Both the position numbers and the translations under genes were made by a program. The notes under the pieces are model-generated. The model had not been told where the DNA came from. It made no database searches and saw only the letters and a program-made list of their open reading frames with translations. Below are positions 1-64,000 of a stretch of 64,000 bases of DNA, piece by piece; position 1 is the stretch's first letter, and the number at the start of each line of letters is the position of its first letter. Origin of the DNA: Candidatus Cloacimonadota bacterium (lineage in GTDB: Bacteria; Cloacimonadota; Cloacimonadia; G963667145); NCBI GenBank assembly GCA_963667255.1, contig OY762940.1:128001-192000 (forward strand). Direction: 5' to 3'.

Positions 1-852
<852 letters not shown>

Positions 853-934
853 ATAAATTGTTTGATTTGATTGACTTTATTAGGTTTACTCTACACTTCT
901 ATAAATTTTTCAAGTAACTAAATTCAACGAGAGC

Positions 935-963
935 GATAATTGATTTTGGCGTTTTCGTGTCAA
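935..963 (-). promoter_or_regulatory. candidate rrn promoter
   Basis: TTGACA at 963-958 (minus), ~100 nt upstream of 16S; -10 box weak. A second TTGACG lies at 1110-1105. Confidence 0.4.
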
Positions 964-1203
964 ATATAATTTTCACTATTTTTTAACGCACAAAAAAAAC
1001 AATGTCTTCAATTTTTGTATTCAATATTTTCTCAACTGAAGACCTGCATTTAGACTCAAAAACTTCGCTCAATTGTGAATCTTATTTAAAACTACCTGTT
1101 TTGCCGTCAACACAATTTATTAGCTTTCTTATTTTTATGTGGCAATGAATGGTGGTAATTGTTTATTGGAAAAGAATAAGCAATTAATGATTTGTTTTCG
1201 ATA

Positions 1204-1299
1204 CTCGTTCCCAAGTTTTACTTGGGAATGCATACGAGACAAAGCATACTGTTAATTAATCAAAATATATACGCTCCCAAGCTGGAGCTTGGGAGCGAG
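1204..1299. repeat. inverted doublet of REP-like hairpins
   Basis: CTCGTTCCCAAG-TTTTA-CTTGGGAATGCATAC (1204-1235) and TACGCTCCCAAG-CTGGAG-CTTGGGAGCGAG (1270-1299), oppositely oriented. The same motif recurs at ~42091, ~44888 and ~50427. Confidence 0.8.
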
Positions 1300-1305
1300 A
1301 AAACA

Positions 1306-1689
1306 TTAATGATTTGTTTTATTAAGAATTGGTTTATACTTTTCTATCAAATAAGTTTCCAAAGCCGATGTAAGAGCGTTGTCTTCTTTAGAAAAAGTCA
1401 GAACTGCTACTTGGCTATCATCTGTCATTTTCTCCAATTTTTCATCGGTGTTAAAGTGACTCCATAATCTATTTCCAGTATCAACATTACTCTTACCAAC
1501 ATAAACTACTTCGCCATCTGTGGATAGGATATAAACTCCAGGTTTTTTCTCAAATCTTGCCCAATTCGCATCTCTTACACTCGCTTCTGCTCCACCCAAG
1601 AGTTCACCTTTCTTAAAAATATTCAACACATAATCAAAATTGTGCTTTTGAGCATAAGACTCTGCGTCCTTCAATGCTTTTCTCAACAT
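1306..1689 (-). CDS. GIY-YIG nuclease domain protein
   Basis: PGVY-x9-YVGKS, RLWSH, LE..LI..YKP.LN motifs; GGAG RBS upstream. Confidence 0.85.
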   Translation of the reverse strand: MLRKALKDAESYAQKHNFDYVLNIFKKGELLGGAEASVRDANWARFEKKPGVYILSTDGEVVYVGKSNVDTGNRLWSHFNTDEKLEKMTDDSQVAVLTFSKEDNALTSALETYLIEKYKPILNKTNH

Positions 1690-1745
1690 GGAATCTCCTC
1701 TTTTATAACAATTTCTTACAATTATTCTAAAATCAAACTTAATTT

Positions 1746-2147
1746 TTAAAGATTACCATTTATCATTTCCAAGCCTTCAGCAACCCAATCTCTTCCACGC
1801 AAAACCCAACTTTCTATTTCTTCAAATTTGCTGTTGGAAACTCCCAATAATTTGGCAATATGCAAAGCTCCTTTCTTTTCTTCTTCTGCATATTCTCCAT
1901 CAACTATTGCTAATCTTATTACTTCTTGAATAGCTACTACTTTTGCCTTAGAACTCTCTAACAATTTGCAAGCCTCTTCTACTGATAAAATAATTGTATC
2001 AAAATCCAATTTAACACCATTCTCTTCTGCATATACCTTTAAAAATTCTTTTTCTTTATCCTTTAATTCATTATCAGCTTTCGCAATATCTACAAGCATT
2101 ATCAACAACGCTTGCTTTTCACTCATTTTTAATTGATCTAAAAACAT
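1746..2147 (-). CDS. TerB-like domain protein
   Basis: Two copies of the TerB A.(A/V)D..x4-EK motif (IAKADNELKDKEK; LAIVDGEYAEEEK). Confidence 0.75.
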   Translation of the reverse strand: MFLDQLKMSEKQALLIMLVDIAKADNELKDKEKEFLKVYAEENGVKLDFDTIILSVEEACKLLESSKAKVVAIQEVIRLAIVDGEYAEEEKKGALHIAKLLGVSNSKFEEIESWVLRGRDWVAEGLEMINGNL

Positions 2148-2187
2148 TTTTTTCCTAAAATTTTACATTTTTCTAATCTATATTATT

Positions 2188-2427
2188 CTATTTAAACCAT
2201 TTAGTCGCTTTGTGTAAACCATATGCAGCTGCTCCAACAGCTACTAAAGGTGCACCTCCTACTGCAAAAACCCCTACTCCAACCGCTGTTCCTACAACTT
2301 TCTCTACAAAAAATCCAATCGTACTCGCTTTAGCTTCTTTTTCTTTCTTTCTCGCATACCATTTTATCACAAAAATTGAAATTACTACCATTACCACACA
2401 AAATAAACCAAACATTAAATACTTCAT
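2188..2427 (-). CDS. small membrane protein (N-terminal TM helix plus Gly/Ala-rich hydrophobic segment)
   Basis: 79 aa, hydrophobic N-terminal helix, glycine-zipper-like VVGTAVGVGVFAVGGAPLVAVGAAAYG; AAGG RBS; co-oriented with neighbours. Confidence 0.7.
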   Translation of the reverse strand: MKYLMFGLFCVVMVVISIFVIKWYARKKEKEAKASTIGFFVEKVVGTAVGVGVFAVGGAPLVAVGAAAYGLHKATKWFK

Positions 2428-2464
2428 TTAATTTCCTTAAAACTAAATTTAAAAGTTGTTTTTA

Positions 2465-3133
2465 TTAATCATTTGAAGTAAGATTAATCTTATCTTCAAT
2501 AAAAGTTTTCCGAGCAATATTCCCAATGGTATTAGTAGAAACACCATCAACTGCTCCACCAACAATGCCACCAATCAGAGGGACAAGTTTGCCTAAATTA
2601 ACAACACCTTTTGAGCCAGCTTTTGTAATAAACCTAAACCCAATTTTTTGATTTATAGCGGTCAAAGTTTTCCCTGAAATTTTTCCTATTGCACTATTTA
2701 CAGTTTTGACCCCAGTAACTTTTGCAGCTTCCTTAAAAATGTCAACTCCAGGTGTCCCAACAAGACAACAATAAACAAGAGTTTTAACTCGATCATCTTT
2801 TAAATCATATCCTCCCATATGAGCAATAGCCGCTATCATTCTAATTTGAACATACATTACACTTGCAAGATTTGCAGGAATTGCGACAGGCATAGTAATC
2901 ATGCCTCCCACTCCTGTCAAAAATCCACTTGTACTTGTTTTGGCAATTTGATACCTTATCAGTGAATTAACACATTCAATTTTATTTTCATTTTTCTTTA
3001 TATAATCTTCCGCCATTTCTACAGCTGTTTCAAATCCTGGGAGACCATTTAAAGCCTTCTCATATGCAAAATCCAAAGCTTTTGTTATTACCCCTACTTC
3101 TTTTTTTGCTTCAATTTCTTTATTTTCTTCCAT
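2465..3133 (-). CDS. EcsC family protein
   Basis: GFLTGVGG..T.PVAIPAN...V...Q.RMIAAIA..GGYD and LGKLVPLIGGIVGG motifs typical of EcsC; GAGG RBS. Confidence 0.85.
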   Translation of the reverse strand: MEENKEIEAKKEVGVITKALDFAYEKALNGLPGFETAVEMAEDYIKKNENKIECVNSLIRYQIAKTSTSGFLTGVGGMITMPVAIPANLASVMYVQIRMIAAIAHMGGYDLKDDRVKTLVYCCLVGTPGVDIFKEAAKVTGVKTVNSAIGKISGKTLTAINQKIGFRFITKAGSKGVVNLGKLVPLIGGIVGGAVDGVSTNTIGNIARKTFIEDKINLTSND

Positions 3134-3172
3134 TCTACTAACCTCTCTTATTTAATTTCTTTTACTTCAACT

Positions 3173-3206
3173 AAAAAAAGGTCTCCCGACTATCTCGGAA
3201 GACCTT
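3173..3206 (-). terminator. intrinsic terminator / attenuator hairpin upstream of the EcsC gene
   Basis: Minus strand AAGGTCTTCCGA-GATAG-TCGGGAGACC followed by T7, 40 nt before the EcsC start codon. Confidence 0.8.
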
Positions 3207-3363
3207 CTTTGAAATCTCTATGAAACCGTTGACTATCAAGCCACTGACAGCCTCGACTGAACTGAACTGAACTGAACTGAACTGAACTGAACTGAACTGA
3301 ACTGAACTGAACTGAACTGAACTGAACTGAACTGAACTGAACTGAACTGTTTGTTTGCTTTTC
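3190..3363 (-). other. 3' part of an IS-interrupted leader ORF (..EKQTN-(SSVQF)6-SRGCQWLDSQRFHRDFKEGLPR*); original start ATG at 4491
   Basis: Joining the two sides at the 8-bp target duplication gives the open frame ATG AAA ATA GAA AAG CAA ACA..., ending at TAG in the terminator loop. Confidence 0.6.
3256..3349. repeat. pentanucleotide simple sequence repeat (ACTGA)18 + ACTG
   Basis: Perfect tandem array read directly from the sequence. Confidence 0.98.
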
Positions 3364-4474
3364 GGGAGTGTGCAAATAACTGGGTCTGAAATAAGACCTA
3401 ATTATGTTTGACAGAATAAGTTATGAACATTTATTAAAATGCCATGAGTATAATCAAAAAAAACGCTGTCCAAATTGTGATAGCTTAAACACAAAAAAGA
3501 AGGGATATATTTTCTCTGAAAGAACAACTAATCGTGGGAAAATTAAAGTCAAAACTCAACGATTTTATTGTAAAGATTGCCAAATAAGTTTTACCAATTT
3601 TGGATATAATAAGAGAACTCATTTTGCACCAAAATTCAAAGATAAGGTTGTTACTGACTATATTTCAACCAAAAGTTCTCTTTCTGAAGTTGCTAAAAGA
3701 CATGGGATTTGTAAAAATAGTATTCTTAATTGGATACCTCAGCGAGCTAATTTATATCAGGATAATGTGTTACACAGCAATATAGATGAGACAACAATTT
3801 ATATTGATGGCAAGGAAATTAAGATAAACGGTAAGCGAAAAGTTGTCTTAGTCGCCAGTAGCAAACTACTTGATAAACCAATATATTACAAGATTTATGA
3901 TAGAGAACATAGTAGTTCATCTGAAGACTTTTTGAATAGACTAAAAAAAATGTATGACAACAAAATAATTGGGATTGTGTCAGATTTTGGGCGAGGGAAG
4001 TGCTTTGTTAAGCCAGTTAACCAACTTTTTGAAGATGTTCCACATCAAATTTGCTTGGTTCATTATTTAAGAAGCGTTAATATCAATGTTCCTAAAACAA
4101 AAAAGAGTAAGTTTTTTAGACGAAATATTTTCTTTAAGAACTTGATTAAGAGCATTTTAAATGCTGAAACTTTACAAGAAGCTGAAAATAATTTAAGTTC
4201 GCTTAATCACTATGAAAAATTTTTTCGCCTAAAAATTCATAAGCGTTTTATTAAATCAATTAATCGAAACTTTGGTTTATTAACTGCTCATTTTCATTAC
4301 GATTTTTTGGATAAAACAACAAATAAAATTGAAAATATTAATCGACAATTGAATAGGAAATTAAAAAATTTAGACGGATTTAAATCTGAAAAAAATATGA
4401 ATCATTTTTTGAAAATTTGGTTCAATAATTATTCAAAAGGAGTGGAAATTAGACCCAATTAAATGCACGCTCCC
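3364..4474 (+). mobile_element. IS256/Mutator-like insertion sequence, 1111 bp
   Basis: 24-bp terminal inverted repeats with 20/24 match (GGGAGTGTGCAAATAACTGGGTCT at 3364-3387 vs 4451-4474); 8-bp target duplication TGCTTTTC at 3356-3363 and 4475-4482. Confidence 0.93.
3404..4462 (+). CDS. DDE transposase, IS256/Mutator-like, with N-terminal Zn ribbon and HTH
   Basis: IDG, VSDF, HQICLVH (CxxH) and TTNKIENINR motifs; CPNC...CKDC at the N-terminus. Confidence 0.9.
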   Translation: MFDRISYEHLLKCHEYNQKKRCPNCDSLNTKKKGYIFSERTTNRGKIKVKTQRFYCKDCQISFTNFGYNKRTHFAPKFKDKVVTDYISTKSSLSEVAKRHGICKNSILNWIPQRANLYQDNVLHSNIDETTIYIDGKEIKINGKRKVVLVASSKLLDKPIYYKIYDREHSSSSEDFLNRLKKMYDNKIIGIVSDFGRGKCFVKPVNQLFEDVPHQICLVHYLRSVNINVPKTKKSKFFRRNIFFKNLIKSILNAETLQEAENNLSSLNHYEKFFRLKIHKRFIKSINRNFGLLTAHFHYDFLDKTTNKIENINRQLNRKLKNLDGFKSEKNMNHFLKIWFNNYSKGVEIRPN

Positions 4475-4490
4475 TGCTTTTCTATTTTCA

Positions 4491-4526
4491 TAGTGCTACA
4501 AAAGTAATTTTATAGAATGATGTCAA
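4491..4526 (-). promoter_or_regulatory. candidate leaderless promoter (TTGACA-N29-ATG) of the leader ORF / EcsC cassette
   Basis: TTGACA at 4526-4521, ATG at 4491; same spacing upstream of csaA, the lolC-like gene and the panG-like gene. Confidence 0.55.
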
Positions 4527-4669
4527 AACAATTTTACTTTTTACAACTCCACCTTGTTAATAGTCACATTTCATTTTGCAGAACGAGCAAAGTGACTACT
4601 CAACTTGTCAAAATTAATGTGAAAGTGACCAGTGCGATAGTCAGTTGATGGTTGATGTTTGAGGTTCTC

Positions 4670-5087
4670 GTATGCATTCCCCTGACCACATAAATGTAGT
4701 CTCAAAGATTAGCGGTATTTATGTGGTCAGAGGAACGAGTGGGGCGGTGGTGCAGGAATGAAGACGGTGGTGTGTCTTCTTGCTCTTCTATTCCTCATAC
4801 TCACGGAAGTGGGTATCCATTCTTGACTCGTTTCTTAAAAAAAAGCACCTGCTGTGTCCCCTATCCCCTCTGGATTCCCGCCTACGCGGGAATGAGATGT
4901 GAAGATGGGAATGAGAGAGGTGGTTTGGGTGCAGAGAGAGGTGGGGCAAAAAAACACTGGCGAGTTCCCAACTCGACAGTGCTCCGTATTTATTCATTAT
5001 TCATTCTTATCTTTTATTTACATTTACCCTTCTCCCTGCTCCTCTAATCTCCCAAATTATCCATTATCAATTATCACTTATTAATTG
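4670..5087. repeat. mosaic palindromic intergenic repeat, copy A
   Basis: ATTCCC-N8-GGGAAT at 4874-4893, CACTGGCGAG hairpin at 4955-4981, ATTATCA-type heptamers; modules shared with five other loci. Confidence 0.9.
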
Positions 5088-5441
5088 CTAAAAGCTCTTC
5101 CCCTTAATCCTATTATTCTCATCAAGAAGAATCACTTGTGGTTTATGCTCGGCTGCTAACTCCCTCTCAACTTGGCAATAGGAGAGAATAATCACTTTGT
5201 CGCCTCTCTGCACCATCCTCGCGGCAGCACCATTGAGGCAAATCTGACCCTCGCCTCCTTTGATAACATAAGTGGAGAACCTCGCACCATTGTCGATGTC
5301 CAAGATGTCCACCTTCTCGTTGATGAAAAAACCGGCAGCCTCTATCAATTTGGGGTCGATAGAGATAGACCCTTCGTAGTGCAAATCAGCGTCCGTCACT
5401 GTCGCTCTATGTAATTTTGCTCTTAACATTTCCACTAACAT
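5088..5441 (-). CDS. panD: aspartate 1-decarboxylase
   Basis: KLHRATVT..DLHYEGS self-cleavage motif, NGARFSTY, LNGAAAR. Confidence 0.97.
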   Translation of the reverse strand: MLVEMLRAKLHRATVTDADLHYEGSISIDPKLIEAAGFFINEKVDILDIDNGARFSTYVIKGGEGQICLNGAAARMVQRGDKVIILSYCQVERELAAEHKPQVILLDENNRIKGKSF

Positions 5442-6208
5442 TTGTTTAACTCCTCCAATTTTATCAAACCTTCCAAAACCAAATCTTTATTAATTTCGTC
5501 GAAAACACCAGATTTTTCGTATAAACCAGAAATCCCTCCAGTGCCTAAGACGAAGACCTTCTTTCCTCCAAAGCAACTATCGGTTATCTGCCTGCAAATC
5601 TCCTTGATAGCTCCAAGATTGCCGAAATACAGCCCCGACTGAATGCTCTGCACGGTGCTTTTCCCGCAGACTTCCCTCGGCTTAATTATCTCCACCATCG
5701 GCAACTTGGCTGTCCGTTGCACGAGAGACTCCATACCGATAGCTATGCCGGGGATAATCGCTCCGCCGAGATACTCCTTGCTCTTGGTAACGATGTCAAA
5801 AGTCGTAGCTGTGCCCATATCCACCACGATAACATCGCGATTGGGATGAAGCTCAGCAGCCGCAATGGCGTTGGCTATCCTATCGGCACCCACTTCGGAC
5901 TGGTTGATATATTTTATCTGCAATCCCGTCTTCACCCCCGGCTCCAGTGCCAAGGGCGTGATGCCAAAATAGTGCATACAGCTATTTTTTATAGAATGGT
6001 TGAACTCCGGCACAACACTGCAAAAGTTTATGCTCTTGATATCTTCCGGCTCAAATCCGTTCTCCTTGATGACCGACTTCAAGAAAATCCCCATCTCATC
6101 GGAAGATATGCCCTTGTTCATGCTCTTGCGAAAGCGAACCACTATCGACTTGCCTTGGTACAATCCCCCGTAGAGCTGGGAGTTGCCAAAATCAAGACAC
6201 AATTTCAT
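5435..6208 (-). CDS. coaX: type III pantothenate kinase
   Basis: DFGNS, GADR, DMGTATTFD, GGAIIPG. Confidence 0.95.
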   Translation of the reverse strand: MKLCLDFGNSQLYGGLYQGKSIVVRFRKSMNKGISSDEMGIFLKSVIKENGFEPEDIKSINFCSVVPEFNHSIKNSCMHYFGITPLALEPGVKTGLQIKYINQSEVGADRIANAIAAAELHPNRDVIVVDMGTATTFDIVTKSKEYLGGAIIPGIAIGMESLVQRTAKLPMVEIIKPREVCGKSTVQSIQSGLYFGNLGAIKEICRQITDSCFGGKKVFVLGTGGISGLYEKSGVFDEINKDLVLEGLIKLEELNKC

Positions 6209-6882
6209 CTATCTAATTCTCCTTTAATAAGTTCGTCCAATTTGTCCGCCAAATCCACCTTGGAGGAAGTCTGAGCCAACTGCTGTCCACTGCTGGAGTA
6301 AATCTCCGCAATATGAAACGAGGCTGTCACTTCTTGCAAATCGTTATGCACCACAAAGTCGATGCCGCCTGCTTGCAAAATCTTGGCGATTTTGGACTTC
6401 ACTTCTTCATCAGAAGCAGAGTTGGTCAGCTTGAAGCCAACAACAAGCGGAGTTTTCCCCTTGAGAGCATAACTCTTCAGCTTCGGCAAAATCTTAAAAT
6501 TCTTCTTCATATGCAGTTTGATGCTCTCTCCCGAATCCATCTTGCCCTCGGAACTCGGGGACAGAAACCTGCCGTCTTCCGTCTCAATCTTTTCCAGTGA
6601 AAAGTCGCTGACAGCTGCCAAATGGATAACCGCATCAAACGGCTCGCTCCCCAATAAATCCCGCAACTGCGAGTCCAAATCCTCAAACGAACAAAACCGC
6701 ATCGTCCGCAAATCGCCCGCAGGCAATTTGGCATCAACACCGTGCAGATAAACGACCTCACAGCCAAGAACGGACAATCGCTCGGCAATCTTGCTTCCAG
6801 TGCTTCCCGTAGAGAAATTCGTGATGTAGCGGACACCGTCTATCGGCTCGCGAGTGCCACCCGATGTTATCAGCACTTTCAC
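6205..6882 (-). CDS. coaB: phosphopantothenate-cysteine ligase (stand-alone CoaB)
   Basis: TSGGTREPIDGVRYITNFSTG, AAVSDF, GFKL. Confidence 0.92.
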   Translation of the reverse strand: MKVLITSGGTREPIDGVRYITNFSTGSTGSKIAERLSVLGCEVVYLHGVDAKLPAGDLRTMRFCSFEDLDSQLRDLLGSEPFDAVIHLAAVSDFSLEKIETEDGRFLSPSSEGKMDSGESIKLHMKKNFKILPKLKSYALKGKTPLVVGFKLTNSASDEEVKSKIAKILQAGGIDFVVHNDLQEVTASFHIAEIYSSSGQQLAQTSSKVDLADKLDELIKGELDR

Positions 6883-7415
6883 AGCTTTGCCCTGATGATG
6901 CCCAAAATGTCTATCGGCTCAGGAGCTCGTCCCTTGCCCTCGGTGCCACACGCCAGATGTCCCGACTGTGGAGCGATAATCTCGGCTCCCCATTCTTGCA
7001 AAATCTCCATATTCTCCACCACCGCAGGATGTGCCAACATATTAGTGTTCATCGCTGGGAACACGAGATAAGGCTTGCGAAAATTGTTTGCCACAAAGCA
7101 CGCCGTGAGCAAGTCCTCGGCAAAGCCCATCCGAAGTCGAGCCAATGCGGAAGCCGATGCAGGATAAACCACCACTACTTCTGCCCATTCCACGAGATTG
7201 ATGTGCAAAATCTTCTCCGACTGCGAGAACATATCCGTGTAAACAGGATGACCGCTGAGAGCCTCCAACGCCGCAGGAGCGATGAATTTCAGAGCGTTAT
7301 CCGTAGCCACCACCTTTACATTGCATCCGTCTTTTCGCAAGAGCGAGACCAATTCCACCGATTTGTAAGCGGCGATAGAGCCACTGACACAGACCAAAAT
7401 ATTAGCGTTTGACAT
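6879..7415 (-). CDS. coaC: phosphopantothenoylcysteine decarboxylase (stand-alone CoaC flavoprotein)
   Basis: GSIAAYK, HI.L, PAMNTNM, LACG..G.GR. Confidence 0.92.
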   Translation of the reverse strand: MSNANILVCVSGSIAAYKSVELVSLLRKDGCNVKVVATDNALKFIAPAALEALSGHPVYTDMFSQSEKILHINLVEWAEVVVVYPASASALARLRMGFAEDLLTACFVANNFRKPYLVFPAMNTNMLAHPAVVENMEILQEWGAEIIAPQSGHLACGTEGKGRAPEPIDILGIIRAKL

Positions 7416-8157
7416 TGTCTATTAACCTCACATCGCCCAAGAAAGCGGCGACAAAAATCCTGCCGTCTTTTTCTTTCAGGTAATCCACCTTAAAACCTTT
7501 GCTCTCCAGAGCGTTCTTCATCTCATCTACGGACAACCCCGAGCTTATCGTCTCGTGCAAAAACGGGGCAATCGCTTTGTTTTCCTCGGCAATCAATTTG
7601 TTGCGAGAGCTGAGAGCCAAACCACTGTCCTCCCGCACGATAGGGCAACCCTCTATCACAGTATCCATAAAAAACGCCTCTGCCATACCACGAATGAGCT
7701 GAAGCTGTTGCCAGTCCTTCTCGCCAAAATACGCCTTGGTCGCCTTGGTAATGTTGAGCAACTTCATCACGACAGTCAGCACGCCAACAAAATGCCCCTC
7801 ACGAGTAGCACCGCACAAATCCAAAGAGTCCCGATGCTCGCTCACTCTATACCGAAATCCGTCGTTGTAAAGTTCGTCGTAAGTCGGCTCCAGCACATAG
7901 TCCACGCCGGCATCCGAGAGCATCTGTCTATCTCTATGCAAATCAATAGGATAGCAGTCCAAGTCGCTCTGGTTGTTAAATTGCGTAGGGTTGACAAAAA
8001 TCGAAACAGCCGTGATTTTATTCTCCGCAACAGACCTCCGAACAAGGCTCATATGCCCCTGATGCAAGAACCCCATAGTCGGCACAAACCCGACACTCAT
8101 CTCCTGCAAGTCGTCAAAAATCTCTCTCCATTCCGCAATCGATTTGACAATCTTCAT
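7402..8157 (-). CDS. panC: pantoate-beta-alanine ligase
   Basis: VPTMGFLHQGH, FVNPTQF, FGEKDWQQ, GLALSSRN, RLIDN. Confidence 0.97.
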   Translation of the reverse strand: MKIVKSIAEWREIFDDLQEMSVGFVPTMGFLHQGHMSLVRRSVAENKITAVSIFVNPTQFNNQSDLDCYPIDLHRDRQMLSDAGVDYVLEPTYDELYNDGFRYRVSEHRDSLDLCGATREGHFVGVLTVVMKLLNITKATKAYFGEKDWQQLQLIRGMAEAFFMDTVIEGCPIVREDSGLALSSRNKLIAEENKAIAPFLHETISSGLSVDEMKNALESKGFKVDYLKEKDGRIFVAAFLGDVRLIDNVKR

Positions 8158-8945
8158 CAAAACTCCTCATCGGCAGAGGGAAATTTTTTCGCCTTTACAT
8201 CTGCATCATAACTGTCCAAAGCCTCTTTTATCAGCGAGATACCTTCCATATATTTGCGGACAAACTTCGGCTTGAAGTCGGAATTTAGCCCCAGTAAATC
8301 CTGCAACACCAACACCTGACCATCGCAATCGCAACCGGCACCAATGCCGATAGTGGGGATAGCCAACTCCTGACTAATCCTCTTGCCGACAGCACTGGGA
8401 ACGCACTCCAGCACTACGGAAAAACAGCCGAGCTTTTGCAACGCGAGAGCCTCCCCCAGCAAAATATCCTCTTTGCTCTGAGTCTTGCCTTGCACTTTGT
8501 AGCCGCCCAACCCATTGACGGACTGCGGTATCAAGCCCAAGTGACCCATCACAGGCACACCGGAGCCAACTATATGCTCGATAATCTCTTCGCTACCCTT
8601 CACGCCCTCCAACTTCACGGCGTTCGCACCAGCCTGCATCAAACTCTGCACAGCGTCCATCGCCTCGGACAGACCCTTGCGATAGCTCAGAAAAGGCAAA
8701 TCGCCCACCACAAAAGCACTCGGGGCTCCACGGCGGACAGCCGCCACATGCATACTCATCATCTCGACAGTAGCTGGTATGGTAGAGCCAAACCCGTGCA
8801 TCGTCATCGCCAGAGAGTCTCCGACCAAGATGCAGTCCACTCCCGACGACTCCACGATAGCGGAACTCCAACTGTCATAAGCAGTTACCATAGATATGGG
8901 TATTTGCTTCTTTTTCATCTTAGCGAAATCAAGAACATTCACCAT
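8157..8945 (-). CDS. panB: 3-methyl-2-oxobutanoate hydroxymethyltransferase
   Basis: TAYD, LVGDSL, VKLEG, GHLGLIPQ, IGIGAG..CDGQVLV. Confidence 0.97.
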   Translation of the reverse strand: MVNVLDFAKMKKKQIPISMVTAYDSWSSAIVESSGVDCILVGDSLAMTMHGFGSTIPATVEMMSMHVAAVRRGAPSAFVVGDLPFLSYRKGLSEAMDAVQSLMQAGANAVKLEGVKGSEEIIEHIVGSGVPVMGHLGLIPQSVNGLGGYKVQGKTQSKEDILLGEALALQKLGCFSVVLECVPSAVGKRISQELAIPTIGIGAGCDCDGQVLVLQDLLGLNSDFKPKFVRKYMEGISLIKEALDSYDADVKAKKFPSADEEF

Positions 8946-8951
8946 TCCTCC

Positions 8952-9650
8952 TTATATCAGCGTTTCCCGAAAAGCCTGATAAACCTTTTGATAGGCATCT
9001 CCGTTCAACGACTCCAAATTTTTTTTCATCGTAATCTCGTCCCTACGAGCCAAAGGACCCGTGAGACAATTTTTCCAGTTCTCATCAAGATTTTGGAAAA
9101 TCCTCTGCATATACGGTCGCAGCAACTCCGCTTTCAAACCCAATTTCCCCTCAAAATCGGAGAACGCTTTTTGCCACAACATCACCGTGAAATTGCCCGA
9201 CAGCACACACAGTGCGTGGTATAGAGGCTTGTCAGCGGGATTGATAGCGAATGACTGATTGGACAAATCGGGGAAAATCTCCGCAAAAGTCGGCTTGCCC
9301 CTTTCGCTAATGAACGGAATCGCCCGATACTCCTCCAGCGAATACACCTCTCGAGAAAACGACATCAAAGGATGGTATGACGGGACGCCGTCTATGACCA
9401 GACTGCCCGAAAAGTGAATCAGGCTGAACTTATGAAGATTGGGATTGTTTTTTACGAAAGATGATATAGCTCCGTCACTGATGAGGAGCAACACGGCTCG
9501 ACAATAGCGGAATGTAGCGGAAGGGTCGGCATCTCCGTCGGCTCTGCGAGACCACCTGACGAAAGGGAGTCCGCTCAAACGCAAATAGTGGCAAAAGTGG
9601 TTTGCCATTCTGCCGTCACCGACGACACCGTATAAGAATTTCTTGCTCAT
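8952..9650 (-). CDS. panG: Rossmann-like / DUF2520 protein, probable PanG-type ketopantoate reductase
   Basis: GVVGDGRMA, HFSG, HPLMSF, YHA..V..GNF, LTGPLARRD motifs; first gene of the pan operon. Confidence 0.75.
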   Translation of the reverse strand: MSKKFLYGVVGDGRMANHFCHYLRLSGLPFVRWSRRADGDADPSATFRYCRAVLLLISDGAISSFVKNNPNLHKFSLIHFSGSLVIDGVPSYHPLMSFSREVYSLEEYRAIPFISERGKPTFAEIFPDLSNQSFAINPADKPLYHALCVLSGNFTVMLWQKAFSDFEGKLGLKAELLRPYMQRIFQNLDENWKNCLTGPLARRDEITMKKNLESLNGDAYQKVYQAFRETLI

Positions 9651-9814
9651 TTTCTTCAGGTACCTGCCTCAAAACTCCAGATCAAGTCCTTTTTTCGATT
9701 TGATTTTTTTGTAAAACTTATTGGTATGAGGTTTCCGTTGGGAGACTCTCATCCACGCTTTTGTGTTCTGTAACAAGGTTGGGGGTTTGCTGTCAAGGAT
9801 TTTGTTATGATAGC

Positions 9815-10080
9815 ACTCGTTTCTTAGAGGAAGCGAGTGCGGGTGTCCCCGTCCACTCCCATCTGGATTCCCGCGTTCGCGGGAATGAGGTGGGAAGGTG
9901 CGGGAATGAGGAGGGTGCGGGAATGAGGGTGGAAGTGGGGAATGAGGGCGGGAGGGACAAAAAACACTGGCGAGTTACCAACTCGCCAGTGCTCCGCAAT
10001 TATTCATTTTTCATTTTTATTTTTTATTTATTCCTCTCGCCTGCTCTCTCCGAAAATTATCCCTTATCAATTATCAATTG
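9815..10080. repeat. mosaic palindromic intergenic repeat, copy B
   Basis: ATTCCC-N8-GGGAAT at 9867-9886, GTGCGGGAATGAG sub-repeats, hairpin at 9965-9991, heptamers. Confidence 0.9.
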
Positions 10081-10429
10081 TTTTCACCGGCTTATTATAC
10101 ACTCCCGACTCAGCCATCTCATCCACAAATTTATCCAAGCCGGCATCTCTAATCCTATCAATACAACCCTTCCTATCAGACTTGAAGAGCAACGCAAACG
10201 CCTTGGAAATCCAATTGTTGAACTTCTTGCAATCGTTCACATCGGAGTAGTTTTTACAGTCGGCACAAGTAGCATAATTGTTTTCTATACAACAAGTTCG
10301 GAGCTTACACCAAGTAGCTTTCACATAATCGTGGCAACCAACACATTTCCCTTTTAGATAGCGTCGGCAAGTCCCGCAATACAAACCGCAATAAGCAACC
10401 AGTTTTTTATCTTTTTCAATCGATTTCAT
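10067..10429 (-). CDS. DUF3795-like Cys-rich metal-binding protein
   Basis: CGLYCGTC..CVGC..C.LRTCC..CADC pattern; start chosen by AGGAG spacing. Confidence 0.75.
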   Translation of the reverse strand: MKSIEKDKKLVAYCGLYCGTCRRYLKGKCVGCHDYVKATWCKLRTCCIENNYATCADCKNYSDVNDCKKFNNWISKAFALLFKSDRKGCIDRIRDAGLDKFVDEMAESGVYNKPVKTIDN

Positions 10430-10447
10430 CTTCATCACTCCTAAAAA

Positions 10448-11311
10448 TTAAAGTTCTTCGTCTAATTCCAATTTATTTTGACCAATAGCCAAACTATTTT
10501 TGTCAGAAATTATACTTCTCCCCAACTCTCTTTCGGTGCTTTTGCGGGCATCTCCCGCAACTTTCCCACCTCTCATTGCTACTTTTTTATTTTCCGAGAA
10601 TGTCTCAGGTTTCTCTTCTTGGGAAATCTCAGTAGTCACTCTCTCGCCCAACATCGTGAAAATTAATTCCAAATCGTCCATATTATCGCGAAGATTTATC
10701 TTCGATTTCGCTGGCAAATTCTTGAGTTCTTTATATTGACTCGGTGTCAGTCCAAAAGTGGCTTTTGAGATTTCCGCTGTCAAAATAGCATAATCTCTTT
10801 CTTCTGTTATCCCTCGGGCTTTCCACTCATCAGTCAGATTTTGGCGAATAGCAATCCCTCTAAGCCGTTTATCTATCCAATCTTGCGGATAGCCTTTTTG
10901 CTCATACAAGAATTTCATTCTCTCTTGGGCAAGCTCTGGATTCTCTATTTCGTCCAAACGCTCTTTGCCCACTTGTGCCAACCACTGTTTAAAAGGCTCT
11001 GCCTTTTTTGAAGGAATCGATTGAATTAGGCGGAAAATGTCTTTGGAATTACCTGCTAATGTTTTACGAATTTTCCCTGACACTGCTTGCATTTTTATCT
11101 GGGGACAATTTGTCCCTAGGTAACTTTTCAACTCTTCATCCCGCTTTCGGATTTTTTTCAAATAGTCGGTAGGATTTTCGCTCTCCGTCAGCACCGCCAC
11201 AATATCAACTAGAGAATAATACCACTCACCATTATACCAAGCACGGCGAATCTCTCTATCCTGAAATATAACAAGCTTGCTCTTTTCCACATTTTCTGTT
11301 ATATTTTCCAT
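10448..11311 (-). CDS. Bro-N domain DNA-binding protein (antirepressor-like)
   Basis: IRR.W...EWYYSLVDIV, RLIQSIPS.KAEPFKQWLA, NLRDNM..LEL motifs. Confidence 0.85.
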   Translation of the reverse strand: MENITENVEKSKLVIFQDREIRRAWYNGEWYYSLVDIVAVLTESENPTDYLKKIRKRDEELKSYLGTNCPQIKMQAVSGKIRKTLAGNSKDIFRLIQSIPSKKAEPFKQWLAQVGKERLDEIENPELAQERMKFLYEQKGYPQDWIDKRLRGIAIRQNLTDEWKARGITEERDYAILTAEISKATFGLTPSQYKELKNLPAKSKINLRDNMDDLELIFTMLGERVTTEISQEEKPETFSENKKVAMRGGKVAGDARKSTERELGRSIISDKNSLAIGQNKLELDEEL

Positions 11312-11320
11312 CACTGTCTC

Positions 11321-14155
11321 CTATACTAATTTCCTATCTAACTTCTCTTTCAAAAACTTGCCCGTAAAACTCTCTTTGCAATTCATCACTTCTTCCACAA
11401 TGCCCGCTACTACCAGCTCTCCTCCACCATCTCCACCATCGGGACCAAGGTCGATAATGTAATCGCTCGCCGCTATCACATCCAGATTATGCTCAATGAC
11501 GATAATCGTGTTGCCCATATCCACCAAGCGGGACAACACCTGCAACAGTTTATTGATGTCCTCGAAGTGCAGTCCTGTAGTCGGCTCGTCCAAGAGATAG
11601 AGAGTCTTCCCCGTAGAGATTTTGGACAGCTCTTTCGCCAACTTAATCCGCTGAGCCTCGCCACCGGAGAGAGTTGTGGAAGACTGCCCGAGCTTGATAT
11701 AGTCCAAACCCACATCTATCAAGGTCTGCAATTTCGTGCGAATTGAGGGAATATTGGCAAACAGTTCCAACGCTTTGGAAATCTCCAAATCCAAGACATC
11801 GGCGATATTGTAGTCTTTGTATTTCACAGTCAGAGTCTGCTCGTTATAGCGTTTACCGTGGCACACACTGCAAGGGACAAAGACATCGGGCAAAAAGTGC
11901 ATCTCGATTTGGTTCACACCGTTGCCACCACACGCCTCACAGCGACCACCTTTCACATTGAAGGAGAATCTGCCGGCGTTAAATCCGTGCAATTTGGCAG
12001 TAGGCAACGAAGCAAAAAGAGTGCGAATCTCGTCGAAAACCTTGATGTAAGTTGCCGGATTGGAGCGAGGAGTCCGCCCGATAGGCGACTGGTCTATGCT
12101 AATCACCTTATCGAAATAGTTCTCGCCCTTTATACTCTTAAACTTGCCTATCGGATACTTGCTCCGATTTATCTTGTTCGCCATATACGGATAGACTATC
12201 TGATTGACCAGAGAGGATTTACCACCGCCTGAGACACCAGTCACACAGGTAAACAAGCCCACGGGAAAATCGACATCGATACTCTTCAGATTGTTTTGCT
12301 CCGCTCCGATAATTTTCAGCACTCTCTTGTCTTTTTTGCGTTTGCGAGCAGGAACTTCAATTACTTTGACACCGCTCAGATATTGCCCCGTGAGAGAAGC
12401 GGGATTTCTCATTATCTCTTCGATGTTGCCCTGTGCCACCACCTCTCCACCGTTGCAACCAGCCATTGGTCCAAAATCGACGATTTGGTCGGAACTCTCC
12501 ATCATCTCTTGGTCATGCTCCACCACAAGCACGGAGTTCCCGAGATTTTTCAGCTTTTGCAACATCCTTATCAGAGACCTATTGTCCCGCTGATGCAGAC
12601 CGATAGACGGCTCATCCAAGATATACATCACTCCGACCAAACCGCTACCAATCTGACTTGCCAGACGAATCCGCTGAGCCTCGCCACCAGAGAGTGTGGG
12701 AGCGGAGCGATTGAGATTGAGATAGTGCAAACCGACCTCTCGCAAAAAAGTCAGTCGCTCCTTTATCTCTTTCAAAATCTCTTTGCCGATTTGGGCATCG
12801 TTGCCGGTCAACCGCAAATCCTCAAAATAATCCAACGCTTTGGCAACTGACATCTGCACGATTTCGTCAATGTTTCGCCCATCTATTAGCACAGCCAAAC
12901 TCTTGGGATTGAGCTTTTTCCCGTGGCAATGCGGACAAACTTCCTCGCCCATAAAGCTGAGATAGTATTTCCGCATATACGATGAACTCGTGTTTTTCAG
13001 CCTTCTCTTCAGCGTAGTTATCACACCTTCAAATCCACTGTCAAAATTGTATTCGCCCCGTTTGGAGTTCCACACGACATTGACATTGGTATCATGTCCG
13101 TATAAAATCGCCTGTTTGACATCCTCCGACAGCTCTTTCCACGGAGTTTTGAGACTAAATCCCAACTCTTGAGCCAAGCCATTTACCACCTGATAATCAA
13201 GATTGTGCGTCTTATCTTTCAGCTCCTTCCAGGGCTTCACAGCTCCATCCCACAGCGACAGATTTTCGTCAGGGACGATTTTCTTCGAGTCAAAATCGTA
13301 AAGTATGCCAAGTCCGTTGCAATGCTCACACATACCTATCGGACTATTAAAAGAGAAAGACTGTGGCGACAGCTCCTCAAACCCAATTCCGCACTCCGCA
13401 CAAGAATTTTTCTCGGAAAGCACTTCGCTCTCCTGCAAATCGGGGTAATCGACCTTGATAAATCCGCCACTCATCCGCAAAGCTGTCTCTATGGAGTCCG
13501 CCAAACGAGAGCGAATTTCCGCTTTTAGCACGAGCCTATCTACCACCACATCAATCGTATGCTTGCTCTTTTTGTCCAAAACAATCTCTTCCGACAAATC
13601 ACGAGTTGTCCCGTTAATCATAATCCGCGAAAATCCCTCGTTGCGAGCCTCTTCTATCTCTTTGGTGTGAGTTCCTTTGCGATTTTTGACCAACGGTGCC
13701 AATATCTGAAACTTAGTCCCTTCTTCTCTCTCATAGATGTGAGCTATCATCTGGTCAACCGACTGGCTGCCCACAGGATTCCCGCAAATATGGCAATGTT
13801 GTTTGCCTATCCGAGCGAACAACAGTCGCAGATAGTCGTAAATCTCCGTGATAGTTCCCACGGTCGAACGGGGATTTTTGGAAGCGGTCTTCTGCTCTAT
13901 GGAGATGGCAGGCGACAAGCCCTCGATGTAGTCAACATTCGGCTTCTCCATTTGCCCCAAGAACTGCCGTGCATAGCTGGACAAGCTCTCCATGTAGCGT
14001 CTCTGTCCCTCCGCAAAAAGCGTGTCGAAAGCCAAAGAGGATTTGCCCGAACCGGACACACCCGTGAACACCACCAAAGCATTTCTCGGTATAGTCAAAT
14101 CGACATTTTTCAGATTATGCTCGCTGGCACCCTTGATTACAATCTCATTTTTCAT
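11321..14155 (-). CDS. uvrA: excinuclease ABC subunit A
   Basis: Two ABC domains (GVSGSGKSSL; LSGGEAQRI twice), Zn fingers, 944 aa. Confidence 0.98.
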   Translation of the reverse strand: MKNEIVIKGASEHNLKNVDLTIPRNALVVFTGVSGSGKSSLAFDTLFAEGQRRYMESLSSYARQFLGQMEKPNVDYIEGLSPAISIEQKTASKNPRSTVGTITEIYDYLRLLFARIGKQHCHICGNPVGSQSVDQMIAHIYEREEGTKFQILAPLVKNRKGTHTKEIEEARNEGFSRIMINGTTRDLSEEIVLDKKSKHTIDVVVDRLVLKAEIRSRLADSIETALRMSGGFIKVDYPDLQESEVLSEKNSCAECGIGFEELSPQSFSFNSPIGMCEHCNGLGILYDFDSKKIVPDENLSLWDGAVKPWKELKDKTHNLDYQVVNGLAQELGFSLKTPWKELSEDVKQAILYGHDTNVNVVWNSKRGEYNFDSGFEGVITTLKRRLKNTSSSYMRKYYLSFMGEEVCPHCHGKKLNPKSLAVLIDGRNIDEIVQMSVAKALDYFEDLRLTGNDAQIGKEILKEIKERLTFLREVGLHYLNLNRSAPTLSGGEAQRIRLASQIGSGLVGVMYILDEPSIGLHQRDNRSLIRMLQKLKNLGNSVLVVEHDQEMMESSDQIVDFGPMAGCNGGEVVAQGNIEEIMRNPASLTGQYLSGVKVIEVPARKRKKDKRVLKIIGAEQNNLKSIDVDFPVGLFTCVTGVSGGGKSSLVNQIVYPYMANKINRSKYPIGKFKSIKGENYFDKVISIDQSPIGRTPRSNPATYIKVFDEIRTLFASLPTAKLHGFNAGRFSFNVKGGRCEACGGNGVNQIEMHFLPDVFVPCSVCHGKRYNEQTLTVKYKDYNIADVLDLEISKALELFANIPSIRTKLQTLIDVGLDYIKLGQSSTTLSGGEAQRIKLAKELSKISTGKTLYLLDEPTTGLHFEDINKLLQVLSRLVDMGNTIIVIEHNLDVIAASDYIIDLGPDGGDGGGELVVAGIVEEVMNCKESFTGKFLKEKLDRKLV

Positions 14156-14200
14156 AAAATCTTTCCCAACCTCTCAAAATCAATCCTAATTTAAAACAAT

Positions 14201-14860
14201 CTATCTCTTAATCCGCTTAACAAACTCTTGTATCAGATGTGCAGTAATACCCCAAATCTTCTCGTGTTGATATTCGTAGTGATAAATCCCATGCGAAATC
14301 CGCGACCAAGGAGCAGAATATCTCTTAGGAAATCCAAGCTCCCGAGCAGGCAACAAAATTTTTTCTTTTCCTTCTTCATCTATGTAACTCGGCTGTATTT
14401 CCACCTTCACCTTATACAATTTCGGCTCATTATTGATGAAAAAGTCCAAAGGAACGGAAAAAACTTCGGCAACCTCTTCGCAATTAAATTTCAATTTTTT
14501 TACATCGCAATTTCGCAAAATCCCCACAAATCCCTCTATCGCTACACCCAAAGGGGAAATCAAAGTTCCCAATCTCCCCAAAATCTCCAAATCTTCTTCA
14601 TCAACTCCCAATTCCTCTACAGTTTCTCTGATAGCAGTATCTCTGTAGCTCTCATCAACGCCTCTTTCAAACTCTCCACCCGGAAAGCTAACCTCTCCGC
14701 CCTGCGGAATACTCTTGGCTCTCTTCTCAAAGACAAAATGAAGATTGCCCTCGACCTCAGTCAGCAAGAGCAAAACAGCAAAATTCGTGTAATTTTCCTT
14801 CCGTCCTATTATGTCAACTTCTAGGGAAAGCGAAGTTTTTATAAAATCCAAATCCAACAA
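14201..14860 (-). CDS. Nudix hydrolase, CoA pyrophosphatase family
   Basis: EKRA...QGGEVSFPGG followed by Nudix box RETVEELG; IWGITA. Confidence 0.85.
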   Translation of the reverse strand: MLDLDFIKTSLSLEVDIIGRKENYTNFAVLLLLTEVEGNLHFVFEKRAKSIPQGGEVSFPGGEFERGVDESYRDTAIRETVEELGVDEEDLEILGRLGTLISPLGVAIEGFVGILRNCDVKKLKFNCEEVAEVFSVPLDFFINNEPKLYKVKVEIQPSYIDEEGKEKILLPARELGFPKRYSAPWSRISHGIYHYEYQHEKIWGITAHLIQEFVKRIKR

Positions 14861-14876
14861 AATTTACCAACCTATC

Positions 14877-15518
14877 CTAAATATAAATCGAAAATTTCTT
14901 TTCCAATTTCCCGAAGATGTTCACTATCACAGAGGTAAAAATTAGATACAAAGCTGCTGCCAACAAGAAGGGCAAAATATTGAAATCTCGCGAAAAAATC
15001 TCTTTGGCGGAGCGGAGCAAATCGCCCATTCCGATTATCGCTACCAAAGCGGTGTCCTTCACCAAAGTGATAGCTTCGTTGCAGGTGGCAGGCAACACTC
15101 GTCTAACAGTTTGCGGCAAGATTACCCTGTTCATCATCTGCCAATAGTTCATCCCCAAAGCCTTGGATACCTCGTATTGTCCCTTGTCTATCGACTGGAT
15201 GCCACCACGATATATCTCCGTAAAATACGCCGCATAATTGAACACGAATGTGATGACGGCAGCTGTAAAAGGTGTGAGGCTAATCCCGAAAATCGATAAT
15301 CCGAAATAGACGAAAAACAGTTGCAAGAGCAAGGGCGTGCCTCTGACTACCCAAGTGTAAAATCCCACAATCCTCGCTATCACCGGTCCGAGCGACAGTT
15401 TGCTCAGAGCAAACAAAATCCCCAACGGAATGGACAGCACTATCGTAACACCATATAAACTCAGCGTGATACCACACCCTTTTAGCAAATACACCAAAGT
15501 ATCCAACAAATATTCCAC
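14877..15518 (-). CDS. polar amino acid ABC transporter permease
   Basis: RGTPLLLQL, AAYFTEIYRGGIQSIDKGQ. Confidence 0.93.
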   Translation of the reverse strand: MEYLLDTLVYLLKGCGITLSLYGVTIVLSIPLGILFALSKLSLGPVIARIVGFYTWVVRGTPLLLQLFFVYFGLSIFGISLTPFTAAVITFVFNYAAYFTEIYRGGIQSIDKGQYEVSKALGMNYWQMMNRVILPQTVRRVLPATCNEAITLVKDTALVAIIGMGDLLRSAKEIFSRDFNILPFLLAAALYLIFTSVIVNIFGKLEKKFSIYI

Positions 15519-15605
15519 AACTAACTCCTTACAGTAAACAAAACCGCCTATTCACTTCCGCAAAATCCAGAAATAAAATAGACGGTCGTAAATATATAAA
15601 AAATC

Positions 15606-16391
15606 TTACTTCAAAAGGACAGACTCTCCAAACCATTTTTTGGAAATGCCATCAGCAGTCCCGTCGTTCTTGAGTTCGTCAATAGCTTCGCTAAGTTTCT
15701 TCACAAACTCCTCGTCACTCTTACGCATACCCACACCATACTCTTCGTGACCGAGATTTTCTTCCAACACATTGTAAATCCCCAACTTCTTAGCTATATA
15801 ATATCTGCCCACAATCTCGTCAACCACCACAGCGTCTATTCTGCCAGCTTCCAAATCCAACAAAGCCTCAGTGTTGTTAGAGTATTTTCTGATATCTTTC
15901 AAACTCTTGCACACAGCTTCGTTGCCTTCCAAAGCAGTTTGACTGGAAGAACCCATTTGCAAACCAACAACCTTACCTTGCAAATCGCCAAGAGATTTCA
16001 CCTCGGAATCTTTTTGCACCACGACAATTTGTCTATTTGCCATATACGCAGGCGAAAAAGCTATCTTTTCCTTTCTCTCATCGGTAATGGTCAAACCGTT
16101 CCAGATAACATCGATGTCGCCCTTGTTGAGTGACATCACTATGCCGTCCCAGTCAACAGGCTTAAATTCAGCTTTCAGACCAAGTTTAGCCGCAGCCGCA
16201 TTAGCCAAATCAATATCAAATCCCACAATTTCGCCGTTTTCACCTCTAAAACCCATAGGCGGGAAATTGTCATCAAGACCAACTACAAATACACCTTTTT
16301 TCTTAATCTTGCCCCAAGAATCGCTACTTTCTTTGCAACCGAGAGCAAAGAGCAATCCCAGAGCCAAGAAAAACAATAAAACTTTTTTCAT
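15606..16391 (-). CDS. amino acid ABC transporter substrate-binding lipoprotein
   Basis: Lipobox ALGC, FPPMGF, GFDIDLA; start at ATG 16391 after AAGGAG. Confidence 0.92.
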   Translation of the reverse strand: MKKVLLFFLALGLLFALGCKESSDSWGKIKKKGVFVVGLDDNFPPMGFRGENGEIVGFDIDLANAAAAKLGLKAEFKPVDWDGIVMSLNKGDIDVIWNGLTITDERKEKIAFSPAYMANRQIVVVQKDSEVKSLGDLQGKVVGLQMGSSSQTALEGNEAVCKSLKDIRKYSNNTEALLDLEAGRIDAVVVDEIVGRYYIAKKLGIYNVLEENLGHEEYGVGMRKSDEEFVKKLSEAIDELKNDGTADGISKKWFGESVLLK

Positions 16392-16636
16392 ACTAATTTT
16401 CTCCTTTTTGTTGTAGTTACACACCATGTCGCAAGAAAAATACCCATTGAAAAAAGGTCAATCATAAGATTTTTTTTGTGTGCTACATTTACTGTTTCTA
16501 TATCTGCCAATAATCCTCAACAACTTTCAGAAAGTAACTCTTTATAATATTGCCAAATTAAAACAACAAAGCATTTGACAACTTCTTCCTGTAGGATACT
16601 TATTTGTTCAATATCAAATCTAAGGAGGAAAAGAAA

Positions 16637-17656
16637 GTGATTAATGTGAGAAAATTGACGGTTTTGTTTTTGTTTGTCTGCTCTATGAGTGGACTTTTGG
16701 CAAAAACCTACCAAATGAAGTTCGCTTTCCAATTTAAAAACGACATTTACGAAGCAAACGAGGCAACTTTTGCAAATGTTTTCAAGTCTTATGTAGAGTC
16801 TATGTCCAACGGGAGAATCAAAGTTAAACTTTTCCCTGGTGGTGTGCTCGGTAAAGAGAGAGAAAATTTCGTAAATGTACAGAACAATGTTATCCAAGGA
16901 ACATTGTCATCAGTAGGAGGAATTGCCCAATTCTATCCACCTATCGCTGTAGTTGACATCCCATTCGCATTTGCTAATAACGCTGTTGCTTGGGAAGTTT
17001 ACGATGGTTGGTTCGGCGACAAAATCCGTGCAGACATTTATGCCAAAACTGGCGTTCGCTGTCTGGCTACAACAGAAACTGGAGGATTTTTCGCTTTTAC
17101 CAACAGTAAAAGAGCTGTTCATTCTCCAAAGGATATGAAAGGTCTTAAATTCCGCACAATGGAAAACTCCGGACACATAAAAATGATATCACTTCTTGGA
17201 GCCTCCGCCGTTCCTATCGCTTGGCTGGAGCTTTACACATCTCTGCAAACCGGCGTGATTGACGGTCAAATGAACCCTCTGCCTACAATGCTCAACGCTA
17301 AATTGGAAGAGGTGCAAAAATACATTACACTTACCAATCACCTCTATGGGACAGACTGGTTCATGGTAAATGATGATTGGTATAACTCTCTGCCTGATGA
17401 CCTTAAAAAAATCGTAAATGACGGTGCAGTTATAGCTAATGTTGCCGATCGTGGTGCACAAAGAATTTTGGACGCCTTGGCTACGGAAGGACTCACTAAG
17501 AAAGGACTAAAAATTTACAAACCAACCGCAGAAGAGGTCAAAGAGTTCAAAGATATGGTGCAAGACGATTATATCGAATGGTTGAAAAAAGAAAATCCCG
17601 AAAACAACAAATGGATTGATGATTTGCAAAAAGCTATCAAGGAAGCCGAAAAATAA
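16637..17656 (+). CDS. dctP: TRAP transporter substrate-binding protein
   Basis: KGLKFRTM, ELYTSLQTGVIDGQMN; GTG start 8 nt after AAGGAGG. Confidence 0.93.
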   Translation: MINVRKLTVLFLFVCSMSGLLAKTYQMKFAFQFKNDIYEANEATFANVFKSYVESMSNGRIKVKLFPGGVLGKERENFVNVQNNVIQGTLSSVGGIAQFYPPIAVVDIPFAFANNAVAWEVYDGWFGDKIRADIYAKTGVRCLATTETGGFFAFTNSKRAVHSPKDMKGLKFRTMENSGHIKMISLLGASAVPIAWLELYTSLQTGVIDGQMNPLPTMLNAKLEEVQKYITLTNHLYGTDWFMVNDDWYNSLPDDLKKIVNDGAVIANVADRGAQRILDALATEGLTKKGLKIYKPTAEEVKEFKDMVQDDYIEWLKKENPENNKWIDDLQKAIKEAEK

Positions 17657-17685
17657 TAGAGCTTTTTTGAAAATTTAAAAATCAT

Positions 17686-17734
17686 AGGGCAAGTTTTATG
17701 TAGCATCTGCTTTTTATAATCTTGCCCTTTTTTT
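17686..17734 (+). terminator. intra-operon stem-loop after dctP
   Basis: AGGGCAAG...CTTGCCCT followed by a T run. Confidence 0.6.
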
Positions 17735-17782
17735 GTTAACCAAGATTAGTCTCAAATATTTTATTTTAAGGAACTTAAAAAA

Positions 17783-18286
17783 GTGAATTTAACTATATTC
17801 AAGAAACTAAGCGATGTGATAGATAAAATAGTAGGATACATTTGCATCTGTTTTGCTATTGGCATGACTATTAGCACTCTCTGCGGTGTATTTCTGCGTT
17901 ACATCACATCCAACCCTCTCAGTTGGACGGAAGAATTTGCCCGTTATGCAATGATTTGGATGGGATTGCTTGCCATCAGTATGGGTGTAAAACGCTACTC
18001 TCATCTCGGAGTAAGTTTTTTCTACAATCTACTACATCCTACTGTTCGCAAAACCTTGACAATAATAATTAACATTTTAATTATTTTCTTTTTCGTTATT
18101 ATGCTCATCTACGGTTGGGACATGACAAAAAACGGTCACAGCCAAATATCTCCGGCTCTAAAAATGCATATGAGCTATATTTTGGTTGTTGTTCCTATTG
18201 CCTCGGCTATCAGCATCTACCATTCGCTTATTTTGCTCTGGGAATCTTTCCGAGTTTCAGGCAAAAGCGTCAATTCTCAATCTTAA
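17783..18286 (+). CDS. dctQ: TRAP small permease
   Basis: WTEEFARY, 4 TM helices, between dctP and dctM. Confidence 0.92.
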   Translation: MNLTIFKKLSDVIDKIVGYICICFAIGMTISTLCGVFLRYITSNPLSWTEEFARYAMIWMGLLAISMGVKRYSHLGVSFFYNLLHPTVRKTLTIIINILIIFFFVIMLIYGWDMTKNGHSQISPALKMHMSYILVVVPIASAISIYHSLILLWESFRVSGKSVNSQS

Positions 18287-18296
18287 GGAGGACAAA

Positions 18297-19583
18297 GTGC
18301 CATTATTTTTAGCAATTTCGTTTGCAATCCTACTGATAATCAGCGTTCCCATCGGTTTTACATTGGGGCTAACTTCCGTTTTTGCCATTTTCAAATCTCA
18401 AATGTATGTCCTGCTCAACATAGTTCCACAGAGATTTTTTGCCGGTGTAGATATGTTTCCGATTATGGCTATGCCGTTCTTTATGATTGCCGGCGACTTG
18501 ATGAACCGTTGCAAAATTACAGATAGCCTTATCGAGTTTTCCAACACTCTTGTGGGACACATCAGAGGTGGCTTGGCTCATTCAAATATCGTTGCCAGCA
18601 TCTTCTTTGCCGGAATAACAGGAGCGGCTGTAGCAGATTCCGCAGCTCTCGGTTCTGTTTTAATACCCGCTATGAAAAAAGACGGATACGATGAAGATTT
18701 TTCCGCAGCTATCACCGCTGCTTCTTCCATTATCGGTCCTATTATTCCTCCAAGTACTATCATGGTAATATACGGCTCTATCATGGGAGTCTCTATCGCC
18801 GGATTATTTGCTGCCGGTGTGCTGCCCGGAGTCTTGGTAGGTATACTCTTGATGATTATGACCTACTTTATCGCCAAAAAAAGAAATTATCCCAAATTTT
18901 CCCAAAGCACTACTTGGGCTTATAAATTTAAAATTTTCAAAAAAAGTATTCTTGCTTTAATCCTCCCCGTTATCATTCTTGGAGGGATTTTATCGGGATA
19001 TTTCACACCAACCGAAGCCGCAGCAGTTTCTGTATTTTATGCTTTCTTCATCGGATTTTTTGTTACCAAAACTTTAAAACTCAAAGATTTACCCGAGATT
19101 TTCCTGAATTGTGCAAAAAATACAGGAATAATATTTTTGCTAATGTCTACCGCATCAATTCTCAGTTTCTTTATGGCAAGCGAAAGTATCCCAGAAATGA
19201 TCGCCGAAATTATGCTTGGCATCTCTACCAACAAATATGTTATCCTCTTTCTAATCTGCATATTGCTGTTGGTTATCGGTATGTTCATGGACATTACAGC
19301 TGCCTTGCTAATCCTTGCTCCGATTTTGGCACCTCTGGCAATAGAATTGGGTATTCACCCTCTTCACTTTGCCATAGTGATGGTAGTCGGATTAAACATC
19401 GGACTAATGACTCCTCCTCTCGGAGCTTGCTTATTTGTAGTTTGCGGGATTACCGGACTACCACTGGAAAAAGTGGCAAAAGAGATTTTACCGTTCATTG
19501 TCGCTGAAGTCATAGCCCTTTTCATTGTCGCCTTTTGGCCTCCACTGTCCATGGCTGTTCCAAAAATGTTCGGACTTTTTTAA
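18297..19583 (+). CDS. dctM: TRAP large permease
   Basis: PFFMIAG, IIPPS, GYFTPTEAA, TPPLG; GTG start after AAGGAGG. Confidence 0.95.
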   Translation: MPLFLAISFAILLIISVPIGFTLGLTSVFAIFKSQMYVLLNIVPQRFFAGVDMFPIMAMPFFMIAGDLMNRCKITDSLIEFSNTLVGHIRGGLAHSNIVASIFFAGITGAAVADSAALGSVLIPAMKKDGYDEDFSAAITAASSIIGPIIPPSTIMVIYGSIMGVSIAGLFAAGVLPGVLVGILLMIMTYFIAKKRNYPKFSQSTTWAYKFKIFKKSILALILPVIILGGILSGYFTPTEAAAVSVFYAFFIGFFVTKTLKLKDLPEIFLNCAKNTGIIFLLMSTASILSFFMASESIPEMIAEIMLGISTNKYVILFLICILLLVIGMFMDITAALLILAPILAPLAIELGIHPLHFAIVMVVGLNIGLMTPPLGACLFVVCGITGLPLEKVAKEILPFIVAEVIALFIVAFWPPLSMAVPKMFGLF

Positions 19584-19598
19584 CAAATCAAACAAAAT

Positions 19599-19639
19599 AA
19601 AAATGCACTTGAGATTTTGTTCTCGAAGTGCATTTTTTT
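19599..19639. terminator. bidirectional terminator
   Basis: AAAAATGCACTT...AAGTGCATTTTT between convergent operons. Confidence 0.8.
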
Positions 19640-19653
19640 ATGTCTAATAAATT

Positions 19654-20568
19654 TTACTCTCTACTGTAAGGGTTACCCACGGAAGCAGGGAACTCTATAT
19701 TCTTCTTGTAAATAATCATCAAAATTATCACCGACAAAAACGGCAACATCAAGAAAAATTGATACGGGATGCTATAAGAAATCATCTGCAATTGGAACGC
19801 AATCAACTCTATCAAAGCGAAAATAAACCCACCCAAAATGGCTCTATGCGGTTTCCAACTGGCGAAGATAGCTATACCAACAGCCATAAATCCTCTTCCC
19901 GCAGCGATATCCGGCGAATAAGTTTTGGTAATAGCGATAGTGAGATACGCCCCTGAAACGCCTATCAAAGCCGAACCGATAATCGTCGCCAAGTATCTTC
20001 TCCGAGAAACATTAATCCCCACAACATCAGCAGCTTTGGGATTTTCCCCGATAGCCCTCGTCTCCAAGCCCATTTTCGTCTTATAAAAAAACCACCACGA
20101 CAACGCAGTAACTGCATACATAAAATAGACTATCACATCTTGGTTCAAAATTCCGGAAATTATCGGTATCTTGGACAGAAACGGAATGCAAATAGCAGGC
20201 GTGTCGGGAGCCATAGGAGCAGACAAACGCACACCAATTATCAATTTGTAGAGCAGGTCGGACAATCCCGAGCCGAATATTACCAAGCAAATTCCCAGAA
20301 TAAATTGGTTCACCTTGAACTTCTCGTGGATGAAAGCCAAAATCAAGCCGAAGATGCCGCCCATAAGAGCTCCTGCAAGAAATCCCAAAAGAGCGTTGCC
20401 ACTAAAAAAAGAGACCAGAAATCCAGCGGAAGCGGCAGCCAGCATTATTCCCTCTCCTGCAACATTGAAAATTCCAGCACGCCCAGAAATGAGAATCCCC
20501 ACACTTGCCAGCGTATAAACCGTAGTATAAACGATTACCGTATGGAGAAAAGTCGTAATAAATTCCAT
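19654..20568 (-). CDS. nucleoside/purine ABC transporter permease 2
   Basis: RAGIFNVAGEG, RAIGENPKAA..GINV, AGRGFMA. Confidence 0.9.
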   Translation of the reverse strand: MEFITTFLHTVIVYTTVYTLASVGILISGRAGIFNVAGEGIMLAAASAGFLVSFFSGNALLGFLAGALMGGIFGLILAFIHEKFKVNQFILGICLVIFGSGLSDLLYKLIIGVRLSAPMAPDTPAICIPFLSKIPIISGILNQDVIVYFMYAVTALSWWFFYKTKMGLETRAIGENPKAADVVGINVSRRRYLATIIGSALIGVSGAYLTIAITKTYSPDIAAGRGFMAVGIAIFASWKPHRAILGGFIFALIELIAFQLQMISYSIPYQFFLMLPFLSVIILMIIYKKNIEFPASVGNPYSRE

Positions 20569-21617
20569 CAAATACCTCCTTTACCAAATCTCTTTCTGAT
20601 GATGACTACAAACATAACTATTATCGCCTGAGACAAAAAAACTACCTCGACCGGAATCTGCATAGTCCGCTGAAGCGAATCGGCTCCCACGAGGAGAACA
20701 GACATAAAGAAAGCTGCTATCGGAGCAGCCAATGGATTGCCCGCAACCACAAGGCTGGTCAAAATTCCGAAAATCCCGTATTGAGCACCACTGGTCTTAG
20801 CAAATCCCTCGATAAGACGACCGTGAATATTGAGAACCTCCAAACATCCTCCCAAACCTGCCAAAGCACCTCCGATAAAGAACGCCAACATAATTGTTTT
20901 GCTGAAGTCTATCCCGTAAGTTTTGGAAGCCTTTAGGTTGTAACCCACAGCGGTAATCTCAAATCCGAGCTTAGTTTTTTTCATCATCAGATAAACCAAA
21001 ACTATCACTATCAGTGACAAGAATATCGACACGGGAACTCCGCCCATAAAACCCAAAGTGGCTGAACTCGGCAAATAGCGAGTAATGGGATGACCTTCCA
21101 GAGGGTCTTTGTAAAGAGAGGAAGTGGCAATAAAATTCACGAACTGGTAAGCAACAAAATTCAACATAATGGTAGAAATAATTGGGTTCACATCGTATTT
21201 GGCTTTGGCAAATCCAGCCAAGAGAGCAAAGCAACCTCCGGCAAGCATACCGACAACCAAAAGTAGTGGCACCATTACTACAGGAGGCAAACCGAGTGAA
21301 GCCAAACTTAACCCCACTGCAGCTGTCACACAGCCTCCCATCAGCATTTGTCCCCAACCACCAATGTTAAAAAATTTAATCATAAACGGAATAGTGAAAG
21401 CGTAAGTGGCGAAAAGAAGAGGTATCGTCTTCTTGATAGTCTCGGAAAAACCGAACGACGATTTGAAAGAGGTAGTTAACAGAGTGGATAGAGCATCCGA
21501 AACATCGTAACCCAGACAAGCCACAAAGATAGAGGTCACGCCCAGAGCAAGCACAACGGCAGAGCCGTAAATCAGCAAACCTCTCAATATCTGATTAATC
21601 AATTTATTATCTTTCAT
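20568..21617 (-). CDS. nucleoside/purine ABC transporter permease 1
   Basis: FNIGGWGQ, ISTIMLNF, GFEITAVGYN. Confidence 0.9.
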   Translation of the reverse strand: MKDNKLINQILRGLLIYGSAVVLALGVTSIFVACLGYDVSDALSTLLTTSFKSSFGFSETIKKTIPLLFATYAFTIPFMIKFFNIGGWGQMLMGGCVTAAVGLSLASLGLPPVVMVPLLLVVGMLAGGCFALLAGFAKAKYDVNPIISTIMLNFVAYQFVNFIATSSLYKDPLEGHPITRYLPSSATLGFMGGVPVSIFLSLIVIVLVYLMMKKTKLGFEITAVGYNLKASKTYGIDFSKTIMLAFFIGGALAGLGGCLEVLNIHGRLIEGFAKTSGAQYGIFGILTSLVVAGNPLAAPIAAFFMSVLLVGADSLQRTMQIPVEVVFLSQAIIVMFVVIIRKRFGKGGI

Positions 21618-23149
21618 CAACTCTCCCCTATCATCAAAAGACCAATCTTGTATTTATCAAATTCAGACCGCTTGAAAATCCCTTTTAGTTTACCATCGTG
21701 CAAAACGGCAATCCTATCGCAAACTATCATCAGCTCGTCCAAATCCTCATTAACAAACAGCACTCCACTGCCTTGCGACCGCAACTCCACCAGCTTGTTG
21801 AAAATAAACTCCACTGTGGAAATATCGAGACCGGAAGTTGGATTGTGCGTTACCAAAAGTTTGAGCGGAGAGACAAAAGCTCGCCCCATAATAGTTTTCT
21901 GAATGTTACCGCCAGAGAGCCTGCGAATAGACAAATTCTCATCGGGAGTCGCCACATTGAACTCTTTTATCACTTTTTTGGCAGCAAGAGAGACCTCGTC
22001 CCACTTCACAAAAAGATTGTTCTTCAGAAATTTGTCTCGTCTGTGATGACCAAGCAAAACATTTTCCTTCACACTACCCTCATTCAAAATCCCCTCGTGT
22101 ATCCTGTCCTCAGGCGTATAAAAAACTCCCTTGTCAAAAACATCCAAAATGGAATCGTCACAAATCGACTCGCCATCCACCAGCATTTCGCCCTTGTCAA
22201 CAATGCTCGGATTGACAACACACTCGGCAATGCTCTTCTCTCCGTTGCCAGAAACGGCAGCCACACCCAATATCTCACCACCATAAATCTTGAACGAAAT
22301 ATCTTCCAAACTGTGATGCTCCGCTGTCCCTGGGACACAAACCCCTTTCAACTCCAAAACAGGCTCGGACGAAACCTTGCTCTCGGGAACAGTAACCTTG
22401 GGCAAAGCACTCTCGTTGACCTCAATATCTTGCTCCATAAACATCAGTTTCACCAAACTCTCAACACCCAAATCCTCGCCTTTCACAGTCGATTGTATCT
22501 TCCCCTTACGCATCACAGTCACGGCGTTGCAAGCCTCCATCACCTCCTTAATCTTGTGAGTGATAAAAATAACTGTCACACCCTTTTCCACAAAAATTTT
22601 CAGCGACTTCAGCAATTGATGAAACTCACTCTCCACGAGGGAAGTCGTCGGCTCATCCAAGATAAGCAGATTTGCTCCACCATACAAAGAGCGAATAATC
22701 TCAATCTTTTGTTTCACACCCGCAGAGAGATTTTTCACTTTCTCATCTATGGGGAAAGCAAGCCCGAACTCTTCGGACAGCTCCAAAATCTTTTTCTTTA
22801 CTTTCGCTTCCGGCAAACTAAAACTTCCGCCTTCAGAACCAAGCATTATGTTTTCCAACGCTGTAAACTCAGGAACAAGTGTCGAAACCTGATGAACCAT
22901 GCCGATTTTGTTTTTGATGGAGTCCAAAGGAGACGAGATAGTAATAGCCTTTCCCGAGAGGAACACCTTGCCTTTATCCGGATTGTATAACCCATACAAG
23001 ATATTCATCAGGGTCGATTTGCCAGCACCATTTTCGCCCAGCAAACCGTGAATCTCTCCCTTTTGCACCACAAAATTAACATCGTCCAAAGCTTTAACAC
23101 TGCCAAAAGTTTTACAAATATTTTCACACCTTAAAAGCTCATTTGACAT
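21617..23149 (-). CDS. nucleoside ABC transporter ATPase (tandem NBD)
   Basis: GENGAGKST, ILDEPT, LSGGNIQK. Confidence 0.93.
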   Translation of the reverse strand: MSNELLRCENICKTFGSVKALDDVNFVVQKGEIHGLLGENGAGKSTLMNILYGLYNPDKGKVFLSGKAITISSPLDSIKNKIGMVHQVSTLVPEFTALENIMLGSEGGSFSLPEAKVKKKILELSEEFGLAFPIDEKVKNLSAGVKQKIEIIRSLYGGANLLILDEPTTSLVESEFHQLLKSLKIFVEKGVTVIFITHKIKEVMEACNAVTVMRKGKIQSTVKGEDLGVESLVKLMFMEQDIEVNESALPKVTVPESKVSSEPVLELKGVCVPGTAEHHSLEDISFKIYGGEILGVAAVSGNGEKSIAECVVNPSIVDKGEMLVDGESICDDSILDVFDKGVFYTPEDRIHEGILNEGSVKENVLLGHHRRDKFLKNNLFVKWDEVSLAAKKVIKEFNVATPDENLSIRRLSGGNIQKTIMGRAFVSPLKLLVTHNPTSGLDISTVEFIFNKLVELRSQGSGVLFVNEDLDELMIVCDRIAVLHDGKLKGIFKRSEFDKYKIGLLMIGES

Positions 23150-23175
23150 AAAATTTCTCCAAAATATTTATCCTG

Positions 23176-24408
23176 CTAAACAATTTCTCCTTCGTTCTTA
23201 TGCTTAGCAATTAACCTACCATTCTTAAAAACAAGTCGAGAAGAACGCTTCCGCAGAGCCTCAGATTCCTTATTCGCATAGACAATATTAAAATCCGCCA
23301 AACAACCGACCTCTATGCCATAACCGTCAAGACGCATCAACTTCGCAGGATTATAAGTGAGCATATCGTAGATAATCTGGGCATGCTCACTGGAGTTGTA
23401 TTGAGCCTGATAAGCCATCAGCAAACCGTAATCAAGCGGGTCGCCCGTGCCATACAGATGGAAACCATCGCAAATAGTGTCCTGAGCCGTCGCACAATTC
23501 ACACCGCCATCTATCAGCTCGCGAACTCTAGTAATCCCGCGTGTCCTCGGCTCTTCGTCGATTCCCATTATCGCCAAAACTTGCGGATTGACACACACAT
23601 TGAATTCAGCCAATTTCAGCAACTCAATCACTTTCAACGCATGAGCCTTATTCTGATAAGCAAGGGAAGTGCAGTGTCCTCCAGCAACTCTACCCTGATA
23701 ACCAAGTTCGATGCTCCGCATAGCCGTGTATTCGAGAGCCTGAGCAAACGGGTCTTTTGTCTGGTCAATGTGCATATCGATATCGACATTATACTTTTGG
23801 GCAATCTCAAAAACCAAATCAACATGCTCTTCGGCTTTTTTGTTCGTCCACTCGGCAGCAGGCATACCACCAGCAATATCGCAACCCATATCCATAGCCT
23901 CAAACATTAACTTCTTGGTGCCCTCGTCTCTAAAAATCCCCTCTTGCGGGAAAGCCACCAATTGAACATCGGCAATATCTTTAGTTTCCTCTTTGGCAAG
24001 AATGCAGCCCTCAAGTGCTCGCAACGAACAAATAGTATCGATGTCCACATTCCCACGAATCTTGGTAACACCGTATTTCACAGACGCTTTTATCGCTCTA
24101 ACTGCCCGCTCCTTCACCTCTTGCGGAGTGTATTCTCTTTTGGATTTATGCATAATATAGATAGACTCTTCCAGAGTGCCCACTCTATAATCTCTACCCC
24201 CAAGTGCAGTATAAGCCTTGTCTATATGCAAATGCGGATTTACAAAAGTAGGCGTAACCAAATTCTTGTCAGCATCTATAACTTCAACAGAATCTCCAAG
24301 CTGGGATTCATCAATTTTCTTTTCGATTTTTACAAATTTCCCCTCATCAATCAAGAGGTCAAAAAAATCGCTCTTCCCCCTAAGTTTCGCATTTTTCACT
24401 AACAACAT
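23176..24408 (-). CDS. cytosine-deaminase-like amidohydrolase
   Basis: PHLHIDKA, VAFPQEG, HID, GHCTSL, QD; start ATG 24408 after GGAG. Confidence 0.85.
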   Translation of the reverse strand: MLLVKNAKLRGKSDFFDLLIDEGKFVKIEKKIDESQLGDSVEVIDADKNLVTPTFVNPHLHIDKAYTALGGRDYRVGTLEESIYIMHKSKREYTPQEVKERAVRAIKASVKYGVTKIRGNVDIDTICSLRALEGCILAKEETKDIADVQLVAFPQEGIFRDEGTKKLMFEAMDMGCDIAGGMPAAEWTNKKAEEHVDLVFEIAQKYNVDIDMHIDQTKDPFAQALEYTAMRSIELGYQGRVAGGHCTSLAYQNKAHALKVIELLKLAEFNVCVNPQVLAIMGIDEEPRTRGITRVRELIDGGVNCATAQDTICDGFHLYGTGDPLDYGLLMAYQAQYNSSEHAQIIYDMLTYNPAKLMRLDGYGIEVGCLADFNIVYANKESEALRKRSSRLVFKNGRLIAKHKNEGEIV

Positions 24409-24492
24409 CTCTTCTCCACTGTCCAATTTCAAAAAAATGGTAGGACTCCCTGAAACATTCCAAGGAATCCTACTGCATTTCTTAGAACCTAT

Positions 24493-25500
24493 TTAAAGAA
24501 TTTTGCTCAACTCTTTGTTAACAACAATCTTTCCAGAAATAATATCGGTGCTAATTTGTTTAACTTTATCGTTAATCTCTTGAGATACATTTTTGATAGG
24601 GAACTCTGTAGACCTCTCTGTATCCACACCATATTTCATACTCCAAAATCCACCTTTCTCGCCCTCAATAATCTTTTGCACAATACCTTTAATAGGGAAT
24701 GTATAGTTGAAAATATCGGAAGTAAGGTAATTTTTAGGTGCTTGATCTTCTTTTGCAGTGTAGGTAGTAGTCATAAACACAGGTCTGTCAGCCTCTTTCA
24801 CAGCGTTAAAAAGCCCGAAGTTACCAAGGTTCACAGCACTAATCAAAATGTCCGCTCCTTGAGAAATCAAGCTCTCCGCAGCTTGTCTAGATTTGAGAGG
24901 GTCGTTGAAATCGCCAACAAAGATGTATTCCAATTTAGCATTAGAACCCAAATCGCTCAACGCTTGATTAATAGCGTTGATTTCTCCTCTAACAAAAGGC
25001 AGCTCCAAACCACCTACAAAACCGATTTTGCCAGTTTCAGTTTTCATAGAAGCCAAAGCACCCAACACATAGAAACCAACATAATAGTTTCTCTCCAAAT
25101 ACCAAACATTCGGAGCAGGATTATCAGCAGGAGCATCAACTTCGATGATGAAAGTCACATCAGGATGATTGGGAGCAACCTTAGCCACAGCACCGTTGAA
25201 TTGTGCACCGTGAACAAAGATAATATTGAAATCAGCGTTAATATACTCGTTGAGCACTCGCTCTGCATCAGGCACAGCAACCTTCTCTGAATATGCAGAT
25301 TTTATACCTGAATTATTTGCTGCCTCCGATAGAGCAACATATCCGATAGTATTGTAATCGGCATCTTGAATAGACCCCGGAAACAAAGCCGCAATCTTAT
25401 TCTCTTTTACTTCCTTCTTGCCACTTTCTTTGCACCCTGGCAAAAAAACTAAAAGCAAAGCAACCATCATAAACAAACTAGCAATTTTCTTAATTCTCAT
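24493..25500 (-). CDS. BMP family nucleoside-binding lipoprotein
   Basis: Lipobox LPGC, TGKIGFVGG, GDFNDP..QGADI. Confidence 0.9.
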   Translation of the reverse strand: MRIKKIASLFMMVALLLVFLPGCKESGKKEVKENKIAALFPGSIQDADYNTIGYVALSEAANNSGIKSAYSEKVAVPDAERVLNEYINADFNIIFVHGAQFNGAVAKVAPNHPDVTFIIEVDAPADNPAPNVWYLERNYYVGFYVLGALASMKTETGKIGFVGGLELPFVRGEINAINQALSDLGSNAKLEYIFVGDFNDPLKSRQAAESLISQGADILISAVNLGNFGLFNAVKEADRPVFMTTTYTAKEDQAPKNYLTSDIFNYTFPIKGIVQKIIEGEKGGFWSMKYGVDTERSTEFPIKNVSQEINDKVKQISTDIISGKIVVNKELSKIL

Positions 25501-25681
25501 CTTTCCCAACTCCTTATTATTTTATTTTTATTATACTTTTCAAACTTAAACTACTGCCGTTTTTACAATTCATAAATTTTGATGTCAAGAGAAAGTAAAC
25601 ACTATTTTGTAATTATCTCATATCCTTGAAAATAATATGTTAAAATTTGACAAAAATCACCTTATCATCATAAAGAGTTTT

Positions 25682-26020
25682 ATGAAACAAACAACAGACT
25701 GGCAAAGTTTTGCCAATTTAGACATTCGTGTCGGCACTATTACAGATGCCGAGCCTTTTACCAAGGCACGCAAACCGGCTTACATCCTGCACATAGATTT
25801 TGGCGAAAAAATCGGCTACAAAAAAACTTCCGCCCAGATTACCAAACTCTACACTCCGAAAGACCTCATCGGCAAGCAAATAGTCGCAATCGTCAACTTC
25901 CCCGATAAGCAAATAGCCAATATCCAAAGCGAATGCTTGGTGCTGGGAGCAGTCGATGGCGACACTGTTACACTTTTGCAACTGGAAAGAAAAACGGAAA
26001 ACGGATTGCCCATAGGGTAA
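25682..26020 (+). CDS. csaA: CsaA / tRNA-binding OB-fold protein
   Basis: DIRVGTI, ARKPAY, SAQIT.LY, VNFP.KQI. Confidence 0.9.
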   Translation: MKQTTDWQSFANLDIRVGTITDAEPFTKARKPAYILHIDFGEKIGYKKTSAQITKLYTPKDLIGKQIVAIVNFPDKQIANIQSECLVLGAVDGDTVTLLQLERKTENGLPIG

Positions 26021-26052
26021 AAAAGGCTTACCGAACCAAAATCCGATAAGCC
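26019..26052 (-). terminator. terminator of the opuA operon
   Basis: Minus strand GGCTTATCGG...CGGTAAGCC-T6. Confidence 0.65.
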
Positions 26053-26071
26053 CTTGTATTAACTACAAATC

Positions 26072-26917
26072 TTACTTCACATTAGCGACCCATTTTTTCA
26101 CTGCGTCTTCGTTATCGCTGACCCAATTTTCTACTGCTTTATTGATGTCGTCGTTCTCATTAACAGCTATCATCAGGCTGGAAATCTGAGCATCTGTCAT
26201 AAAAAACCCATCCAAGAACTTAACCAGCTCCGGCTTCTCTTCGCTCAACCCTTTTTTGCCAACAAGATTAATCACGCCTTCATTCCAATATTTTGCACCG
26301 TCTTGTTTCAGCACTTTCAAGTTCCAACGACCGAACATCCAGTGAGGCTTCCAACCGGTAACCACAATCCACTTTTTGTCATTGATAGCTTTTTTCAGAG
26401 CGGTAGTCATCGCCGGTCCGCTTGAGGCTAACAATTCTATTCCCAAATCGTATTCAGAAATAATCTTCTCCGTCGTCTTCATCATCCCTGCTCCGGCATC
26501 GATTCCCACAATTCTGCCACCAAATTTATCAGCGTTTGCCTTCAGTTCGGAAATATTGTCAATTGTTACATAGTCTGGAACCACCAAACCGCAAATCGTT
26601 CCCTTATACACTTCGCCGATAAACTCAAGTTTGTCTTGGTATTTGTCCAAATAGTCTTTGTGCATTTCCGCCCAGCACTCCATATAAACATCTTTGTTTC
26701 CCTTTGCCACAGCAGCATACGCTGGAGCGACATCGGCAGCAGTTATAGTTACCTCATAACCCAAATCTTTCTCTAAAATGTATTTAACCAAATGAGTGTA
26801 AGCGACTCCCTCAGCCCAGTTTACATACACCAAATCTGCTGTTTTCTTTTGCTCTTCGCCCTTGCAACCAAAGGCAACAATAGCCAATAAGCAACAAAAT
26901 AACAAAATCTTTTTCAT
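26072..26917 (-). CDS. opuAC: glycine betaine ABC transporter substrate-binding lipoprotein
   Basis: Lipobox AFGC, GLVVPDY, GIDAGAGMM, W.PHWMF. Confidence 0.9.
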   Translation of the reverse strand: MKKILLFCCLLAIVAFGCKGEEQKKTADLVYVNWAEGVAYTHLVKYILEKDLGYEVTITAADVAPAYAAVAKGNKDVYMECWAEMHKDYLDKYQDKLEFIGEVYKGTICGLVVPDYVTIDNISELKANADKFGGRIVGIDAGAGMMKTTEKIISEYDLGIELLASSGPAMTTALKKAINDKKWIVVTGWKPHWMFGRWNLKVLKQDGAKYWNEGVINLVGKKGLSEEKPELVKFLDGFFMTDAQISSLMIAVNENDDINKAVENWVSDNEDAVKKWVANVK

Positions 26918-26933
26918 TTCTCTCTCCTAAATT

Positions 26934-27764
26934 TTATTTATTTTTATCTTCCTTACCGAAAGACTGGGTAATCCTATCCAAAAATATCGCCAAAATTACC
27001 ACAGCCAATCCACTCTCAAACCCAATATCTATCCGCAATTGAGTTATCCCTTTTAATATCTCTCCGCCCAAACCTCCTGCTCCAATCATAGCACTGATTA
27101 CCACCATCGAGAGCGAGAGCATTATCGTCTGATTTATCCCCGAAAAAATCGTCTTCTTCGCCAAAGGCAATTGCACTTTGAAAAGCAGTTGTCGCGGAGA
27201 GCAACCAAAGGAGATACCAGCTTCCACCACCTCTTTGGACACATTCCTGATACCCAATGTCGTCAGTCGCACCGCAGGGGGCATCGAGAAAATTATCGTG
27301 GAGATGACACCGGGAACTTGCCCCAACTGGAAAAACAAAACCGACGGAATAAGGTAAACAAACGCCGGCATAGTCTGCATAAAGTCCAAAACCAAGCGAA
27401 CTCCAGCTTCCACTCTCTCACTGCGAGAGCACGCTATACCGATGGGAATCCCGATTGCCAAAGCCAAAAATGTGGAAATGACTATCAGCGTGAGCGTTTG
27501 CAACATTTGCGTCCAATAGCCCATTGCCCATATCATAGAAAAACCCACCAACGAGAAAATCGCCAAATTTCTTCCACACAATTTGTAAGTCAAAAGTGCG
27601 AGCAAAATTATCAAAACAAAAGCGGGAATCAAAAGCAAAAAGCTCTCCACACCACCGATGAACGAAGTAACCAAAAAAGTGATGGAATCGAAAATCCAAC
27701 TGAAATTAATCTCCATCCAGTCGATGCTTCGCTCAAAAGCCTTGCCAATATTAATTATCTTCAT
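26934..27764 (-). CDS. opuAB: glycine betaine ABC transporter permease
   Basis: LDFMQTMPAFVYLIP, NQTIMLSLSMVV. Confidence 0.93.
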   Translation of the reverse strand: MKIINIGKAFERSIDWMEINFSWIFDSITFLVTSFIGGVESFLLLIPAFVLIILLALLTYKLCGRNLAIFSLVGFSMIWAMGYWTQMLQTLTLIVISTFLALAIGIPIGIACSRSERVEAGVRLVLDFMQTMPAFVYLIPSVLFFQLGQVPGVISTIIFSMPPAVRLTTLGIRNVSKEVVEAGISFGCSPRQLLFKVQLPLAKKTIFSGINQTIMLSLSMVVISAMIGAGGLGGEILKGITQLRIDIGFESGLAVVILAIFLDRITQSFGKEDKNK

Positions 27765-29002
27765 TTCCCCTCCAATTCTTGCTTCGGCACGAGATTTTCG
27801 TTATGACGGACATACTCTTCGCCCATCACGATAGAGATAGCCGTAGTCATCGGCACAATTCCCAAAAACCTACCTTCATCTACCACGCTAATAGGCATAT
27901 TTTCGTTAATATACAGAGGTATCAACTCATGAATATATGTCTCGGGACCGACAGTCGGAGCGGATTTATTCACGAAATCTTGCAAAGTATCCAAGCCCTT
28001 TTTATCGGCGGAAATAGCATCGTGTAGAGACACCATGCCCTCGAAATGTCCGTTCCTAGATGTAACCGGCAACCAAGGTAGAGAATGCTTACGCATCAAA
28101 CGAATAGCGACTTTCGGACCATCTTTGTGATTCAAAATTCTGTCCGGATTCTTGCTCATCACTTTGGACACAGTTATAATTTTTGCCGAATCCACCTGCT
28201 CCACAAAGTCGCGAACATAGCTATTAGCAGGGTCAGCCAAAATCTCTTCCGGAGTCCCAATCTGCACAATCTTGGCATCTTTCATAATGGCGATGCGGTC
28301 TCCGAGCTTCAGAGCCTCATCCAAATCGTGCGTAATGAAAACAATCGTCTTGTTCATCTTCTCCTGCATATGCAAAAGCTCATCTTGCATATTGTTGCGA
28401 ATAAGCGGGTCAAGAGCGGAAAAAGCCTCGTCCATCAGCAAAATATCCGCATCCATTGCCACAGCCCTGCCCAACCCCACTCTCTGCTGCATACCGCCGG
28501 ACAACTCCTTGCACATTTGCCTGCCATAGCCTTCCAAACCGACAGTTTTCAGCACCTCCTCAGCCTTAGCCTCTCGCTCTTCAACAGGCACTCCAGCTAC
28601 TTCCAAACCAAAAGCTATATTGGATATAACATCTCGATGCGGTAGCAACCCAAAGTGTTGAAAAACCATCGCCGCTTCGTTTCGCCTAATCTCCCTCAGC
28701 TTCTGCTTATCCGCCTTGGTCAAATCGTAATCGTCCAAAAGAATCGAGCCAAAGGTAGGCGTTATCAATCTGTTCAAACAGCGTAAAAGCGTAGATTTAC
28801 CACTGCCTGACAATCCCATCACCACAAAAATTTCGCCCTCATACACCTCAAAAGATGCATCAGCGACACCAACATTGCAACCGGTTTTGCTTAAAATTTC
28901 CGACTTAGTTTTATTTTCGAGTAAAAGTTTTCTGATTTTTTGCTTCTCGCCACCAAAAAACTTACAAAGTCCTTCGACCTTGATTTTGATTTTTTGTTCC
29001 AT
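27761..29002 (-). CDS. opuAA: glycine betaine ABC transporter ATPase with CBS domains
   Basis: GLSGSGKST, LSGGMQQRVGL, DEAFSALDPLIR, C-terminal CBS pair. Confidence 0.95.
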   Translation of the reverse strand: MEQKIKIKVEGLCKFFGGEKQKIRKLLLENKTKSEILSKTGCNVGVADASFEVYEGEIFVVMGLSGSGKSTLLRCLNRLITPTFGSILLDDYDLTKADKQKLREIRRNEAAMVFQHFGLLPHRDVISNIAFGLEVAGVPVEEREAKAEEVLKTVGLEGYGRQMCKELSGGMQQRVGLGRAVAMDADILLMDEAFSALDPLIRNNMQDELLHMQEKMNKTIVFITHDLDEALKLGDRIAIMKDAKIVQIGTPEEILADPANSYVRDFVEQVDSAKIITVSKVMSKNPDRILNHKDGPKVAIRLMRKHSLPWLPVTSRNGHFEGMVSLHDAISADKKGLDTLQDFVNKSAPTVGPETYIHELIPLYINENMPISVVDEGRFLGIVPMTTAISIVMGEEYVRHNENLVPKQELEGK

Positions 29003-29328
29003 AATTCCTCCTCAATCGTAAATGACAACTTACTTTAGAAGGCAATGAGAAACAGATTGGGAATTTTTACAAAAATTCCATAAAGAAATAGTTTGAAGAG
29101 CTACGGCTCTATGTGATTGTAACCTATTTTTACTTTAATTTTTCTTCTCAGACTCATACAACCAAGAACAGAAAATCCCTGTAGGTGTCAAGGTTAAATA
29201 ATTATGTAAACTAAGCTACAATGCCATAACAAGCTGAAGACAAACAAAATAAAATAGGCAAAAGATTTTGTTAACTCCTCTGCCTATTCGAAAAATACAA
29301 AATATCTAAAAATCCCTATCCCAAAAAA

Positions 29329-30588
29329 TCACTGCGAATAGTCACAAATTTTGTCCTCGTCCAAATCAACATATCTTCCACATTTGCCAGGGAACTCGCA
29401 AGCAACCTCGCCAAACGGGCATTTGCCATAAGCTTTGCTAAGTTTTCTGTTCAAGTAATTGTCAATCACTTGGCGAAAATCCTCAGTTTGCAAAAATTCG
29501 CCTTTCTCATTTTTCAAGTTATATTGTGTTCCTATCAATTTGATTTTTATAGTCAAATCGACATCGTCAGGCAAATTCAGCTTCTCCTTGAACTCCTCCA
29601 AAGGCACTTTGGTAACATCAATAAGATATTGCAAAGTGTTGCTACCTCTGATGTCAGCAGTGTTCACTTGCCCCAAGCTGTTTACAATATTGGACTCGGG
29701 CTTCGTCTTCCAAATGGGAGTGTAAGGCATCACGACAAGAGGCAATATCACCAATACTAAAACCAAAATAGAGAAAATCTTGCCGGAAATTTTCTTCCCA
29801 AAAAGAACAAAGTCCAAACTATTTTCTGGGCAACTATCGACACATTTTCCGCAACTGATGCAATCGGAATTCTTAATCTGCTCCGACATCATTATCTGCA
29901 AACCGGCAGGACAAGCTCTATCGCACATTCCACAACTAATGCAAGTTTTCGCATCTCTATTTATCTTCAAAAAACTGAATTTCCTAATTATACCAAAAAA
30001 TGCTCCGAGCGGACAAAGATACCTGCACCAAAAACTTTTTGTAAACAGAGAAATGACAATGACAATTACCAAAACAATATAAGCAACTGGCTTTTCGTCA
30101 ATCTCGTGTCCTAAGTGCATCAAAGCATTATAGGGTCCATAATTTCTGAAAATCAAATCGCCGAAATAAAACGAATAATAGACGATGACGATGAGAAGCA
30201 AATATTTGGCGAATCGCAAATATTTATCCGCTTTTGCGGGAAGTTCGTAATTTTGCTTGAAGCCGAGCTTTTTGCCCAAAACTCGTAGCCACTCTTGTCC
30301 CGCTCCCAGAGGACAAATGTATCCGCAAAAAACTCTGCCCAAGAAAAACGAAGCCACAAAAAATATTCCCAACAAAATAAACGAACTGGAAAAAATTCGC
30401 TTAAGAAACTCACCTTTGAAAATGAGTGTGAAAAAACTTTCTACTGCTCCAAACGGACAATAAGCATCTATTGGAGCAGCCTTTTCTATGCCAAATTTGA
30501 TGTGAAGAGCAGCGAGAGTGGAAATAAGAATGGCGATAACTATCTGAATTATAAACCTTAACGGCGATTTGGAAGATTTCCTTTTCAT
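29329..30588 (-). CDS. membrane 4Fe-4S binding protein (NapH/MauN-like)
   Basis: FCGYICPLG, WCRYLCPLG, two CxxCxxCxxxCP motifs. Confidence 0.88.
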   Translation of the reverse strand: MKRKSSKSPLRFIIQIVIAILISTLAALHIKFGIEKAAPIDAYCPFGAVESFFTLIFKGEFLKRIFSSSFILLGIFFVASFFLGRVFCGYICPLGAGQEWLRVLGKKLGFKQNYELPAKADKYLRFAKYLLLIVIVYYSFYFGDLIFRNYGPYNALMHLGHEIDEKPVAYIVLVIVIVISLFTKSFWCRYLCPLGAFFGIIRKFSFLKINRDAKTCISCGMCDRACPAGLQIMMSEQIKNSDCISCGKCVDSCPENSLDFVLFGKKISGKIFSILVLVLVILPLVVMPYTPIWKTKPESNIVNSLGQVNTADIRGSNTLQYLIDVTKVPLEEFKEKLNLPDDVDLTIKIKLIGTQYNLKNEKGEFLQTEDFRQVIDNYLNRKLSKAYGKCPFGEVACEFPGKCGRYVDLDEDKICDYSQ

Positions 30589-30672
30589 ACAACCTCCTAA
30601 AAAACTGATATACCAATTATGATGAAGAATTTTGGACTATACCTCAAAAAAAGTAAAAAATGCTGTTTTCAC

Positions 30673-31134
30673 TTACTTGCAAACATCTATCCAAGTCTTG
30701 CAATTGCTATATTTTTCAAGCTCTTCGACGGTCAACTTGATGGCGGAAAATTTATCGCCGGCAGCTGGCCAAACCTCGCTATATTCTTGCAAAGACAAAT
30801 CCATGTAAACGGCAATCGGCATCGGCAAGCCAAACGGGCACACACCGCCAATCTCGTGTCCGGTGAATTGCAAAACCTCATCGGGAGTGAGCATTTTGGC
30901 TTTCTTCCCAAAAGTCGCCTTGTATTTTTGATTATCGATTTTTTTGTCGCCGGCAACCAAAATAAGAATCGGCTCTTCGTCCACCTTGAACGACAAAGTT
31001 TTGCAAATCTCGCCCGCAGTCACATTGTGCTCTTTGGCAGCTTCTTCCACGGTCGCCGTCGCATTCGGCAAAGTTACAATGCAACTATCAAGATTGTGTT
31101 GCTTGAAAAATTCTTTTACAGATTGGAGGGACAT
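30673..31134 (-). CDS. YbaK/EbsC aminoacyl-tRNA deacylase family protein
   Basis: TATVEEAA, ICKTL, GGVCPFG, AAG. Confidence 0.92.
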   Translation of the reverse strand: MSLQSVKEFFKQHNLDSCIVTLPNATATVEEAAKEHNVTAGEICKTLSFKVDEEPILILVAGDKKIDNQKYKATFGKKAKMLTPDEVLQFTGHEIGGVCPFGLPMPIAVYMDLSLQEYSEVWPAAGDKFSAIKLTVEELEKYSNCKTWIDVCK

Positions 31135-32375
31135 TTTTTATAAATACTTTTTCTTCTCAAATATATCCATCTTGGTAACGACAAGAAAAACAAATAAGTT
31201 AAACCAAAGAAAACAATGTAATTAAACATTTCGTCCAAAGAATTTCTAAGAAAATCTCCATATGGCAATCTCTTAATTACTACTTTAATTAAAAAATGCC
31301 ATAATGAAATATAAACAGAAAAAATTGTTATTTTTGAGATCTTCCTTACACGCTTTTCTTTATGATTAAACCATTCTAAAAGCTGTGGAATAACAAAAAT
31401 TAAAAACATAAGTCTATAATCCCAATTATTCCCTAATAAAAATGTACCTATATAAATACAAGATCCAGCTCTAAACAAATCAAAATAAAGACCTTTAGAT
31501 ATCGAAATTGAAGAAATTCTATCTGTTATCAGGGTAAAAAAAGAGAAAATAAAAACAAAAATAACAAAAACATGGCTTATTATTCTTACAATAAATGAAA
31601 AATTTGCACCATAATTTTGCAAAAATAGCCAAAGAACATCTTTCCCGTAGCTACAGATAGAACTCCGAGGAGTTATCGCTCTAATTAGTAAAAGATCTGA
31701 ATACGATATAAAAAAATAAAGCAAAGACAAAGACAAAATTGATATTAAAAATAATACACTTTTCCCCCTCTTTAGTTTTAAAAAAATTGTGACAGCAAAA
31801 ATAGGGAATAATTTCAAAGCAACTCCCAATAAAATTAAAATAGCCGATATTTTATAAAATTTTTGAATTAATGATACCGATAAAATTACAATAAAAAATA
31901 TTATCAAATCAATGTTCCCCCTTTCAATCCCTAAGAGTACTGCTGGAGATAAAATAGCAAAAAAAATCGCACCAACAGTTTTATTATTAGCTCTTGAAAG
32001 TATAATAAAAATACCGCAAAAAAACAAAATTATTGAAACTAAGCCAAAAAAAAAGGTATGTTCAGTATTCAAACCAAAATATGACAAACAAAGCCAAGTT
32101 CTTGGATAATTGTAAGGTATTTGATCAAGGAAAACACAATTTTTAGGCATAGGGTCAAAACCTAAAGCAAAAGTTTCTACACCATGAGTAATTACTTTAG
32201 AATCAGCAAAATAACAAGAGGCAACAGGAACATTCCATAATCTCCAAGTTTTATTATAACCATAGAATTTAAACATAAAAGAAAAAAAAACTATCAATAC
32301 TAAAAAAAATAATATTACTTTTTTCTTAGGTCCCATATCTAAAATTTTATTATAACAATTCCCAAATAGTCTCAC
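31116..32375 (-). CDS. polytopic membrane protein, GT-C (GT87-like) glycosyltransferase candidate
   Basis: Many TM helices; YNYP, ERGNID, LKLFP motifs; very AT-rich. Confidence 0.6.
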   Translation of the reverse strand: MRLFGNCYNKILDMGPKKKVILFFLVLIVFFSFMFKFYGYNKTWRLWNVPVASCYFADSKVITHGVETFALGFDPMPKNCVFLDQIPYNYPRTWLCLSYFGLNTEHTFFFGLVSIILFFCGIFIILSRANNKTVGAIFFAILSPAVLLGIERGNIDLIIFFIVILSVSLIQKFYKISAILILLGVALKLFPIFAVTIFLKLKRGKSVLFLISILSLSLLYFFISYSDLLLIRAITPRSSICSYGKDVLWLFLQNYGANFSFIVRIISHVFVIFVFIFSFFTLITDRISSISISKGLYFDLFRAGSCIYIGTFLLGNNWDYRLMFLIFVIPQLLEWFNHKEKRVRKISKITIFSVYISLWHFLIKVVIKRLPYGDFLRNSLDEMFNYIVFFGLTYLFFLSLPRWIYLRRKSIYKKCPSNL

Positions 32376-32390
32376 CTAAATCTCCATTTT

Positions 32391-33023
32391 TCATTTTTTA
32401 TACTCTATCGCCTTCTTTGGACAATCGAACACACATTCCATACATTTCAAACAATCTTTGTTATTTATTTCCAACGCATCTATATTTATCAAATTCAGCG
32501 GGCATTTTTTTTCGCACAGTTTGCATTTGATGCATTTCTCTTCATCGATAAGCAAAACCTTTTTGCTCAATTTTATCGAGCTCGTCAAAGTGCCAATCGG
32601 GCAAAAACTGCACCAAGTTCTTCTCCCAAAAATTATCGCCAAAACTATCCCCAGAGCAGTCGTTATCACACACATCAGCCAAAAAGTTTTTCCCCAGTGA
32701 TAAATATTGCCGATATTCTGCGACAAGCGAAAACCCATAAAGCCCATCAGAAGCACAAAAATAGTCCAGCGAAAGCATTTGTTTTGAGTGTAAGTCAAAG
32801 CGAATTTTTTGTTCAAACTGATTTTGTCGAAAATTCTGTCAAAAAAAGCTCCTCGCGGACAAAAATTGCCACAGAAAAATCGACCCTTAAACGAGCTGAA
32901 CAAAATCGCCGAAATCATCACGATGGGAACGGAAAACCCCAAAAGCGGATAGCGATGACCGAAACAAATCACCACCACTACTACCCACAACAAAATTCCC
33001 TGAAAAAATTTTCTTTTTTGCAT
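32391..33023 (-). CDS. small membrane 4Fe-4S binding protein
   Basis: FCGNFCPRG, WCSFCPIG, two ferredoxin motifs. Confidence 0.88.
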   Translation of the reverse strand: MQKRKFFQGILLWVVVVVICFGHRYPLLGFSVPIVMISAILFSSFKGRFFCGNFCPRGAFFDRIFDKISLNKKFALTYTQNKCFRWTIFVLLMGFMGFRLSQNIGNIYHWGKTFWLMCVITTALGIVLAIIFGRRTWCSFCPIGTLTSSIKLSKKVLLIDEEKCIKCKLCEKKCPLNLINIDALEINNKDCLKCMECVFDCPKKAIEYKK

Positions 33024-33301
33024 AAATATCTAACCCCCAAAACTTTTCCCAAAACAAAATATCGACCATAATATGTAAACAGATTTTCTCAATATTTCCC
33101 CAAAAAGAAACCCTTTTTTTATAAGAGCTAAATATTGGGTAAGTTAGTCCAAAAGTCAAATAGAAATCGAACACGACTGTTTTAATTTTATCACGGAAAA
33201 AAGAGAATTTGTTTGACTGCTAATTAATAGGTTTTTTTTTGATTTAGCGTTGTCTCTCGCTGATTGGAGAGGGGAATCGATTTTAATTTAAGGGATTTAT
33301 T

Positions 33302-34249
33302 ATGGATAAGATTTGGGTTAACGATTTGCACACTCACTTGGGTGATGCCGATGTAGTTTCTTCCTTTTTGGTTTGCGAAAAAAACCTGCGTGAGGGCAAA
33401 AGAGGCTCGTATCTTCGGATGCGTCTTTCGGACAAAACTGGTGAAGTGGTGGCAAATGTGTGGAGCAATGCTCCAGCTTTGGAAAAGTTGTTTGAAAAGG
33501 GAGATGTGGTAAAGGTAAAAGGGGTAGTAGCCGAGTATCGTGACCAAATACAATTCACTGTGAACAAACTGCGAAAAATGGGCGAAGACGAATACGATTT
33601 GGGAGACTATATGCGGAGCTCGGAAAAAAATTCTAACGCTCTTTTGGAGGAGTTATACGGGTTTATACAAAAAGTGGAAGATGAACAGATTAAGGTTTTG
33701 CTTACCAACATCTTTGAGAATCAGGAGTTTTTGGCAAAATTCAAGAAATGTCCTGCCGCAAAAAATTGGCATCACAACTATCTTGGCGGACTCTTGGAAC
33801 ACACTGTCAGCGTAACCAAGATTTGTGATTTTGCCGGCGAGATGTATCCAGTAAACAAGGATATTTTGTTGGCAGGCTCGCTTTTGCATGACATCGGCAA
33901 GGTTTTTGAATACGAAGTTACTTCCGTTATCGATTTTACGGATGAAGGCAGATTGGTAGGTCATCTGTGCATTGGAGACGATTTTGTGGTGCAAAAAGCC
34001 AGCGAGATTGCCGATTTCGATGCCAAGATTTTGATGAAAATTCGCCATATGATTTTGTCGCATCACGGAGAGATGGAAAAAGGTGCTGCTCGACTTCCGC
34101 AAACCTTGGAGGCGATGATTTTGCACTATGCGGACAATATGGATGCTCAAGCTGTGGGCATTTCTCAATTGATAAATGCGGTGCAAAAATCTGATGCCAA
34201 ATGGACGGAGTATAACGCAATTCACAACAGGTATTTTTACATCGGTTAG
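33302..34249 (+). CDS. yhaM: YhaM/Cbf1-like OB-fold HD 3'-5' exoribonuclease
   Basis: OB fold, PAAK..HH...GGLLEH, HDIGK, HHG, AD. Confidence 0.88.
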   Translation: MDKIWVNDLHTHLGDADVVSSFLVCEKNLREGKRGSYLRMRLSDKTGEVVANVWSNAPALEKLFEKGDVVKVKGVVAEYRDQIQFTVNKLRKMGEDEYDLGDYMRSSEKNSNALLEELYGFIQKVEDEQIKVLLTNIFENQEFLAKFKKCPAAKNWHHNYLGGLLEHTVSVTKICDFAGEMYPVNKDILLAGSLLHDIGKVFEYEVTSVIDFTDEGRLVGHLCIGDDFVVQKASEIADFDAKILMKIRHMILSHHGEMEKGAARLPQTLEAMILHYADNMDAQAVGISQLINAVQKSDAKWTEYNAIHNRYFYIG

Positions 34250-34255
34250 CAGCCT

Positions 34256-35047
34256 ATGTTTCAAGTGGCAATGCTTTATTCCGGAAGCAAGGGCAATGCT
34301 TGCCTTGTCAAGACCGATAAGACGAAACTCGTAGTGGATATAGGATTTAGCGGGAAAAGGTTTTTGCAATCGTTGTCGGAGTTGTCTTTGGATTGCAAGA
34401 AATTGGACGCCGTGGTAGTTTCGCACGAACACTCCGATCACATTGCAGCCGTGGGGATAGTCGCCAGAAAACTGAATTTGCCAGTTTATCTCACGGAGAG
34501 GACTTATGCGAGTTGCAAAGAGAGATTGGGCAGGTTGCCTAGAGGAGTCAAATATTTTGTTTCCGGCAAAAAATTTGAGATTGGCGATGTGGATATAGAC
34601 CCTTTTACCAGTAGCCACGACGCTGTTGACCCTTGCAATTTTGTCTTTACCAAACAGGAAGATTTGGCGGAGAGGAAGCTGGCTCTTGCCACGGACAACG
34701 GCTATATTTCCAAGATTTTGTTGCACAAACTCAAGGATTGCACTACGCTTATTTTGGAGTCGAATCACGACAAAAATATTTTGCTCACCTCGGGGAACTA
34801 TCCTTGGGAGTTGGTGCAGAGGATTAATAGCAGAGTTGGGCATCTATCCAACGAAGAAGCAGCGGGAGTGCTGTCGCAGGTGGTTCACACACGACTGAAA
34901 AGGGTGATATTGGCACATCTGTCTGCGGAGAACAATTTGCCTGAACTGGCATTGTCTTCTGCCAGAGATGTTTTGAAAATTTTCGGTAATAGTGCCGAGG
35001 TTGTTTTGGCGAGACAAGAGAAATCGACTAAACTTTTGGATATTTAA
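34256..35047 (+). CDS. MBL-fold hydrolase, YycJ/WalJ-like
   Basis: SGSKGN, SHEHSDH, SHDA, LESNHD, GHLSN, HLS.ENN. Confidence 0.9.
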   Translation: MFQVAMLYSGSKGNACLVKTDKTKLVVDIGFSGKRFLQSLSELSLDCKKLDAVVVSHEHSDHIAAVGIVARKLNLPVYLTERTYASCKERLGRLPRGVKYFVSGKKFEIGDVDIDPFTSSHDAVDPCNFVFTKQEDLAERKLALATDNGYISKILLHKLKDCTTLILESNHDKNILLTSGNYPWELVQRINSRVGHLSNEEAAGVLSQVVHTRLKRVILAHLSAENNLPELALSSARDVLKIFGNSAEVVLARQEKSTKLLDI

Positions 35048-35049
35048 GT

Positions 35050-35712
35050 ATGGAAATATTGAGAGCAGAAAAAATTTATAAATCCTACGAGGATGGAAAT
35101 TCTCGTTTGCAGGTGCTGAACGGACTTGATTTGGTAGTTCACCAAGGGGAAACAACCATTATCACTGGAGAATCGGGCTGTGGGAAATCAACTCTTTTGC
35201 ATATTTTGGGCAATTTGGATAGTCCGGATAGTGGTAGTGTTTTGTATAAAGGCAGACCTGTGGAAGACGGGAACAGGCTCCGTAACGAGTTTCTGGGGTT
35301 TGTCTTTCAGTCGCACTATCTTTTGCAGGAGTTTACCGTTTTGGAGAATGTTGCAATGCCGGCGTTCATCAAGACAAAGGATATGGCTCATAGCAAAAAA
35401 GAGGCACTGGAGATTTTGAAGATTTTGGGCTTGGAAGAAAAAAAAGATGCTTTCCCTGCGAATTTGTCTGGTGGTCAGTCTCAGCGGGTCGCTGTTGGGC
35501 GGGCGATAGTGAATAGACCGCATTTGATTTTGGCGGACGAGCCTTCTGGCAGTTTGGATAGCAAAAACAAGGATAATCTTGTTAATATATTTTTGCAGTT
35601 ATGTGAAAAGTTTGAGTTGGCTTTTGTAATCGTGACCCACAATTTGGAACTTGCGGACAAGATGGACAAACATTATGTTCTTTCTGACGGGATGTTAAGT
35701 TTACAGAAATGA
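35050..35712 (+). CDS. lolD: LolD-like ABC ATPase
   Basis: GESGCGKSTLLH, GFVFQ.H.LL.EF, LSGGQSQR, ADEP. Confidence 0.75.
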   Translation: MEILRAEKIYKSYEDGNSRLQVLNGLDLVVHQGETTIITGESGCGKSTLLHILGNLDSPDSGSVLYKGRPVEDGNRLRNEFLGFVFQSHYLLQEFTVLENVAMPAFIKTKDMAHSKKEALEILKILGLEEKKDAFPANLSGGQSQRVAVGRAIVNRPHLILADEPSGSLDSKNKDNLVNIFLQLCEKFELAFVIVTHNLELADKMDKHYVLSDGMLSLQK

Positions 35713-38700
35713 AATCTAAAAAGTGGCTGTTTATTGCGATAGCTATCTTATTGATAATCAACGGGATATACTATTTGCTCACCAATATCATCGGGATTGA
35801 TAATTTCATCAAAGACAGGTTGGAAGCGTCCCTCTCTTCTCGCACTGATTCCAAAGTAAGTTTGGAAAGAATCGATTACAACGACAAAAAGGTTACAATC
35901 TTCGGGATTCACAGTGAAAATAAAAATTATTCTCTGAAAATTGAAAGCGTTACTTTGGAATACAATTTGCTGTTTTTGCCTTTTTACAAGGTTTTGCCAC
36001 GGCGAACATTTAGCAAAATCTTGTTTTATCATCCGAGCTTTGTCCTCAAAAAAGGGGTCAATTTTCAGGGTAACAATCTCGGGAAATTGGATTTTGAAAA
36101 GGTTTTGTCTTCTTTGCCCAATTTTTCTGTAGTCGAGGGTAATTGCAGTTTTGAGATAGAGAAAGAGGACAAATTTTTGCTCAAAGATAAATTTGATGTT
36201 TTTTCCTGTAGCTTCGCGATGGACGAAAACAATAAAGCGACCTCCGAGGTTTATATTGCCTCGGATTCCCGCAAGCTAAATTGCAATTTGGCTTTTACTA
36301 ATAACGAAATCGACTCAATTAATCTGCAGATAGATAGCTTTTCTTTGCCCAATTTAACACTTCATGGACTGGATTCTCTTCGGTTTGTTTTGGATGGCAG
36401 ATTGGTAGGGAGCAAGAGCAAATTCAGTTCCGATTTGCGTTTGAGAGATTTTTCGGCAAAGGGTAAGCACTTCAATTTGTCGTTGCCAAAATTGGAATTG
36501 CTGGGGAACGAAGAGTATTTAAATTTCAATCTTCACGATGGTAAATTGTTCGGCATTCCGTTCGGGTTTGAAACTGCGTTTTCTCATTTTTTGCAAAGCG
36601 ATGTGGAGATGTTCGGGAGCATTACCGTAAGCGACAGGCTGAAAATAGAGCAGTTTTCGGCAAAAAGAACAAAAAAGAAGAACAAAGAAGTTTGGGATAT
36701 AACCAATGTTTTGTGTCTGGAGAACGAATTTTGTGGGAGCTTGGTTTATGGCACTGACGGGGTTTCGTTTGAATTGCAAGACACTTCTTTCACTCTGAAA
36801 AAGGACGATTTCTACCTTAACAGTCCGCTGGGAATTTTCGCTTCTTGGAGTAGCAGTTCGGGATTTAAGGCGAATTTTTCCGGAGACAGCCTTGTTGTTA
36901 GTAGCAAGAATTTCATTTTTGACGAAGCGAAGTTGTCGGGAACTTTGGTGAAAGACACTTTCGGAGTGCTTTTTACCAAGAGAGACAGTCTGATTCGAGT
37001 TGAATTTGCCGGTTCGTTCTTCTCCGATAGTTGCTCCGTTTCGCTTGAGACTCAGCAGTTTAATCCTAATTTGCTTTTGAAAAATAAGATGAAGAATTTG
37101 CCTATGTGTCGGGTATCCTCCGAGGGAGAGTTGCGAAACAAGATTTTAAATTCCAAGATAGATATTTTTTTGGACGACCCGTATTATGGGCTTGTGAGCG
37201 GTTCGTTCGGGTCTGATTTTTCTTACGACTTTTCACAAGGGCAACTTAGTGCGGGGCTTCGCAGTTACAAAGCGACTTTCAATTACAATCTTTTTGATTT
37301 GGATATGAGTTTAGCGGGAAGTTTCGACAGTTTGAATATTTCTAATTTGTTGATTAACGCGAGAGTTAGGGGAAATTTTCTATTGCGAAGCGACAAGAAA
37401 TACGCTTTTTCAGGAAGCTTTGTTGCGGACTCTCTGGAGCTCGCCAAGTGGCAGAAATATTTTAGCAAGCAATTTTTGTCCGAGGAACTTGGCGGAATTT
37501 TGAATGCGAAGTTTGTTTTGAACGAAAAGGGGAAAGTAAATTTTGATTTGCAAACAGAAGGATTTCGCTATGGCAATTGGCAAGGGTTTGACAGCAAGGT
37601 GTCTCTAGAGGGCAAGGTGGATTCCCTCCTTGTAAAAGAGGCGTTTGTGGTTAGTGGTGCTGACACTGTGGTCAAGGCGACCGGAGATTTTCTTGTTGAT
37701 TCGCTGATGACGGTTAGTGGTATTTTCGATATAAATAATCTGAATTTGGCAAATTTGCAATCAAATAACAAGATTTGGAATGGGATTATTTCGGGGAAAG
37801 TTGTGATGAACGATTTGGGGCAATTGCCTACTTTCGTCGGGAGTTTGCATTGTAGCGATTTTGCTTACAAAAACATCAAATTTACCGATGTCAATTTGAG
37901 ATTGCGACAAGAGAAAAAGAGTCTGATTTTTGAAAAAGGGGCTTGTATCTTCGAGTCCAAAAAAGAGAAATTGGAGTTGCAAGGAGAGTTGGGTTACAAT
38001 CTTCTGAACGGCTCTGTTTACCCTTCCGATAAGATTTTGCAACTCTATTTTCAAGGAGATTTCTTGAATGTTTTGGCACAATTTGTTCCCGGGATGAAAA
38101 GCACTTCCTCAGATTCCCGCTTGGCTCTGAATATGCGAATGTCGGACGAGGGATTTAAGATAGAAGAGGGCATTTTTGCCTTGAAAAACGGGAAAGTTGT
38201 GATGTCTGGTCAAAAGGAGAAGCTCAAAAATGTGGAAGCTGAAATGAGGATTGTGAATGATAGCTTGTTCGTGGAGAAGATACAGGGCAAAATAGGAGAC
38301 GGAAAGTTGAATATTAGCAACGGTTTCCCTAATCCCAAAACAGAGTTGATAATTGGCAATCTCAATTTAGGGACAGTTTACTTTTGGACGAGCGATGGCG
38401 AAGTCACTTGGCACTATCCCGACTATATGGACGACGATGCTGTCGGGAGTGTCGAGATTACGGGAATAGACTCTCCGAAAGGTTTCGTGCAAGGTCCGGC
38501 TGACGATATGCTGATAAGTTTTGAGTTGCGGGCTTCCGATTGGCAAGGGATGTTTCCCAAAAAATCCAAAAACCTGCTAAAATTAATTCAAGGCACTTTT
38601 GAGATGTCTAAACACAAAGATGGGAAAGATTTTCCGTTTTCTATGGATTTACTTTTGACGATAGGCGACAACGCTTATTACAAGACATATCCGATGGACT

Positions 38701-39542
38701 TTTTGGTTGAGCCCGGAGGCTATTTGAGATTTCATTACGAAAAAGATGAAAAGTGGGAATTGACGGACGGGAATCTCAGTTCGGTGAGTGGAGATATGGA
38801 ACTTTTTTCGGGAGTGTTTAGTGTGAAGACTGTTAAGTTGAAATTGTCTCAGAGCAATTCGTTTTTTGATTTGTCGGGCACATTTGAGGCTACGGCGATT
38901 GACGGGAACACGGTCTCTCTGAAAGTGAAAGTTATTGATAGGAATGTTTTTAGCCTTATTGACAATCTTGAATATGAGTTGTCCAGTTCCGACAGAAACT
39001 TGACCTCGGAGTTGCAGATTATCTCCTCTCTGAGCTATGACCTCTCCGAGGAGGAGAGCGGACTCTCGGGGAAAACCAGCCCTGTGGTCGGTGCTCAAGC
39101 GATGGAGTTATTGGGCGGAGCTGTGCAATCGCAGGTTTTAGACCCCTTTATCTCTCCGGTGGAGAATAGGTTACAAAGATTTTTGCGATTGGATTTGTTT
39201 CGGATTAAGTTTAATATCGTGCAAAATCTTTTGGAAGATTACGATGAACAGCAAAGCCTTACCAGCTCGGAAGAGAATAGTAGCAGTCGCAATGTTTTGC
39301 TGAATAAAATGAAGGTTATGTTTGGCAAGAGTCTTACAAATCGGTTGTTCTTTGTGTCGGAGATTAACTTGGAAGAGCCCGATGACCCTTTGATGGAGGA
39401 GAAAGATTTGCTTTTAAATCAAAAAATCGGCTTCAAATATATTTTCCCGCACAACTTCCGCTTCCAATACGATTACAATTTTAGCGAAGATGCCGAGAAT
39501 AATAGCTATGAAATCAATCTGAAAAAATCTATAGATTTCTAA
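35709..39542 (+). CDS. large AsmA/TamB-like protein
   Basis: 1277 aa, N-terminal TM anchor, beta-rich body, C-terminal aromatic strands ending in F; family assignment by architecture only. Confidence 0.55.
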   Translation: MKSKKWLFIAIAILLIINGIYYLLTNIIGIDNFIKDRLEASLSSRTDSKVSLERIDYNDKKVTIFGIHSENKNYSLKIESVTLEYNLLFLPFYKVLPRRTFSKILFYHPSFVLKKGVNFQGNNLGKLDFEKVLSSLPNFSVVEGNCSFEIEKEDKFLLKDKFDVFSCSFAMDENNKATSEVYIASDSRKLNCNLAFTNNEIDSINLQIDSFSLPNLTLHGLDSLRFVLDGRLVGSKSKFSSDLRLRDFSAKGKHFNLSLPKLELLGNEEYLNFNLHDGKLFGIPFGFETAFSHFLQSDVEMFGSITVSDRLKIEQFSAKRTKKKNKEVWDITNVLCLENEFCGSLVYGTDGVSFELQDTSFTLKKDDFYLNSPLGIFASWSSSSGFKANFSGDSLVVSSKNFIFDEAKLSGTLVKDTFGVLFTKRDSLIRVEFAGSFFSDSCSVSLETQQFNPNLLLKNKMKNLPMCRVSSEGELRNKILNSKIDIFLDDPYYGLVSGSFGSDFSYDFSQGQLSAGLRSYKATFNYNLFDLDMSLAGSFDSLNISNLLINARVRGNFLLRSDKKYAFSGSFVADSLELAKWQKYFSKQFLSEELGGILNAKFVLNEKGKVNFDLQTEGFRYGNWQGFDSKVSLEGKVDSLLVKEAFVVSGADTVVKATGDFLVDSLMTVSGIFDINNLNLANLQSNNKIWNGIISGKVVMNDLGQLPTFVGSLHCSDFAYKNIKFTDVNLRLRQEKKSLIFEKGACIFESKKEKLELQGELGYNLLNGSVYPSDKILQLYFQGDFLNVLAQFVPGMKSTSSDSRLALNMRMSDEGFKIEEGIFALKNGKVVMSGQKEKLKNVEAEMRIVNDSLFVEKIQGKIGDGKLNISNGFPNPKTELIIGNLNLGTVYFWTSDGEVTWHYPDYMDDDAVGSVEITGIDSPKGFVQGPADDMLISFELRASDWQGMFPKKSKNLLKLIQGTFEMSKHKDGKDFPFSMDLLLTIGDNAYYKTYPMDFLVEPGGYLRFHYEKDEKWELTDGNLSSVSGDMELFSGVFSVKTVKLKLSQSNSFFDLSGTFEATAIDGNTVSLKVKVIDRNVFSLIDNLEYELSSSDRNLTSELQIISSLSYDLSEEESGLSGKTSPVVGAQAMELLGGAVQSQVLDPFISPVENRLQRFLRLDLFRIKFNIVQNLLEDYDEQQSLTSSEENSSSRNVLLNKMKVMFGKSLTNRLFFVSEINLEEPDDPLMEEKDLLLNQKIGFKYIFPHNFRFQYDYNFSEDAENNSYEINLKKSIDF

Positions 39543-39544
39543 AA

Positions 39545-41872
39545 ATGAAGGCTCCGTTATTTTTGCCTTTCCTTGCCTTGCTCTTGGGAATAGCTTTCGG
39601 GCAAATATTTTCTTGGGGTCTGTATTTCATCATCTTTGTTTTGCTCAATGTCCTTTTGGGATATTACACTCGAAAACCGATTTTCACTCTCATGGCGATT
39701 TTTTTCTTGGGCTCTCTATTAATCCAAAAAAATAGCAATCCCAGACATATAAAGAACTATCTCCAAGTGCCGATAGTTCAGCCGATTACGGGCGAGATAG
39801 TTTCCGAGGTGACATATAGCAAAATCAGAGAACGCTACAGCTTTGTTTTGTCTTTGGAGAGAGTAGCAGGAGTGGAAACTGAGGGCTTGGTGAGGTTCGC
39901 CACAGAGCAGGCAGGACTAAGATACGGGCAGGTTGTGGAGTGTGTCGCAGAGCTCAAAACACCGGAAGGAGCGGTTAATCCATCGGGGTTTGACTATGCA
40001 CAGCGTTTGGCACAGCAAGACATTTATGTCCTTGGCACTAACAAAACTCTATTTACTGTGGTTGAGCAACGAGGAAACATCTTTTGGCAAGCTGTTTACA
40101 GTGCTCGACAGTGGCTGCTGGATAGGATGGAAGCCCGCTACGGAGAGTATGCAGAGTTTTTGCAAACGATATTGCTTGGCAAAAAGATGGAAGATTTGGA
40201 ACTGCGAGAACGGTTTACCAAAGCAGGCGTATCCCACATTTTGGCGATTAGCGGATTGCATATAGGCGTGATTTCGCTGATTGTTTTTTTGTTACTTCGA
40301 CTATTTATCCCCAGAATTTGGATAGTGAGATTGGTAACTGTTTTGTTTCTGGTCTTTTATGCTGCTCTATGCGGTTTTACGCCGTCTGTCACCAGAGCAG
40401 TTTTGATGATTAGTTTGGGCTTATGGGCGATGCACTTGGAAAGATGCTTGGTTTTGGACAACATCGTAGCGGCTGCGGGCATCATCATCCTAATAGTCAA
40501 ACCCGTGTATGCTCTATCGATTAGTTTTCAGTTGTCATTCGTTGCGGTGTTGGTGCTAGCGAAGTTAGTGCCCAAAGTCCGCTTAAAATTCATCTTGTTG
40601 GGCGAGCAAAATCAATCACCATTCTTTCATAAATCTTTGTCACTTGCGATAAATTCAATGATGTGCTCATCCGTGCTGTGTTTGGCGATGACGCCTATAA
40701 CCCTGTTCTATTTCAACCAGATAAATTTCAACGGTGTGTTTGCCAATCTGCTTTGTGTGCCGTTGGTCAGCGTCATTGTTCCTCTTAGCTTTGTGTGCTT
40801 ATTTACACCGATTTTTTATGTGGAATACAGTTTGGCTCTCCAAGCGTTATTGGACTTGCTCTTTTGGTTCGTAAAAATCTTCGCTGGTTTCCCTTTTCAT
40901 TATGGCAATGTCAGCAGTTCGTTTTTTTTGCCGGTGCTTATGAGTCTCATCTTTGCTTTTGTAGCTGTGTATTTAGGGAAAAGATGGAAGAAGCTAAAGC
41001 TGGCGATAGCTTTCTTGTTGATTGCGATTTTGCCTTGGGGATATTTCATCCTTCCACGAGAGAGAAATCTGAGGATTACTTTTTTCGATTGCGGGCTTGG
41101 GGATATGACGCTCATTTCTACGCCAAACGGCAAAAACATTTTTGTGGATGTCGGACCTCCCGATTTTGTGCGGAGTTTCAGGAAAACTGCGTTGCCATAT
41201 CTGGCGGACAAGGGGATAAAAAACATCGATTTTTTGGTGATAACTCACGCCCATAATGACCATTTCGGTGGTGTGTGGCATGCGTTCAATGAGCTGAATA
41301 TTAAGAAAGTCGTTGTGACTAAGAACTTCACCAAGAGCAAGATTTGGAAGCGATTTGCGGATGCTGTGAATGCGGAGGGCAGTGAGCTTGTGGTTTTGCA
41401 GGATACAGGGAAATTGTATCAGGAAGCGGATTTGTTTATCAATGTGGTGCATCCGGCGAAAGACTTTTGGGATGCCGATATCAACAATATGTCCATCGTT
41501 TTGCGACTGGATTATATGGAGTTTTCGGCTCTCTTGACGGGCGATTTGGAGAAAGAGGGAGAGGAGTTCATCTTGCCATTGTTCGATTTGGATTGTGATT
41601 TGCTCAAGGTCGGTCATCATGGGAGCAAGTCCTCCAGCACCAAGCCTTTTATCAAGGAGGTGAGCCCCGAGTATGCGTTTATTTTTACTTCTGTGAAAAA
41701 TCGGTTTCATTTCCCGCACAATAAGACTTTGCGGGCTTACGATTTTTTGGGAGACAATCTATTCATCACCGGAGAGAGCGGTGCTATCGAGATTTCTACC
41801 GATGGGCATTCCGCACATTTCAAGACTTATAAGAGCAAGAGGGAGTTTACCGATTTTACTTTGGATGAGTAA
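39545..41872 (+). CDS. comEC: DNA internalization competence protein ComEC/Rec2
   Basis: HILAISGLH, SFQLSF, THAHNDH, KVGHHGS. Confidence 0.95.
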   Translation: MKAPLFLPFLALLLGIAFGQIFSWGLYFIIFVLLNVLLGYYTRKPIFTLMAIFFLGSLLIQKNSNPRHIKNYLQVPIVQPITGEIVSEVTYSKIRERYSFVLSLERVAGVETEGLVRFATEQAGLRYGQVVECVAELKTPEGAVNPSGFDYAQRLAQQDIYVLGTNKTLFTVVEQRGNIFWQAVYSARQWLLDRMEARYGEYAEFLQTILLGKKMEDLELRERFTKAGVSHILAISGLHIGVISLIVFLLLRLFIPRIWIVRLVTVLFLVFYAALCGFTPSVTRAVLMISLGLWAMHLERCLVLDNIVAAAGIIILIVKPVYALSISFQLSFVAVLVLAKLVPKVRLKFILLGEQNQSPFFHKSLSLAINSMMCSSVLCLAMTPITLFYFNQINFNGVFANLLCVPLVSVIVPLSFVCLFTPIFYVEYSLALQALLDLLFWFVKIFAGFPFHYGNVSSSFFLPVLMSLIFAFVAVYLGKRWKKLKLAIAFLLIAILPWGYFILPRERNLRITFFDCGLGDMTLISTPNGKNIFVDVGPPDFVRSFRKTALPYLADKGIKNIDFLVITHAHNDHFGGVWHAFNELNIKKVVVTKNFTKSKIWKRFADAVNAEGSELVVLQDTGKLYQEADLFINVVHPAKDFWDADINNMSIVLRLDYMEFSALLTGDLEKEGEEFILPLFDLDCDLLKVGHHGSKSSSTKPFIKEVSPEYAFIFTSVKNRFHFPHNKTLRAYDFLGDNLFITGESGAIEISTDGHSAHFKTYKSKREFTDFTLDE

Positions 41873-41884
41873 GGGCTGTTTGGG

Positions 41885-42253
41885 CTGCTTGCTCCTCTCC
41901 CTCATACCCGTGGAAACGGGTATCCATTCTTGTTTTCGTGCTTAGTCCTCTTACTTGCTCTCCAAAAAAATTATCCATTATCACTTATTAATTATCAATT
42001 GCACTTGCACTTGTGCCAGTATCCATTCTTGGCTCGTTTCTCTGACCACATCTGACCACTAAAATGTAGCCTCTAAGATTAACTTTATTTGTATGCATTC
42101 CCAAGCCTGTCAAGCATAATGAAATTGTGCTTGGCTGGAGCTTGGGAACGAGGAGGGTATGGGCTTCTTGCTGTTCTTCGTCCTCTTACTTGCTCTCTCC
42201 GAAAAAATTATCCATTATCACTTATTAATTATCAATTGCTCTTGCACTTGTGC
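41885..42253. repeat. mosaic palindromic intergenic repeat, copy C
   Basis: CATACCCGTGGAAACGGGTATCCA hairpin; ~310 bp nearly identical to 50275-50590. Confidence 0.9.
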
Positions 42254-43170
42254 AAGTGCAAACATTTCTCTGCAAAATCCAAGGCGGCTCCCATGCTCCC
42301 CGCATCAGCCAGATTCTTCCCTGCGATGTCGTAACCCGTTCCGTGGTCAACAGATGTGCGAACAAACGGCAACCCCAAAGTCGTGTTGACGCCCTGCCCC
42401 TTGGAGAGCATCTTAAACGGCACTAACCCTTGGTCGTGATAGGCGGAGATAATCATTTGGTATTTCTGGGCGTGATAAGCGAAAAAAGTATCAGCGGGAA
42501 AAGGTCCGTCAATCGTGATGCTCTCCGCACACTCCAGCTCACTCAGCCAAATTCTTATCTCCTCATCGACAGTGCCAAAAGCCCCTTTTTCCCCAGCGTG
42601 CGGATTGACAGCAAGCATAGCGAACCTCGGATTGTGCAAAATCTTCCTCGTCTGCCGATAAATAACCCGTATCTTCTCCTTGAAAAAATCCTCGCTCATG
42701 CTCCTCTCTATCGCCGACAATGGCAGATGTGTAGTGAGCAAAGCCAGATTGAAATGCGGTCCGAAGAAACTCATGGCAAACTCGTTGGTGTTTCCGGCAA
42801 AAAATTCCGTGTGCCCAATGAAGTCGGGCATGCTGAGTTGGATAGCCTCTTTGCTGATAGGAGCAGTAACGACGGCATCTATCGCCTTTTGGTCGGCGAC
42901 AACCTGTTGCAAAATCCGCAAGCTGTAAGCCCCCGAAGACTTGCTGGGAACGCCCATAGTGCAGTTCGGCACTCCGAAGTCCAAATGGTAGAGCTTCCCC
43001 GAGGTGTTCGCTTGGGAGATATTCACGATTTTTTCGACTTCCAAATCGGGAGTTTGCCCGTAGATGACATAGGCGACATCGGGGTGCAACTTGCGAGATT
43101 TGAACGCTTTCTCGATGACCTCCAAGCCAATGCCGGCGGGGTCTCCCTGAGTGATGACGATTTTTTTCAT
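42232..43170 (-). CDS. pdxA: 4-hydroxythreonine-4-phosphate dehydrogenase
   Basis: GDPAGIG, GHTEF, NPHAGE, YHDQG, RTSVDHGT. Confidence 0.93.
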   Translation of the reverse strand: MKKIVITQGDPAGIGLEVIEKAFKSRKLHPDVAYVIYGQTPDLEVEKIVNISQANTSGKLYHLDFGVPNCTMGVPSKSSGAYSLRILQQVVADQKAIDAVVTAPISKEAIQLSMPDFIGHTEFFAGNTNEFAMSFFGPHFNLALLTTHLPLSAIERSMSEDFFKEKIRVIYRQTRKILHNPRFAMLAVNPHAGEKGAFGTVDEEIRIWLSELECAESITIDGPFPADTFFAYHAQKYQMIISAYHDQGLVPFKMLSKGQGVNTTLGLPFVRTSVDHGTGYDIAGKNLADAGSMGAALDFAEKCLHLHKCKSN

Positions 43171-44330
43171 GTGAGGATATTTTTCACTTCCATATTCTTT
43201 ATTCGCCTCAGCGACCAGTTAATCGCCAAGTAGATTATCAGATTGCTCACGATAAAAATCAGCAAGAACGAATGCCAATTGAACGAGGACTGGATGTTGG
43301 AAATCAGATACACGCTCTGGTCGAGGAGGTAGATTGTTTGCTTGGAGAGGATGTATCCGCCGAGGTAGCCGAGCAGTTGACCGAGGACTATGCCGATAAT
43401 GGCGATGAAGAGGATTTTGAGGAGAAAGAATTTCCTGATAACTCGGTGGCTCAGCCCGAATGAGCGAAAAATCCCGATTTCCTCTTTTCGCGAGATGATG
43501 AACACCAAGACATTGTTGACCACGCCGAACGAAGCGACTATCACCAGCAGCGACAGCACGAGGAAGAGCATAAATTTCTGGAATTGGAGGAAGTTGAAAA
43601 ACTGTCGGTTGTAAGCGTCCCAAGGCTCTACGCCGTAAAATTCTCGTTGCAATCTCGCCACCATCTTGTCCAAATCGTGCGGATTTTTCAGCCGAAGCCC
43701 CGTGCAGATAGTGGGATTTTTCTCCGCAAACACTTGAGTAAATTCGTCCATCGGCAAAAAAGCGGTATTTTCATCGTGTTGCGAGAAACCGCTGAAGTAG
43801 ATGCCGACGACGGTAAACGGCTTCTTCTCGTAAAAAATCCCCATAGGCGTGAACTTGGGCGTGAACGAAGAGCTGAGGAAAATCTTGTCGCCGACTCTCG
43901 CCTGCAACTCATCAGCCAGAGATTTGCCAAGCACAATCTGCTCGGGTGCGGTAAACTCGCCGGTTCCACCTTGGATAAAATCGTCGTAAGCAAATGGGAC
44001 TTTGTGCGGAATAATCCCCTGCACCAAGCAAGATTTGCTGTATTCGCCCGAGGTCAACAAAGCTCCCGCATAGCCGACTTCGGAATATTCGGCGATTTCG
44101 GGGAACTTGGAGAGGTCGAGATTGCTTTCGTAAATGGTAATCTCGGGGGCGATATTGGAGAAAAGTTGCTTGAGGGCTTTTTGGTAACCGTCGAAGATGC
44201 TCATAGCACAGGTCAGCACGGCTACGGACAACAAGATGCCCACCATCATGAAGCCGAAATCGAAGTTCAGCCATTTCTTGTGCTTTAGGTCGAAGTAATC
44301 TCTTATCAGGTAGAGGACGATTTTATTCAT
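43167..44330 (-). CDS. LolC/E (MacB/FtsX-type) ABC permease
   Basis: TM1, large periplasmic loop, three C-terminal TMs, EIGIFRSFG. Confidence 0.8.
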   Translation of the reverse strand: MNKIVLYLIRDYFDLKHKKWLNFDFGFMMVGILLSVAVLTCAMSIFDGYQKALKQLFSNIAPEITIYESNLDLSKFPEIAEYSEVGYAGALLTSGEYSKSCLVQGIIPHKVPFAYDDFIQGGTGEFTAPEQIVLGKSLADELQARVGDKIFLSSSFTPKFTPMGIFYEKKPFTVVGIYFSGFSQHDENTAFLPMDEFTQVFAEKNPTICTGLRLKNPHDLDKMVARLQREFYGVEPWDAYNRQFFNFLQFQKFMLFLVLSLLVIVASFGVVNNVLVFIISRKEEIGIFRSFGLSHRVIRKFFLLKILFIAIIGIVLGQLLGYLGGYILSKQTIYLLDQSVYLISNIQSSFNWHSFLLIFIVSNLIIYLAINWSLRRIKNMEVKNILT

Positions 44331-44404
44331 AAGAGCTGTTTGGATTTTTGGATTTATTGTGTCAATAATTTAGCAAAGCAATTGGCAATTAGCGGTTGAG
44401 ATGC

Positions 44405-45118
44405 CCTCATACTCACGGAAGCAACTGCTGACTCCCCAGCCCCCCTGAGCAAAACAAAAAAAACACTGGCGAGTTACCAACTCGTCAGTGCTCCGCAATT
44501 ATTCATTATTCATTTTTCATTTTTATTTATTATCTATTCCTCTCCCTGCTCCTCTCAGTCTTTTCTCTTTCTTATTCGTTCTCTTACAGAGGGTCTCCTC
44601 TTTACTTTTTGACCGCTCAAAAAGAAAGAGGAGGGAAAGAAAAAACCGCTCTGACCACATAGTAGCAGTCGCTGCGAGTCGCCAGTATAGAAACAAGTCC
44701 AGCGTGCTCCCGTGTCCTCTTTAAGCGTTGTTATCTGTTTGGATTTGCTTTGCAGATAACAGATAGATATTTAAGACTGCTCCTAAAGGCGTTCAGAGTT
44801 TTACCATCTCAGCCCACCAAGCAACTGCTCTGTTCCTGTGCCAAAACTCAAACGACAGCTCGGCGTAGCCAAGCACAATTCTTTCATCTCGTTCCCAAGC
44901 TCCAGCCAAGCACAATTTCATTATGCTTGACAGACTTGGGAATGCATACGGGAAGAAACAACTGCTGACTCCCCAGTCCCCCTGAGCAAAACAAAAAAAA
45001 ACACTGGCGAGTTACCAACTCGCGTGCTCCGCAATTATTCATTATTCATTTTTTTTTTTTTATTTATTCCTCTCCCTGCTCCTCTCCCCAATAATTATCA
45101 ATTATCAATTATCCATTA
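44405..45118. repeat. mosaic palindromic intergenic repeat, copy D
   Basis: Internal ~130-bp direct repeats (44422-44556 and 44959-45086), hairpins at 44464-44490 and 45002-45026, REP at 44888-44949, heptamers. Confidence 0.88.
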
Positions 45119-45128
45119 CACTCCTAAC

Positions 45129-48100
45129 CTATGGATAATTACTCAGTGTCACATCGGTAGCGACACAATTATTAACAGTGCCACTACTCTTCAAACCAAC
45201 AGTGGTTGACCTATCAGAAGGAGCCTTAACAATTCCATTAGTAGCAATGAGATCAGATACAGTAACACTTACAAGCTGTCCTATCAAACCACCTGCGACC
45301 CTAGTGGTGGCGGTAACATTAAGCCGAGTAATCGAGGAATTAGAAAAAGGTTGTTGACAATACCCGAAGAATCCCCCAGCGCATTCGGCAGCTGTGACAA
45401 CGGCACTGTCCACCGTGCAAGAGGTAACCTGAGCAGTTGCATGATAGGCAGATCCTACCAACCCTCCAGCATACTTGTTCGTAGCTGTAACAGTCACATA
45501 GTAGGCTGTATCACTGCTCAATGCTCCAGTGTTATATCCAATAAATCCGCCTACATATCTAAAACCCGTAGCGGTTACACTGTCAACTCTGCTATTAGAC
45601 ACAGCTCCCTCATTTTTTCCAATCAAACCACCTGCGTCTGCTTCCGATATCGAGGCACTTTTAACTACTATCCGAGTAGCCGAGCACAAACTAATTGCCG
45701 ATAGATTATGCCCGATGAGTCCGCCAACAGTGTTATTAGCTGTGACAGAGGCACTGTCCACCGTGCAGGAGGTAATATTTCCTGTCTTACTACCGCCGAG
45801 CAAACCGCCGACACATTGCCAACCCTTAGCGGTTACACTGTCAACCCTGCTATTAGAAACAACTCCAGTGTTATATCCGAGCAAGCCACCTGCGTATGCA
45901 TTATCTGATGCTATTTTAGCTTCAACCACTACCCGAGTAGCCGAGCACAAACTAATTGCCGATGCATTATTCCCGATGAGTCCGCCGGCATAGTTGCCCG
46001 TAGCTGTGACAGTGGCACTGTCCACCTTGCAGGATGTAATCGCTCCTGTCTGACTATAGCCGAGCAAGCCACCGACATATTGATCACCCGTAGCGGTTAC
46101 ACTGTCAACCCTGCTATTAGAAACAGCTCCAGTGTTATATCCGAGCAATCCGCCGACATAGTTCTTCGTAACTGTGACTGTCGTGTTGGATGCAGTATCT
46201 TTGGTCAATATTCCAAAGTTCTTGCCGATGAGTCCGCCGGTATGGCTATAACCTTTAACGGTTGCATTGTCAACCCTGCTATAAGATACATTTTTTTCAT
46301 TATATCCGAGCAAGCCTCCTACAGTACCCGCGTTATCAGCGGTAGAGGTAACTACTATCCGAGTAGCCGAGCACGAACTAATTTCCGAGTCATTATACCC
46401 AATGAGTCCGCCAACAGTGTTATTAGCTGTGACAGAGGCACTGTCCACCGTGCAGGAGGTAATATTTCCTGTCTTACTACCGCCGAGCAAACCGCCGACA
46501 CATTGCCAACCCTTAGCGGTTACACTGTCAACCCTGCTATTAGAAACAACTCCAGTGTTATATCCGAGCAAGCCACCTGCGTATGCATTACCTGATGCTA
46601 TTTTAGCTTCAACTACTACCCGAGTAGCCAAGCACGAACTAATTGTCGATGCATTATTCCCGATGAGTCCACCTGCGTATTGATTCGTAGCTGTGACAGA
46701 GGCACTGTCCACCGTGCAAGAGGTAACAGAAGCTGCCACACCGATATATCCGACCAAACCGCCGGCACTGGTGTCCGTAACTGTAACTCGCACACTATCA
46801 ACCCTGCATCCGTTAAGAATAGCAGAGGCACTACCAATAGTCCCGACCAAACCACCGGCATTTTTTAGAGCATTCACAGTCAGGTTTGACCCAGAGCTAT
46901 TTGTGATAGATTTCTCAGTTTGCCCAACCAATCCTCCCACTGCTTCGTTCCCAGATACAGTCACCTCTCTCACCAAGCAAATGTCGATAGTTGCATTATT
47001 ATACCCTACGAGTCCACCAGTATATGAAGTAGCTGTGACTGTCGTGTTGGATGCGGTATCTCTGGTCAAAGTTCCAGTGTTATTACCAATAAAACCACCG
47101 ACATGTTGATAACCCGTAGCGGTTACATTGTCAACATTGCTATGGGAAACAGCTCCAGTGTTCTTTCCGACCAAACCACCTGCGTATAGATTGCTTGAGG
47201 CATTGCCAACGCTAACCACTATCCGAGTAGCCGAGCATGTATCAATTTTCGATTCATTATGCCCGATGAGTCCGCCAGCATAGCTGGTCGTAGCTGTGAC
47301 AGAGGCACTGTCCACCGTGCAGGAAGTAATATCTCCTGTCGCACTATAGCCGAGTAAACCGCCTGCTCTGTCGTTCGTAGCTGTGACTCGCACATAAGAT
47401 GCGGTATCTCTGGTCAAAGCTCCAGTGTTATATCCAATAAATCCGCCTACAAACGCATAACCCGTAGCAGTTACACTGTCAACTTTGCTACCAGACACAG
47501 TTCCAGTGTTCTTTCCGAGCAAGCCTCCTACAACACCCGCGTTATTGTTAACTTTTACTACTACCCGAGTAGCCGAGCACGAATTAATTGTCGATTCATT
47601 ATTCCCGATGAGTCCACCTGCGTGTTGATTCATAGCTGTGACAGAGGCACTGTCCACCGTGCAGGAAGTAATCGCTCCTGTTTTACTATAGCCGAGCAAA
47701 CCACCGACATATTGATAACCCGTAGCGATTACAGTGTCAACTTTGCTATTAGATACAGCACCAGTATTATATCCGAGCAAACCACCTGCGTATTGATTGC
47801 CTGTGGCATTGCCAACGCTAACCACTACCCGAGTAGCCGAGCACAAACTAATTGCCGATGCATTATTCCCGATGAGTCCGCCGGCATAGCTGCCCGTAGC
47901 TGTGACTCGCACATAAGATGCGGTGTCGCTGGTCAATATTCCACTGCTCATACCGATAAATCCGCCGATAAATTGATTACCCGTAGCGGTTACAGTGTCA
48001 ACTTTGCTATTAGATACAGCTCCAGTGTTATGTCCGAGCAGACCACCTGCGTATTGACCGCCACAGCCAACCACTACCCGAGTAGCCGAGCACGAATTAA

Positions 48101-49778
48101 TTGTCGATTCATTCTTCCCGATGAGTCCACCGGCATGGCTGGTCGTAGCTGTGACAGAGGCACTGTCCACCGTGCAGGAGGTAACAGAAGTTACCTGACT
48201 GATATGTCCGACCAAACCTCCGGCATAGCTGGTCGTAGCTGTGACTCGCACACTATCAACCCTGCATCCGCTAAGAATAACAGAAGAACTATTAATAACC
48301 CCGACCAAACCACCTGCATTATTACCAGCTTTCACAGTCAGGTTTGACCCAGAGCTATTTGTGATAGATTTCTCAGTTTTCCCAACCAGTCCTCCCACTA
48401 TTTCGTTCATAGCTGTGGCAGTTATCCCTCTCACCAAGCAATTGTCGATAGTTCCACCACTATACCCTACGAGTCCACCAACATAGCTGGTCGTAGCTGT
48501 GACAGTCGTGTTGGAGGCGGTATCTCTGGTCAAAGCTCCAGAGTTATAACCAATAAATCCGCCTACAAACGCATAACCCGCAGCGGTTACACTGTCAACT
48601 TTGCTATAAGATACAGCTCCAGTGTTCTTTCCGAGCAAGCCTCCTACAATACCCGCGTTTTCGTTAACTTTAGCTACTATCCGAGTAGCCGAGCAGGAGT
48701 CAATTTTCGATTCATTATTCCCGATGAGTCCACCTGCGCATTGATTCACAGCTGTGACAGAGGCACTGTCCACCGTGCAGGATGTAATATTTCCTGTCTG
48801 ACTACCGCCGAGCAAACCACCGACATCTCGATAACCCGTAGCGATTACAGTGTCAACTTTGCTATTAGATACAGCACCAGTATTAAATCCGAGCAAACCA
48901 CCTGCGTATTGACTGCCTGTGGCATTGCCAACGCTAACCACTACCCGAGTAGCCGAGCAGGAGTCAATTTTCGAGGAACTCCCCCCGATGAGTCCACCGG
49001 CATTGCTGCCCGTAGCTGTGACATTTATTCCTATCACCGAGGATCTTTCCACAGTCCCCGCTGAATACCCGATCAAACCACCTATATTGTTCACACCGGC
49101 AATTGCAATAGATGCCTCAGTAGAAGGTCTGACATGGCAGTTCCGCACCACTCCACCACTCGGGAGACTATCCACCAAAATTCCCCTATTGCTACCAGTA
49201 GTAGTAGTAACAATTTTCTTTATCTCAAGAGTAAGATTGAGGACAGTATCTATATCGTGAAAAAATCCGTAGCTACTACTGATGTTGGGATGATTTTTAA
49301 GACTAACATTAGAAATGGTATGTCCACCACCGTCAAACACCTTGATGCCACTAAAGGAATAAATAGTATCTGTCAGATTTATATCACTCTTCAGAGTCAC
49401 TTTATACGGTTTATACTTCCCAAATAAAGCCTTAAATTCATCATTGCTATTAATAGTCAGCTCCACACTAAGAGGGATGTAAGTCTCCTGACCTGACCGC
49501 TGATATGGGAGAGCCTTGCTACCGGCGGGGCGTAGCCACGGAGTGCCCTTGCTACCGGTGGTGCTGGTATTAATCCCCCAGCCTAAACCATTCCAAAAAG
49601 CATCTGACTGCAACTCATCTTTCGTCTTGGGAGAACCATTTTGAGCAGCAGCCAGCAGAGCGTTGCCAGTCGGCACGGCACTGCTACGGTAAAGAGACTC
49701 TATGTCTATATCCACCGCAAAAGCGGATAAGAAACAGACACTCAAACATATTAAACTGAAAATCTTTTTTAAATTCAC
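45129..49778 (-). CDS. exported GLUG-motif repeat protein (beta-helical adhesin-like), ~1549 aa
   Basis: Signal peptide (..CFLSAFA), dozens of ~27-30-aa xGG(L/F)(I/L/V)G repeats; GTG start after GGAGGAG. Confidence 0.85.
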   Translation of the reverse strand: MNLKKIFSLICLSVCFLSAFAVDIDIESLYRSSAVPTGNALLAAAQNGSPKTKDELQSDAFWNGLGWGINTSTTGSKGTPWLRPAGSKALPYQRSGQETYIPLSVELTINSNDEFKALFGKYKPYKVTLKSDINLTDTIYSFSGIKVFDGGGHTISNVSLKNHPNISSSYGFFHDIDTVLNLTLEIKKIVTTTTGSNRGILVDSLPSGGVVRNCHVRPSTEASIAIAGVNNIGGLIGYSAGTVERSSVIGINVTATGSNAGGLIGGSSSKIDSCSATRVVVSVGNATGSQYAGGLLGFNTGAVSNSKVDTVIATGYRDVGGLLGGSQTGNITSCTVDSASVTAVNQCAGGLIGNNESKIDSCSATRIVAKVNENAGIVGGLLGKNTGAVSYSKVDSVTAAGYAFVGGFIGYNSGALTRDTASNTTVTATTSYVGGLVGYSGGTIDNCLVRGITATAMNEIVGGLVGKTEKSITNSSGSNLTVKAGNNAGGLVGVINSSSVILSGCRVDSVRVTATTSYAGGLVGHISQVTSVTSCTVDSASVTATTSHAGGLIGKNESTINSCSATRVVVGCGGQYAGGLLGHNTGAVSNSKVDTVTATGNQFIGGFIGMSSGILTSDTASYVRVTATGSYAGGLIGNNASAISLCSATRVVVSVGNATGNQYAGGLLGYNTGAVSNSKVDTVIATGYQYVGGLLGYSKTGAITSCTVDSASVTAMNQHAGGLIGNNESTINSCSATRVVVKVNNNAGVVGGLLGKNTGTVSGSKVDSVTATGYAFVGGFIGYNTGALTRDTASYVRVTATNDRAGGLLGYSATGDITSCTVDSASVTATTSYAGGLIGHNESKIDTCSATRIVVSVGNASSNLYAGGLVGKNTGAVSHSNVDNVTATGYQHVGGFIGNNTGTLTRDTASNTTVTATSYTGGLVGYNNATIDICLVREVTVSGNEAVGGLVGQTEKSITNSSGSNLTVNALKNAGGLVGTIGSASAILNGCRVDSVRVTVTDTSAGGLVGYIGVAASVTSCTVDSASVTATNQYAGGLIGNNASTISSCLATRVVVEAKIASGNAYAGGLLGYNTGVVSNSRVDSVTAKGWQCVGGLLGGSKTGNITSCTVDSASVTANNTVGGLIGYNDSEISSCSATRIVVTSTADNAGTVGGLLGYNEKNVSYSRVDNATVKGYSHTGGLIGKNFGILTKDTASNTTVTVTKNYVGGLLGYNTGAVSNSRVDSVTATGDQYVGGLLGYSQTGAITSCKVDSATVTATGNYAGGLIGNNASAISLCSATRVVVEAKIASDNAYAGGLLGYNTGVVSNSRVDSVTAKGWQCVGGLLGGSKTGNITSCTVDSASVTANNTVGGLIGHNLSAISLCSATRIVVKSASISEADAGGLIGKNEGAVSNSRVDSVTATGFRYVGGFIGYNTGALSSDTAYYVTVTATNKYAGGLVGSAYHATAQVTSCTVDSAVVTAAECAGGFFGYCQQPFSNSSITRLNVTATTRVAGGLIGQLVSVTVSDLIATNGIVKAPSDRSTTVGLKSSGTVNNCVATDVTLSNYP

Positions 49779-49929
49779 GGACATCTCCTCCATTGAAACG
49801 GACACTATAACCGCAAGGAAGTAAGGTCGGTAAAAAAGTCAACAAATTTTTATAGATGTTTATTTCAGTGCAAGTTGAGCTATGTGATTTGTATGGTTTT
49901 TGGGGATTTTGGGGGATTTTGTTCTCGTT

Positions 49930-50793
49930 CCTCTCTCCCCCTCATACCCGTGGAAACGGGTATCCATTCTCGTTTTCGTGCTTCGTCCTCTCACCTGCTC
50001 TCTCCGAAAAAATTATCCATTATCAATTATCACTTGTCAATTGCACTTTGGGAATGCATACGGGAAGAAACAACTGCTGATGTTCCGTCCACTCCCCTTC
50101 TGGATTCCCGCCTACGCGGGAATGAGGGGGGAGGTGTGGGAATGAGGAGGGTGGTGCAGGAATGAGGTGAGGAGGGACGGAACAAAAAAAGCACTGGCGA
50201 GTTCCCAACTCGTCAGTGCTCCGCAATTATTCATTATTCATTCTTATCTTTTATTTACTCTTCTCCCTGCTCCTCTTCGTCCTCTCGCTTGCTCTCTCCA
50301 AAAAAATTATCCATTATCACTTATTAATTATCAATTGCACTTGCACTTGTGCGGGTATCCATTCTTGGCTCGTTCCTCTGACCACATCTGACCACTAAAA
50401 TGTAGCCTCTAAGATTAACTTTATTTGTATGCATTCCCAAGCCTGTCAAGCATAATGAAATTGTGCTTGGCTGGAGCTTGGGAACGAGGAGGGTATGGGC
50501 TTCTTGCTGTTCTTCGTCCCCTCGCTTGCTCCTCTCCAAAAAAATTATCCATTATCACTTATTAATTATCAATTGCTCTTGCACTTGTGCGGGTATCCAT
50601 TCTTGTTTTCGTGCTTCGTCCTCTTACTTGCTCCTCTCCAAAAAAATTATCCATTATCAATTATCACTTGTCAATTGCACTTGTGCGATGTGTCCCAATC
50701 CACTCCCCTTCTGGATTCCCGCCTACGCGGGAATGAGGGGGGAGGTGTGGGAATGAGGGCGGGTGTGCGGGAACGAGGTGAGGCGAGAAGAAC
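49930..50793. repeat. mosaic palindromic intergenic repeat, copy E (largest)
   Basis: ATTCCC-N8-GGGAAT at 50104-50123 and 50715-50734, hairpin at 50191-50219, four heptamer blocks. Confidence 0.9.
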
Positions 50794-50832
50794 AAAAAAA
50801 ATAGACGAATGCGTTTCGCAATCGTCTATTTT
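50794..50832 (-). terminator. terminator downstream of the second GLUG-repeat gene
   Basis: AAAATAGACGA...TCGTCTATTTT with a T8 tail on the minus strand. Confidence 0.75.
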
Positions 50833-50844
50833 ATCAATCAATTA

Positions 50845-53800
50845 TCAATTCCATTGATACACATCACGCACCAAGTAGATGCTATCAATGTTGTTAGAAG
50901 GAACATGCCAATTAGGATGATTTTTGATACCGCTCTCGCCCAGAGTATTGTAAAAAGAGCCTGCATTTGGGATTACGGGAACAGTTGTATTATTAACATC
51001 ATTAAGCCGCCAAATATAAGGAATGGGATGCCCTCTCTCTATCATGCCACCGTTAATATCCCCAATATTCCCGCTGGTATATCCATCGTAATAGCTACAG
51101 TTACTCAATGTGGAGACAGTGTTTGTGCCTATCCCCGCAATATATCCGGTTGACATATCACCAAAAAACCGAGTCGTATGGTTCAGTTCCTCTTTAGAAT
51201 AATATGACTGAGTGTTCAAGCTATATCCTGAATTTACATAACCAATGGCAACACTATCTAAAGTAATACTCTGCTGTATATAACCAAATAAACCTCCTAC
51301 ACTTGTATAATTGTAACTTGCCGAACCACTATAATTAAAGACATACAAAGCCAATCTTTTCCCCACTATTTTGTCGGCATGTCCTACCATCGTGCCGACA
51401 GCTCCCTGATTCCAAAAATCTATCACATAAGGCACATTATTAGTAGCAGACCTAACAGTCATATAAGGATTCTTAACATAGATATCCTCCAAGGTAATTG
51501 TTTGACCGGAATTAGAACCAGCTTCTACAACTGTTTTACTTATCAAAAAACCAAAGCGCACATTCCTACCCTCTAAAAAAGCCTCTCGATGATAATTAGG
51601 CTTATCTATCATCAGTCGTTTAATCGTGAGACTAGTATAAACAGCAGTGAAAAATCCTTCGGTATATTCTATTGGCAAATCTCCCATCTTTTGGCAATAA
51701 CCCTCTATGCTGTGCCCGTGCCCATCGAAGCAGGAAGGACTTGTGTTCATAATATCAAACCAGATTGCAGAGGAACTAATATTGGGATCAGCTTCCTTAT
51801 TCAAATCGACAGCCCAAAATTCAGTATCGCCAGTTCCGTTATCAGCTCTCAACAAAATGTCGGTGTAGAGGTCAACTTTCGTGCTTGTAATTTTCGCATA
51901 GACCCTTTTATTGGTTGCGTCATAATTACAGAAGAATTGTGGAGTAAACATCATCACATTCGAGGTATAGATATAGACCTCGCCCGACCTGTTTGCGTTT
52001 GCTATTTGCTTGGCTTCATACTCAAATCCTCGCTCACTGCCTATGCTACCGAGCGAGCTACTGTTTGCTATGGCCAGCTTGGGATAGTAGTCAGTGGTTA
52101 CATTGCTGGTGTTCCAGCCGTTGCCACTCGTAAATCCTAAGGTATTCCAAATATTAGCTGTATTGCACACAGGCGAAACAGAAGGATAGATATTACCGGC
52201 ATACAGGTTCGCTCCATTTTTCAGGTTAGCACCAACATTTCCAGTGCTTCTGTAAATGTCTGTTCCCCAGTTGACCCCAAATCGCTTGTGATAATACTTA
52301 AAATAGGTCTCCACCCAGCCGTAGTTGTTGGAGAGATTTCCACCATTAGCAGCTATCCTCCCAAAATAAGAACTTTTTTTAGGGTATGCTGCCTTCAAGT
52401 CATAATATTTTATCATAGCTACACAGTTACTCACTGTGCCATAATAATTATCCCCAACTATTCCAGCTATGCAACCCGTGCTAGCATTGGTGTTAGTGCT
52501 TTTGATAATAGACCCTGTAACCAAACAGCGGGTTACAGCTCCCTTGGATAGTGCAGCTATACCTCCAATGGTAACAACTGCAGAGAGTGTCGCCTGCGAG
52601 ACAGAGCAATCGCTGACATTCGCATTATTGTATCCCATGAGTCCACCTGCGTATTGATTCGTAGCTGTGACAATGGCACTGTTCACACAGCATTTGGAGA
52701 TAGTTGTTGCATCAGTATATCCTACCAAACCGCCGACATATTGATTACCCGTAGCGGTTACAGTGTCAACTTTGCTATTAGATACAGCTCCAGTGTTATG
52801 TCCGAGCAGACCACCTGCGTATTGACCGCCACAGCCAACCACTACCCGAGTAGCCGAGCACGAATTAATTGTCGATTCATTCTTCCCGATGAGTCCACCG
52901 GCATGGCTGGTCGTAGCTGTGACAGAGGCACTGTCCACCGTGCAGGAGGTAACAGAAGTTACCTGACTGATATGTCCGACCAAACCTCCGGCATAGCTGG
53001 TCGTAGCTGTGACTCGCACACTATCAACCCTGCATCCGCTAAGAATAACAGAAGAACTATTAATAACCCCGACCAAACCACCTGCATTATTACCAGCTTT
53101 CACAGTCAGGTTTGACCCAGAGCTATTTGTGATAGATTTCTCAGTTTTCCCAACCAGTCCTCCCACTATTTCGTTCATAGCTGTGGCAGTTATCCCTCTC
53201 ACCAAGCAATTGTCGATAGTTCCACCACTATACCCTACGAGTCCACCAACATAGCTGGTCGTAGCTGTGACAGTCGTGTTGGAGGCGGTATCTCTGGTCA
53301 AAGCTCCAGAGTTATAACCAATAAATCCGCCGATATATTGAGAACCCGTAGCGGTTACGGTGTCAACTTTGCTCTCAGATACAGCACCAGTATTATATCC
53401 GAGCAAACCGCCTACATTTCCCCTGTGGTTAACTTTTACTACTACCCGAGTAGCCGAGCACGAATTAATTTTCGAGGCATTATTCCCGATGAGTCCGCCG
53501 GCGTATTGATTACTAGCTGTGACAGAAGCACTGTCCACCGTGCAGGAGGTAATATTTCCTGTATTACTACTATACCCGAGCAAACCACCGACATATCGAT
53601 AACCCGTAGCGGTTACACTGTCAACTCTGCTATGGGAAACAGCTCCCGTATTCATCCCGAGCAAACCACCTGCGTATTCACTGACCACAGCCAACCACTA
53701 CCCGAGTAGCCGAGCACGAATCAATTTTCGCTGTATTATACCCGACGAGCCCGCCGGCATATTGGGAATTAGCTGTGACAGAGACACTGTCCACAGAGCA

Positions 53801-54631
53801 ATTAGTAATACTGGCGGCAGTCCCATCACATTTTCCTGCCAAACCACCCGCATAGCTTACGGTGGTTGTGATATTTACACTCGACACCGAGCAACTATCA
53901 ATAGTCCCTGAATAAAGCCCTACCAAGCCACCCACATTATCCTTCCCCGATATAGTGGCTATAGATGTGCCATTGCTCACTACATGACAATTCCTAATCG
54001 TGGCACCAGCGGGCAAATAACCTACCAAAGCACCAAAATTGCTGTAACTACCCTCTCCGATGCTGTTGATTTTCAGAGTAAGATTATTAATAGTATCGGT
54101 GACAGTCGCCAAAAGTCCTACATGCTGATACTCACCTTTGATAGAAAAGTTGGAGATAGTGTGTCCATTCCCAAAGAACGCTACAACATTGAACAGGGGA
54201 GGCAAAGAATCTCCACCGAAATTTAAATTATTAGTCAAATTTATGGTAATTTTGTATCCGTAGAGTCCCAAGATATTTTTGTAGTCCTCTGTGGAGGCGA
54301 CGGTAACAGTCATATCAAGAAACGGAGAGTAACCTTGCTGACCAGAGCGTTGTATGGGAATAGCTGTTCCCACCTTGAGCCACGGACTACCCGCAGTGCC
54401 ACTGGTAGCGGGGTCCCAGTTGATGCCATTATCATTATTCCAAAAATTAGCATTCTGCAAATCCGATTGTGTGGTGGTTTGTCCGTTTTTGTCGTTGAGA
54501 GCTGCCAGCATCGCACTGCCTGTAGGCAGAGCACCGCTATTTAGTGCCGATTGCACAGATAATCCCACTGCTAAAATACCCGAGAAACACGCTAACAATA
54601 TTCCCGTAAATAAAATTTTTCTACTCTTCAT
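50845..54631 (-). pseudogene. second exported GLUG-repeat protein, split by a +1 frameshift near 53684 (~1261 aa if repaired)
   Basis: ORFs 53678-54658 and 50845-53694 overlap in mid-repeat; one extra base relative to the intact unit GGC TGT GGC GGT CAA TAC at ~48051-48068; could be a sequencing error. Confidence 0.75.
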
Positions 54632-54739
54632 AATTACAACTTCTCCAAATGTATACAACTACGACCAAAGAATAAACAAAACAAAACAAGTCAATTGAAA
54701 ATAAATAAACTATTTGTTTTCATTATCTTCATGCTCCAT

Positions 54740-54985
54740 GCTCCTCTATTTCCTCATCCCCGTGGAAACAGGTATCCATTCTCGTTTTCGAGCTTTGTTC
54801 TCTTACTTGCTCCTCTCCAAAAATTATCCATTATCAATTATCACTTATCAATTATTTTGCATACGGGAAAAAGCAACTGCTCTGTTCCCTACCCTGCCCC
54901 ATCTGGATTCTTGTTTTCGTGCTCAGTCCTCTTCCCTACTCTCCGAAAAAATTATCCATTATCAATTATTAATTATCAATTATTT
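54740..54985. repeat. mosaic palindromic intergenic repeat, copy F
   Basis: CATCCCCGTGGAAACAGGTATCCA variant and two heptamer blocks. Confidence 0.85.
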
Positions 54986-55050
54986 TGTGCTTGACCAAAA
55001 ACCCCGAATTAAACAAACTCAATCAAAATACAACACTAAAGAGGTCGAAG

Positions 55051-55971
55051 ATGAAAATAGGAATATTGGGAACCGGTGGCGTAGGAGGATATTTCGGAGC
55101 AAAACTCGCCACAGCAGGACATCAAGTAAAATTTTTGGCAAGAGGTCAACACCTTGCCAACATCCAAAAAAACGGGCTGATTGTAAAAAGCGTGAAAGGC
55201 GATATGCACCTCAATCCCGCTGATGCCAGCCAAAACCTACAAGATTTTGCCGACTGCCAGCTCATCATATTCACCTGCAAATCTTGGCAAGTCGAACCGC
55301 TCTCCAAGGAACTCAAACCCTATCTGAACAAAAACGCTCTGCTCTTGCCCCTGCAAAACGGCGTGCTGGCTGCGGAAGAGATTTGTAGGCACTTCCCCAA
55401 AGAGAACATCCTCAACGGACTCTGTGTTATTTTTTCCAAAATTACCGCTGCTGGCGAAATCACGCATATGGGCTTAGAGCCGATTATCAAGTTCGGAGAG
55501 TTGGACAAGACTCGTTCGGAAAGGAGCTTGGACATAGAAAAAATGTTTTTGCAAGCCGACATCCAAGCCACGCTCAGCAACGACATCGCCGTGGATTTGT
55601 GGCTCAAATTCGTCGTCATCTGTCTCGGTGTATACGGTGCCACCATGAACGCCACTTACGGCGAACTGCGGGAACTCCCCGAGACCAGAGCGATTTTGCA
55701 AGAAACATTGCAAGAGATTTACACGATTGGCAAAGCCAAGAATATCAATCTTCCCGATGACACTGTCGAGCGAAGTATGAAAGCCGTCGATTCCTATCCC
55801 GCTGATGTTCGCTCATCTCTGGCTCGGGACATCCTTGAGGGGAAATCTTCGGAAATAGAATATCAGACCGGCTGTGTCGTGAAATTTGGAAAAGAACTCG
55901 GCATCAAAACACCTTACAATCAGGCAGCTTACGCAGCGGTGAAAATGATGATGAAGAAAAATAATCTATAG
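55051..55971 (+). CDS. panE: 2-dehydropantoate 2-reductase (PanE/ApbA family)
   Basis: GTGGVGG, LQNG, W.KF, SSL.RD...G..SEIE. Confidence 0.88.
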   Translation: MKIGILGTGGVGGYFGAKLATAGHQVKFLARGQHLANIQKNGLIVKSVKGDMHLNPADASQNLQDFADCQLIIFTCKSWQVEPLSKELKPYLNKNALLLPLQNGVLAAEEICRHFPKENILNGLCVIFSKITAAGEITHMGLEPIIKFGELDKTRSERSLDIEKMFLQADIQATLSNDIAVDLWLKFVVICLGVYGATMNATYGELRELPETRAILQETLQEIYTIGKAKNINLPDDTVERSMKAVDSYPADVRSSLARDILEGKSSEIEYQTGCVVKFGKELGIKTPYNQAAYAAVKMMMKKNNL

Positions 55972-55998
55972 AATTGAATTTTGGGTATTGAAGCCGAT

Positions 55999-56898
55999 AT
56001 GACAAAAGACAATAGTAGGAAGCCTTTGATTCTCGGCTCTCTCTATGCCATGATTGCCACCTTCCTTTGGGCAGGCAACCTCACTATCTCTCGTGGCATC
56101 AGTGCCCATATTTCTCCCATTTCACTCTCTTTGATTAGATGGAGTATAGCCAGCATAGTTTTATTGCCTTTTGGTATCAAGACTCTGCTCAAACAATGGA
56201 CAATCATTAAAAGCAATATGCTCTACCTATTTGTTACAGCTTTTTTGGGAATTGCTCTTTTCAACACCTTGGTCTATACAGCGGGCAAAACTACTACCGC
56301 TATAAATCTTTCCATCATATCCCTCACATTCCCCATTTTCATATTGATATTCTCTGCCCTTTTCTACCATGAAAAAATAAATGCTCAAAGAACCATCGGA
56401 CTCATCTTAGTAATCATCGGCACTATTTATCTGACCACCAAAGGAAATCTTCAAACAATTTTTACAAATAAGCCGGTAATCGGAGATTTGCTAATGCTAC
56501 TGGCATCAATCGTTTTCGCTACCTACAGCATCTTCCTAAAAAATAAGCCAAAAAAACTGGAACTCATTTCACTACAACTACTAACTTTTCTCCTCGGGAC
56601 TATCATTCTGCTTCCTATCTACTTATTGCAAAGTAATCAGAACCTTATTATCCCTTTGAGTTTTAACATGCTTGGGATTTACGCCTATGTAAGCATCTTC
56701 GCTTCGGTAATAGCTTTTGTCTCTTGGAATGCCTCTATATCGCTGATAGGAGCTACCAAAGCAAGCATCATCTACTACATTATTCCTATATTCAGTTCGA
56801 TTTTGGCTTTCTTATTTTTGAACGAAAAAATTGTCTTCTATCAATTTATTTGTTTTGGACTAATTCTGGTTGGCATCTTATTAGCTCGTAAAGATTAA
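55999..56898 (+). CDS. EamA/DMT family transporter
   Basis: ~10 TM helices, duplicated EamA pattern. Confidence 0.88.
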   Translation: MTKDNSRKPLILGSLYAMIATFLWAGNLTISRGISAHISPISLSLIRWSIASIVLLPFGIKTLLKQWTIIKSNMLYLFVTAFLGIALFNTLVYTAGKTTTAINLSIISLTFPIFILIFSALFYHEKINAQRTIGLILVIIGTIYLTTKGNLQTIFTNKPVIGDLLMLLASIVFATYSIFLKNKPKKLELISLQLLTFLLGTIILLPIYLLQSNQNLIIPLSFNMLGIYAYVSIFASVIAFVSWNASISLIGATKASIIYYIIPIFSSILAFLFLNEKIVFYQFICFGLILVGILLARKD

Positions 56899-56974
56899 CA
56901 ATTCGCATAATCCTACGAAACAAAGACTAATATTTTAATCTCAGTCAACCTCGCTACAAATTGGCAATAAACAA

Positions 56975-57469
56975 CTAACCAATCTCTTGCGGCACATCAA
57001 CCGTCAGCACGCAGAACACCTGCATCCCCAGACCTTTGCCAAACTCTGTCAAACCCTCTCCGGTGGTCGCTGTCAGTCCGATTTGCTCTACGCCGATTCC
57101 CAAAATTTTCGCCAAAGACACTCTCAACTCTCCGATTCTGCACTCCAGCTTGGGCTTCAGAGCCTCGATGGAAACCGACAGATGAACAATCTTGCCCTTG
57201 AGATTTCCCAAATCTTCCAAAGCAACCTTGAGATATTCCACACTATCGGTAATCCCCAACTTGCACATCTTGTCGGCGACTTTGCCCAAAATATTTCGCC
57301 CCGTAATCCCCGAAATCGCATTAGTCACCGCATGTAGCACGACATCGCCGTCACTATTGGCGACAAAACTCATCTCCTCGCTAAAACAAATCCCACACAG
57401 AAACAAGCCTTTGCCCGTGTTCTCCAAATCAAAACGGTGACTGTCCTGCCCTATCGCAACTTTAATCAT
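56975..57469 (-). CDS. ispF: 2-C-methyl-D-erythritol 2,4-cyclodiphosphate synthase (divergent)
   Basis: GQDSH, SDGDVVLHA, ATTGEGL; ATGA overlap with the nfo stop. Confidence 0.88.
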   Translation of the reverse strand: MIKVAIGQDSHRFDLENTGKGLFLCGICFSEEMSFVANSDGDVVLHAVTNAISGITGRNILGKVADKMCKLGITDSVEYLKVALEDLGNLKGKIVHLSVSIEALKPKLECRIGELRVSLAKILGIGVEQIGLTATTGEGLTEFGKGLGMQVFCVLTVDVPQEIG

Positions 57470-58311
57470 TTTACCATTCCTTTCACAAGCCGTATTTGCT
57501 CTACATAATCGCAAGATTTGGCGGGTGTTTCCAAGATAAGCGGTTTCCCGTGTCTATAGGCAAAATCCACTACAGCACCAATTCCTGCCAAACCGATTTT
57601 CCCCACTCCCAAATCTTCGTGCCTGTCCACTCTGCTACCCACTTCCTTTTTGGCATCGTTGAGGTGGAAGCAAACCAATCTGTCCAAGCCAAACCTCTTC
57701 TCAAAATCTGCCAACCAATCTTCCACACCCTGCTCAGTTCGCAAATCGTATCCCGCAGCGAAAGCGTGACAGGTATCCAAGCAAAATCCTATCCGCTGAT
57801 GGCACTCCAATTCCCGAAACAGCTCATCCAACTCATCCAACCGAAAACCAATCTCACTCCCCTGACCTGCGGTGTTCTCCAAAACAATCTTCACTTCCTC
57901 GTGAGTGCGGTGCAAAACATAAGTCAGATTTTCTTTGATGTTTTTGAAAGCCTCCGCTTTGGCAAACTCCAAATATTTCCCGATATGTAGCACAATTCCC
58001 ACTCCACCGAGAGCAAAAATTTTGTTCATATCGTCTATCAAACTGTCCGCAACGAAACGGAAATCGCTCAGAGGTTTGGCAAAATTCAAAAGGTAAGAAC
58101 AATGCCCGATAAGGAAAATCCCCTTCTCTTGCAGCTTGCTCCTCACAGTCAAAGCATCCTCCTCGCTCAAATCTTTCACATATCGATAACTTCGCGGACT
58201 TTTCAAAAAAATTTGCACAGCGTTTCCGCCCAAATCTTCCACAATCTCCACAGCGTTCAAAAAACTCTTGGCAATAGAACTGTGCACACCAATCTGCAAA
58301 ATATTTTCCAT
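57466..58311 (-). CDS. nfo: endonuclease IV
   Basis: LENTAGQG, CLDTCHAFAAGYD, HLND, DRHE, ILETP. Confidence 0.95.
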   Translation of the reverse strand: MENILQIGVHSSIAKSFLNAVEIVEDLGGNAVQIFLKSPRSYRYVKDLSEEDALTVRSKLQEKGIFLIGHCSYLLNFAKPLSDFRFVADSLIDDMNKIFALGGVGIVLHIGKYLEFAKAEAFKNIKENLTYVLHRTHEEVKIVLENTAGQGSEIGFRLDELDELFRELECHQRIGFCLDTCHAFAAGYDLRTEQGVEDWLADFEKRFGLDRLVCFHLNDAKKEVGSRVDRHEDLGVGKIGLAGIGAVVDFAYRHGKPLILETPAKSCDYVEQIRLVKGMVK

Positions 58312-58479
58312 CTTTCTCCTCTAATTTAACATTACAGGTTTAAAACATTTGCCCGTAAAACTTGTCAAGTTCTTTGACTTGCACATCTTTCTTTTAAATC
58401 CTTGACTTACAAACAAAACTATAATCCATTGAACGAGGCGTGTTCGCAAGCGACCAAAAACTTTCGGTTAGGTAAGAAT

Positions 58480-59118
58480 ATGAAAATACTACATCTTTCT
58501 GATATTCACGGGAAAGTGGAAAACTTCCAATTCATAGAAGATTTGTTGCAAAACAGCGACTTGATCATTATCAGTGGCGACCTGACGCACATGGGCAAGG
58601 AAACAGCTATGGCGAATATTCTTCACTTCTTGCCTCTATATAAAACACTGGCTCTGTTGGGAAATTGCGACTACCCCTCAACGCTAAAAACCTTGCAAAA
58701 AGCGGACATCTCCATTGATGGACAATGCACGACTATAAGAGGCTACAAAATCTGTGGTTACGGTGGCTCACTACCGACTCCGATTGACACTCCCAATATG
58801 CATCCCGAAGAAGAGTTTTTGCATGTTCTGGACTCCTTTTCCGCTGTTGACATTCTGGTGACACATCAGCCGCCATACGGCACGAAAGCCGATTTACTGC
58901 CCACCGGCGAGCATGTCGGGAGCAAAAACATCACGGAATACATCGGCACTTACCAGCCGAAACTCGCTCTCTGCGGACATATGCACGAAGCCCAATCCGT
59001 CAGCAAAATCGGCGAAACCTTCGTTGTAAATTCGGGTGCTTTGGCTCTCGGGAATTACGCTCTAATAACTCTAACCGACGATAAAATCGACATTAAATTG
59101 GGTAATATCTCATCATGA
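58480..59118 (+). CDS. calcineurin-like metallophosphoesterase
   Basis: SDIHG, GDLT, GNCD, HQPP, GHMHE. Confidence 0.88.
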   Translation: MKILHLSDIHGKVENFQFIEDLLQNSDLIIISGDLTHMGKETAMANILHFLPLYKTLALLGNCDYPSTLKTLQKADISIDGQCTTIRGYKICGYGGSLPTPIDTPNMHPEEEFLHVLDSFSAVDILVTHQPPYGTKADLLPTGEHVGSKNITEYIGTYQPKLALCGHMHEAQSVSKIGETFVVNSGALALGNYALITLTDDKIDIKLGNISS

Positions 59119-60452
59119 TAAAGAATCTCGATAGACAAACCATCCTTGAGCTTCTGGAGACAGGACAAATTGCCCGACTGCACTCGTATCTGCAAGATTC
59201 TCACCCGGGAGACATCGCCGCTATCATCAACGACTTGCCCTACGATGAGCAATATAAACTTTTCAGTCAACTGAAGGTAGGGATTGCCGCAAATGTTATG
59301 CCGGAATTGCACCAAGAGATACAAGAGCAATTTCTGCAAAAGATAAATCCTGCCAAATTAGCCGGAATACTGGGCGAAATGGACAGCGATGATGCGACAG
59401 ACATCCTCAGCGGGATTGAGGACGAGCAAGAGCAAAAATCGATTTTGGAGAGACTGGATTTTGACGACAAGCAATCCATCAAAAAGCTCCTGACTTACGA
59501 TGAAAACACTGCCGGCGGTATCATGCAGTCGGAGGTCGCTCAAGTTCCCAAGAACTTCACCAAAGCCCAAGTCGTTCAGTATATTAAAGAAAACTATGAT
59601 GAAATCGATAATCTCGCCTATATTTTCGTCGTCAATGAGGACTGTGTTTTGGAAGGAAAATTGGACACCTACGCACTTCTCATCATGGACGACAACCAAA
59701 CCATCGGGCAAGCTATGCAAACAGACATCATCTCTACGACCACGAGCACCGACCAAGAAAAAGTCGCTCACCTCTTCCGTAAATACGACCTCTATGCCAT
59801 TCCTGTTGTTGACAGCCAAAATCACCTCTTGGGTCGGATTACCGTTGACGATGTTATTGATGTCATCGATGACGAAGCCTCGGAAGATGTTTATAAAATG
59901 ATGGGGTTGGAAAACGAAGACAAAGTTTTCTCCTCACCGCTTGACTCTTTCGGCAAAAGGATTCCTTGGCTTCTGCTAAACCTCTTCACAGCTATTTTGG
60001 TCTCCAGTGTGGTAGGAATCTTCGAGGGAGTCATCAAAAGCTGGGCGTTCCTTGCCGTGCTAATGCCCATAGTCGCAGGACTCGGAGGAAACTCAGGAGC
60101 ACAAACCCTCACGGTAATCATTCGCGGTATCGCCATGGGCGAGCTGACCACCAACAACTCCATCAAAGCACTTCGCAAAGAGGTCATCGTCAGCATCTGC
60201 AACGGCATCGCCATCGGCTCCGTCGCCGCTCTGATAGCTTGGCTCTACAAAAGCAACATAATGCTCGGTGTCGTCCTCGGAGGCGGTCTAATCTGCAATA
60301 TGCTGATAGCCGGCACAGTGGGAGCCTTAGTCCCCTTACTCCTCAAAAAATTCAAATTAGACCCCGCTCTCGGCTCTAACATCATCGTCACCATGCTCAC
60401 CGACATGGGCGGATTTGCGAGTTTCCTAGGACTTGCAGCCATCCTCCTGTAG
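59115..60452 (+). CDS. mgtE: magnesium transporter MgtE
   Basis: TAGGIM, CBS pair, GRITVDD, GGNSGAQ, DPA. Confidence 0.95.
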   Translation: MIKNLDRQTILELLETGQIARLHSYLQDSHPGDIAAIINDLPYDEQYKLFSQLKVGIAANVMPELHQEIQEQFLQKINPAKLAGILGEMDSDDATDILSGIEDEQEQKSILERLDFDDKQSIKKLLTYDENTAGGIMQSEVAQVPKNFTKAQVVQYIKENYDEIDNLAYIFVVNEDCVLEGKLDTYALLIMDDNQTIGQAMQTDIISTTTSTDQEKVAHLFRKYDLYAIPVVDSQNHLLGRITVDDVIDVIDDEASEDVYKMMGLENEDKVFSSPLDSFGKRIPWLLLNLFTAILVSSVVGIFEGVIKSWAFLAVLMPIVAGLGGNSGAQTLTVIIRGIAMGELTTNNSIKALRKEVIVSICNGIAIGSVAALIAWLYKSNIMLGVVLGGGLICNMLIAGTVGALVPLLLKKFKLDPALGSNIIVTMLTDMGGFASFLGLAAILL

Positions 60453-60462
60453 AAATTTCATT

Positions 60463-61710
60463 GTGATAGAGCACAACGGCAAAATCTGGGATTTAATCGT
60501 CATCGGAGCAGGAGCTTCTGGACTAATGGCAGCAGGCAAAGCCTCCCGCTTGGGACACTCCGTCCTGATACTGGAAAAGATGCCCAAAATTGCCCGAAAA
60601 GTAAGAATCACTGGGAAAGGCAGATGCAACCTCACCAACACAAAATCGTGGACTGAATTTGAAAATAGCATCTTCCCTAAGCCCAATTTCTTCAAAAAAG
60701 CGTTCTTCAATTTTGACAACCTCAAAACCATCGATTTATTTGAAAAAACCCTAAGCGTGCCACTGAAAGTGGAGCGGGACAAAAGAGTTTTCCCCGTGTC
60801 CGACAAATCTTCCGAAATCATAAAAGCGTTGGATTTGTGGGCAAAACAGGCTAAAATAGTCTGCAATTGCTCGGTAACTTCCGTGGAAATAATTGGCGAC
60901 AATATCAACCGCATCATCTGCTCCCAAGATGGCAAAGCCGTCTCCTACCAAGCTCATAATTATCTCCTTGCCACAGGCGGTCTGAGTTACCCCACCACAG
61001 GTAGCACCGGAGACGGTCTCTCCTTGGCACAATCGATGGGGCACACTGTAAACCCCTGCTTGCCATCCCTCGTGCCACTCATCAGCCCCGATGTCAAAAA
61101 TCTGCAAGGGTTAGCGTTGAAAAACACAACCGCAACTCTCTTGAAAGAAAACAAAAAGATGCAAGAAGAGTTTGGCGAACTGCTGTTTACGCACAACGGA
61201 CTCTCGGGACCAACCATCCTCACACTTAGCCGACTGGCAGTTATCCTTTTGCAGCAAAACGAGAACACCTCTATCTCTCTAGATTTGAAGCCATCTCTTG
61301 CCGTTGAACAATTGTCTCAAAGAATTTCACGAGAAATCTCCACAGCTCCCGACAAGCAAATAAACACTTTTCTGAAAAATTACCTGCCACTTAGACTAAT
61401 TCCCTGCATAATCGACAGATTGGGCGTAAATCCACAATCTAAAATTTCGTCTCTGAATATCACGAAAAAATTAGCCCTTCTTCTGAAAAATCTGAATTTT
61501 ACAATTGTTGGACATTGTGGATTTGAACAAGCGATAATCACTCAGGGAGGCATCCCCACTGCTGAAATCGACAGCAAAAGTATGCGTTCCAAATTAATTA
61601 ACAACCTCTATCTATCGGGCGAGATAATCGACTTGGACGCTTACACCGGAGGGTTTAATCTGCAAATAGCGTTCTCTACAGGATACTTGGCAGGAGAGTT
61701 GAAGAAATAA
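60463..61710 (+). CDS. HI0933/BaiN-like flavoprotein
   Basis: GAGASG, TGKGRCNLTN, GGLSYP.TGSTGDG, TGGFNLQ; start uncertain. Confidence 0.9.
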   Translation: MIEHNGKIWDLIVIGAGASGLMAAGKASRLGHSVLILEKMPKIARKVRITGKGRCNLTNTKSWTEFENSIFPKPNFFKKAFFNFDNLKTIDLFEKTLSVPLKVERDKRVFPVSDKSSEIIKALDLWAKQAKIVCNCSVTSVEIIGDNINRIICSQDGKAVSYQAHNYLLATGGLSYPTTGSTGDGLSLAQSMGHTVNPCLPSLVPLISPDVKNLQGLALKNTTATLLKENKKMQEEFGELLFTHNGLSGPTILTLSRLAVILLQQNENTSISLDLKPSLAVEQLSQRISREISTAPDKQINTFLKNYLPLRLIPCIIDRLGVNPQSKISSLNITKKLALLLKNLNFTIVGHCGFEQAIITQGGIPTAEIDSKSMRSKLINNLYLSGEIIDLDAYTGGFNLQIAFSTGYLAGELKK

Positions 61711-61730
61711 GAAACAACCTCTCTTCTTAA

Positions 61731-62708
61731 TCAACTTTTCTTACGAAAAAACGACAAAGAAATTATAAGCTCTTTTCTGAAAATTTTGAGAATCAACAAT
61801 CCCAATAATATCGAATAAACAACAACCATAGTATGAGAAAAAAGTATCAAAGCAGCCACGGTATTGGTCGCAATTCCGAACATTCCACTAAAAATTATGA
61901 GAGCAGTTATTTCGTTAGAGCCGATTTGCCCGGGAGGGGAAGGCACTGCGTAAGACAAAAACAGCAGGGAGTAACCCAGAAACAGAATATCCAATGGCAT
62001 AACATAGTTAAGAGCCAAAGTCACAAAATAAAAAGCCAAGCAATTACAAAATAATGCCAAAACAGAAAGGAAAAACATTTTAACAAAAAGAGGAAGCGTA
62101 AATTTAATCCTTCTAATTCCTGCTACGAAACGGATAAACATTCCCAAGAGTTTCCGCAATTTTTTGTTGTGCCACCTTTTTCTGAGTGCAATTACCATCT
62201 TTACCCTAAAAGAAACAAATATCAAAAAAAGAAACCCAGCCAACAAAATGCCGACCAGAAAATAGATTATGTAATAAACCTCAACACTTACATCATAGCG
62301 AACAAAAGGCAAAAAACACAGAATAACAAAAATCGGCATCAAATCAAAAAGTTTATCAATAAATGCGGTAGGTAACACCCTTGACAATGGGACATTATAG
62401 CTTTTCTTGATGTAATTGCACTTTACAATTTCCGCAATTCTAATAGGAATCAAAAAGTCTATTACAGAAGCCATCGCATAAGTTTTCAAGACTTCCCAAC
62501 GCCTGACGGGAACTAATCTCTTTAGCAAAAAACTCCAACGACTACCGCGTATACAGGTGGTCGAAAAAGATACTAAGAAGAATAAAGGCAGATACCAATA
62601 ATTTATATTTTCATAATGGGCAAGGGTTTCCGAGAAATCAAAAAACTTGAAACTGAGCACCAACAATCCTACGCCAATTATAAAAAGAACAGACAATTTT
62701 TTAATCAT
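61731..62708 (-). CDS. UPF0104 / flippase-like membrane protein
   Basis: RW..LL, P.RIAE..K, DKLFD, PSPPGQIG..E. Confidence 0.75.
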   Translation of the reverse strand: MIKKLSVLFIIGVGLLVLSFKFFDFSETLAHYENINYWYLPLFFLVSFSTTCIRGSRWSFLLKRLVPVRRWEVLKTYAMASVIDFLIPIRIAEIVKCNYIKKSYNVPLSRVLPTAFIDKLFDLMPIFVILCFLPFVRYDVSVEVYYIIYFLVGILLAGFLFLIFVSFRVKMVIALRKRWHNKKLRKLLGMFIRFVAGIRRIKFTLPLFVKMFFLSVLALFCNCLAFYFVTLALNYVMPLDILFLGYSLLFLSYAVPSPPGQIGSNEITALIIFSGMFGIATNTVAALILFSHTMVVVYSILLGLLILKIFRKELIISLSFFRKKS

Positions 62709-62756
62709 GGAGCTAAGAAAGAAATAACCCGATAAGAAGCAACAATTTTCAACAAG

Positions 62757-62783
62757 AAAAAAGCCACTTCGCTAAAAGTGGCT
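62757..62783 (-). terminator. terminator of the rpoA-rplQ operon
   Basis: AGCCACTT-N6-AAGTGGCT with a T tail on the minus strand. Confidence 0.75.
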
Positions 62784-62810
62784 GTAAATAATTCAAAATA
62801 ACTTTGAAAA

Positions 62811-63260
62811 TTAACTCTCTACAACTTCTTCCGTTTCCTTAGCCAAATCCTCAAGTTTTACCTCTTTTTCAGCAGGTTCGGGAGTAGCAACAGCGGAAAC
62901 TTCCTTTTCCTCTACAAATTCGATAATCACCAACGGTGCGGCATCGCCTTTGCGAAATCCGGCTTTTATTATTCTAGTATATCCACCGTCAACGCTTTTG
63001 TATCTCGGAGCAATCTCATCAAAAAGCTTTTTAACCAAACTACGGTCGCCCAATACACTGTAAGCCAAACGACGATGATGAACTTCACCCTTTTTCCCGT
63101 AAGTAATGACTCTCTCAGCCAAACTTCTCATCTCTTTAGCCTTAGCCTCTGTAGTAGTGATGCGCTCCGATATTATCAAAGACTTCACCAAGTTTCTCAA
63201 CAACGCTTTACGATGTCCGGCTTCTCTGCCAAACTTGCGTCCTTCTTTTCTATGTCTCAT
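62811..63260 (-). CDS. rplQ: 50S ribosomal protein L17
   Basis: MRHRK, ITTTEAKAKE, GGYTRI, GDAAP. Confidence 0.98.
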   Translation of the reverse strand: MRHRKEGRKFGREAGHRKALLRNLVKSLIISERITTTEAKAKEMRSLAERVITYGKKGEVHHRRLAYSVLGDRSLVKKLFDEIAPRYKSVDGGYTRIIKAGFRKGDAAPLVIIEFVEEKEVSAVATPEPAEKEVKLEDLAKETEEVVES

Positions 63261-63268
63261 AATATCTA

Positions 63269-64000
63269 CTACCTTTTTAAAATTTTATTTCTTGCTTCCA
63301 ATATCTCAGCTTCCACTTTCTCCAAATTCATGCCCAAAGACATATCCAAATCAGAAAGAAGTTTTTTGATTTCGTCCAAAGACTTTTTACCAAAATTGCG
63401 ATATCTAAGCATTTGATTTTCGGTTTTGCTTACCAAATCTCTAACAGTCTCTATCTTGGCAGCAAGCAAACAGTTGCTGGATCTTACAGACAGCTCCATC
63501 TCGTTGACACTGGTATCCAGAAGTCTCTCAATCCTCTCCAGACGAGGGTCCATTTCCAGTTTTTCCACATATTCAGGTTCCACCTCAAATCTAACCATCT
63601 TATCGTAAAAATCTCTCAGCAATTTGCTAGCGGTGAAAAATGCTTCTTTAGGGTCTAAGCTCCCGTCAGTTGTCACTTCCAAGACCAATTTGTCGTAATC
63701 GATTTTCTTGCCGACTCTTTCGTTTTCTACAGAGAAAGCCACATTTTTGACAGGATTGAACAAAGAATCCACAGCGATGAAGCCGACAGGCAATTCAGAT
63801 TTGTCATGCTCTTCGGAAGGAACATACCCACGATTGACACCAATAATAATCTTGCAATTAATCTCATGTCCATCTTGAGTAATCTCAAAAAGTTCCAAAT
63901 CTTTATTGATAATCTCCACACCTGATTTCAAAGTAATGTCTTTAGCTGTTACCATTCCGACCTTTTTGACATTCAACTCCAAAGTAACATCTTCCAAAAA
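63269..64000 (-). CDS. rpoA: RNA polymerase subunit alpha (5' truncated by the window edge)
   Basis: RGYVP, VDSLFNPV, ELSVRSSNCL, NFGKKSL.EI. Confidence 0.98.
   Translation of the reverse strand, partial: FLEDVTLELNVKKVGMVTAKDITLKSGVEIINKDLELFEITQDGHEINCKIIIGVNRGYVPSEEHDKSELPVGFIAVDSLFNPVKNVAFSVENERVGKKIDYDKLVLEVTTDGSLDPKEAFFTASKLLRDFYDKMVRFEVEPEYVEKLEMDPRLERIERLLDTSVNEMELSVRSSNCLLAAKIETVRDLVSKTENQMLRYRNFGKKSLDEIKKLLSDLDMSLGMNLEKVEAEILEARNKILKR

Follow-up and report, generated by a model that had tools for sequence, protein, structure and literature searches.

The window analysed here, a stretch of 64,000 nucleotides of Cloacimonadota DNA, carries in front of an EcsC-family gene what is likely a phase-variable attenuator of the pil1 type, a reading with a probability of about 0.75; an IS256-like element now splits its leader ORF, and this copy is probably locked low. 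Transcription would start at or next to the leader ATG, 28-29 nt past TTGAC(N), and the leader would be translated without a Shine-Dalgarno (SD) sequence, as the start-site statistics suggest. The hairpin would be blocked by a ribosome standing no more than about 12 nt from its stem, as pil1 and the spacing of the genome's own terminators suggest, and presumably reversible slippage of a CAGTT array would move the leader stop, in one phase to 31 nt short of the hairpin (OFF) and in two phases into or past it (ON). The switching itself, as well as a single transcript for the whole cassette, we infer. The sequence-only reading had proposed that repeat number switches the cassette ON in two phases and OFF in one. 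This stands as the design of the element, which matches the experimentally proven pil1/pil3 systems including their 2-ON/1-OFF ratio and whose layout is present at 12 loci of the genus, but it does not hold in the sequenced genome, where the leader is split by the insertion sequence (IS).

Organization of the Locus and the Leader ORF

The locus lies on the minus strand, flanked by panD (5088-5441) and a 16S rRNA gene (851-1), in a genome of 1.59 Mb contained in one contig (G000); its features are collected in Table 1. In silico deletion of 3364-4482 gives TTGACA-N29-ATG (4526 to 4491) and a 60-aa leader ORF, and this reconstruction is independently confirmed by a twin locus with the same repeat at 983.7 kb of the genome, which is IS-free, has 22 CAGTT units, and possesses a natively intact leader. 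The array of the window comprises 18.8 copies and is 100% perfect, with no stop in any of the three sense frames and with stops in all three antisense frames; by chance 76% of random 5-mers are stop-free. None of the three leader phases reads into EcsC. The restored promoter spacing and 60-aa ORF, the absence of stops from every frame of the array on the minus strand, and the lack of any fusion to EcsC had all been claimed from the letters, and they were borne out with all coordinates reproduced, in agreement with the IS-free twin, the second claim for the three sense frames and the third for all phases.

Table 1: Features of the repeat-leader locus, its insertion sequence, and its cargo in the window.
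Feature	Position	Strand	Details
TTGACA promoter box	4521..4526	minus	29 nt upstream of leader ATG; TATAAT at normal spacing absent
Leader ORF 5' end, including upstream 8-bp target duplication 4475-4482	4475..4491	minus	ATG 4491-4489, without SD
IS256/Mutator-like IS, 1,111 bp	3364..4474	plus	24-bp imperfect terminal inverted repeats, 20/24 matching; 18 genome copies
Transposase, 352 aa	3404..4462	plus	N-terminal Zn ribbon, HTH, Mutator DDE domain
Downstream 8-bp target duplication	3356..3363	minus	identical to 4475-4482
Perfect (CAGTT)18 microsatellite in leader ORF	3256..3349	minus	whole units 3349-3260; sense frames stop-free
Early stop TGA, 3k+2 units, predicted OFF phase	3236..3238	minus	31 nt before stem
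GTCAA motif	3229..3233	minus	family-invariant; TTGAC on opposite strand
Intrinsic terminator	3173..3204	minus	10-bp stem 3204-3195 / 3189-3180; 5-nt loop; U7 tail 3179-3173
EcsC-family protein, 222 aa	2465..3133	minus	own SD 3147-3142; PF12787 E 5e-10
Hydrophobic small protein, 79 aa	2188..2427	minus	no match in Pfam, PADLOC, NCBIfam
TerB-like protein, 133 aa	1746..2147	minus	PF05099 E 1.7e-10
GIY-YIG nuclease-domain protein, 127 aa, common to twin locus	1306..1689	minus	PF01541 E 5.9e-7
rRNA operon promoter region, downstream boundary of island	852..1110	minus	TTGAC boxes at 1110 and 963
16S rRNA	851-1	minus	downstream of rRNA promoter region

Terminator and Phase-Dependent Stops

With 3k+2 units the leader ends at the early TGA, with 3k units, as with the 18 present here, at TAG 3192-3190 within the terminator loop, and with 3k+1 units at TAG 3173-3171 beyond the U-tract, which corresponds to stop-to-stem gaps of +31, -15, and -34 nt. 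These are the positions that the sequence-only reading had assigned, including the passage of the 3k+1 frame across the whole hairpin, and its estimate of about 30 nt for the early stop is refined to 31 nt. The predicted terminator hairpin folds with -23.1 kcal/mol (z -6.2), none of 200 shuffled sequences being equally stable, and its stem shows double-sided changes in 7 of 13 consensus pairs among 9 sequences. Rfam contains no family for the leader, and the hairpin gave only a sub-threshold ctRNA match (E 0.21). The region around the early stop was also considered as the site of a conserved hairpin acting in pausing or anti-termination, which was rejected, since 8 folds gave z values from -1.7 to +0.3 and the consensus contained no pairs there.

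Throughout the 12 members of the leader family described below, a stop codon, which may be TGA, TAA, or TAG, is kept 23-31 nt before the stem, and a second phase ends at most 12 nt from the stem or beyond it. The first ON/OFF windows were set after inspection of 9 members (11 of 12 fitted) and were replaced by a genome-derived 12-nt limit, under which every member has at least one ON and at least one OFF phase, the ratio being 2 ON/1 OFF in 9. Shuffled spacers contain both states in 79% of cases at the locus of the window and in 70–87% across members, and jointly, with both required at every one of the 12 loci, the value is a marginal 0.05, or 0.08 without two near-duplicates, for members that are related to each other; the stop pattern by itself is thus weak evidence against chance. 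As to the limit itself, in 57 predicted gene-end terminators, counted with stems overlapping the stop codon permitted, the distance from the stop codon to the start of the stem was within 6 nt in none, 7-12 nt in 4, 13-30 nt in 47, and larger in 6, as would be anticipated from a trailing ribosome that blocks folding. A 12-nt stop-to-stem criterion for coupled translation reportedly comes from a Bacillus subtilis study.

Promoter and Probable Leaderless Start

The leader ATG is accompanied by neither SD nor TATAAT, a situation that seems to be usual for the lineage. TTGAC-N28/29-ATG was found in 11 of the 12 members, the exception being one locus of a relative (G002, L251) without TTGAC at that spacing. 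In the two rRNA promoters of each of five relatives TTGAC is followed, mostly 28 nt on, by a conserved leader word, again with TATAAT absent. A TTGAC box also lies no more than 90 nt from 17 of 43 tRNAs, in six cases at 32-35 nt from the mature end. When gene and start-site sets taken from crude script calls were compared, SD was present in 0 of 11 genes with TTGAC-N28/29-ATG versus 80 of 112 genes with TTGAC 44-62 nt upstream (p 3.7e-6), and TTGAC-N28-30-ATG-ARAAT occurred 20 times in the five relatives versus twice for the reversed control. Because of the SD statistics and the spacing kept in 11 of 12 members, the leader ATG is likely placed at the transcription start and leaderless. Another candidate for the family promoter, a sigma70-like TTAACA-N18-TAAAAT (4560-4531), was rejected, as homology with the twin begins only at about 4540.

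Family of Repeat Leaders

Six leaders of the source genome are recognized by an nhmmer profile of the post-repeat region, built from these six members and three from relatives, all with E < 1e-12 and with the next match at 0.18. Each of the six has TTGAC-N28/29-ATG, an array, and a hairpin, with units of CAGTT (18 and 22 copies), 4-mers (30 and 5 copies), or 8-mers (9 and 8 copies). Together they hold six of the seven perfect arrays that the genome contains when units of 2-9 nt repeated at least 4 times over 20 nt or more are counted; the remaining one is a 9-mer, and chance does not explain such recurrence of the whole layout.

The sequence-only reading had suggested looking for the leader, repeat, and terminator layout in related genomes, and it is indeed present in four of five same-genus genomes with six further members, which brings the genus to 12 loci; no member was found in G003 (97% complete). 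Three of these members were obtained by pattern search, two in G001 (9 and 21 units, near-identical flanks) and one in G002. An RNA model restricted to the post-repeat part, which had no sight of ATG or array and thus served as a blind test, returned from 61 genomes the 9 training loci and 13 weaker matches. Three of the latter (G005, G004, and G002) keep the GTCAA spacer, each with an upstream ATG and an array of 4-, 4-, or 7-nt units, respectively, and the remaining 10 are ordinary terminators without an array. In all 12 members the units are non-triplet (4, 5, 7, or 8 nt) and sense-stop-free, with antisense stops in 11, and the hairpin with U-tract is kept in 11. The GTCAA motif is present in 9 of 9 aligned members and also in all 12, though there it also served to choose the array. 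Unit numbers differ where flanks are alike, namely, 18 versus 22 in the source-genome twins and 9 versus 21 in the G001 pair; at locus D, with its short array of 5 units, no unit-length variants were found in contigs.

A GTCA-type pattern run over 232 genomes of the phylum matched only G000, G001, and G002. The pattern scan of metagenome and viral contigs gave no matches, and that of genome contigs gave 67, of which 50 were assigned, 3 as members of the present family and 47 to an unrelated repeat family of Orbaceae. Among the genomes searched the family was found only in this genus. The public records bearing it have Cloacimonadota in their titles.

Cargo Genes, Twin Locus, and Proposed Island History

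The four cargo genes are spaced 37-56 nt apart. The EcsC protein matches the PADLOC model PDC-S29 with E 5e-83 over 215 of 220 positions. Of 80 EcsC homologue loci fetched, 71 extend at least 250 nt upstream, and none of these has such an array. With tblastn the 79-aa, TerB-like, and GIY-YIG neighbours gave no match in any of the 80 loci, many of which are short; with this query EcsC was not found in the five same-genus genomes. The other four copies in the source genome front FGE-sulfatase-like, fn3, F5/8, or PPC domain proteins, which bear predicted lipoprotein-like signal peptides.

The twin is homologous to the window copy from promoter to hairpin and again from window position 1714 through GIY-YIG into the rRNA operon, with 98.5% identity over 1.7 kb, so that the cargo alone differs; the two leader and GIY-YIG frames adjoin the only two rRNA operons of the genome. 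The twin cargo (983.9-987.4 kb) consists of tandem LeoBC (E 2e-114) and LeoA (E 5e-126), the latter scoring 592 bits against NF041922 (cut-off 325). In the twin hairpin the 3' arm is truncated at its end and the U-tract is missing, and the terminator may be leaky. Judged from the IS-broken leader of the window and from these losses, the two defence-linked copies are no longer intact as switches, though their arrays are long and perfect.

In G001 panD directly adjoins the rRNA promoter and the island is absent. At the site equivalent to that of the twin, G002-G005 have lipoprotein-like genes; those of G003-G005 follow a plain promoter, and in G002 they are preceded by a leader whose hairpin is of the same type. 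The simplest history would be that a lipoprotein switch by one rRNA operon gained defence-type cargo and was then copied to the second operon. According to this synteny the switch would normally guard surface lipoproteins, and the frame of leader, GIY-YIG, and rRNA at both operons would now enclose EcsC/PDC-S29, the small protein, and TerB in one case and the Eleos pair in the other.

The Eleos system type protects against jumbo phages (10.1101/2022.05.11.491447). The PDC set, PDC-S29 included, is described by its source as defence candidates only (10.1101/2024.01.29.577857), and in PMC11514479 PDC-S29 appears only as a table entry; if the defence link holds, the PDC-S29/EcsC candidate is worth assaying, because the corresponding slot of the twin is occupied by a system of a validated type. 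A more far-reaching and tentative idea, which is considered possible rather than probable, is that a leaderless repeat attenuator evolved for surface lipoproteins was taken over for bet-hedging, as a switch of anti-phage systems other than restriction, in a fixed frame of leader, GIY-YIG, and rRNA with interchangeable defence cargo. If so, defences would be ON or OFF at random among cells, and a copy would become fixed OFF by IS insertion or ON by loss of its terminator. If the defence link holds, this would mean cell-to-cell variation of a costly non-restriction defence with the coding sequence untouched. The attenuator element is small enough for a reporter construct.

Insertion Sequence and Present State of the Copy

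The transposase scores 45.1 bits against PF00872 (cut-off 21), 58 bits against NF033543, and 41 bits against NF048019; the last two values are below the NCBIfam IS256 cut-offs of 150, and the element is therefore named IS256-like. Exact 8-bp target duplications accompany 16 of the 18 copies, and the uninterrupted copies are 99.7–100% identical, which indicates recent spread. With the IS in place the leader ATG opens an ORF of 10 codons terminating in the IS, and the leader ORF is discontinuous from ATG through the array in the sequenced genome; a terminator-like hairpin is present at the IS end. An in-frame TTG at 3375 in the IS end (61-aa ORF) was considered as a rescue start and, having no SD, is unlikely. 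In pil1 a start-codon mutant gives uniformly low expression (PMC3894217), and because of this precedent, together with a transcript that would cross 1.1 kb of IS and reach the terminator untranslated, the copy in the window is probably locked low. With its leader broken it is classed as an inactivated example of the pil1 design and not as a working member.

The search for IS-free alleles, which the sequence-only reading had envisaged in raw reads, was carried out on contigs. In two runs of the best-covered sample they contain the IS allele only, with a depth of 87 at the junction versus 85 in the flank. Over 4 runs, which represent at most 3 samples of one study, no contig was found with a joint that skips the IS; two of these runs (X3 and X4) barely cover the locus and are uninformative. 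Assembled contigs omit rare variants and also skip the array, so a minority IS-free allele could escape them. A second IS copy lies in member D, between terminator and gene. Thus 2 of 18 insertions fall in a total of about 1.5 kb (p ~0.009, assuming that 12% of the genome is available), and this clustering may be determined by target bias or by selection for silencing.

Alternative Explanations

The array could act at the DNA or antisense level, where GTCAA, read as TTGAC on the opposite strand, would drive a counter-transcript and tract length would tune promoter interference. The invariance of this motif in the 9 aligned members agrees with such a role, as do the AT-rich DNA that follows it on the antisense side, like at the sense promoters, and the failure of a hairpin role for GTCAA in the folds mentioned above; however, it does not account for the non-triplet, sense-stop-free units in the whole family of 12, for the ATG at a leaderless position, or for an early stop kept despite the change of codon, and is considered improbable. 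Another proposal, that read-through is set by total tract length or by Rho-dependent termination on an untranslated stretch and not by hairpin and phase, starts from a protein encoded at 59.0-60.4 kb of the source genome, which we take to be Rho-like from its sequence motifs. Rho termination controlled by a uORF is known elsewhere (PMC12360218) and could matter for the twin, which has no U-tract. Nevertheless, C is not in excess over G in the array, a hairpin with U-tract exists in 11 of 12 members, and its stem covaries, and this proposal is regarded as very improbable.

The leader of the window might also be a dead relic copied with the rRNA region, its cassette being silent or driven otherwise, so that the repeat never controlled defence-type genes. 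Both defence-linked copies are damaged as switches, extra TTGAC boxes are present in the IS (3552) and in ecsC (2920, 2745, and 2665), and the array is lacking at all 71 of those EcsC homologue loci whose upstream DNA is long enough, as would be anticipated for a relic. Yet the terminator, the array, and the spacing to the SD of ecsC are all intact here, and the near-identity of the full IS copies marks the insertion as recent; moreover, no TTGAC occurs from the hairpin to ecsC, and a transcript started in the IS would likewise be untranslated on reaching the terminator. A relic is hence judged a poor prospect, and the pil1-type attenuator inactivated by the IS is preferred.

Comparison with Known Systems

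The IS256/Mutator family is characterized by target duplications of 8-9 bp and terminal inverted repeats. The element of the window resembles it in the Mutator DDE domain, the 8-bp duplications (16 of 18 exact), and imperfect terminal inverted repeats and differs in the N-terminal Zn ribbon with HTH and in scores under the NCBIfam IS256 cut-offs. The window EcsC is a full-length HMM match to the EcsC-like PDC-S29 of PADLOC, its anti-phage role being that of a candidate, whereas its neighbours (79-aa, TerB-like, and GIY-YIG) have no match at the EcsC homologue loci compared, 80 in all and many of short length. The tandem LeoBC and LeoA of the twin resemble Eleos, a two-gene, dynamin-like, Leo-homologous system (10.1101/2022.05.11.491447), but this pair, whose activity there is predicted, sits behind a repeat-bearing leader, outside the window.

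As in Escherichia coli trp attenuation (described via PMC3894217), the position of the ribosome on a leader ORF would decide terminator formation; unlike it, neither amino-acid sensing nor an alternative antiterminator was found here, and the input would be a heritable change of repeat number. In the literature searched, with subscription papers largely outside it, no primary report of the mechanism was found beyond pil1/pil3 of one streptococcus, and among the papers listed none dealt with defence genes controlled by a repeat-bearing leader or with the promoters of Cloacimonadota.

The closest known system is thus pil1/pil3 of Streptococcus gallolyticus, an experimentally proven leader-peptide phase-variation attenuator (Danne et al. 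2014, PMC3894217), and the mechanism itself is already known from it. Expression of pil1 is low when the stop lies at least 28 nt before the stem and high when it lies 4 nt upstream or inside, with a switching rate of about 5e-3 per generation (PMC3894217). The likeness, which is one of layout, includes a pentanucleotide array in a short 5' ORF with an intrinsic terminator ahead of the first gene, one phase that stops far before the stem (low) and two that stop next to or in it (high), and uniformly low expression on loss of leader translation, the state that the IS should impose here. In contrast to the SD-led leader and canonical -35/-10 promoter of pil1, the Cloacimonadota leader is likely leaderless with a TTGAC-only promoter; this copy is IS-interrupted, and switching here is predicted. 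What is new is the phylum, the start, which is likely leaderless, the occurrence as a family of several copies whose units measure 4, 5, 7, or 8 nt, and the interchangeable cargo, which includes cytoplasmic defence-type genes. The occurrence of 12 members with four unit lengths in a distant uncultured lineage suggests that the pil1 arrangement is a general and portable design.

Leader motif and promoters of the genus

The GTCAA motif is invariant across all members of the attenuator family, where it lies 20–29 nt 5' of the terminator stem, and its opposite strand reads TTGAC, the promoter box of the lineage. Strong promoters in this Cloacimonadota genus appear to consist of TTGAC without a recognisable TATAAT, with the start 28–29 nt downstream, as judged from two sites in the window, loci L133–L142 and tRNA upstream regions; in the tandem rRNA promoters an identical leader word recurs at the start position, 28–29 nt past TTGAC.

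Junctions, insertion sequences and other repeats

In the twin, the IS-free family copy in front of the Eleos pair (LeoBC, LeoA), homology to the window stops within the 3' arm of the hairpin. Both the U-tract and the two terminal base pairs are thereby lost, which looks as though this was the site where the Eleos genes had been joined on. Family member D holds a second copy of the window's IS, which separates its terminator from the start of the lipoprotein gene. At member F another, different IS, IS3-like by reading of its sequence, lies directly 3' of the lipoprotein gene. The window also contains clustered REP-like palindromes and heptamer repeats, which occur dozens of times in the source genome (G000) and in the same-genus genomes G003/G004, and long-unit tandem repeats that probably encode the repetitive domains of a large protein at the cell surface.

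Coordinates of the features
Feature	Position	Unit
GTCAA	window 3229-3233	
TTGAC-only promoters	window 1110, 963	
REP-like/heptamer clusters	window 4690-5087, 1190-1300	
Tandem repeats	window 45563-48155	261-342 bp
Second IS copy (member D)	L054:781-1891 = G000 898280-899390	
End of twin homology	L052:590-660 = G000 983.89-983.96 kb	

Comparison with GTCA arrays in other bacteria

Long (GTCA)11–32 arrays immediately 3' of an ATG were seen at L069, L072, L094 and L130 (records of Oscillospiraceae, Pasteurellaceae, Saccharibacteria and Gallibacterium), and these are possible additional phase-variable genes or leaders. Most pattern-scan matches (47/67, including L067, L070–L071 and L074–L083) come from a single genome, Orbaceae bacterium ac157xtp. 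Each has a sigma70-type promoter whose terminal TATAAT runs directly into an A-run and a perfect (GTCA)10–27 array, with a pyrimidine-rich stretch after the array. These loci form a very large microsatellite family distinct from the Cloacimonadota leaders and, because their ATG overlaps the -10 box, probably act in a different way.
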